In this document: positions 1 through 16,567 of the stretch, in pieces | How positions within the stretch are numbered: the stretch's first letter is position 1 | Layout: the number at the start of each line of letters is the position of its first letter | Assembly: GCA_000004985.1 (NCBI GenBank) | Contig: GG738974.1 | From: Naegleria gruberi | Lineage: Eukaryota | Length of the DNA: 16,567 bases | Strand: one strand, 5' to 3' | Translations under genes and position numbers: made by a program | The notes under the pieces: generated by a model | The model's database searches: none | What the model saw: only the letters and a program-made list of their open reading frames with translations | Told to the model about the DNA's origin: nothing

Positions 1-119
1 GCATGCATCATTTCCACTGCACAACATGCCAAACCAAAGGTTACTGGCCACATGGAACCAACACGTGCCCAAGCAAACAAATCATGAAGAGGTGCTTTGA
101 GAAATTCAACTGAAGACAT
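1..119 (-). CDS. NDUFS7: 5' end (first 39 codons) of the NADH:ubiquinone oxidoreductase 20-kDa Fe-S subunit (NuoB/PSST/NDUFS7 family); the gene continues past the window start
   Basis: Minus-strand translation from the ATG at 117-119 gives [40 protein letters not shown]. The block [23 protein letters not shown] is the hallmark N-terminal block of NuoB/NDUFS7. An in-frame TAA lies 10 codons upstream of the ATG. The ORF is missing from the track only because it runs off the window edge. Confidence 0.6.
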
Positions 120-184
120 TTTTTTAATGTGTAGGAAATGTAGGATTTATAATTGTGGTGATTGTAAAGATTTCCTCTCCATAT

Positions 185-345
185 TTGTGTCGATAGGGTT
201 AATGCTAAACCTCGAGTGAAAACTTGTGGACCACGCGAGCTTGGTCGAACCTTCAACGATCCTCGCGTGAATCATACTACCGTAATTGTACGTAATTATC
301 ATGAAAATTAAATCTACAACCCTAACTGCAATAGCTAATATCAAT
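185..345 (+). repeat. Copy 1 of a ~150-bp dispersed repeat with an internal hairpin (stem cacgcgag, 22-nt loop, ctcgcgtg) and a B-box-like GGTTCGACC on the complementary strand
   Basis: The core at 211-275 is about 90% identical to the reverse complement of 6738-6800. Similarity decays towards 185 and 345. Confidence 0.6.
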
Positions 346-524
346 TAAGGAGTGCTATTCAATGATGTTTTTTTATTTGTTGTACTTCTTGCTGTTGTAG
401 CATAGAGGTACAACGCTGGATATGGAGGTACATGACCAGTTTTCGATTCTTGGAGATCGAATTATCTTATTTTATTTTTGGCCATTCACCCGCTCATTTT
501 ATTTCGTCATTCCTGATGGTGGAT

Positions 525-553
525 TGACGCTTTTTTTGACGTCATCGCTGACG
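525..553. promoter_or_regulatory. Three TGACG motifs at exact 12-bp spacing (525, 537, 549); the middle one is part of the perfect palindrome TGACGTCA (537-544). This is a candidate bZIP (CRE/as-1-like) binding module
   Basis: Read directly from the sequence: TGACGcttttttTGACGtcatcgcTGACG. It lies about 410 bp upstream of the minus-strand NuoB-type gene start. Confidence 0.3.
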
Positions 554-589
554 ATTTTGCATAAAGTTACTCCAAAGTTAATTATCGAT

Positions 590-665
590 ATTCTGTTGTG
601 TTCTACTTGATGTTGTAATGTGTTGTTTATTTGTTGTTGTTTGTTTTGTGTTGTTTTGATGATGA
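590..665. repeat. GT-rich low-complexity tract, (TTG)n/(TGT)n-like
   Basis: tgttgtgttctacttgatgttgtaatgtgttgtttatttgttgttgtttgttttgtgttgttttgatgatg. Confidence 0.6.
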
Positions 666-745
666 AAATCAGTGAAGGAGGAGGTGACGTATTTCAGACT
701 TGTGAATTTTTTTGAAAATTTTAAAAAAAAAAATACAAATTTCAC

Positions 746-764
746 AAGCTTGACTATCAAGCTT
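746..764. other. Perfect 8-bp-arm hairpin AAGCTTGA-cta-TCAAGCTT, 18 bp downstream of the stop of the minus-strand gene at 782 and next to an 11-A run (722-732)
   Basis: Read directly from the sequence. The arms are exact reverse complements, and each contains a HindIII site. Confidence 0.5.
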
Positions 765-781
765 AACATCATGTCTGGAAA

Positions 782-1165
782 TTATTCTTTGATCAAACTA
801 TTGATTGCCTTCCGAACACTTTCTTTATCCCATCCCCTTGCTTCAAAGAACTTTCTACATACTGTTCTTTGATCAGTTGTGAGTTCTCCTATAGGTTTCT
901 TGAAGTGATGATGTGCTAACAATTCCAAGCACTGTTTTTGAGTCACATTACCAATAAGCATTTTGATAATGTCTGGAGGAATTGAATAAGTTATACCATT
1001 TACGGTAGTGTTGAATGCAAGCCCTGAAAATAGATGAGCAAACCTTTTTGTGAGGTCAGTTAATACCTTTTCACATTGGATAATGGCATTGATGAACTCT
1101 GGAAAAGCTTTGTCCTTATCTATCAAATCAAAGATGTAATCGACATGCTCTGGAACAATCACAAT
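782..1165 (-). CDS. C-terminal 127 codons of a large protein truncated by the assembly gap. Function unknown; a weak resemblance to the hAT-family C-terminal dimerisation region is noted
   Basis: ORF ...PEHVDYIFDLIDKDKAFPEFINAIIQCEKVLTDLTKRFAHLFSGLAFNTT...IPPDIIKMLIG...WDKESVRKAINSLIKE* with a TAA stop at 782-784. The reading frame is open all the way into the N run. Confidence 0.4.
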   Translation of the reverse strand: MVIVPEHVDYIFDLIDKDKAFPEFINAIIQCEKVLTDLTKRFAHLFSGLAFNTTVNGITYSIPPDIIKMLIGNVTQKQCLELLAHHHFKKPIGELTTDQRTVCRKFFEARGWDKESVRKAINSLIKE

Positions 1166-4100
1166 NNNNNNNNNNNNNNNNNNNNNNNNNNNNNNNNNNN
1201 NNNNNNNNNNNNNNNNNNNNNNNNNNNNNNNNNNNNNNNNNNNNNNNNNNNNNNNNNNNNNNNNNNNNNNNNNNNNNNNNNNNNNNNNNNNNNNNNNNNN
1301 NNNNNNNNNNNNNNNNNNNNNNNNNNNNNNNNNNNNNNNNNNNNNNNNNNNNNNNNNNNNNNNNNNNNNNNNNNNNNNNNNNNNNNNNNNNNNNNNNNNN
1401 NNNNNNNNNNNNNNNNNNNNNNNNNNNNNNNNNNNNNNNNNNNNNNNNNNNNNNNNNNNNNNNNNNNNNNNNNNNNNNNNNNNNNNNNNNNNNNNNNNNN
1501 NNNNNNNNNNNNNNNNNNNNNNNNNNNNNNNNNNNNNNNNNNNNNNNNNNNNNNNNNNNNNNNNNNNNNNNNNNNNNNNNNNNNNNNNNNNNNNNNNNNN
1601 NNNNNNNNNNNNNNNNNNNNNNNNNNNNNNNNNNNNNNNNNNNNNNNNNNNNNNNNNNNNNNNNNNNNNNNNNNNNNNNNNNNNNNNNNNNNNNNNNNNN
1701 NNNNNNNNNNNNNNNNNNNNNNNNNNNNNNNNNNNNNNNNNNNNNNNNNNNNNNNNNNNNNNNNNNNNNNNNNNNNNNNNNNNNNNNNNNNNNNNNNNNN
1801 NNNNNNNNNNNNNNNNNNNNNNNNNNNNNNNNNNNNNNNNNNNNNNNNNNNNNNNNNNNNNNNNNNNNNNNNNNNNNNNNNNNNNNNNNNNNNNNNNNNN
1901 NNNNNNNNNNNNNNNNNNNNNNNNNNNNNNNNNNNNNNNNNNNNNNNNNNNNNNNNNNNNNNNNNNNNNNNNNNNNNNNNNNNNNNNNNNNNNNNNNNNN
2001 NNNNNNNNNNNNNNNNNNNNNNNNNNNNNNNNNNNNNNNNNNNNNNNNNNNNNNNNNNNNNNNNNNNNNNNNNNNNNNNNNNNNNNNNNNNNNNNNNNNN
2101 NNNNNNNNNNNNNNNNNNNNNNNNNNNNNNNNNNNNNNNNNNNNNNNNNNNNNNNNNNNNNNNNNNNNNNNNNNNNNNNNNNNNNNNNNNNNNNNNNNNN
2201 NNNNNNNNNNNNNNNNNNNNNNNNNNNNNNNNNNNNNNNNNNNNNNNNNNNNNNNNNNNNNNNNNNNNNNNNNNNNNNNNNNNNNNNNNNNNNNNNNNNN
2301 NNNNNNNNNNNNNNNNNNNNNNNNNNNNNNNNNNNNNNNNNNNNNNNNNNNNNNNNNNNNNNNNNNNNNNNNNNNNNNNNNNNNNNNNNNNNNNNNNNNN
2401 NNNNNNNNNNNNNNNNNNNNNNNNNNNNNNNNNNNNNNNNNNNNNNNNNNNNNNNNNNNNNNNNNNNNNNNNNNNNNNNNNNNNNNNNNNNNNNNNNNNN
2501 NNNNNNNNNNNNNNNNNNNNNNNNNNNNNNNNNNNNNNNNNNNNNNNNNNNNNNNNNNNNNNNNNNNNNNNNNNNNNNNNNNNNNNNNNNNNNNNNNNNN
2601 NNNNNNNNNNNNNNNNNNNNNNNNNNNNNNNNNNNNNNNNNNNNNNNNNNNNNNNNNNNNNNNNNNNNNNNNNNNNNNNNNNNNNNNNNNNNNNNNNNNN
2701 NNNNNNNNNNNNNNNNNNNNNNNNNNNNNNNNNNNNNNNNNNNNNNNNNNNNNNNNNNNNNNNNNNNNNNNNNNNNNNNNNNNNNNNNNNNNNNNNNNNN
2801 NNNNNNNNNNNNNNNNNNNNNNNNNNNNNNNNNNNNNNNNNNNNNNNNNNNNNNNNNNNNNNNNNNNNNNNNNNNNNNNNNNNNNNNNNNNNNNNNNNNN
2901 NNNNNNNNNNNNNNNNNNNNNNNNNNNNNNNNNNNNNNNNNNNNNNNNNNNNNNNNNNNNNNNNNNNNNNNNNNNNNNNNNNNNNNNNNNNNNNNNNNNN
3001 NNNNNNNNNNNNNNNNNNNNNNNNNNNNNNNNNNNNNNNNNNNNNNNNNNNNNNNNNNNNNNNNNNNNNNNNNNNNNNNNNNNNNNNNNNNNNNNNNNNN
3101 NNNNNNNNNNNNNNNNNNNNNNNNNNNNNNNNNNNNNNNNNNNNNNNNNNNNNNNNNNNNNNNNNNNNNNNNNNNNNNNNNNNNNNNNNNNNNNNNNNNN
3201 NNNNNNNNNNNNNNNNNNNNNNNNNNNNNNNNNNNNNNNNNNNNNNNNNNNNNNNNNNNNNNNNNNNNNNNNNNNNNNNNNNNNNNNNNNNNNNNNNNNN
3301 NNNNNNNNNNNNNNNNNNNNNNNNNNNNNNNNNNNNNNNNNNNNNNNNNNNNNNNNNNNNNNNNNNNNNNNNNNNNNNNNNNNNNNNNNNNNNNNNNNNN
3401 NNNNNNNNNNNNNNNNNNNNNNNNNNNNNNNNNNNNNNNNNNNNNNNNNNNNNNNNNNNNNNNNNNNNNNNNNNNNNNNNNNNNNNNNNNNNNNNNNNNN
3501 NNNNNNNNNNNNNNNNNNNNNNNNNNNNNNNNNNNNNNNNNNNNNNNNNNNNNNNNNNNNNNNNNNNNNNNNNNNNNNNNNNNNNNNNNNNNNNNNNNNN
3601 NNNNNNNNNNNNNNNNNNNNNNNNNNNNNNNNNNNNNNNNNNNNNNNNNNNNNNNNNNNNNNNNNNNNNNNNNNNNNNNNNNNNNNNNNNNNNNNNNNNN
3701 NNNNNNNNNNNNNNNNNNNNNNNNNNNNNNNNNNNNNNNNNNNNNNNNNNNNNNNNNNNNNNNNNNNNNNNNNNNNNNNNNNNNNNNNNNNNNNNNNNNN
3801 NNNNNNNNNNNNNNNNNNNNNNNNNNNNNNNNNNNNNNNNNNNNNNNNNNNNNNNNNNNNNNNNNNNNNNNNNNNNNNNNNNNNNNNNNNNNNNNNNNNN
3901 NNNNNNNNNNNNNNNNNNNNNNNNNNNNNNNNNNNNNNNNNNNNNNNNNNNNNNNNNNNNNNNNNNNNNNNNNNNNNNNNNNNNNNNNNNNNNNNNNNNN
4001 NNNNNNNNNNNNNNNNNNNNNNNNNNNNNNNNNNNNNNNNNNNNNNNNNNNNNNNNNNNNNNNNNNNNNNNNNNNNNNNNNNNNNNNNNNNNNNNNNNNN

Positions 4101-5706
4101 NNNNNNNNNNNNNNNNNNNNNNNNNNNNNNNNNNNNNNNNNNNNNNNNNNNNNNNNNNNNNNNNNNNNNNNNNNNNNNNNNNNNNNNNNNNNNNNNNNNN
4201 NNNNNNNNNNNNNNNNNNNNNNNNNNNNNNNNNNNNNNNNNNNNNNNNNNNNNNNNNNNNNNNNNNNNNNNNNNNNNNNNNNNNNNNNNNNNNNNNNNNN
4301 NNNNNNNNNNNNNNNNNNNNNNNNNNNNNNNNNNNNNNNNNNNNNNNNNNNNNNNNNNNNNNNNNNNNNNNNNNNNNNNNNNNNNNNNNNNNNNNNNNNN
4401 NNNNNNNNNNNNNNNNNNNNNNNNNNNNNNNNNNNNNNNNNNNNNNNNNNNNNNNNNNNNNNNNNNNNNNNNNNNNNNNNNNNNNNNNNNNNNNNNNNNN
4501 NNNNNNNNNNNNNNNNNNNNNNNNNNNNNNNNNNNNNNNNNNNNNNNNNNNNNNNNNNNNNNNNNNNNNNNNNNNNNNNNNNNNNNNNNNNNNNNNNNNN
4601 NNNNNNNNNNNNNNNNNNNNNNNNNNNNNNNNNNNNNNNNNNNNNNNNNNNNNNNNNNNNNNNNNNNNNNNNNNNNNNNNNNNNNNNNNNNNNNNNNNNN
4701 NNNNNNNNNNNNNNNNNNNNNNNNNNNNNNNNNNNNNNNNNNNNNNNNNNNNNNNNNNNNNNNNNNNNNNNNNNNNNNNNNNNNNNNNNNNNNNNNNNNN
4801 NNNNNNNNNNNNNNNNNNNNNNNNNNNNNNNNNNNNNNNNNNNNNNNNNNNNNNNNNNNNNNNNNNNNNNNNNNNNNNNNNNNNNNNNNNNNNNNNNNNN
4901 NNNNNNNNNNNNNNNNNNNNNNNNNNNNNNNNNNNNNNNNNNNNNNNNNNNNNNNNNNNNNNNNNNNNNNNNNNNNNNNNNNNNNNNNNNNNNNNNNNNN
5001 NNNNNNNNNNNNNNNNNNNNNNNNNNNNNNNNNNNNNNNNNNNNNNNNNNNNNNNNNNNNNNNNNNNNNNNNNNNNNNNNNNNNNNNNNNNNNNNNNNNN
5101 NNNNNNNNNNNNNNNNNNNNNNNNNNNNNNNNNNNNNNNNNNNNNNNNNNNNNNNNNNNNNNNNNNNNNNNNNNNNNNNNNNNNNNNNNNNNNNNNNNNN
5201 NNNNNNNNNNNNNNNNNNNNNNNNNNNNNNNNNNNNNNNNNNNNNNNNNNNNNNNNNNNNNNNNNNNNNNNNNNNNNNNNNNNNNNNNNNNNNNNNNNNN
5301 NNNNNNNNNNNNNNNNNNNNNNNNNNNNNNNNNNNNNNNNNNNNNNNNNNNNNNNNNNNNNNNNNNNNNNNNNNNNNNNNNNNNNNNNNNNNNNNNNNNN
5401 NNNNNNNNNNNNNNNNNNNNNNNNNNNNNNNNNNNNNNNNNNNNNNNNNNNNNNNNNNNNNNNNNNNNNNNNNNNNNNNNNNNNNNNNNNNNNNNNNNNN
5501 NNNNNNNNNNNNNNNNNNNNNNNNNNNNNNNNNNNNNNNNNNNNNNNNNNNNNNNNNNNNNNNNNNNNNNNNNNNNNNNNNNNNNNNNNNNNNNNNNNNN
5601 NNNNNNNNNNNNNNNNNNNNNNNNNNNNNNNNNNNNNNNNNNNNNNNNNNNNNNNNNNNNNNNNNNNNNNNNNNNNNNNNNNNNNNNNNNNNNNNNNNNN
5701 NNNNNN
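1166..5706. other. Assembly gap (4541 N)
   Basis: N run in the sequence. Confidence 1.
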
Positions 5707-5719
5707 TCTGCACCCTTTT

Positions 5720-6517
5720 TCAACTTTCAGAGTTAATTTCTTGCAACTTTTCTATCTGCTCTTGAAGTAATTCCTTCACCTTCACAGGAACTGATTCAAG
5801 GTCATTTTTGCCAAATAGCTGTGTTTTAATGGTACGTACTGTTCTGTTAATAGCATCAATATTGCTAACTGCAATTCGCATATCAGGATCATTTGTTATT
5901 GACTTTCGTTTTCTAAATTTTCTTCCCGTGATACTAGGATCACTTTTTACTGCCTCAACCATTTTTTCCTTCATCTTCTTAGGTTGGGTACTTGTACGTA
6001 AATGACAATGTTCATGATCACCATTGAAACCAAAAATATAATTGGTAACTTTGTTGCCATCAACAACTTGTTCTTCTGACTTATAACAATATACCTTTGA
6101 GCTACAATCAATAATTTTAGACAACATATTATTACAAACATTGCAAACCCTATGCTTGTTTGTAAAGTGAGGAAATGATTTGGCAAATGGATCGTTTGTT
6201 TTTATGGTACTAAGGTTGGAGCTTACATTTTCAGAACAAACTTCACACTTTTTAAATCCTTGACAAGAACCCATACGATATTGATTGTATACAACACCAT
6301 TGATTGTTACTGAAAATGGTTTTAATTTTTGGAAACCATTAAAATGGGTTCCAAAATTCAAGTCTTCTCTTAAAGATGGGACCGTTCCTGATAGACAAGT
6401 TACATGATAAAACATCTTGTCCTCTGGCATTCTGTTAATAAACTTAATGTCTTCAACTGTTGTAACGTTGTCCTTATTTGCAAACAACCATTGCCCTGGG
6501 GAGAATCTTGGAGCCAT
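5720..6517 (-). CDS. Hypothetical 265-aa Cys/His-rich protein with a C2H2/BED-like zinc-finger motif (CEVCSENV...HFTNKH) and further CxxC and HxHCH clusters
   Basis: ATG-initiated ORF MAPRFSPGQW..., far longer than any antisense ORF over the same region. It shares the CxVCxENV motif with the neighbouring 6963-7730 gene. Confidence 0.5.
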   Translation of the reverse strand: MAPRFSPGQWLFANKDNVTTVEDIKFINRMPEDKMFYHVTCLSGTVPSLREDLNFGTHFNGFQKLKPFSVTINGVVYNQYRMGSCQGFKKCEVCSENVSSNLSTIKTNDPFAKSFPHFTNKHRVCNVCNNMLSKIIDCSSKVYCYKSEEQVVDGNKVTNYIFGFNGDHEHCHLRTSTQPKKMKEKMVEAVKSDPSITGRKFRKRKSITNDPDMRIAVSNIDAINRTVRTIKTQLFGKNDLESVPVKVKELLQEQIEKLQEINSES

Positions 6518-6700
6518 TTTTTTTGTGCAGAAATTGATAAAATAAGGCGGGAAAAAAATCTTTTGTAAACAATCAGTTTAAGGTTTGCAAAAAAAACTTA
6601 ACATTTAGACGGGGATCGAACTTGCTCCAATACCATGTGTTGCACAATGTCTGTCACCTGAACTACCAATGATTACACATTTAGGTGAATTTTTATTGCA

Positions 6701-6830
6701 TAGTTGGATGGTTGAAATTAAGATAATTAAGGTCAAAAGATTCGCGCGAGGATTGTTGTGAGTTCGATCAAGCTCGCGTGGTTCACAAGTTTTCACTCGA
6801 GGTTTGACAGCTACCCGTGTCGATATCCTC
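6701..6830 (-). repeat. Copy 2 of the ~150-bp dispersed repeat, inverted relative to copy 1
   Basis: The reverse complement of 6738-6800 aligns to 211-275 at about 90% identity. It has the same cacgcgag...ctcgcgtg hairpin and a B-box-like GAGTTCGATC. Confidence 0.6.
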
Positions 6831-6962
6831 GTACTTCCTAGGTGTCCTATTGCGATGATTCATTGGTTTTATTATACGATGTTATAATATTGAGATTGAT
6901 TTTGTAGAGAATGATTAGTTAGATTTAGAACAGAAAATGTTGTAAAGCATTAGTAGTTTAGT

Positions 6963-7730
6963 TTAATGATTGTTTGCAGGCCTGTATGCAATCTTTCCTC
7001 GCATTAGTGGACGTTTCTCCTCAACCAAATATTTGGAGAATGAAACACAATGACCTTGTTTTACATGATGTTCAAAATCATTGTCACTAATTACTTCATA
7101 AACATTTTCTTTACAAACAGCACAAAACGAAACTCCTTTCGAAACATGTCTAAAAGCAGTAGACTTCTTCAATGGACATTCATATTCCCAATCACAATTC
7201 TCAATAAATTGTCTGTCCTTATTCTTTCTAAATTTTGATCCTAAAGGTCCAGATTCTTCTTTAATTATTTTCGAAAGTGGTAATTCTTGTGGAAATTTGT
7301 TTTGTAAATGGATGACTCTCCTTCTCATGACATGCATCCAATTCTTGACATTTAAACTTGCCGAATAATTTGGAAAGTAATAAAGTACAAGTGGTTTCCA
7401 CAAAAGTGTCTGAGCAAGTGCAGTTTCGTTTTCTTTATACTGATCTTTGACCGATACAATCCTACTTTCAAGGTCAAGTTGCAACAATTCTTGTTTTCTC
7501 TTTGCAATGGCCTCCACTTTTTCAACAGTCAAATCAAAAATCATTTCCAATAAATATTCATCACTTCTCGCAAAAGAATTCAAATCTCCAATTGGTAAAT
7601 ATTGTGCAATTATTAAAATTAATTCCGTGCTGAGAGTTTCTTTAAAGATGTTGTGTTTTGTGGAGGGAAGAGAGGACAAGTCATCATCGGCTTCATTATT
7701 CGAAACTCGAGAGAAGATCTTTTTGAACAT
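6963..7730 (-). CDS. Hypothetical 255-aa protein with an F-box-like N-terminal segment (LSTELILIIAQYLPIGDLNSFARSDEYL) and a C-terminal C2H2/BED-like zinc finger (CAVCKENV x10 HHVKQGH)
   Basis: ATG-initiated ORF MFKKIFSRVS... It shares CxVCxENV and F.H....HxC spacing with the 5720-6517 protein. It is divergently oriented to the 8022 gene. Confidence 0.5.
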   Translation of the reverse strand: MFKKIFSRVSNNEADDDLSSLPSTKHNIFKETLSTELILIIAQYLPIGDLNSFARSDEYLLEMIFDLTVEKVEAIAKRKQELLQLDLESRIVSVKDQYKENETALAQTLLWKPLVLYYFPNYSASLNVKNWMHVMRRRVIHLQNKFPQELPLSKIIKEESGPLGSKFRKNKDRQFIENCDWEYECPLKKSTAFRHVSKGVSFCAVCKENVYEVISDNDFEHHVKQGHCVSFSKYLVEEKRPLMRGKIAYRPANNH

Positions 7731-7983
7731 TTTTTTAGTTGGAGATGTTTGTATGACTAGTGTTTGTCTTCAGCCATTTCATTGTTCACAACAAGTTCGC
7801 GAAAGAAAAAGGAAGAAGTTCATGAGCTCGATACAGTCTATGAAGGAAAGAATATAATTAAGGACAATGAAAGAGTTCATCACTACCTTGGTAAACATCT
7901 ATTGAAAAGACTCCTCTAAACTTACAGTTTGTTATCAGCACACAAGTATCATTCCCCTTGTTAGCTTATTTCAAATAATTAAA

Positions 7984-8021
7984 TTTTCAAAAAAATTAAG
8001 TCCACACCCAACATACTCAAA
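7984..8021 (+). promoter_or_regulatory. Conserved core promoter / 5' leader of paralog A (A-run followed by CCAACATACTCAAA and the ATG)
   Basis: About 80% identical to 15117-15153, which sits immediately upstream of the paralog B ATG. Conservation stops further upstream. Confidence 0.45.
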
Positions 8022-9509
8022 ATGTATTTGTGTGGTCGTTTGCCAGTTATTAGTGATTTCTTTGAGGCGTGTTTTGCTGAAGGAACAAAAACATCTTCCC
8101 AAGATAGTGGGTCCCAATTTTTCAACACTGAAGAAGGTNNNNNNNNNNNNNNNNNNNNNNNNNNNNNNNNNNNNNNNNNNNNNNNNNNTCTATTAGAAAG
8201 AATGGATTCCGTAAAAGTTTCTTTTGAGAATTTTGAGAGAACATCTGCTCTCATGGTTTTACTTGCATTTAACTATATTGATAAACCATCCCTTGATCAA
8301 GTTGAACAATGCATTGAACATTGTGACTTGATACTCTATAACTCAGAAAAGCTAGAACCGAGTGATCTTACTTGCATGGCCATGATTCTCTTTAATATCT
8401 ATAAGAAACAACCTTGTTTAGAATTGCTTGGAGATGCTTTCATACTTTCCAGCTTTGCAAATGTAGTTGATCCTCTGGGAGCTGAAACTCTCATGTTACA
8501 GATAGGAAATTCATTCATTGTAAAATTCAAACAGACATTTTCTCCACTGTTATCCCAACTTGTAGAGTTTCTTTCTAGAAGGATATCAACTTCAAATTTG
8601 GGGTCATTGTTGTTCTCTTCTGACACTTTTTGTGAAATACTGTATAGTAATATTACAAGAAACCTAAGACCAGATATTATTCCTTCATCTTCTTTCAAGT
8701 TTGGTGAAGATTTAAAATGTGTATCACGAAAAGAGTTCAAATCACAAAATTTCCTTGAGGATTTATTACGAATTGGAAACTCTAACGACTCAAACCAGCA
8801 GATGTTAAGTTTGTACAAAACCATCAACAGTACATTCCTTTCAATTGATTCTTTCCAAACCAAAGCTCACAAACTGGCATTAGTTTGTCAACTTGTTGTC
8901 AAGAATAAGTTAGAAATGGATAGAAATGAGTTGTTGAATGCTTTGTTAGTCTGTATTCATAATTTCCATCTTGTTTTTGAAACACAGTCCTTTTCACACA
9001 TTTCCCACTCTTCAGAATCGATGCCTGTTAGTGGAAGCAATACTCTCTGCTTCGATTTGTATTACTTTTCTGTTTTTCAATTTTACAACTTGTTGACAGA
9101 CCTCACTACTCTCAAATATCCTGCAGCTGAGAATTGTTTCTATTTCAAAAATATCAACAATAGATTCTTACAGTTTTTATGGAAGAAAGTTATTGAGAAC
9201 TTACAACTTCTTCAAAACAAGATTAGTGCAAGGCAGCAACCCAAAGATTTTAAAGATCACTATTTAACATCTATTCTGTCATCATCTTTTGAGGACACAC
9301 ATAAACACCAGTTGGAGGAGATTAAATCAAATATTGAACAGATTATGATCCTAGCAGAAGAAAATCAAAGGACAATTGATCTTCAAATAGAGAAGGCCAA
9401 GGACAGATTAAACCATTTGAATCAATCGAATCTTACTTCTCAAGAGATTCGAATCATTAAAAGCTTTGGTACAGAAATGCAATCTTTAACTGGGATTGAA
9501 TATGAGTAA
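8022..9509 (+). CDS. Paralog A of an unrecognised conserved protein family (495 aa as assembled; interrupted by the 50-N gap at 8139-8188)
   Basis: ATG-to-TAA ORF. About 88% aa identity to the 15154+ ORF over ~380 aligned residues, with synonymous differences present. Confidence 0.7.
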   Translation: MYLCGRLPVISDFFEACFAEGTKTSSQDSGSQFFNTEEGXXXXXXXXXXXXXXXXXLLERMDSVKVSFENFERTSALMVLLAFNYIDKPSLDQVEQCIEHCDLILYNSEKLEPSDLTCMAMILFNIYKKQPCLELLGDAFILSSFANVVDPLGAETLMLQIGNSFIVKFKQTFSPLLSQLVEFLSRRISTSNLGSLLFSSDTFCEILYSNITRNLRPDIIPSSSFKFGEDLKCVSRKEFKSQNFLEDLLRIGNSNDSNQQMLSLYKTINSTFLSIDSFQTKAHKLALVCQLVVKNKLEMDRNELLNALLVCIHNFHLVFETQSFSHISHSSESMPVSGSNTLCFDLYYFSVFQFYNLLTDLTTLKYPAAENCFYFKNINNRFLQFLWKKVIENLQLLQNKISARQQPKDFKDHYLTSILSSSFEDTHKHQLEEIKSNIEQIMILAEENQRTIDLQIEKAKDRLNHLNQSNLTSQEIRIIKSFGTEMQSLTGIEYE

Positions 9510-9842
9510 CTGGATTTCTTGAAATAGTTCTATTAACAGTTTTTTCCCTGATACAAAACAAGAAATTAATACAATCGTGTAATATTTCATTGTGAATCCC
9601 CTAGGTTTATTTTATATTCTTCATCAAAGCAATTTTTCAACATTCATTTTACTGTTGTTCATGTAAGGAATTAAGGAAAAAATGCCCCCACGCATCAAGG
9701 AATCAATCTTCACGCCAAAATATTTCACAAGTTAGGAATGATTATTACACATAAATGGGTGTTCATTCAATTCAAGGGATTTCAATAGATGTATGGAATC
9801 AGTCAGGTAACTTTCTAATTTGATACTTTACATTTGGGGAAG

Positions 9843-11747
9843 NNNNNNNNNNNNNNNNNNNNNNNNNNNNNNNNNNNNNNNNNNNNNNNNNNNNNNNNNN
9901 NNNNNNNNNNNNNNNNNNNNNNNNNNNNNNNNNNNNNNNNNNNNNNNNNNNNNNNNNNNNNNNNNNNNNNNNNNNNNNNNNNNNNNNNNNNNNNNNNNNN
10001 NNNNNNNNNNNNNNNNNNNNNNNNNNNNNNNNNNNNNNNNNNNNNNNNNNNNNNNNNNNNNNNNNNNNNNNNNNNNNNNNNNNNNNNNNNNNNNNNNNNN
10101 NNNNNNNNNNNNNNNNNNNNNNNNNNNNNNNNNNNNNNNNNNNNNNNNNNNNNNNNNNNNNNNNNNNNNNNNNNNNNNNNNNNNNNNNNNNNNNNNNNNN
10201 NNNNNNNNNNNNNNNNNNNNNNNNNNNNNNNNNNNNNNNNNNNNNNNNNNNNNNNNNNNNNNNNNNNNNNNNNNNNNNNNNNNNNNNNNNNNNNNNNNNN
10301 NNNNNNNNNNNNNNNNNNNNNNNNNNNNNNNNNNNNNNNNNNNNNNNNNNNNNNNNNNNNNNNNNNNNNNNNNNNNNNNNNNNNNNNNNNNNNNNNNNNN
10401 NNNNNNNNNNNNNNNNNNNNNNNNNNNNNNNNNNNNNNNNNNNNNNNNNNNNNNNNNNNNNNNNNNNNNNNNNNNNNNNNNNNNNNNNNNNNNNNNNNNN
10501 NNNNNNNNNNNNNNNNNNNNNNNNNNNNNNNNNNNNNNNNNNNNNNNNNNNNNNNNNNNNNNNNNNNNNNNNNNNNNNNNNNNNNNNNNNNNNNNNNNNN
10601 NNNNNNNNNNNNNNNNNNNNNNNNNNNNNNNNNNNNNNNNNNNNNNNNNNNNNNNNNNNNNNNNNNNNNNNNNNNNNNNNNNNNNNNNNNNNNNNNNNNN
10701 NNNNNNNNNNNNNNNNNNNNNNNNNNNNNNNNNNNNNNNNNNNNNNNNNNNNNNNNNNNNNNNNNNNNNNNNNNNNNNNNNNNNNNNNNNNNNNNNNNNN
10801 NNNNNNNNNNNNNNNNNNNNNNNNNNNNNNNNNNNNNNNNNNNNNNNNNNNNNNNNNNNNNNNNNNNNNNNNNNNNNNNNNNNNNNNNNNNNNNNNNNNN
10901 NNNNNNNNNNNNNNNNNNNNNNNNNNNNNNNNNNNNNNNNNNNNNNNNNNNNNNNNNNNNNNNNNNNNNNNNNNNNNNNNNNNNNNNNNNNNNNNNNNNN
11001 NNNNNNNNNNNNNNNNNNNNNNNNNNNNNNNNNNNNNNNNNNNNNNNNNNNNNNNNNNNNNNNNNNNNNNNNNNNNNNNNNNNNNNNNNNNNNNNNNNNN
11101 NNNNNNNNNNNNNNNNNNNNNNNNNNNNNNNNNNNNNNNNNNNNNNNNNNNNNNNNNNNNNNNNNNNNNNNNNNNNNNNNNNNNNNNNNNNNNNNNNNNN
11201 NNNNNNNNNNNNNNNNNNNNNNNNNNNNNNNNNNNNNNNNNNNNNNNNNNNNNNNNNNNNNNNNNNNNNNNNNNNNNNNNNNNNNNNNNNNNNNNNNNNN
11301 NNNNNNNNNNNNNNNNNNNNNNNNNNNNNNNNNNNNNNNNNNNNNNNNNNNNNNNNNNNNNNNNNNNNNNNNNNNNNNNNNNNNNNNNNNNNNNNNNNNN
11401 NNNNNNNNNNNNNNNNNNNNNNNNNNNNNNNNNNNNNNNNNNNNNNNNNNNNNNNNNNNNNNNNNNNNNNNNNNNNNNNNNNNNNNNNNNNNNNNNNNNN
11501 NNNNNNNNNNNNNNNNNNNNNNNNNNNNNNNNNNNNNNNNNNNNNNNNNNNNNNNNNNNNNNNNNNNNNNNNNNNNNNNNNNNNNNNNNNNNNNNNNNNN
11601 NNNNNNNNNNNNNNNNNNNNNNNNNNNNNNNNNNNNNNNNNNNNNNNNNNNNNNNNNNNNNNNNNNNNNNNNNNNNNNNNNNNNNNNNNNNNNNNNNNNN
11701 NNNNNNNNNNNNNNNNNNNNNNNNNNNNNNNNNNNNNNNNNNNNNNN
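9843..11747. other. Assembly gap (1905 N), probably hiding the 5' part of the retroelement (gag / ITR)
   Basis: N run in the sequence. Confidence 1.
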
Positions 11748-11769
11748 TATGCTGAGTCCAATGTAATAG

Positions 11770-12945
11770 AGATGGAAACAGTCAACAATATTGAACCCAA
11801 TAAACATTGTACCCAAGAAGGGTTCGGATCAATTTCGCTTTATTCTAGACCTAAGGAAGGTCAATTTAGGAATAAAGGACAGTTCCTTCAAGATGGACAA
11901 CATTCAAAGATGTTTGAAATTTGTTCAGAAGGGAATGTGGGCAACAAAGATAGACCTGAAGAAGGGTTACTTCCACGTTCCAATCAGGGAGAAACATCGC
12001 AATCTTCTTGGATTCCGGTACAAGGACAAGATTTATCAGTTCAAATGCCTACCGTTTGGGCTAAGTCAAGCTCCCAGAAATTTCACAAAGATTATGAAAG
12101 AGTTGGTGACCAAGTGGAGAAAGCAGGGTATTCTAGTATTTATTTACATAGACGATATTTTGATTCTAAACAACAGCAAAGAAACTACCCAACTGCTCAC
12201 AGACATAGTCATGAAGGATCTGGAGACATTGGGATGGATAATCCAGAAAGAGAAAAGCGTATTAGCACCGTGTCAACACATAGAGTTTCTCGGTCTGGAA
12301 CTGGATCTCGTACTTGGCCTTGTGAAAATCCCAGTCAACAAACAATCAACAGCCTTAGAAATGATTCAAAAATTCTTATCAGCAAACCAACGGAACAGGT
12401 TTGTAGCATGCAAGAAAGTAGCACAATTCCTCGGAAGGATGGAATTTCTAACTCTTTCAAACCACTACTTTGCTCCCTTTCTTGCTCGTCTTCGGAAGGA
12501 TATGGTGAAAGTAGTAAACGACAAATCTTGGCACGCATCAATGAGAATATTCAGAGGTGCAGCAAAGGATCTAAATATTTTGAAAGATCTGATTCAGGAA
12601 AACAGTGGAATTCCCTTCGAACTGAATTCAATGAACCCAATTCGAGTGAATTCAGATGCCTGCCCAACAGGCTATGGAATTCACGCAGAGTCAACCATTA
12701 CAATTGGAAGATTCACTTCCTCAGAACACATCAATGTGAAAGAGTTAAAAACACTCCTCATTTTCTTCACACAAGCAGATCTGTTAAACCTTTATGGTCC
12801 TGGACAAGCATTCGAAATCAGAGGCGACAATGTTACGGCAATTTCCTATATAAGGAGAGGTTACGGAGTCATAGAAGAACTCTTGTTTCTTAAAAGAAAA
12901 CCAACAATAAATAAACTAATGGATATTGTCCCGAGAAAGGAGTAG
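11770..12945 (+). CDS. Reverse transcriptase-RNase H polyprotein segment (apparently intact, ~390 codons) of a DIRS-like retroelement
   Basis: A continuous frame runs from just after the in-frame TAA/TAG at 11764-11769 to the stop at 12945. YIDD lies at 12145-12156. There is an RNase H DAS..G.G motif. The track starts this ORF at a TTG (11791). Confidence 0.8.
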   Translation, partial: RWKQSTILNPINIVPKKGSDQFRFILDLRKVNLGIKDSSFKMDNIQRCLKFVQKGMWATKIDLKKGYFHVPIREKHRNLLGFRYKDKIYQFKCLPFGLSQAPRNFTKIMKELVTKWRKQGILVFIYIDDILILNNSKETTQLLTDIVMKDLETLGWIIQKEKSVLAPCQHIEFLGLELDLVLGLVKIPVNKQSTALEMIQKFLSANQRNRFVACKKVAQFLGRMEFLTLSNHYFAPFLARLRKDMVKVVNDKSWHASMRIFRGAAKDLNILKDLIQENSGIPFELNSMNPIRVNSDACPTGYGIHAESTITIGRFTSSEHINVKELKTLLIFFTQADLLNLYGPGQAFEIRGDNVTAISYIRRGYGVIEELLFLKRKPTINKLMDIVPRKE

Positions 12946-13400
12946 TAGACAAGTGGCGAGCGGCAAGAGCTTCTTGTCTTTGATAAGGTTGTAAAGATTT
13001 CACATCCTTATGTCTAGTCCCTATAATAATATCCTGAGTAGGAATTCCCTTGATAATACTCTCAGTAGTTGCACCAATACGTAAACTGTGACCAGAAACA
13101 GTGATTTCTGAATCAACAAAGATCATAGCATTCTTGATAAGTTGAGAAACATCGTCAGTGTTGAAGAAAATATTGTCTTGCAATGAAAACAATGGTGAAT
13201 CTGCTGTTTTGAAATGCTGTAGTGTCCTTGTAATCAAAAAGCAATTTCACTGGATACACTGAAGGATTTTCAAGATGCTTGTCAAAAGTAATCGGCTTTT
13301 CTAGTAGAAATCTGTTTTGTGACCACTGAGATCTAATTTGATGTTACCATTTCTAAGCTTAGTAACATAACCCCACTTGAGAGTAAGAGGAATCTCGGTA
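12946..13400 (-). pseudogene. Tyrosine recombinase (phage-integrase/DIRS type) C-terminal catalytic domain, frameshifted
   Basis: The minus ORF 12890-13237 contains GHSLRIGATTESIIKGIPTQDIIIGTRHKDVKSLQPY (the HxxR...Y box II with catalytic Tyr). Upstream, in another frame, are LTLKWGYV (box I-like) and SGHKTDFY (KT lysine region), followed by a stop. Confidence 0.6.
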
Positions 13401-14061
13401 TTCATTTATTTAGACGATATCTTAGTGGTAAATCATTCAAAAGATCAGTTGATCTTAGACAGAGATATAGTTCTAAAGGATAGAAGAGTTTGGATTTCTC
13501 ATTCAAAAAGACAAATGTTGTTTAAATCCAACTCAATTATTAGAATACCTAGGAGTTTTGTTAGACTTTCATCAAGGTTTGGTAAAAATTCCAGAAGACA
13601 AAAAGATTACAACCTTAGAATTCATAGAGGAGCTACTCAATGCTTCCCAGAAACCGCTTTATGTTCCATGCAAGAGAGTTGCCAAGTTCCTAGGAAATTT
13701 GGAATTTCTAACAATTGCCAACAAGTACCTTTCACCATTCATGTGTCGTCTTCGAAAGAACATGATTTCAGCAGTATCAGGAAGAAGTTGGCATGCATCG
13801 ATGAAAATTCACAAAGGTGCATTCAAGGATTTATTGATTCTAAGGGAGTTAATTCAAAAGAACAATGGTAATTCCAGAATGGAGCTCCTCGATTTGGTGG
13901 CCTCTACTCTTAAAGCTATTAAAGAAGAGAAAAAGTATCACAAGAAGGATGCTTTTAATCAAACCAATATCCGAATTATGGAACAAATTCGAAGGAACGA
14001 CGTTCATAATTGCTCATCTGGATGGAAACTTATACTTCAAACCAGAGATTTAGGATGTTAG
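13380..14061 (+). pseudogene. 5'-truncated, frameshifted second RT(-RH) copy, about 55% aa identity to the first
   Basis: GISVFIYLDDILVVNHSKDQ (YLDD at 13407-13418), then ...DIVLKDRRVWISHSKRQML. A frame switch near 13540-13560 continues as LVKIPEDKKITTLEFIEELL...SWHASMKIHKGAFKDL, collinear with RT1. The RNase H motifs are degenerate. Confidence 0.7.
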
Positions 14062-14305
14062 TTTCGATTAAGGAAGAAACCTTCAAACTTTACACTAGAA
14101 ACTATAATGGTTTATTACTGCATTCAATATTTCAATGGATGACCCTTATGCTATTGAGTATTATGCAGCTTATCTTACAATTCAAGGTCAAACATCTCGT
14201 GTTGAAGCCTTGAGACCATCCCTTCAATTTTGGGCCATGTTACTCAATTTCAATGGGAAGTAGTGTAAATGGAGTTAGAAAGTCATTTTGAAAACAGGTT
14301 TATTT

Positions 14306-15037
14306 TTACTTTCCCAGTAATTCATGCACACATCCCCAAAAAGTTGCTGATTCTTCCATGGAAAATTTCAAGTATTGCATACTAAGTTGTTGTTTTTCGA
14401 TTTCAGAAATGGTGAGCACTTGCTTTTCAATCTTTTTTTGAATGGATTTATAATGGAATCCAATTGTTTTTTCTTTAACCATAACAGAAGCTCCAGATTG
14501 TACTTTGGCATCAGCATCACGTTGTTGAACAATTCTGTTGTTGGTGTTATTTACACTAGAAATAATTTGATTTCTCTCATCGGAAGTAATTTCCCTTACA
14601 TAACAAATACACTTTGTTGTTCCGTTCTTGTCTTGAAATTCCAAGGTAAACTGCTCACTATTATTTGTTCGGCATATTTTTCTATTATATGTATTCACAC
14701 TTCCACTGGGCTCAGTGTTGGTTGGAATTTTATAAACCTCACTGCAGCCGCCAAATGAAGTCTCAAATATGTAATAATATTCGCCACTAACCACATAAAA
14801 CATTGCATGGTTGATAGAAGTGTTGTTGTTTGCCGGTTTGATGGATGGACAAACAAAGCCTGATGGAAAAAACTTCTTCAAATACAAACAAAAGCCTAAA
14901 CAATTACATCCAATAGAGGTGGGCTCGTATCCATCCACATATAAATTAGTGTTAAGTGTGTTATTGTATGGAAATTTCACCAAGAGTTCCTTATGTTTTT
15001 GATTAAAACGGTCCCTAGCGATATCCTCTGGATCCAT
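14306..15037 (-). CDS. Hypothetical 243-aa Cys- and Asn-rich protein
   Basis: The track ORF (14306-15052) begins at a TTG. The first ATG is at 15035-15037 (MDPEDIARDRF...). This ORF is longer than the antisense ORF. It is divergent from paralog B, with 116 bp between the two ATGs. Confidence 0.45.
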   Translation of the reverse strand: MDPEDIARDRFNQKHKELLVKFPYNNTLNTNLYVDGYEPTSIGCNCLGFCLYLKKFFPSGFVCPSIKPANNNTSINHAMFYVVSGEYYYIFETSFGGCSEVYKIPTNTEPSGSVNTYNRKICRTNNSEQFTLEFQDKNGTTKCICYVREITSDERNQIISSVNNTNNRIVQQRDADAKVQSGASVMVKEKTIGFHYKSIQKKIEKQVLTISEIEKQQLSMQYLKFSMEESATFWGCVHELLGK

Positions 15038-15116
15038 TGCTGTCCGGAACAATAATATTATTTACAGATTTTTTTTGTATTTTTTGCCTTCAATAAATTC
15101 AATATTTCATGTTGTA

Positions 15117-15153
15117 AAATTCAAAAAAAAATTACATCCATCCAACATTCAAA
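15117..15153 (+). promoter_or_regulatory. Conserved core promoter / 5' leader of paralog B
   Basis: aaaattcaaaaaaaaattacatccatccaacattcaaa immediately before the ATG, matching 7984-8021. Confidence 0.45.
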
Positions 15154-16567
15154 ATGGAATTATATGATAGTTCGCCAGATATTAATCCCTTTGATGCCTA
15201 CTTTGCGGTAACAAAAACACCTGCTGAAGATACTGGGGCCCAATTTTTGCAGCACATGAAGAAGGTTTATAGTGATGGATTTGTTAATGGATTTGTTAAT
15301 GGCTACAACTACAGGCAATCATCCGAACCAAAGGATCACAACATATTCCATAGCCACACTAACTATGTTTTGAATCAATCTCTTTCTGTGGTTATCAAGG
15401 CCCAGAGGATACCACAAGCTGGTATTATCACCAAGATATTTTCTCAAGAGCTCCAATCATTTTTCCCGGTTCTGTCCAGTCTTGCCAAATTGATTGAATC
15501 AAACTCACTTGGCAATTATGTAGCATCTTCTGAAGAGCAGGCAATTCTATGCTCACTTGCTGAATGCCTACTCTCAACTGAAATATCAAAACGGGATGCA
15601 ACAGCCATAAAACCAACAAACCTATTAGAAAGAATGAATGCTGTAAAAGTTTCTTTTGAGAATTTTGAGAGAAAATCTGCTCTTATGGTTTTACTTGCAT
15701 TTAACTATATTGATAAACCATCTCTTGATCAAGTTGAACAATGCATTGAACATTGTGACTTGATGCTCTATAACTCAGACAAGCTAGAACCAAGTGATCT
15801 TACTTGCATGGCCATGATCCTCTTTAATATTTATAAGAAACAACCTTGTTTAGAATTGCTTGGAGATGCTTTCATACTTTCCAGCTTTGCAAATGTGGTT
15901 GATCCTGTAGGTGCGGAGACTCTTATGGTGCAGATAGGAAATGCATTCATTGTAAACTTCAAACAGACATTTTCTCCACTGTTATCCCAGGTTGCAGAGT
16001 TTCTTTCTCGTAGAATATCTACTTCAAATTTGGGCTCACTGTTGTTCTCGTCTGACACCTTTTGTGAAATACTGTACAGTAATATTATCAGAAACTTAAG
16101 ACCAGAAATTATTCCATCATCTACTTACAAGTTTGGTGAAGATTTAAAATGTCTGTCACGAAAAGAGTTCAAATCGCAATATTTCCTTGAAGATTTATTA
16201 CGAATTGAGAGCTCTAAAGACTCAAACGAGCAGATGTTGAGCTTGTATAAAACAATCAACAATACGTACCTTTCAAATGATTCATCCCAAACCAAAGCTC
16301 ACAAACTGGCATTAGTTTGTCAACTGGTTGTCAAAAATAAGTTAGATATGGATAGAAATGAGTTTTTGAATGCTCTGTTGGTCTGTATTCATAATTTCCA
16401 TCTAGTTTTTGAAACAGAGCTGATTTCACACGTTTCTCGCTCTTCAGAATCGATGTCTGTTAGTGGAAGCAACACTGTCTGCTTCGATCTGTATTACTTT
16501 TCTGTTTTTCAATTACACGAGTTATTGACTGACCACTCTAATCTCAAATATCCTGCAGCTGAGAATG
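15154..16567 (+). CDS. Paralog B of the same unrecognised family, 3'-truncated by the window end
   Basis: ATG at 15154; the ORF is open to the end of the window. It contains ~110 residues (YSDGFVNGFVNG...KPTN) that in paralog A fall inside the 50-N gap. Confidence 0.7.
   Translation, partial: MELYDSSPDINPFDAYFAVTKTPAEDTGAQFLQHMKKVYSDGFVNGFVNGYNYRQSSEPKDHNIFHSHTNYVLNQSLSVVIKAQRIPQAGIITKIFSQELQSFFPVLSSLAKLIESNSLGNYVASSEEQAILCSLAECLLSTEISKRDATAIKPTNLLERMNAVKVSFENFERKSALMVLLAFNYIDKPSLDQVEQCIEHCDLMLYNSDKLEPSDLTCMAMILFNIYKKQPCLELLGDAFILSSFANVVDPVGAETLMVQIGNAFIVNFKQTFSPLLSQVAEFLSRRISTSNLGSLLFSSDTFCEILYSNIIRNLRPEIIPSSTYKFGEDLKCLSRKEFKSQYFLEDLLRIESSKDSNEQMLSLYKTINNTYLSNDSSQTKAHKLALVCQLVVKNKLDMDRNEFLNALLVCIHNFHLVFETELISHVSRSSESMSVSGSNTVCFDLYYFSVFQLHELLTDHSNLKYPAAEN
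15277..15300 (+). repeat. Perfect 12-bp tandem duplication (ggatttgttaat x2) inside paralog B, encoding GFVN-GFVN
   Basis: Read directly from the sequence. Confidence 0.8.

Follow-up and report, generated by a model that had tools for sequence, protein, structure and literature searches.

A 6.6-kb segment in an intergenic spacer of Naegleria gruberi is very probably a single DNA transposon insertion, with an empty site in a metagenome contig

The sequence analyzed is a stretch of 16,567 nucleotides (nt) of Naegleria gruberi nuclear DNA (contig GG738974.1), which we call the window. The first exon of a host gene of the NuoB/NDUFS7 type lies at its left end, and a second host open reading frame (ORF) lies further to the right (Table 1). 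Between the two is a segment bracketed by inverted arms. Its interior comprises the 3' part of an annotated gene, a long run of N, and an ORF rich in Cys and His residues. The visible internal ORFs are all located on the same strand.

Table 1. Features of the locus in window coordinates. TIR, terminal inverted repeat; L003, metagenome contig described in the text
Feature	Position	Strand	Remarks
Exon 1 of NuoB/NDUFS7-type host gene	1..119	-	Start codon 117-119; translation 100% identical to P0002
Left target-site duplication GTGTCGATA	187..195	+	Adjoins arm; single copy in L003
Whole inserted element	196..6816	.	Represented by 6621 bp, 4541 of them N
Left TIR	196..297	+	GGGT tip; invariant 22-mer 207-228; palindrome 232-239 / 262-269
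3' part of NAEGRDRAFT_58999 (221 aa, orphan)	782..1165	-	100% identical to annotated protein P0001
N-run, center of element	1166..5706	.	4541 nt; transposase gene expected here
Cys/His-rich 265-aa ORF	5720..6517	-	Starts ~200 bp inside right TIR
Right TIR	6716..6816	-	Minus-strand tip GGGT; palindrome stem 6743-6750 / 6773-6780
Right target-site duplication GTGTCGATA	6817..6825	+	Adjoins arm; L003 alignment
Host ORF, 255 aa	6963..7730	-	Stop codon 137 nt from duplication; L003 1-140 colinear with 6965-6826

An earlier note on this DNA had described two inverted copies of a hairpin-containing repeat of about 150 bp around ~6.6 kb. The inverted pair was confirmed. A repeat search of the window returned 196-287 and 6725-6816 (92 nt, 82% complementary), and blastn of the window against itself aligned 190-297 with 6823-6716 (109 columns, 79.8% identity, E=5e-21) and, in a further alignment, 207-301 with 6805-6713 (83.2% identity, E=3e-18). 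Counted on the alignment of the arms, the 66-nt core at 207-272 is 89% identical (59/66). A comparison anchored at the tips gave a match at 67 of the 80 outermost positions, and overall identity of the arms is about 80-84%. The unit is shorter than had been thought, because solid likeness covers only about 80-100 nt; past ~297 and 6716 it drops to a weak, gapped, AT-rich resemblance. The ranges originally assigned to the repeat (185-345 and 6701-6830) also extend too far outward, since 187-195 and 6817-6825 form a 9-bp direct repeat instead, with 0/9 identity in the ungapped inverted register. Neither the repeat search nor blastn detected a third arm copy within the window.

Both arms end in GGGT (GGGT... 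at 196, ...ACCC at 6816), and beyond these four letters the tips are poorly conserved. The 22-mer AAACCTCGAGTGAAAACTTGTG is invariant between the arms, being present in the right arm as the reverse complement at 6784-6805, and is able to fold as a GAAA-loop hairpin. An 8-bp hairpin stem had been ascribed to each copy; it is perfect in the left arm, whereas the right arm has one G-T or A-C position. The heptamer GGTTCGA, claimed for both loops, is exact in the left arm only (on the minus strand) and reads AGTTCGA in the right arm. Its comparison to a B box is unsupported, as it is exact in one copy only and is not accompanied by a tRNA-like structure. No extra subterminal repeat motifs were found apart from the TIR.

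The perfect 9-bp direct repeat GTGTCGATA adjoins both arms (9/9 match), and the window contains this 9-mer only at these two places, each time on the plus strand. In a simulation with 31 symmetric offsets allowed, an abutting 9-bp repeat had P=4e-4. The outer limit at 196 had been set by the repeat search independently of the duplication. The earlier note had proposed a common outer boundary of both copies as a test and had suggested a search for target-site duplications (TSDs). The boundary was found, at 196 and 6816, and the outer ends carry the 9-bp TSD.

An ENA metagenome contig, L003 (ERZ929261, k127_168724), represents the locus without the segment. Positions 1-335 of this contig match the window minus 196-6825 at 334 of 335 positions, gap-free and spanning the junction, and the contig holds one copy of the 9-mer, at 141-149, as TATCGACAC. 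The next gene called on it (410-679) has a Pfam Oxidored_q6 match. The L003 locus is an empty site. No mention of sample PRJEB11402 was found in the literature searched. In the window, the start codon of the NuoB/NDUFS7-type gene is 67 nt from the duplication, and the spacer between this codon and the stop codon of the ORF at 6963-7730 measured 213 bp before the insertion, which fits a compact genome.

The shared 9-bp TSD and the gap-free match to a contig with one 9-mer indicate that 196-6816 is one insertion with TIRs. We conclude that a single class II (cut-and-paste, TIR) DNA transposon has very probably inserted into the 213-bp intergenic spacer. One of two earlier proposals, long TIRs of a composite DNA transposon, stands in part: the arms are TIRs of a DNA transposon, but "composite" is wrong because they are non-coding and ~100 nt long, and do not correspond to flanking copies of an insertion sequence. 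Identity to the empty site is 99.7% in the flanks, whereas the arms are only ~84% identical to each other. This indicates that the arms are intrinsically imperfect TIRs and not diverged duplicates, and that the insertion is recent or polymorphic.

The other earlier proposal was that the arms are two independent solo MITE- or SINE-like copies, inverted by chance, in two intergenic regions. In its favor, the arms are short and intergenic, bear a hairpin and are only ~80-84% identical. The proposal is nevertheless refuted by the common TSD, which is present at the outer ends only, and by L003, which lacks both arms and all between them at one clean junction; we regard it as scarcely credible. Neither arm carries its own TIRs or its own TSD. 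A MITE was rejected because convincing internal TIRs are absent from each arm and both arms are missing together at the empty site. A tRNA-derived SINE was also rejected: ARAGORN gave no match, Rfam gave none at the gathering threshold or at E≤10, and there is no tRNA-like fold or A box. A different objection concerns age. If the element were old and fixed, its arms could have accumulated their ~16-20% divergence after insertion, and the empty contig would reflect precise excision or a precise deletion between the 9-bp repeats, for which a microhomology-mediated event is conceivable in principle. However, this requires an exact, footprint-free deletion, and flanks with 1/335 differences and intact TSDs (9/9) are hard to square with ~16% decay of the arms. 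Conservation of the arms is moreover blocky (a 22/22 block and a kept stem, with variable loops and tips), arguing for functional constraint and not for uniform decay. We regard an old, fixed element as very unlikely.

One metagenome scan for the arms returned only 20-mer matches to group I introns, on contigs L001 and L002, and there were 0 matches in prokaryote genomes. L001 appears to be mitochondrial and rich in group I introns; several of its short ORFs were read by eye as LAGLIDADG-type homing-endonuclease ORFs. Identity between the invariant TIR block and the P9 hairpin of the L001/L002 intron is limited to 24-25 nt, and this likeness is probably due to chance. A group I intron was rejected as a candidate, as no RF00028 match at E≤10 (catalytic core P3-P8) was obtained around either arm. 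The P9-identical GAAA-tetraloop hairpin of the 22-mer and the conserved stem of the second hairpin would also suit a pair of paralogous genes encoding a small structured RNA, or a cis-regulatory RNA, consisting of a GNRA hairpin and then a long hairpin. Against this, folding z-scores are weak (-2.0, +0.4, -1.5, -1.8), there is no Rfam match at E≤10, the two hairpins give conflicting strand hints, and the arms coincide exactly with the two ends of a mobile insertion; RNA genes are therefore an exceedingly improbable explanation. Polinton-type integrases generate duplications of 5-6 bp, and the elements measure 15-20 kb. Both values speak against an integrated linear episome or virus-like element with TIRs (transpoviron- or Polinton-like), as do a GC content of the interior equal to that of the flanks and the lack of any relative of an internal ORF or of the arms in viral contigs (0 matches for the arms). 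The size of ~6.6 kb, the TIRs, the orphan ORFs and the zinc-finger-like protein are compatible with such an origin, and N. gruberi is reported to carry virus-derived DNA; we consider it very unlikely.

Within the element, the fragment at 782-1165 had been taken for a C-terminal protein fragment with a weak resemblance to hAT-type dimerization domains. It is indeed the C terminus of the 221-aa NAEGRDRAFT_58999 protein, but Pfam revealed no hAT domain: neither the full protein nor the fragment matched any Pfam domain, including Dimer_Tnp_hAT at E≤10. In tblastn against the window, only residues 96-221 of this protein were found, the first 95 being outside the visible sequence. The N terminus must therefore lie under 1166-5706, meaning that real sequence underlies at least part of the N-run. 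A protein search with the 127-aa fragment matched only its own annotated protein. The 265-aa ORF had no homologue among 5.8 billion clustered and 1.84 billion representative proteins, and no Pfam domain, sub-fragments included. Since no paralogues of either internal protein were found in databases, there is no evidence for a multi-copy family. AlphaFold2 models were unusable for both NAEGRDRAFT_58999 (low confidence, pLDDT 52) and the 265-aa ORF (pLDDT 36). No transposase domain was detected by Pfam in the visible internal ORFs, and the center of the element is N; any transposase would be encoded under the 4.5-kb N-run.

Maize MuDR/Mu and the plant, fungal and protist MULEs have TIRs of ~100-200 bp, a 9-bp TSD and a multi-kb body; their genes begin just inside the TIR, and subterminal blocks are conserved rather than the extreme tips. 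The present element shares the long TIRs, the multi-kb body, an ORF near the TIR, conserved subterminal blocks and a 9-bp TSD, the last being within the Mutator/MULE range of 9-11 bp. It differs in that its visible sequence contains no MURA-type transposase or SWIM finger and its TIRs are only ~84% identical. In contrast to Pack-MULEs, there is no sign that it captured fragments of host genes. The 9-bp TSD and the long TIRs point to Mutator/MULE, and on balance we slightly favor this superfamily, plausibly its GCM-domain MuDRF branch reported in N. gruberi. Within the MuDR superfamily, MuDRF forms a distant branch; its elements have 9-bp TSDs and a single protein carrying both a GCM DNA-binding and a DDE transposase domain, and a full-length element was found in N. 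gruberi (Cantu et al. 2011, PMC3164196). MuDRF elements are also represented in Repbase. Besides this remark, the literature searched contained nothing on a Naegleria MITE or MULE. Compared with the published description, our element agrees in TSD length and in host, and its first ORF has Cys/His motifs colinear with a GCM domain, although this likeness is not statistically significant; it differs in having at least two separate ORFs where MuDRF has one protein.

The Cys and His residues of the 265-aa ORF are colinear with C76, C113, C116, C125, H152 and H154 of the GCM domain structure 1ODH, whose sequence was verified, in an alignment with a score that 12-15% of shuffles also attain. BLASTP against this domain gave a nonsignificant E=0.89, hhalign a probability of 0.2%, a phmmer search of the PDB with the ORF did not recover 1ODH, and neither the ORF nor its sub-fragments had a Pfam GCM match. 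The ORF, with its GCM-like motifs, could possibly be a DNA-binding N-terminal module or the first exon of the transposase.

Two other superfamilies were compared. Merlin elements have TSDs of 8-9 bp and sometimes long TIRs, are typically 1.4-3.5 kb in length and carry one IS1016-like transposase ORF, whereas hAT elements combine an 8-bp TSD and a C-terminal dimerization domain with short TIRs (10-25 bp) whose tips read YARNG. The 9-bp duplication and possibly the long TIRs would likewise fit Merlin, but the present element has 6.6 kb and several ORFs. With hAT it shares a cut-and-paste organization with TIRs and a TSD; membership was rejected because the TSD is 9 bp and not 8, the TIRs are ~100 nt and Dimer_Tnp_hAT is missing at E≤10, and the GGGT tip also disfavors it. 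Both visible ORFs are complete orphans, the center is an N-run and the GCM likeness is not significant, all of which would suit Merlin, an atypical hAT or a new superfamily; the resemblance to Mutator in duplication and TIR length would then be coincidental. This deserves some weight, but we consider it doubtful: a 9-bp TSD combined with ~100-nt TIRs and a multi-kb body with several ORFs is classic for Mutator/MULE, and MuDRF with 9-bp TSDs has already been reported in N. gruberi (PMC3164196). An undescribed lineage of TIR transposons, with either a new Heterolobosea combination of transposase and cargo or a TIR module that derives from a self-splicing intron, is improbable; it is suggested by visible genes without homologues among 1.84 billion proteins and by the 24-25-nt P9-identical block.

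For a Mutator/MULE-type element, transposition could proceed as follows. We infer that a DDE transposase would be encoded within the hidden central 4.5 kb of a putatively autonomous element, possibly with the Cys/His-rich ORF beside the right TIR as its N-terminal DNA-binding module. The transposase would recognize two conserved subterminal blocks in each TIR: the invariant 22-mer, located 12-33 nt from the tip, and the palindrome, located at 37-74 nt. It would then bring the ends together and cleave at the GGG tips. The cleaved ends would be joined to target phosphates 9 bp apart, and fill-in of the staggered target cut would produce the 9-bp duplication of GTGTCGATA.

In a protist with little-described transposons, an ambiguous repeat pair has become a delimited mobile element of Naegleria gruberi with base-exact boundaries, a TSD and a natural empty allele. 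Otherwise the element is of a known kind, an ordinary transposon of class II. Presence/absence polymorphism at flanks that are 99.7% identical indicates recent transposition, and the filled and empty states provide a PCR marker that can be used directly to type strains. The insertion lies upstream of the complex I NuoB/NDUFS7 gene, 67 nt from its start codon, and so may have altered the promoter of this gene.

A repeat search returned a single long inverted pair in the window (92 nt, 82% complementary, 196-287 against 6725-6816). With blastn, 190-297 aligned to 6823-6716 over 109 columns (79.8%, E=5e-21), and a second run paired 207-301 with 6805-6713 (83.2%, E=3e-18). The inverted repeat described in the earlier note is thus real, and its core identity, put there at about 85-90%, was confirmed by a manual count on the alignment (89% over 66 nt). 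The copies are not ~150 bp long: anchored at the tips, the arms match at 67 of the first 80 positions, and further in the similarity is gapped and AT-rich only. The proposed hairpin with an 8-bp stem is present in the left arm; its counterpart on the right has one non-Watson-Crick position, and GGTTCGA, ascribed to both copies, is exact in the left arm only. No third copy of the arm was found within the window.

The arm boundaries were fixed by the repeat search, independently of any direct repeat. A perfect 9-bp direct repeat, GTGTCGATA, abuts both arms, and these are its only occurrences in the entire window. Simulation with the local base composition gave P=4e-4 for an abutting direct repeat of at least 9 bp, with 31 symmetric offsets allowed. 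In the ungapped inverted register, no matches were found outside the GGG tips. Terminal inverted repeats (TIRs) with a flanking duplication of fixed length are the signature of transposase-mediated insertion.

Coordinates of the element, its surroundings and the matching metagenome contigs (window positions unless a contig is named).
Feature	Position	Strand	Detail
Left TIR	196-297		
Right TIR	6716-6816		
9-bp direct repeat	187-195; 6817-6825		directly outside the arms
Invariant 22-mer, left arm	207-228		within the 66-nt core
Palindrome, left arm	232-239 / 262-269		
CRE-like motif cluster	520-560; 684-692		
NAEGRDRAFT_58999 frame	785-1165	-	opposite end of element from 265-aa ORF
265-aa ORF	starts 6517	-	~200 bp inward of right TIR
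tRNA-like T-loop motif	6590-6700	-	
255-aa ORF	6963-7730	-	outside element
N-runs (n=3)	1166-5706; 8139-8188; 9843-11747		
945-bp direct duplication	8190-9134; 15622-16566		90.6% identity
Reverse-transcriptase ORF	11791-12945		RVT_1, E=9e-25
Tyrosine-recombinase-like ORF, weak	12890-13237	opposite to reverse-transcriptase ORF	E=0.021
Second fragment	13377-14061		YLDD motif
24-25-nt identity, window	207-228; 6784-6808		
24-25-nt identity, L001	12186-12212	-	
24-25-nt identity, L002	698-724	+	
L003 segment	1-140		reverse complement of window 6965-6826
L003 segment	141-149		single copy of TATCGACAC
L003 segment	150-335		reverse complement of window 186-1

An empty site was recovered by querying with the 40 residues encoded at the left end of the window by a NuoB-type exon. 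They matched a 63-aa product (P0002) with 100% identity in an ENA metagenome assembly, encoded on a 1372-bp contig, L003 (ERZ929261 / ERR1078381 / PRJEB11402). Positions 1-335 of L003 were identical at 334 of 335 bases, without a gap, to the minus strand of the window from which 196-6825 had been deleted, and L003 showed no similarity to the arms or the element interior. The contig was assembled from 127-mers, which cannot skip a 6.6-kb insertion unless reads cross the empty junction; there must therefore be an N. gruberi allele or strain that lacks the element. Thus, 196-6816 was inserted as a unit, with the two repeats as its ends. This refutes two independent landings of MITE- or SINE-like copies. 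The other proposal, long TIRs of a DNA transposon, was right in substance, and the suggested check for common outer boundaries and a target-site duplication gave 196/6816 with the 9-bp repeat. Reading the arms as MITEs with TIRs of their own was rejected, none being found within either arm. The B-box/SINE idea and that of a small-RNA gene are unsupported, since ARAGORN detected no tRNA gene or tRNA-like fold, no Rfam family matched, whether at the gathering threshold or with the cutoff relaxed to E<=10, and folding z-scores were weak on either strand.

Flank divergence is 1 base in 335 and neither target copy is damaged, yet the arms are only ~84% identical. The simplest reading is that the insertion is recent or polymorphic and that the element's TIRs are intrinsically imperfect. 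The alternative, an old insertion later removed from the L003 lineage by an exact secondary deletion, requires more coincidences and has a low probability. As for the kind of element, a 9-bp duplication, TIRs of ~100 nt and a multi-kb body are typical of Mutator/MULE, and these features count against hAT, Tc1/mariner, piggyBac, PIF/Harbinger, CACTA and Polinton. The duplication is 8 bp in hAT and 8-9 bp in Merlin, the chief alternative to Mutator/MULE. One directly pertinent account came up in the literature: Cantu et al. (2011, PMC3164196) place MuDRF as a remote branch within the MuDR superfamily, its elements flanked by 9-bp target-site duplications and its single protein joining a DDE transposase domain to a DNA-binding domain of GCM type; they also report a full-length element from N. 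gruberi. The duplication found here has the same length.

Prompted by this description, we set the 265-aa ORF against the mouse GCMa GCM domain, using the verified sequence of PDB 1ODH. The best gapped alignment was colinear, but the similarity was not significant by any test run. It pairs SCxGxxxC, CxxCNxxLxKxIxC, VTN[Y/F] and FxxxGxHxH with C76, C113/C116/C125 and H152/H154 of 1ODH, residues that Cohen et al. reportedly identified in 2003 as zinc ligands. BLASTP gave E=0.89, 12-15% of shuffled sequences reached the alignment score, and hhalign returned a probability of 0.2% against a GCM profile of three sequences, two of them entered by hand. The ORF had no Pfam GCM match, and phmmer with it did not recover 1ODH. 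We lean towards Mutator/MuDRF as the superfamily; another or a new one is less likely, and minor rivals share the small remainder. The element is of a known kind, most likely a Mutator-like (MuDRF) transposon, and possibly the very one that Repbase already lists; what is added here is base-exact boundaries and empty-site proof of recent mobility.

Every recognisable ORF of the element is encoded on the minus strand. In the 265-aa ORF, a Cys/His-rich part precedes a basic stretch and a helical tail. This ORF had no homologues in 5.8 billion clustered proteins or, by exhaustive HMMER, in 1.84 billion representatives, and no Pfam domain match; its AlphaFold2 model was unusable (pLDDT 36). The open frame bordering the large N-run on its left is 100% identical to NAEGRDRAFT_58999 (P0001, 221 aa), showing that the window is nuclear DNA of the heterolobosean amoeba N. 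gruberi; GC content is ~33-38% throughout. This orphan protein has an acidic, serine-rich N-terminus and a poor model (pLDDT 52). A hAT dimerisation-like domain had been suspected at 782-1165; neither this nor any other Pfam domain was detected. Residues 1-95 have no coding match anywhere in the visible window, so the N-run masks real sequence at least partly; the alternative is that the window represents another assembly state than the annotation. The codon at the edge of the N-run (1163-1165) encodes Ile, and the annotated protein has Tyr. About 4.3 kb of the element is still hidden, long enough for a transposase. CRE-like motifs (TGACG / TGACGTCA) cluster in the 480 bp that separate the left TIR from the NAEGRDRAFT_58999 stop codon. 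Also inside the element, the tRNA-like T-loop motif GTTCGATCC precedes an eight-T run; neither ARAGORN nor Rfam reported a gene there, so this could be a decayed piece of a tRNA-like sequence or of no significance.

Arm conservation is blocky. From the tip inward come GGGT, seven poorly matching bases, a block invariant at 22/22 positions, and the palindrome with conserved stem and variable loop. Such a pattern is more suggestive of protein-binding modules than of uniform decay. No further subterminal repeat motifs common to both element ends were found. A 20-mer from the invariant block matched two soil metagenome contigs, L001 and L002, where it forms the 3'-terminal J7/9-P9 hairpin (GAAA tetraloop) of a group I intron (RF00028); the identity spans 24-25 nt and breaks off sharply at either end. 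With two introns of this kind and several short ORFs judged by eye to be LAGLIDADG-type, L001 looks mitochondrial. The 20-mer had no match in 596 Gb of prokaryote genomes, nor did a 22-mer containing it in the viral contigs searched. One independent 20-mer match is about the chance expectation for a collection of such size, and the match is probably chance; the 4-5 matching bases beyond the 20-mer are mildly surprising.

In the empty allele, 213 bp (137 + 9 + 67) lie between the 6963-7730 gene's stop codon and the NuoB start codon; in the filled allele, 67 bp of original sequence remain upstream of that start. The left TIR probably now sits in former promoter space. NuoB does begin at this ATG: its homologue in a related species, on a second contig of the same metagenome, has its start codon in the corresponding place (MAKAEFLKAP...) and its intron after ...MMHASAS, as in N. 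gruberi. That contig, L004 (1-2589), encodes a NuoB whose exon 1 is 77% identical at the amino-acid level; the gene upstream of NuoB is a different one there, and the contig lacks TIR-like sequence. In the 255-aa flanking ORF, the N-terminal segment is F-box-like and the C-terminus is rich in Cys and His; its sole domain match is a sub-threshold DDE_3 hit (E=0.046).

By virtue of the 945-bp duplication, ORF 8022-9509 has a paralogue running past the right window end. Retroelement remnants lie between the two copies. N. gruberi DIRS1-like copies are described in PMC3266345 as degraded beyond classification. The remnants at 11791-14061 look like degenerate DIRS-like sequences.

Follow-up and report, generated by a model that had tools for sequence, protein, structure and literature searches.

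A probable Mutator-type transposon beside a divergent F-box gene in Naegleria gruberi

The locus and its mobile element

The window, i.e. the whole stretch of DNA analysed here, is a 16.6-kb scaffold of Naegleria gruberi, on which two small ORFs, P1 and P2, lie next to each other on the minus strand (Table 1). Their positions, their lengths of 265 and 255 aa, and the 445-bp spacer between them agree with a first-pass annotation of the sequence, as do the Cys/His motifs recorded there. P1 contains CEVCSENV (residues 91–98) and FPHFTNKH (115–122), followed by further clusters at CNVC (125–128), C138 and C144, and HEHCH (168–172). The corresponding motifs of P2 are CAVCKENV (203–210) and FEHHVKQGHC (219–228). 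Both ORFs far exceed random length, the chance of 265 stop-free codons in this AT-rich DNA being ∼5e-9. The Cys/His clustering is also non-random, with the pattern Cx2C-x10..25-Hx3..5H arising in 0.6% of P1 shuffles and 0.25% of P2 shuffles.

P1 lies within a transposon that spans positions 196–6816 (6.6 kb), ends in terminal inverted repeats (TIRs) of ∼92 bp, and is flanked by a perfect 9-bp target site duplication (TSD), GTGTCGATA. This 9-mer occurs only twice in the window, both times on the plus strand and abutting the outer edges of the inverted repeats. The two TIRs have a GGGT terminus in common, and their 22-nt core, AAACCTCGAGTGAAAACTTGTG, is present in exactly two copies in the window, with none expected by chance. 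A 4.5-kb assembly gap takes up most of the element's interior, and the two ends are located on different contigs, linked by scaffolding alone. On the far side of the gap, 494 bp inside the left TIR, a second ORF fragment is found on the same strand as P1; it gave no match in Pfam or PDB. No tRNA-like or SINE-like sequence was detected beside the TIRs with ARAGORN and Rfam. When metagenomes were scanned with the core of the TIRs, two near-identical organelle-like contigs were retrieved, matching over 25–27 nt only. The matched nucleotides form the 3′ terminus of a group I intron, and nothing else in these contigs resembles the element; the match is probably due to chance, and was rejected as a related transposon.

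Table 1. Features of the locus. Positions are counted from the first nucleotide of the window; residue numbers refer to P1 or P2.
Feature	Position	Strand	Remarks
Left TSD copy, GTGTCGATA	187–195	+	Identical to 6817–6825
Left TIR	196–287	+	Begins GGGT; inner hairpin 232–249/252–269; 82% complementary over 92 nt to 6725–6816
C-terminal ORF fragment, 127 aa + stop	782–1165	-	Frame open from gap edge to stop at 782–784
Assembly gap inside transposon, 4541 N	1166–5706		N-run; expected place of the catalytic DDE part
P1, 265-aa ORF, probable transposon 5′ gene or exon	5720–6517	-	Stop 14 nt before gap; ATG 207 bp inside right TIR
GCM-like (WRKY-GCM1 superfamily) double-zinc module, predicted	6002–6316	-	P1 residues 68–172
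Right TIR (5′ end relative to P1)	6725–6816	-	82% complementary to 196–287
Right TSD copy, GTGTCGATA	6817–6825	+	137 bp from P2 stop codon
P2, single-exon 255-aa host gene, annotated as 'predicted protein' of N. gruberi	6963–7730	-	100% identical over full length to P0001
Five-cysteine C-terminal module of P2, residues ∼174–232	7035–7211	-	NC179-x5-C185P ... C203-x2-C206 ... C228
Conserved helical middle of P2 family, residues ∼100–150	7281–7433	-	Q107, W111, F119, N130, R137 and R138 invariant
F-box-like domain of P2, residues ∼30–66	7533–7643	-	

The gene for P2 is situated outside the element, 137 bp from the insertion. P1 and P2 had been described as a tandem pair, and they are indeed neighbours on one strand, but the pairing is mere juxtaposition, since the end of the transposon that carries P1 sits in the 445-bp spacer. 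The two ORFs have been brought side by side by the insertion of the transposon, and the Cys motif that they display next to each other is a coincidence.

Comparison of P1 and P2

As judged from sequence comparisons, P1 and P2 are unrelated. The first-pass annotation had placed them in one lineage-specific family with CxVCxENV as a meaningful common signature, and neither proposal held. BLASTP of P1 against P2 gave E=0.06 with 8/18 identities, and the P2 family aligned to P1 by hhalign with a probability of 4%. An HMM of the P2 family, run on P1 with all filters off, scored -3.4 bits, which is lower than the scores of unrelated ORFs from the same window. The signature itself is at chance level, a 6-of-8 match being reached somewhere in 5% of shuffles. 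Moreover, the P2 family keeps only C..C...V of the motif, and ENV is confined to the four nearest paralogues in N. gruberi.

It is thus extremely improbable that P1 and P2 are tandem paralogues from a single lineage-specific family of small adaptors with a BED/C2H2-like CxVCxENV zinc finger. Such a relationship is suggested by the presence in both proteins of C-x-V-C-x-E-N-V followed by histidines, by weak, sub-threshold matches of the P2 family to C2H2-clan fingers and ZBED1, and by an AF2 model with a hairpin and then a helix around the CxxC of P2. It is opposed by the insignificant similarity scores and the poor retention of ENV given above, and by the genomic context: P1 is within the element bounded by TIRs and TSD and P2 is outside it, and the homologues of P2 at other loci are single-exon genes amid ordinary genes, with no P1-like neighbour.

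P2, an F-box protein of the Naegleria lineage

P2 is an ordinary F-box protein of the Naegleria lineage, encoded by a host gene next to the transposon insertion. Its small family was assembled as an alignment of 14 homologues from N. gruberi, N. lovaniensis and environmental contigs. The P2 locus shows no synteny with the locus of the N. lovaniensis homologue, and the two neighbouring 495-aa ORFs are unrelated.

An F-box-like motif had been proposed for the N-terminus of P2, and this assignment is borne out by hhalign comparison with known F-boxes, by Pfam scores close to threshold and by UniRef names. The stretch in question, LSTELILIIAQYLPIGDLNSFARSDEYL, is present, but it occupies residues 33–60 and not the very start of the protein. 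With hhalign, using reference F-box sequences, the P2 family aligned to F-boxes over 35 columns covering the H1–H3 core (probability 93.3%, E 2.7e-7). P2 itself has no Pfam F-box match; several family members match F-box types below threshold at these columns. With the Pfam F-box profile, whose cut-off is 20.5 bits, one homologue (P0007) reached 20.1 bits and the N-terminal part of the family consensus 20.5 bits, equal to the cut-off. With the F-box-like profile, where the cut-off is 24.3, this part of the consensus scored 21.2 bits. The N. lovaniensis homologues are named 'F-box domain-containing protein' in UniRef. P2 displays the three-helix F-box fold, and residues ∼30–66 superpose on Skp1-bound F-boxes. 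The F-box of the P2 family is real but divergent, with similarity to F-boxes in profile and fold.

Compared with well-studied F-box proteins (Skp2, Fbw7, Cdc4, FBXL2; PF00646, PF12937), P2 aligns to the profiles at residues ∼30–66, but with scores at or under threshold, and the proline of the F-box (LPxE) is replaced, giving LSTE. A helical insert of ∼40 residues separates the F-box core from a conserved WKPLV motif. The C-terminal partner of the F-box also differs, being a family-specific module with five cysteines instead of WD40, LRR or another named domain. P2 would presumably bind Skp1 as part of an SCF ubiquitin ligase, and its substrate would be recognised by the middle helices together with the five-cysteine module, which is probably zinc-binding.

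The middle of P2 is predicted by AF2 to form helices at residues 100–118 and 131–145 (pLDDT ∼70–78). A Foldseek search of the PDB with the P2 model found nothing at E<0.6. Three of 14 family members matched the Tc1/IS630 transposase profile DDE_3 in this region (YFPNYSASLNVKNW...RRR), with E-values of 0.002–0.13. A transposase relic was rejected because the family consensus has no DDE_3 match and a profile search of the PDB found no transposase.

The five cysteines of the C-terminal module, which are all the cysteines of the protein, are invariant in 14 of 14 homologues. H222 is kept in 11 of the 14 and H227 in 10, and three family members lack any histidine in the region. AF2 predicts a β-hairpin, a helix and a strand for the module (pLDDT ∼80). 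Searches of Pfam, of PDB sequences and of folds yielded nothing significant for it. Matches to the TRAF6 RING (0.13), RGS22 (0.013) and ZBED1 (0.32) in PDB sequence and profile searches were considered to be at chance level.

The earlier assignment of the P2 motif to a BED or C2H2 finger did not find profile support: no match of the P2 family was significant, the best being zf-C2H2_12 (E 0.011–0.21), zf-C2H2_2 (0.023) and ZBED1 (2CT5, 0.32). A degenerate finger of this type, with C203, C206, H222 and H227 or C228 as ligands, appears doubtful. The spacing C-x2-C-x15-H-x5-C does fit the BED signature Cx2CxnHx3-5[H/C], with the aromatic residues W181 and Y183 upstream, and the weak matches to zf-C2H2_12, zf-C2H2_2 and ZBED1 are recurrent. 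As in BED and C2H2-clan fingers, the CxxC knuckle of P2 is placed by AF2 in a hairpin, and the helix after it has a histidine in most family members. On the other side, all profile matches are sub-threshold (E-values of 0.01–0.3), and the fold search found no counterpart. Histidine is missing there in three of 14 homologues, and two more cysteines upstream, C179 and C185, are invariant. The invariance of C179 and C185 and the existence of His-less members therefore point to an all-Cys ligand set. The first-pass annotation would have been undermined by an absence of profile matches together with a lack of Cys/His conservation among homologues, and this holds in part: profile matches are insignificant and the histidines are not conserved, but the five cysteines are invariant throughout the P2 family.

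The module may instead be an undescribed zinc-binding domain for substrate recognition, so far seen in Naegleria and related environmental contigs. We put this forward tentatively, and grade it jointly with the corresponding proposal for P1 below. P2 and its paralogues thereby gain a defensible description as F-box proteins with a family-specific Cys5 module, which is a minor lead for domain hunters. F-box families confined to one lineage are common among eukaryotes, which limits the biological interest.

P1 and the identity of the element

P1 is probably the 5′ ORF of a transposon from the Mutator superfamily, most likely of the MuDRF type. MuDRF is a distant branch of MuDR/Mutator in which one protein combines a GCM DNA-binding domain with a DDE transposase; it generates 9-bp TSDs, a full-length copy is reported from N. 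gruberi, and its sequences are deposited in Repbase (Cantu et al. 2011, PMC3164196). MULE transposases typically bind DNA through an N-terminal WRKY-GCM1 domain, with a Cys4 zinc ribbon inserted between the core cysteines in GCM1, and some Mutator elements (Mutyl) carry stand-alone WRKY-GCM1 ORFs (Babu et al. 2006, PMC1702500). MULEs have usually long TIRs and TSDs of 8–11 bp, and the Spectre MULEs have a separate zinc-finger ORF (Dupeyron et al. 2019, PMC6446971). The present element has TIRs of ∼92 nt with 82% complementarity and a TSD of 9 bp, which is within this range. It resembles MuDRF in the 9-bp TSD, the TIRs, a GCM-like arrangement of Cys and His near the N-terminus of the encoded protein and the host species, but P1 stops before the gap, and the DDE region would fall in the gap at 1166–5706. 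As in MULEs, Mutyl and Spectre, a zinc-finger module, here a putative one, is encoded 5′ in an element that has TIRs and a TSD of 8–11 bp, and a finger encoded as a separate ORF has precedent there. The stop of P1 so close to the gap may reflect a separate small ORF, an exon before an intron, a decayed copy or poor sequence at the gap edge.

The GCM-like part of P1 is seen in its ligand framework, C85-x5-C91-x2-C94-x30-C125-x2-C128-x9-C138-x29-H168-x-H170. In mouse GCMa (1ODH) the framework is C76-x5-C82-x3-C86-x26-C113-x2-C116-x8-C125-x26-H152-x-H154. The two are collinear over eight zinc ligands, predicted ones in the case of P1, with the same order and nearly the same spacing. A regular expression for the framework, with spacing tolerances set after seeing P1, matched P1 and GCMa and none of 300,000 P1 shuffles. 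P1 and GCMa also have the local motifs SCxGxxxC, CxxCNxxLxxI.C and [FY]IF...G[ED]H[DE]H in common. Aligned by hhalign, the ligands of P1 and GCM are all in register over 114 columns, at a score that is not significant (probability 3.8%, P 0.011). Residue-level similarity to GCM is not significant either, with a BLASTP E-value of 0.76 and a Smith-Waterman score that is reached by 17% of shuffles. Unlike GCMa, P1 is encoded by a transposon in a protist and is not an animal transcription factor, and it has an additional cysteine, C144, that produces a WRKY-like C-x5-C-x23-H-x-H spacing.

Profile searches with P1 gave no match to the Pfam GCM_motif even at E≤10, and none to FAR1, FLYWCH, WRKY or MULE profiles, which sets it apart from known MULE transposases. 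No significant zf-BED, zf-C2H2 or related match was found, and neither P1 nor the 782–1165 fragment matched a transposase profile in Pfam. A word-indexed homology search returned nothing for P1, not even a self-hit, so P1 is missing from the annotated proteins of N. gruberi. Such an absence could arise if repeat regions had been omitted from the gene annotation. An exhaustive phmmer search of 1.84 billion protein representatives likewise found no homologue. In view of this, the assignment of P1 to GCM is based on the spacing of the ligands, on short shared motifs and on a published report. The AF2 model of P1, made without an alignment, had a pLDDT of 36; it was unusable and was kept out of the fold search. 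A PDB match of the P1 N-terminus to enterovirus VP2 (0.5) is at chance level.

In the mechanism that we favour, the Cys/His clusters of P1 would constitute a GCM-type WRKY-GCM1 module with C85, C138, H168 and H170 as the core zinc site, and this site would be interrupted by a Cys4 zinc ribbon made up of C91, C94, C125 and C128. The CEVC that had been paired with FPHFTNKH most naturally pairs with CNVC in this ribbon. By analogy with other Mutator-like transposases, the module would bind the terminal or subterminal repeats of its own element and so recruit the DDE catalytic domain to these sites. This domain is expected within the 4.5-kb gap, and the 127-aa fragment would be the C-terminal end of the coding region of the element. 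The 9-bp TSD GTGTCGATA was created when the element inserted. P1 is accordingly read as most likely the DNA-binding N-terminus of a transposase of the MuDRF kind. The remark in the first-pass annotation that the motif might be transposon-derived was right in that P1 is transposon-encoded; the domain is probably not a BED finger, as in hAT-like elements, but a double-zinc module of GCM/WRKY type from a Mutator-like element.

An unlikely alternative is that P1 is no part of a transposase but an orphan gene of the host that stands by itself, or else a small accessory or regulatory ORF that is complete as it is. The flanking repeats would then be incidental, or would mark a non-autonomous element in which P1 was captured. 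P1 starts at an ATG of its own and reaches a stop before the gap, and no homologue of it, transposase or other, was found; the stand-alone WRKY-GCM1 ORFs of Mutyl and the separate zinc-finger ORF of Spectre MULEs offer precedents. However, the perfect 9-bp TSD directly bordering the inverted repeats puts P1 inside a mobile unit, a second ORF fragment runs out of the gap on the same strand, and the published description of MuDRF has the GCM and DDE parts in one protein.

A different superfamily that makes 8–9-bp duplications (e.g. Merlin), or one not yet described, with a zinc module in P1 unrelated to GCM, is quite unlikely as the origin of the element. TSDs of 9 bp are not exclusive to Mutator, the gap conceals the catalytic domain by which the superfamily would be defined, and GCM is supported by no profile or pairwise score. 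Against this stand the eight GCM-collinear ligands, whose near-identical spacing was absent from all P1 shuffles, the combination of a 6.6-kb length with TIRs of ∼90 bp, which fits MULEs, and the previous report of GCM-bearing Mutator elements with 9-bp TSDs in N. gruberi.

A Mutator-superfamily origin of P1 is thus preferred. The proposal that P1 holds an extremely divergent GCM-type domain in a protist Mutator element, taken jointly with its counterpart that the P2 module is a new domain, is possible rather than probable. A divergent GCM domain in P1 would widen the pool of transposons that is thought to be the source of the GCM domain of animal transcription factors, and would indicate that the GCM ligand framework outlasts sequence similarity. 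The biological interest is limited by the earlier report of Mutator elements with GCM-type fingers in N. gruberi, and the very divergent GCM-like finger of P1 is a minor lead for domain hunters. For the annotation of the scaffold, the gain is that a previously unannotated element, probably of Mutator type, is flagged at 196–6816 with its exact ends.

The Relationship between P1 and P2

The locus is a transposon insertion adjoining a lineage-specific F-box gene, and contains nothing beyond known kinds. Its two Cys/His-rich open reading frames (ORFs), P1 (carrying CEVCSENV) and P2 (carrying CAVCKENV), lie 445 bp apart and are as the first-pass annotation described them, with all quoted motifs in place. 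Given a stop-codon frequency of 0.07 per codon, the probability of 265 codons without a stop is ∼5e-9, so neither ORF is a chance open frame, and the Cys/His clustering in both is non-random. The proposed kinship through a common CxVCxENV zinc-finger-like signature did not hold up, the link being non-significant by BLASTP, shuffling, hhalign and hmmsearch. BLASTP of P1 against P2 gave E 0.06 with 8/18 identities, and a 6-of-8 identity somewhere was reached in 5% of P1 shuffles. The 14-member P2 family aligned with P1 at an hhalign probability of 4%, and in an unfiltered hmmsearch with this family P1 scored -3.4 bits, under unrelated ORFs of the window. The P2 family keeps only C..C...V of the signature, 'ENV' being confined to the four closest N. 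gruberi paralogues.

Coordinates of features in the window and of matches in metagenome contigs
Feature	Position	Strand	Remarks
Runs of N	1166-5706, 8139-8188, 9843-11747		three
Transposon	196-6816
Inverted arms	196-287, 6725-6816
22-nt TIR core	207-228, 6784-6805
TSD copies	187-195, 6817-6825
TIR hairpin	232-269, equivalent part of 6725-6816
tRNA-arm-like stretches	400-470, 6610-6700
P1	5720-6517	-	265 aa
P1 residues 6-84	6265-6502
P2	6963-7730	-	255 aa
P2 residues ∼100-150	7281-7433		motif YFPNYSASLNVKNWMHVMRRR
495-aa ORF	8022-9509	+
Direct repeat	8190-8489, 15622-15921		300 nt
Reverse-transcriptase (RT) ORF	11791-12945	+	RVT_1 (Pfam), E 9e-25
Further RT-like ORF pieces	13377-14061	+
Tyrosine-recombinase-like ORF, weak	12890-13237	opposite to RT ORFs	Phage_integrase, E 0.021
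DIRS-like debris (apparent)	11748-14061
248-aa ORF	14306-15052	-
TIR-core matches in metagenome contigs	L001 12188-12212; L002 698-722

The Element Enclosing P1

Two inverted arms of 92 nt, 82% complementary, came out of a repeat search; they have in common an exact 22-nt core absent elsewhere in the window (expected 0). Both arms start with GGGT, and the nine bases directly outside each are GTGTCGATA on the + strand, a 9-mer with just those two occurrences in the window. Arms and 9-bp repeat mark a cut-and-paste element: the arms are its terminal inverted repeats (TIRs), the repeat its 9-bp target-site duplication (TSD). The element measures 6,621 bp, a 4,541-N gap included. P1 begins 207 bp in from the right arm and reads inwards. 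On its strand, a second reading frame emerges open from the edge of the gap and terminates at a stop at 782, which lies 494 bp in from the left arm. P2 lies outside, its stop codon 137 bp from the right TSD copy. The adjacency that had suggested a tandem pair is real, but since only P1 is inside the TIR/TSD-bounded element, the pair combines a host gene with the 5' end of a mobile element that has inserted beside it.

Each TIR contains a hairpin (CACGCGAGCTTGGTCGAA / TTCAACGATCCTCGCGTG; 18-nt arms, 2-nt loop), which could bind the transposase or play a structural part. By eye, stretches resembling tRNA D-arms and T-arms, e.g. GTAGCATAGAGGTA and AGTTCGATCCCC, occur just inside both TIRs; as to a tRNA identity, ARAGORN and Rfam report nothing. 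Scanned against metagenomes, the TIR core matched nothing but group I introns (RF00028), at their 3' ends; the two organelle-like contigs concerned are nearly identical to each other, and core plus flanks are identical to them over 25-27 nt. No similarity between these contigs and the window extends beyond this, no group I intron was detected in the window, and the match is probably coincidence.

Its GCM-type ligand framework and the literature on MuDRF and WRKY-GCM1 lead to the reading of P1 as the DNA-binding front end of a Mutator element of the MuDRF type. MuDRF is a distant Mutator/MuDR branch combining a GCM (glial cells missing) DNA-binding domain and a DDE transposase in a single protein; 9-bp duplications flank its copies, and N. 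gruberi carries a full-length one (Cantu et al. 2011, PMC3164196). WRKY-GCM1 is the usual N-terminal DNA-binding domain of Mutator-like transposases, GCM1 having a Cys4 zinc ribbon inserted between core cysteines, and is carried by some Mutator elements as a stand-alone ORF (Babu et al. 2006, PMC1702500). The mouse GCMa domain (PDB entry 1ODH), with ligands C76-x5-C82-x3-C86-x26-C113-x2-C116-x8-C125-x26-H152-x-H154, was compared with P1, whose framework is C85-x5-C91-x2-C94-x30-C125-x2-C128-x9-C138-x29-H168-x-H170. At residue level the similarity did not reach significance (BLASTP E 0.76; Smith-Waterman score equalled in 17% of shuffles; hhalign probability 3.8%, P 0.011), yet hhalign aligned 114 columns with all metal ligands in register. 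A regular expression of the framework, its modest tolerances set post hoc with P1 known, fits P1 and GCMa and 0/300,000 composition-preserving P1 shuffles. Around the ligands, both proteins have SCxGxxxC, CxxCNxxLxxI.C and [FY]IF..G[ED]H[DE]H. On the GCM reading, CEVCSENV would serve the inserted zinc ribbon as first knuckle, partnered by CNVC (125-128), 'HEH' would be the HxH of the core site, and FPHFTNKH would form no ligand pair.

The element resembles the Mutator superfamily in its TIRs and TSD length, MULEs having long TIRs and TSDs of 8-11 bp (Dupeyron et al. 2019, PMC6446971), and MuDRF in its GCM-type framework and host species; the defining DDE domain would sit in the assembly gap, hidden from view. 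P1 is predicted to recognise the element's own ends. Its stop codon is 14 nt ahead of the gap, and P1 may be a separate ORF, an exon or a decayed copy, or the stop may be a gap-edge sequencing artefact.

A word-indexed search returned no P1 homologue, not even itself, so P1 is absent from the annotated proteins of N. gruberi. Exhaustive phmmer against 1.84 billion representatives gave nothing at E<=1e-3, Pfam and PDB sequence searches yielded nothing above noise, and an AF2 model made without an alignment was unusable, at a pLDDT of 36. Residues 6-84 bear a weak, non-significant likeness (E 0.5-1; PxQW..N...T....IN..P.D.MF.H) to enterovirus capsid protein VP2, in its C-terminal part, with no Pfam support.

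P2 and Its Family

Translated, P2 matches an N. gruberi 'predicted protein' from end to end at 100% identity. Besides three close paralogues in N. gruberi, an initial search turned up one environmental relative, and a profile search brought the family to 15 proteins, drawn from N. gruberi, N. lovaniensis and ENA/JGI contigs. The two N. lovaniensis homologues are named 'F-box domain-containing protein' in UniRef. The homologues in N. lovaniensis and on one environmental contig have a single exon, sit amid ordinary genes (e.g. cathepsin C, NuA4, RhoGAP) and have no P1-like neighbour.

The F-box-like N-terminus noted earlier in P2 does align with F-box profiles, and P2 resembles this family in profile and fold, at marginal scores: one homologue reached 20.1 bits (gathering score 20.5), the family consensus, in its N-terminal piece, 20.5 bits, and several members had sub-threshold F-box-type matches in the same columns. 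By hhalign, the family's N-terminal columns matched eleven classical F-boxes at 93.3% probability (E 2.7e-7). Downstream is a strongly conserved helical region with invariant Q107, W111, F119, N130, R137 and R138. Its motif resembles LPPYSPDLNPIE..W..lKr of Tc1/IS630 (DDE_3) transposases, and DDE_3 matches occur in 3/14 family members (E 0.002-0.13); a DDE_3 origin is unsupported by the family consensus scan or PDB profile search.

All five P2 cysteines (C179, C185, C203, C206, C228) fall in a C-terminal module and are invariant in 14/14 sequences. The suggested BED or C2H2 finger fails on profile scores, with recurrent weak matches to C2H2-clan fingers and the ZBED1 BED finger all sub-threshold (E 0.011-0.32), and on ligand conservation, H222 being present in 11/14 and H227 in 10/14 sequences and three members having no His there. 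Fold and PDB profile searches found no match for the module. The most economical reading makes P2 a substrate receptor of the F-box type whose Cys5 module is unclassified and probably binds zinc; binding of Skp1 and of zinc, like the substrate, is inferred. Two leads are left: this module, and the GCM-like finger of P1, which is very divergent.

The Surrounding Sequence

The window (G+C ∼34%) is a repeat-rich, poorly assembled region. Retroelement debris beside the 1.9-kb gap looks like a rearranged DIRS-like element. The direct repeat (94% identity by repeat search) duplicates part of the 495-aa ORF, which is broken by the 50-N gap, has no Pfam matches and is unrelated to a gene, likewise of 495 aa, close to the P2 homologue in N. 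lovaniensis. The only Pfam match of the 248-aa ORF is to ATG27, sub-threshold (E 8e-4; 19.8 bits, cut-off 27).

What the first reader, a model, noticed from the sequence alone, without database searches (positions are those of the whole stretch)
8022..16567. Recently duplicated gene pair of an unrecognised family with a conserved promoter and a fast-evolving N-terminus
Genes at 8022-9509 and 15154+ share about 88% aa identity over their core (e.g. LLERM..VKVSFENFER...KAHKLALVCQLVVKNKL.MDRNE.LNALLVCIHNFHLVFET). Nucleotide identity reaches ~94% in places, with synonymous changes present, so both copies appear to be under purifying selection. The first ~30 residues are only about 40% identical. 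The ~37 bp immediately 5' of each ATG are conserved, but sequence further upstream is not, suggesting a compact core promoter. The two copies are separated by the retroelement cluster, so the duplication may have been mediated by, or later invaded by, these elements. I could not assign the family to any domain.
Basis: seen in the sequence. Interest (0 to 1): 0.55.

Follow-up and report, generated by a model that had tools for sequence, protein, structure and literature searches.

The report
Naegleria paralogue pair, unknown helical family
Two diverged copies of a gene found only in Naegleria and its relatives sit on a small, gap-ridden Naegleria gruberi scaffold; this is an ordinary lineage-specific duplication kept by purifying selection, and the "conserved promoter" and the 495-aa gene model do not hold up.

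Summary
The window is a complete 16,567-bp scaffold of Naegleria gruberi. The duplication is real. The cores (8189-9134 and 15621-16566) align over 946 nt without indels, at 90.5% nt and 87.3% aa identity, with dN/dS 0.22 and dS 0.28.

- Copy A contains a 50-N assembly gap (8139-8188) that hides about 327 nt, so the 495-aa ORF is an artefact. The true product is about 588 aa.
- Copy A has two 1-nt deletions 10-16 nt from the gap edge. These are either read-end errors or real frameshifts.
- Copy A and its upstream neighbour each have a near-identical twin on a 747-kb scaffold, so this is probably an unmerged haplotype.

The N-terminus does diverge faster (48-59% aa identity), but with dN/dS 0.3-0.4. 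That indicates relaxed constraint on a low-confidence, probably disordered tail, not positive selection.

The upstream similarity spans 55 nt at 73-78% identity. That is what neutral decay predicts at dS of about 0.28. It ends abruptly, and part of it is an A-tract also found upstream of unrelated genes. It looks like the edge of the duplicated segment rather than a selected promoter.

The family has no Pfam or PDB relative and occurs only in Naegleria and Willaertia. The model is an all-alpha repeat protein with a long C-terminal helix. Function is unknown.

The parts
7967..8021 (+). Upstream homology block of copy A (55 nt, ends at the ATG). It contains the tract CAAAAAAATTA and CCAACATACTCAAA.
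   Evidence: Local alignment to 15103-15153 has 40/55 columns identical; 3/1000 shuffles reach the score; no similarity further upstream. An in-frame TAA lies at 7980.
8022..8138 (+). Copy A, 5' coding part (N-terminal tail). Single-base deletions after 8122 and after 8128, relative to B and L001.
   Evidence: L001 reads continuously from the equivalent ATG into MKKVYSDGF.
8139..8188 (.). Assembly gap (50 N) inside copy A, hiding about 327 nt (109 codons).
   Evidence: N run found. L001 has 327 nt between GAAGAAGGT and TCTATTAG. P0002 has 118 aa before LLERM.
8189..9509 (+). Copy A, core plus C-terminal long helix and stop codon. The annotated model NAEGRDRAFT_76383 (435 aa) starts at the M of LLERM.
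   Evidence: 98.6% aa identity to P0002.
15103..15153 (+). Upstream homology block of copy B (51 nt). It makes up half of the 101-nt intergenic spacer shared with the divergent gene P0019.
15154..16567 (+). Copy B (NAEGRDRAFT_60071, partial). 471 codons are open, then the gene is truncated by the scaffold end.
6963..7730 (-). Upstream neighbour of copy A (NAEGRDRAFT_54654, 255 aa). Its twin P0007 on the 747-kb scaffold differs by one residue.
14306..15052 (-). Divergent neighbour of copy B. The annotated protein P0019 (243 aa) starts at 15037. It is an orphan found only on this scaffold.
11791..12945 (+). Reverse-transcriptase ORF of a retroelement lying between the two copies.
   Evidence: Pfam RVT_1, E = 9.1e-25, 88 bits.
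12890..13237 (-). Weak tyrosine-recombinase-like fragment.
   Evidence: Pfam Phage_integrase, E = 0.021, 15 bits, below the 27.1 cutoff. No PDB sequence match.
13377..14061 (+). Second, frame-shifted retroelement fragment, read as two overlapping ORFs. It carries a YLDD motif.
   Evidence: ORF translations. Read from the sequence; no domain hit was obtained.

Best explanation
The window is one small, gap-ridden scaffold of Naegleria gruberi. It carries two paralogues, A-type and B-type, of a protein family that occurs only in Naegleria and Willaertia (Heterolobosea).

Shown:
- The full-length product is about 580-590 aa.
- The model has a low-confidence N-terminal region of roughly 90-120 residues, an all-alpha helical-repeat body, and a roughly 50-residue C-terminal helix.
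- Both copies have been kept under purifying selection (dN/dS about 0.2).

Inferred:
- The duplication happened within the N. gruberi lineage (dS about 0.3).
- The N-terminal tail diverges faster because it is weakly constrained. There is no sign that it is positively selected.
- The 55-nt upstream similarity is residual homology at the 5' edge of the duplicated segment, decayed at the neutral rate.
- Copy A and its left-hand neighbour are most likely an unmerged alternative haplotype of the NAEGRDRAFT_58109/49242 locus on the 747-kb scaffold. Failing that, they are a very recent segmental duplicate.
- The two 1-nt deletions next to the gap are most likely low-quality read ends.
- By fold class alone, the protein most probably acts as a non-enzymatic helical scaffold or adaptor that may oligomerise through its C-terminal helix. 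This last step is the weakest.
For: Organism and scaffold: P0001 100% identical, N. gruberi, longest contig 16567; accessions.

Duplication and selection: (946 nt without indels; dN 0.060, dS 0.277, dN/dS 0.22, P = 1e-11).

Gradient of divergence, L001 against B:
- codons 1-34: aa 59%, dN 0.228, dS 0.788, dN/dS 0.29
- codons 35-156: aa 73%, dN/dS 0.43
- core: aa 87.5%, dN/dS 0.23

The N-terminus also diverges faster between close relatives: 6/99 nt against 15/1287 nt for A versus L001.

Gap content and continuous frame.

Third copy and synteny. A, P0002 and P0005 are mutually 4-5 differences apart over 315 aa. Naegleria is described as mainly a heterozygous diploid (PMC9928731).

Upstream block.

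Family range: exhaustive HMMER over 1.84 billion representatives gave only 10 hits. Every hit that carries a name is from Naegleria gruberi, N. lovaniensis, N. fowleri or Willaertia magna; the rest are unnamed environmental contigs.

Structure: AF2 with 15 sequences gave pLDDT 70 and pTM 0.74. Residues 1-89 score below 50, the body scores 80-90, and there is a helix at 475-527. Only generic helical-repeat matches were found.
Against: - The frame across the gap in copy A is unknowable. If the two deletions are real, copy A is 5'-truncated or a pseudogene.
- dS also rises towards the 5' end (0.79, then 0.36, then 0.26), and the first 300 nt of the core are less diverged than the rest (6% against 11%, P = 0.017). 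Gene conversion of the core could therefore produce part of the 'fast N-terminus' pattern.
- Low pLDDT at the N-terminus may only reflect the shallow alignment there.
- Whether A is a haplotype or a paralogue of P0002 could not be tested, because the 747-kb scaffold DNA was not retrievable.
- The proposed function rests on fold class only. Invariant polar residues (R246, R247, N252, H373) could equally mark a catalytic or ligand-binding site.
Confidence: 0.7

Rival explanations
1. Copy A on this scaffold is a decaying or 5'-truncated pseudogene. The two single-base deletions before the gap are real, so the 8022 ATG is out of frame with the body and the conserved internal ATG (MKKVY) is destroyed.
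For: Both deletions are specific to A; B and L001 have the bases. The JGI model for A starts only after the gap (P0004). dN/dS between A and L001 is 0.5, with 10 non-synonymous and 5 synonymous changes.
Against: The deletions lie 10 and 16 nt from a gap edge, where Sanger contig ends are least reliable (general knowledge). The remaining 439 codons are open and 98.6% identical to an intact gene. The counts behind dN/dS 0.5 are too small to distinguish it from 0.2.
Confidence: 0.2
2. The upstream block is a selectively maintained compact core promoter or leader shared by the two paralogues.
For: The block abuts the ATG in both copies and is statistically real. B's whole intergenic spacer is only 101 nt, so its promoter must lie there. 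An A-tract followed by ATT also lies upstream of the Willaertia orthologue.
Against: Identity of 73-78% with two indels is no higher than at synonymous sites or in the adjacent coding DNA. The A-tract occurs upstream of unrelated genes in the window, namely P0019, P0006 and ORF 5720-6517. An abrupt end to similarity is what a duplication breakpoint produces.
Confidence: 0.2
3. The gradient of divergence (5' end diverged, core similar) is produced by gene conversion homogenising the core between A-type and B-type copies, not by different selective constraint on the N-terminus.
For: dS falls from 0.79 (codons 1-34) to 0.36 and then 0.26. Within the core, the first 300 nt show 6% divergence against 11% for the rest, P = 0.017, with dS 0.116 in the first 189 nt.
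Against: There are very few synonymous sites in the N-terminal segment (20.5). dN also rises 4-fold. The N-terminus is also the most variable part among the near-identical A-type sequences, where conversion with B is not at issue. No clear conversion tract with a run of identical sites was seen.
Confidence: 0.15
4. The two copies are an assembly artefact: alleles or mis-joined contigs rather than two loci.
For: The scaffold is four contigs joined across three N runs. The A side has a near-identical twin elsewhere in the assembly.
Against: A and B differ at 9.5% of nucleotides and 12.7% of residues, with different flanking genes (P0006 against P0019) and unrelated sequence beyond -55. A-type sequences differ from each other by only 1-2%. 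B lies within a single gap-free contig, 11748-16567.
Confidence: 0.05

Closest known systems
NAEGRDRAFT_58109 (D2VG26, 'predicted protein', N. gruberi 747-kb scaffold) and relatives: Willaertia magna ABK040_003836/_002857/_006898, N. lovaniensis C9374_010084/_001551, an unnamed N. fowleri protein (CAG4715378), N. gruberi NAEGRDRAFT_45720
   Same: Significant full-length sequence similarity (E from 1e-263 down to 3e-8). Shared motifs: DSF..A.FAN..DP.G.E.LM..IG, EFV.RRIST(C/S)N.G, RAHKLA and IHNFH. Copy A is 98.6% identical to 58109.
   Different: All are uncharacterised 'hypothetical' proteins, so membership gives no function. The distant paralogues lack the stretch between the RRISTCN and RAHKLA motifs and end in an acidic DPYE..DD tail, which the A and B types do not have.
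TPR-like / ARM-HEAT alpha-solenoid repeat proteins (for example the Sac3 TPR-like region, beta-catenin, designed helical repeats)
Lineage-specific tandem or segmental gene duplicates retained under purifying selection (general phenomenon)
   Same: Two collinear copies about 7 kb apart on the same strand, with dN/dS 0.22, faster change in a weakly constrained terminal region, and homology that ends shortly upstream of the start codon.
   Different: Nothing distinguishes this case from the general pattern, apart from the retroelement fragments between the copies and the probable extra haplotype copy.

Membership tests
Heterolobosean uncharacterised family (NAEGRDRAFT_58109-like) | Significant sequence similarity over most of the length to other members | tested here: met
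   B scores E = 1e-263 to its own model and 2e-218 to P0002. The profile retrieves Willaertia and other Naegleria proteins at E from 1e-52 to 3e-8.
Heterolobosean uncharacterised family (NAEGRDRAFT_58109-like) | Conserved motifs RRIST(C/S)N.G, (K/R)AHKLA and IHNFH, plus invariant G222, R247 and N252 | tested here: met
   Both window copies carry all of them (alignments).
TPR / ARM / HEAT repeat families | Match to a repeat sequence profile (Pfam) | tested here: not met
   No Pfam family matched P0002 (E up to 1), copy A or copy B (E up to 0.1). The 15 family members gave only scattered sub-threshold hits.
TPR / ARM / HEAT repeat families | Specific structural superposition over most of the chain | tested here: inconclusive
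Pseudogene (for copy A) | Frame-disrupting mutation or premature stop | tested here: inconclusive
   Two A-specific 1-nt deletions lie 10-16 nt from the gap edge. The frame across the 50-N gap is unknowable. The remaining 439 codons are open.
DIRS-like tyrosine-recombinase retroelement (the spacer between the copies) | Reverse transcriptase domain | tested here: met
   RVT_1, E = 9.1e-25 for 11791-12945.
DIRS-like tyrosine-recombinase retroelement (the spacer between the copies) | Tyrosine recombinase domain in the same element | tested here: inconclusive
   Phage_integrase, E = 0.021, 15 bits against a cutoff of 27.1, and on the opposite strand. No PDB match.
Conserved cis-regulatory element (upstream block) | Conservation above the neutral level of the same pair | tested here: not met
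   40/55 columns identical (78% of ungapped columns) against about 77% expected from dS 0.277. Adjacent coding DNA is 74.5% identical.

The most novel reading that the evidence does not exclude
The family could be a heterolobosean innovation with a specific biochemical role. The invariant Arg-Arg, Asn and His residues in an all-alpha body might form a catalytic or ligand-binding site. The N-terminal tail, which is the most variable segment even among 98-99% identical haplotypes, might be under diversifying selection, for example in a conflict with a parasite or mobile element. The retroelement-rich, haplotype-variable neighbourhood would fit this reading.
Probability: 0.07. Interest if true: 0.5.

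Novelty: new member of a known kind. Interest (0 to 1): 0.2.

Why it matters
It matters little beyond curation.
- Gene model NAEGRDRAFT_76383 (435 aa) is truncated by an assembly gap, and NAEGRDRAFT_60071 is truncated by the scaffold end.
- This scaffold is probably an unmerged haplotype of a locus on a 747-kb scaffold.
- A protein family without any Pfam model is confined to Naegleria and Willaertia. A family restricted to the genus that includes N. fowleri could be of modest interest as a lineage marker, but nothing here points to an unusual mechanism.

Tried and rejected
- Pfam on both copies and on 15 family members: no family.
- PDB sequence profile search: only a chance P450 hit, E = 0.078.
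- AF2 with 4 sequences was unusable at pLDDT 45. With 15 sequences it was usable at pLDDT 70.
- I tried to fetch the DNA of the 747-kb scaffold locus and of B's own record by exact protein look-up. Neither is on record, so the haplotype-versus-paralogue question and the presence of a B-like copy on the main scaffold stay open.
- JGI metagenome scans for more loci, by protein patterns and by a degenerate DNA pattern, found nothing. Alignment A2 was too diverse to seed a scan.
- Literature search for the locus tags found no paper.
- Neighbour searches: P0019 is an orphan on this scaffold only, and ORF 5720-6517 has no homologue.
- Rejected: an upstream coding extension, because in-frame stops lie 39-42 nt upstream.
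- Rejected: A and B as alleles, because they have different flanks and 9.5% nt divergence.
- Rejected: a viral origin, because there is no BFVD match.
Full report
**What the window is.** A protein search with copy B returned a 100%-identical partial protein of Naegleria gruberi (NAEGRDRAFT_60071). Its longest contig is 16,567 bp, the exact length of the window. The window is therefore a whole small scaffold of the N. gruberi assembly. It has three N runs: 1166-5706, 8139-8188 and 9843-11747. That makes it four contigs joined by scaffolding gaps. GC content is about 33-36% outside the gaps.

**Checking the observation.** The two loci are clearly homologous.
- From 8189 to 9134 and from 15621 to 16566 they align over 946 nt without a single indel. 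Identity is 90.5% nt and 87.3% aa over 315 codons. The first 300 nt are 94% identical.
- 39 codons differ synonymously and 40 non-synonymously. Differences by codon position are 24/14/51.
- Nei-Gojobori estimates are dN 0.060, dS 0.277 and dN/dS 0.22. Equal rates are rejected at P = 1e-11.

The ORF 8022-9509 reads straight through the 50-N gap at 8139-8188. Three independent sequences show what belongs there:
- copy B;
- the N. gruberi protein P0002 (NAEGRDRAFT_58109, 555 aa), which has 118 residues before the LLERM motif that follows the gap;
- an environmental contig, L001 (2077 nt, ENA ERZ929261). It matches window 7897-9709 at about 98-99% identity and has 327 nt between the two gap edges.

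The true A-type product is therefore about 588 aa, and the 495-aa ORF is an artefact. That N50 plus one base keeps the frame is coincidence.

Copy A also lacks one base after 8122 and one after 8128, relative to both B and L001. These deletions shift the frame and turn the conserved internal ATG (MKKVY) into CTG. They lie 10 and 16 nt from the contig end, where consensus quality is normally worst (general knowledge). I rate them as probable errors, but they cannot be excluded as real frameshifts.

In L001 the ATG equivalent to 8022 is in frame with the whole 581-aa product. The Willaertia orthologue also begins with a related MFD..ED..H.K..VY..GFVNG stretch. The start at 8022 / 15154 is therefore well supported. 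Copy B is cut by the scaffold end after 471 codons.

**It is not just a pair.** Cluster look-ups show the following.
- The annotated model of copy A (NAEGRDRAFT_76383, 435 aa, starting after the gap) shares a 90% cluster with P0002 on a 747-kb scaffold.
- A's upstream neighbour (6966-7730, minus strand, NAEGRDRAFT_54654) has a twin differing by one residue (NAEGRDRAFT_49242) on the same 747-kb scaffold.
- The UniProt accessions of the two main-scaffold genes are consecutive (D2VG26, D2VG27).
- A is 98.6% identical to P0002 over 439 aa.
- A, P0002 and the environmental P0005 are mutually 4-5 differences apart over 315 aa.

The left half of this scaffold is thus a syntenic, near-identical copy of a main-scaffold locus. 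Naegleria is described as mainly a heterozygous diploid (PMC9928731), so an unmerged alternative haplotype is the simplest reading. A very recent segmental duplication is the alternative. I could not retrieve the main-scaffold DNA, so this is inference. Copy B and its divergent neighbour P0019 are found only on this scaffold.

**The N-terminus.** I used L001 as a complete A-type sequence against B.

| Segment | aa identity | dN | dS | dN/dS |
|---|---|---|---|---|
| codons 1-34 | 59% | 0.228 | 0.788 | 0.29 |
| codons 35-156 | 73% | 0.154 | 0.358 | 0.43 |
| core | 87.5% | 0.059 | 0.258 | 0.23 |

- A against B over the first 31-33 residues is 48% identical.
- Between the near-identical A and L001, the first 99 nt carry 6 differences against 15 in 1287 nt of the core.
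- The N-terminal third does evolve faster, but dN/dS stays well below 1.
- The structure model gives pLDDT below 50 for residues 1-89 of P0002. The best reading is therefore relaxed constraint on a probably disordered tail.
- Two caveats apply. dS also rises towards the 5' end, and the first 300 nt of the core are less diverged than the rest (P = 0.017), so gene conversion of the core is a live rival. The low pLDDT may also reflect the thin alignment at the N-terminus.

**The 'conserved promoter'.**
- Similarity upstream of the ATG spans 7967-8021 against 15103-15153. It has 40 of 55 columns identical (78% of ungapped columns) and two 2-nt indels. Only 3 of 1000 dinucleotide shuffles reach its score, and nothing aligns further upstream.
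- With dS 0.277 the neutral expectation is about 77% identity, and the adjacent coding DNA is 74.5% identical. There is no excess conservation.
- The most conspicuous shared element, CAAAAAAA(A)ATTA at about -30, also appears upstream of the unrelated genes P0019, P0006 and ORF 5720-6517, and upstream of the Willaertia orthologue. It is a generic leader feature.
- The abrupt loss of similarity at -55 is what the edge of a duplicated segment looks like.
- The block is not coding. In-frame TAA codons lie 42 and 39 nt upstream, with no ATG between.
- B's promoter must nonetheless lie within its 101-nt spacer, so a functional role for the block is not excluded. It is only unsupported by conservation.

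**What the protein is.**
- No Pfam family matches either copy or any of 15 relatives. A PDB profile search gives only a chance hit.
- An exhaustive HMMER search of 1.84 billion representative proteins with a family profile found just 10 hits. Every hit that carries a name is from N. gruberi, N. lovaniensis, N. fowleri or Willaertia magna; the rest are unnamed environmental contigs. A more distant N. gruberi paralogue is NAEGRDRAFT_45720.
- Conserved motifs are DSF..A.FAN..DP.G.E.LM..IG, EFV.RRIST(C/S)N.G, RAHKLA and IHNFH. G222, R247 and N252 are invariant.
- AlphaFold2 with 15 sequences gives pLDDT 70 and pTM 0.74. The body (residues ~120-465) scores mostly 75-93, the fold is all-alpha, and there is a 53-residue helix at 475-527.
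- I therefore file it as a heterolobosean-specific alpha-helical repeat protein. By fold class it is most probably a scaffold or adaptor that may oligomerise through its C-terminal helix. This functional statement is inference with low confidence.

**The retroelements.** Between the copies lie a gap and three element fragments:
- a reverse-transcriptase ORF at 11791-12945 (RVT_1, E = 9e-25);
- a weak tyrosine-recombinase-like fragment on the other strand (E = 0.021, below threshold);
- a second, frame-shifted element fragment with a YLDD motif at 13377-14061.

They are fragmentary. Nothing links them mechanistically to the duplication. The 3' boundary of the duplicated segment is beyond the scaffold end.

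**Verdict.** This is an ordinary lineage-specific paralogue pair, and both genes are already annotated as hypothetical proteins. The duplication and the purifying selection are real. The gene model, the 'recent' label and the promoter claim need correction. The useful outputs are the corrected gene structure, the probable haplotig status of the scaffold, and the delimitation of a Naegleria/Willaertia-only family with no known domain.

Noticed in passing
window 196-287 and 6725-6816: A 92-nt inverted repeat, 82% complementary. It brackets the 4.5-kb N gap and the minus-strand ORFs 782-1165... and 5720-6517. These could be terminal inverted repeats of a mobile element about 6.6 kb long.
   Followed up: no
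window 11748-12945 (+): Two long open frames overlap on the same strand. The RT frame is 11791-12945. A second frame stays open from the gap edge at 11748 to 12893. This is unusual for DNA of about 38% GC.
   Followed up: no
window 7985-7997, 15119-15133, 15060-15075 (minus-strand leader of P0019); L002 9946-9960: An A-tract, CAAAAAAA(A), lies about 25-35 nt upstream of the ATG of copy A, copy B and the unrelated gene P0019. It lies about 49 nt upstream in the Willaertia orthologue, and directly before the ATG of P0006 and ORF 5720-6517. It may be a general promoter or leader feature of these amoebae.
   Followed up: partly
L001 (ENA metagenome ERZ929261 contig, 2077 nt) against window 7897-9709: An environmental contig about 98-99% identical to the copy A locus. 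Relative to A it has an in-frame 30-nt deletion (window ~8636-8665) and a 3-nt insertion near 9418. A close N. gruberi-complex strain is therefore present in that sample.
   Followed up: partly
window 7731-7790 (minus-strand leader of NAEGRDRAFT_54654): The main-scaffold twin P0007 has an 18-aa N-terminal extension (MKWLKTNTGHHKHLQLKK). In the window the same stretch reads MKWLKTNTSHTNISN and then a stop. This implies a small indel difference between the two loci, or an over-extended gene model.
   Followed up: partly
window 5720-6517 (-): A 265-aa ORF with paired CxxC motifs. It is not annotated, has no homologue in the 5.8-billion-protein search and has no Pfam domain. It lies just inside the inverted repeat noted above.
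   Followed up: partly
proteins P0010, P0014, P0015, P0017 (family members outside the window): The distant paralogues end in an acidic tail (DPYE... followed by D/E runs) and lack the segment between the RRISTCN and RAHKLA motifs. The A and B types end in GIEYE instead. This suggests two subfamilies.
   Followed up: no
window 14306-15052 (-): P0019 (243 aa) is transcribed divergently from copy B across a 101-nt spacer. It is an orphan with no homologue other than itself.
   Followed up: partly

Follow-up and report, generated by a model that had tools for sequence, protein, structure and literature searches.

[quoted passage not shown] This long ORF overlap is found in about half of the described DIRS1-like elements (PMC3266345) and is not usual in Ngaro or VIPER (PMC3266345). 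According to the published DIRS model, reverse transcription of the RNA yields a circular DNA that is integrated by the YR, in many cases into an older copy, and DIRS-1 prefers existing copies of itself as insertion target (PMC5633606). A YR that is natively inverted has been described for kangaroo of Volvox carteri and for a PAT element of Daphnia pulex (PMC4157794; PMC3266345), and inverted YR domains arose more than once in the PAT group (PMC4157794). For Naegleria gruberi, Piednoel et al. 2011 listed seven DIRS1-like sequences in six families (PMC3266345), with too many frameshifts or indels in the copies for phylogenetic analysis (PMC3266345).

The stretch of DNA analyzed here (the window) is a whole small N. 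gruberi scaffold of 16.6 kb, in which an RT ORF on the plus strand and a YR C-terminus on the minus strand converge. An earlier note on this DNA had proposed either an unusual element architecture or the nested insertion of a 5'-truncated second element in inverted orientation, on the premise that described DIRS, Ngaro and PAT elements all carry the YR on the strand of the RT, a premise contradicted by kangaroo and the Daphnia PAT element (PMC4157794; PMC3266345). We are almost certain that dead DIRS1-like fragments meet at this locus and that it does not represent a native architecture. The fragments, mapped by tblastn with five reference elements, are listed below with their directly observed identities, positions and truncation points:

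11748-12893, plus strand: stop-free second frame of copy A, +2 relative to pol, ending with a TAA (12891-12893) at the breakpoint
11772-11781, plus strand: 2-nt frameshift in copy A pol, near the gap edge, from comparison with P0005 and direct reading
11785-12897, plus strand: copy A, a DIRS1-like pol fragment, residues 97-464 of the 635-aa P0001
12898-12925, no strand: junction 1, about 28 bp that match neither pol nor YR nor an element terminus
12926-13381, minus strand: fragment S, the YR C-terminal catalytic half, residues 149-302 of 306
13380-13869, plus strand: copy B RT fragment, residues 208-368 (tblastn E 2e-42)
13856-14041, plus strand: copy B pol end, last 62 residues (574-635), from tblastn with L002, L003, L004 and L005
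14061-14242, plus strand: copy B YR N-terminus, residues 8-71 (tblastn E 8e-7)

The ORF that contains copy A (11791-12945, plus strand, 384 aa) was correctly recognized in the earlier note as an RT ORF with a YIDD motif: it matches Pfam RVT_1 with 88 bits (E 9e-25), the RT is full, and YIDD lies at 12145-12156. Copy A is 56% identical to P0001, a DIRS-like pol, and in tblastn searches with four relatives its pol homology stops at 12897-12900, so that the fragment is cut inside the RNase H, at residue 464 of about 635, and ends before the methyltransferase (MT) domain. The RNase H directly follows the RT, and its catalytic D, E and D motifs (12649-12663, 12733-12747 and 12820-12834) are present, but the invariant aspartate of N..AD..SR (D492 of P0001) falls beyond the break and the domain is incomplete. 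The best PDB matches are to Ty3 RT (4ol8, 7q5b). A single-sequence PDB search with the RNase H/MT region returned nothing and a profile search was needed; a profile of 32 relatives matched CaMV and Ty3 with E values of 1e-42 to 1e-49 and aligned through the RNase H of both.

The second frame of copy A contains no stop codon, whereas 1000 synonymous-codon shuffles led to an expectation of 21.7 and never gave fewer than 12; the host genes of the window have 27-43 stops in the equivalent frame. We rejected the idea that this frame is a novelty, as it corresponds to the published "long ORF overlap" of DIRS1-like elements (PMC3266345), and it is a remnant of such a pol/YR overlap. Around the frameshift, SNVIE is read in the other frame (11757-11771) and STILNPINIV from 11782. 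Downstream of this point, P0005, an RT fragment from an environmental sample, is 91% identical to copy A. As both frames are intact over 1.1 kb and such a closely similar environmental fragment exists, the A family has been active recently. A metagenome scan with copy A for the YR of this family yielded only a near-duplicate of L002 and two distant matches.

In all seven relatives with context (L001-L005, L007, L008), gag, pol and YR are located on one strand. In the relatives with calls for both genes (L002-L004, L007, L008), the pol stop overlaps the YR start by 4 nt. An intact element of this clade has a length of about 4 kb and encodes gag, pol (RT, RNase H and a Dam-like MT) and YR, the last at the end of a frame of about 900 codons that overlaps all of pol (L002, ORF 1258-3981, 907 aa; L003, ORF 1004-3721, 905 aa). 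The frame that is open in copy A is open in L002-L005 too, where it ends in the YR domain and has no stops versus 29-37 expected (22-37 for the five elements including copy A). The pol of L002 matches Pfam Dam with 23.6 bits (E 5e-5), which is below the cut-off of 28.1 bits, and many of the relatives have a precomputed PF05869 match. In the N. fowleri relative (L001), candidate arms of 28 nt, 75% complementary, were detected at 6440-6467 and 10642-10669.

Given these Dam-like matches and the pol-wide ORF overlap of the relatives, we rejected Ngaro elements, which have neither an MT nor long overlaps. Cryptons, in which the YR has no link to an RT, were likewise rejected, since the YR relatives of fragment S with sufficient flank (L002, L003, L007, L008) are each encoded directly downstream of the pol of their own element. 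We consider the window fragments as probably DIRS1-like, the distinction between DIRS1-like and PAT-like being drawn from the relatives and the cited survey. They differ from described DIRS1-like elements in that, every fragment being truncated, the window shows no inverted terminal repeats or internal complementary regions.

Fragment S was delimited by tblastn with residues 149-302 of the L002 recombinase, which aligned from 13381 down to 12926 (E 3e-34); in BLASTP, S and this recombinase are 43% identical (E 1e-39). Its catalytic motifs comprise K (HKTD, 13321-13310), HxxR (HSLR, 13090-13079), H (TRHKD, 13018-13004) and Y (PYQR, 12988-12977), which bears out the YR C-terminus with a catalytic box that had been noticed on the minus strand. 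As in DIRS1-like elements, a YR stands in the place of a DDE integrase, and neither a DDE integrase nor a protease was seen, in agreement with the earlier note. S is, however, a half-length YR pseudogene: truncation has removed the first 148 residues of the YR, among them the first catalytic arginine (Arg-I), and the remainder is disrupted by two in-frame stops (13301-13303, 13247-13249) and a single 5-residue indel. When the ORF pieces were checked against profiles, as the earlier note had advised, the RT piece was recognized by RVT_1, but S alone, with 14.7 bits, fell short of the cut-off of Pfam Phage_integrase, which the L002 recombinase itself passes with 39.9 bits.

These data bear on whether the locus could be a genuine kangaroo-like variant with its YR natively on the strand opposite pol. 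Two coding regions do converge in the window, inverted YRs have originated repeatedly in the PAT group (PMC4157794), and in kangaroo and the Daphnia pulex PAT element the YR is likewise opposite in strand to RT, RNase H and MT. However, those are complete multicopy elements in which split direct repeats are present and a full-length YR follows an intact MT, whereas here a YR pseudogene that retains residues 149-302 only, with two stops and no Arg-I, is fused to an RNase H truncated at pol residue 464, with no MT domain. Split direct repeats (A1-B1-A2-B2) were not found in the window, nor were other terminal or split repeats, and inverted repeats of at least 25 nt were absent from window positions 5707-16567. 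Moreover, copy A retains the frame that leads to a same-strand YR, and the close relatives, as well as copy B, all have the YR on the strand of pol. A kangaroo-like variant is therefore close to refuted, and with it the unusual architecture that had been suggested.

The third ORF piece (13377-14061) does not belong to the gene of copy A but represents a second, divergent copy of pol. Copy B has a YLDD motif at 13407-13418, a frameshift at about 13491 and an internal deletion of 205 residues (369-573) that removed the RNase H and most of the MT-like domain. Copies A and B are 54% identical in amino acid sequence and 68% identical in nucleotide sequence over 209 nt; as they differ by 46% at the amino acid level, they belong to separate families. 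A protein search with the copy B pol for a closer relative gave no match at E <= 1e-5. In copy B, pol ends at 14041 and the YR begins at 14061 on the same strand, colinear with pol and in the canonical order; its YR homology ends at about 14242, and an unrelated minus-strand ORF (14306-15052) lies beyond. A same-strand YR downstream of RT and RNase H, which the earlier note had named as the observation that would reduce this locus to a nested or rearranged insertion, was thus observed in seven of seven relatives and in copy B. RT, MT and YR are co-oriented in all of these, but not at the junction of copy A and S, which is a breakpoint. Copy A, with both frames open, is young, and copy B, with its frameshift and internal deletion, is old.

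The ORFs of copy A and S overlap by 56 bp (12890-12945), in line with the approximately 55 bp noted before, but the homologous parts do not: pol homology ends at 12897 and YR homology at about 12926-12931, as read from the ends of the tblastn and blastn matches. Both ORF tails read through junction 1, and since the two homologies end short of each other, the overlap is a read-through of two truncated fragments. At junction 2, S and copy B abut to the base (13380/13381). No nucleotide similarity of S to either copy A or copy B was found. An element terminus is absent from all three fragments. A nested or rearranged insertion, the other option proposed earlier, is therefore right in spirit, but a clean nested 5'-truncated insertion is not what the locus contains. 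We rejected a LINE-style insertion of this kind: there are no termini, a 5' truncation is a LINE-type outcome, and DIRS-type integration, being the recombination of a circle, would not yield one.

The parentage of S can be addressed through L006, an environmental YR pseudogene that is colinear and lies on a short contig with no readable flank. Positions 1-87 of L006 are 80% identical in nucleotide sequence to the YR start of copy B (plus strand), and S (minus strand) matches L006 with 71.6% nucleotide identity over 405 nt. In amino acid sequence, S is 58% identical to L006 and 47% identical to L002, a modest margin. A search with S returned four matches only, the best 68% identical and none of them from the sample of P0005. 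Because L006 matches both the YR start of copy B and S, S probably represents the YR tail of copy B itself, turned round by an inversion. The YR coverage of the two is complementary (8-71 in copy B and 149-302 in S, with no overlap), and both are degenerate, as opposed to copy A, which has no stop in either frame. This link between S and copy B depends on a single short environmental contig, L006.

From these relationships we infer the order and nature of the rearrangement events, as well as the descent of S and copy B from one copy. First, an internal inversion in an old B-family copy would have brought pol residue 208 up against YR residue 149, at the cost of YR residues 72-148. Second, an insertion of copy A would have landed beside the inverted B-family copy. 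Third, both the 3' third of A and the 3' end of what was left of B would have been lost in a later deletion. We consider this specific history, inversion in B followed by insertion of A and then deletion, to be probable, although by a modest measure. A model based on inversion still needs extra deletions.

Alternatively, three independent insertions (A on the plus, C on the minus and B on the plus strand), followed by two deletions, may have left the YR tail of C between A and B. DIRS-type elements favor existing copies as targets (PMC5633606), and such clusters decay into mixed-orientation fragments with no termini, as seen here; nor is S tied to B with certainty. The locus is similar in this respect to the DIRS-1 clusters of Dictyostelium, in which copies pile into or beside older copies to form fragmented arrays of mixed orientation, although those arrays account for about half of the sequence of the centromeres and here there are two or three fragments only. 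Three insertions would, however, be one more than inversion within B requires, and would leave to coincidence the base-exact abutment of S and B, their non-overlapping YR coverage and the position of L006 as nearest relative of both S and the YR of B. We therefore regard this account as possible but unlikely.

A further origin of S would be copy A itself, its YR having been turned around by an inversion with ends at pol 464/465 and past the YR stop, and the rest having been deleted against B. A single inversion of the 3' third of A would give junction 1, where pol residue 464 and the extreme end of the YR are only about 28 bp apart. Yet S has accumulated two stops and an indel in 152 codons and copy A none, in either frame, in 371 codons; L006 is nearest to S and also to the YR of B; and no match of about 90% to S came from the sample of P0005, which, that catalogue being fragmentary, weighs little. 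Taken together, we find a derivation of S from copy A clearly improbable.

Instead of a random genomic inversion, the head-to-head join of the inverted segment (pol residue 208 to YR residue 71) with the sequence from YR residue 149, in which 77 codons are missing, might have been made during replication, by template switching or by cDNA snap-back. The 5'-inversion products of L1, which uses target-primed reverse transcription, arise by "twin priming". Their topology matches that seen here, where an inverted upstream segment (pol 208 to YR 71) abuts the 5' end of the downstream segment, which starts at YR 149, and a short interior stretch (YR 72-148) is gone. In contrast to L1, DIRS-type elements presumably integrate through the recombination of a DNA circle, and the 3' terminus expected of a twin-priming product is missing here. 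We consider such an origin very improbable; if true, inverted and partly deleted derivatives can arise from YR retroelements, and a step of this kind could lie behind lineages with a natively inverted YR, such as kangaroo.

Finally, the junctions at about 12900 and 13380 could in principle be chimeras, made where Sanger reads of separate repeat copies were merged, as the scaffold is small and rich in gaps (three N gaps with 6496 bases, 39% of its length) and repeated sequence occurs in this region (two copies of pol and a host gene that is duplicated). However, both junctions lie within a single gap-free contig (11748-16567), and the fragments are not similar enough in nucleotide sequence to confuse an assembler (A and B, 68% over 209 nt; S, no identity to either), so that we give an assembly artefact very little chance. 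Apart from the duplicated host gene, the only direct repeats in the window are short families of low identity. tRNA and Rfam scans of the window detected no RNA genes, and tblastn with four gag proteins no gag remnants. A gap of 1905 N probably conceals the 5' part of copy A. On this scaffold, the fragments are flanked by ordinary-looking ORFs. For the 255-aa ORF, a paralogue (NAEGRDRAFT_49242) is located on a scaffold of 747 kb.

The locus is a decayed cluster from at least two DIRS1-like families in which nothing is functional; double-stranded RNA from the convergent pair of copy A and S would be its only plausible activity today. It is an ordinary decayed transposon cluster, and degenerate DIRS1-like elements of N. 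gruberi have already been published. A recurrent native inversion would have represented a third independent origin of an inverted YR, and the evidence is against it. The locus carries little weight beyond annotation: it should be masked as DIRS1-like pseudogene fragments of two families, and neither gene models nor a new element type should be derived from it. As a by-product, the analysis shows clearly how elements of the Naegleria-type DIRS1-like clade are built, for use as a reference: gag, pol and YR share one strand, and a stop-free YR frame spans all of pol.

The RT-RNase H ORF and the converging opposite-strand recombinase described in an earlier note are real features, and the cluster they form is an ordinary, already known kind of decayed transposon cluster. 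It sits in gap-free sequence starting at 11748 and comprises a DIRS1-like pol fragment (copy A), a second, degraded copy (copy B) and, between them, the C-terminal half of a tyrosine recombinase, or YR (fragment S).

Features of the cluster and gaps in the scaffold
11791-12945, plus strand: copy A pol ORF (Pfam RVT_1, 88 bits)
13381 down to 12926, minus strand: fragment S, residues 149-302 of the 306-aa recombinase of environmental contig L002 (tblastn E 3e-34; BLASTP E 1e-39)
13380-13869, plus strand: copy B pol residues 208-368 (tblastn; frameshift near 13491)
13856-14041, plus strand: copy B pol residues 574-635 (tblastn)
14061-14242, plus strand: copy B recombinase residues 8-71 (tblastn)
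1166-5706, 8139-8188 and 9843-11747: N gaps

The pol ORF ending at 12945 was confirmed by the RVT_1 match and by 56% identity to residues 97-464 of a 635-aa reference DIRS-like pol (P0001). The profile built from 32 relatives can be aligned with CaMV and Ty3 without a break across RT and RNase H, and its invariant columns include RNase H D384, E413, D441 and D492; copy A retains equivalents of the first three, but its RNase H is cut before D492, which lies past the break. Pol homology ends at 12897 (residue 464), and the final 16 codons of the ORF have no matches. The minus-strand recombinase C-terminus is upheld by homology to the L002 recombinase and by the motifs HKTD, HSLR, H and Y; however, it carries two in-frame stops (13301-13303 and 13247-13249), is without the Arg-I region and the entire N-terminal domain, and alone scores 14.7 bits against Pfam Phage_integrase, not passing, whereas the L002 recombinase passes at 39.9 bits. 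Similarly, the proposed convergent overlap of ~55 bp exists between the ORFs, which share 56 bp (12890-12945), but not between the homologous parts, which are separated by ~28 bp of unassignable sequence. As both homologies are truncated, the convergent arrangement is that of the ends of two truncated pseudogene fragments.

Copy B, mapped by tblastn with five reference elements, runs from the end of pol into the start of the recombinase, both on the plus strand. RNase H is missing from it, as is the greater part of the methyltransferase-like region. Its amino acid identity to copy A is 54%, with a nucleotide alignment limited to 209 nt (68%), and on these sequence comparisons it is assigned to a different family. 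A protein search with copy B pol (E <= 1e-5) gave no closer relative.

The origin of the inverted piece is illuminated by L006, an 856-nt environmental contig with a single colinear degenerate recombinase gene. Its positions 1-87 match 14149-14235 on the plus strand (80% nt), i.e., the YR N-terminus of copy B, while positions 226-629 match 13323-12931 on the minus strand (72% nt), i.e., fragment S. L006 is the closest known relative of both, with modest amino acid margins (58% versus 47% to L002 for fragment S; 66% versus 40% for the YR N-terminus of copy B). Furthermore, the YR coverage of copy B (residues 8-71) and fragment S (149-302) does not overlap, and fragment S ends at 13381 where copy B starts at 13380. 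Fragment S and copy B are both degraded, while copy A is without stops in either frame; that the inverted piece is copy A's own 3' part is accordingly doubtful. Along the minus strand, one first meets the segment in inverted orientation, from YR 71 to pol 208, and then YR 149 onward, precisely the order that one intra-element inversion would give, except for the loss of YR 72-148. Taken together, the L006 link, the non-overlapping YR parts, the abutment, the shared decay and the strand order favor an inversion within a B-family copy over three separate insertions followed by two deletions, which we consider unlikely. A chimeric assembly is highly improbable. In the history that we regard as probable, the first event would be an inversion inside an old B-family copy; arrival of the younger A copy would have come next, and a deletion would have taken the 3' third of A plus the 3' end of the B remnant. 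L006 itself has frameshifts and, by eye against the L002 recombinase, a ~49-residue internal deletion at ~90-225 that takes the Arg-I region; this deletion falls close to the YR breakpoint of the window.

The closest relatives are environmental contigs and one Naegleria fowleri locus (L001), and in every relative with context (L001-L005, L007, L008; the L005 contig stops soon after pol) gag, pol and YR are co-stranded. Wherever both were called (L002-L004, L007, L008), the pol stop and YR ATG overlap by 4 nt. The +2 frame relative to pol in L002-L005, which is the frame of gag and YR, has no stops over ~600 codons, as compared to 29-37 expected from synonymous-codon shuffles; L002 (1258-3981) and L003 (1004-3721) each have an ORF of ~905 aa spanning all of pol, with the YR domain at its end. 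In copy A, the +2 frame relative to pol is open over 11748-12890 (0 stops, 21.7 expected) and closes at 12891-12893, precisely at the breakpoint; the same-position frame in the window's host ORFs contains 27-43 stops. In five elements only 52-56% identical (copy A, L002-L005), 22-37 stops would be expected in this frame and there are none. DIRS1-like elements are already known for this feature, the published 'long ORF overlap' with the catalytic part of YR in the non-overlapping 3' end (PMC3266345); here it extends across all of pol. The retained frame indicates that copy A was made for a recombinase on the same strand. With copy B and all relatives with context also same-strand, the 'unusual architecture' offered in the earlier note is not supported. 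The L001 copy (6440-10669 of VFQX01000017.1, ~4.2 kb, DIRS1-like, with a frameshifted pol) is bounded by candidate 28-nt inverted arms, 75% complementary, and its annotation covers the RT part alone, as a hypothetical protein.

The premise that all described DIRS, Ngaro and PAT elements have a same-strand recombinase does not hold, as an inverted YR is possible in PAT-group elements, namely Volvox kangaroo and a Daphnia element with four full copies (Piednoel et al. 2011, PMC3266345; Szitenberg et al. 2014, PMC4157794). A genuine inverted YR would therefore be no new category. Terminal repeats, which discriminate DIRS1-like from PAT-like elements, were not found in the window.

The window is one entire small scaffold. 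Its 255-aa ORF (6966-7730, minus strand) is identical to N. gruberi XP_002668698.1; a paralogue, NAEGRDRAFT_49242, lies on a 747-kb scaffold and shares 90% identity or more, so the small scaffold may be a duplicated or alternative-haplotype region. Four long intron-free ORFs surround the cluster (5720-6517, 6963-7730, 8022-9509, 14306-15052); none had a Pfam match over cut-off, and tRNA and Rfam scans of the whole window gave no matches. A direct segmental duplication (8190-9134/15622-16566; 945 nt, 90.6% identity) includes part of the 495-aa ORF 8022-9509; the cluster and ORF 14306-15052 lie between its copies, the second of which leaves the scaffold end. An inverted repeat of 91 nt (83.5% identity) was found at 207-297/6716-6805.

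For N. gruberi, Piednoel et al. 2011 (PMC3266345) catalogue seven DIRS1-like sequences in six families, which frameshifts or indels left unsuitable for the phylogenetic analysis of that study. DIRS-1 prefers existing copies of itself as targets (PMC5633606), which accounts for fragment clusters in mixed orientation. An A-family YR was not recovered by searches with fragment S or by a metagenome scan with copy A. An environmental 231-aa RT fragment (P0005, SRR3989338_2525547) is 91% identical to copy A, aligned to 11782-12300, and this, together with the two intact frames of copy A, suggests that the A family was recently active in Naegleria or a close relative.
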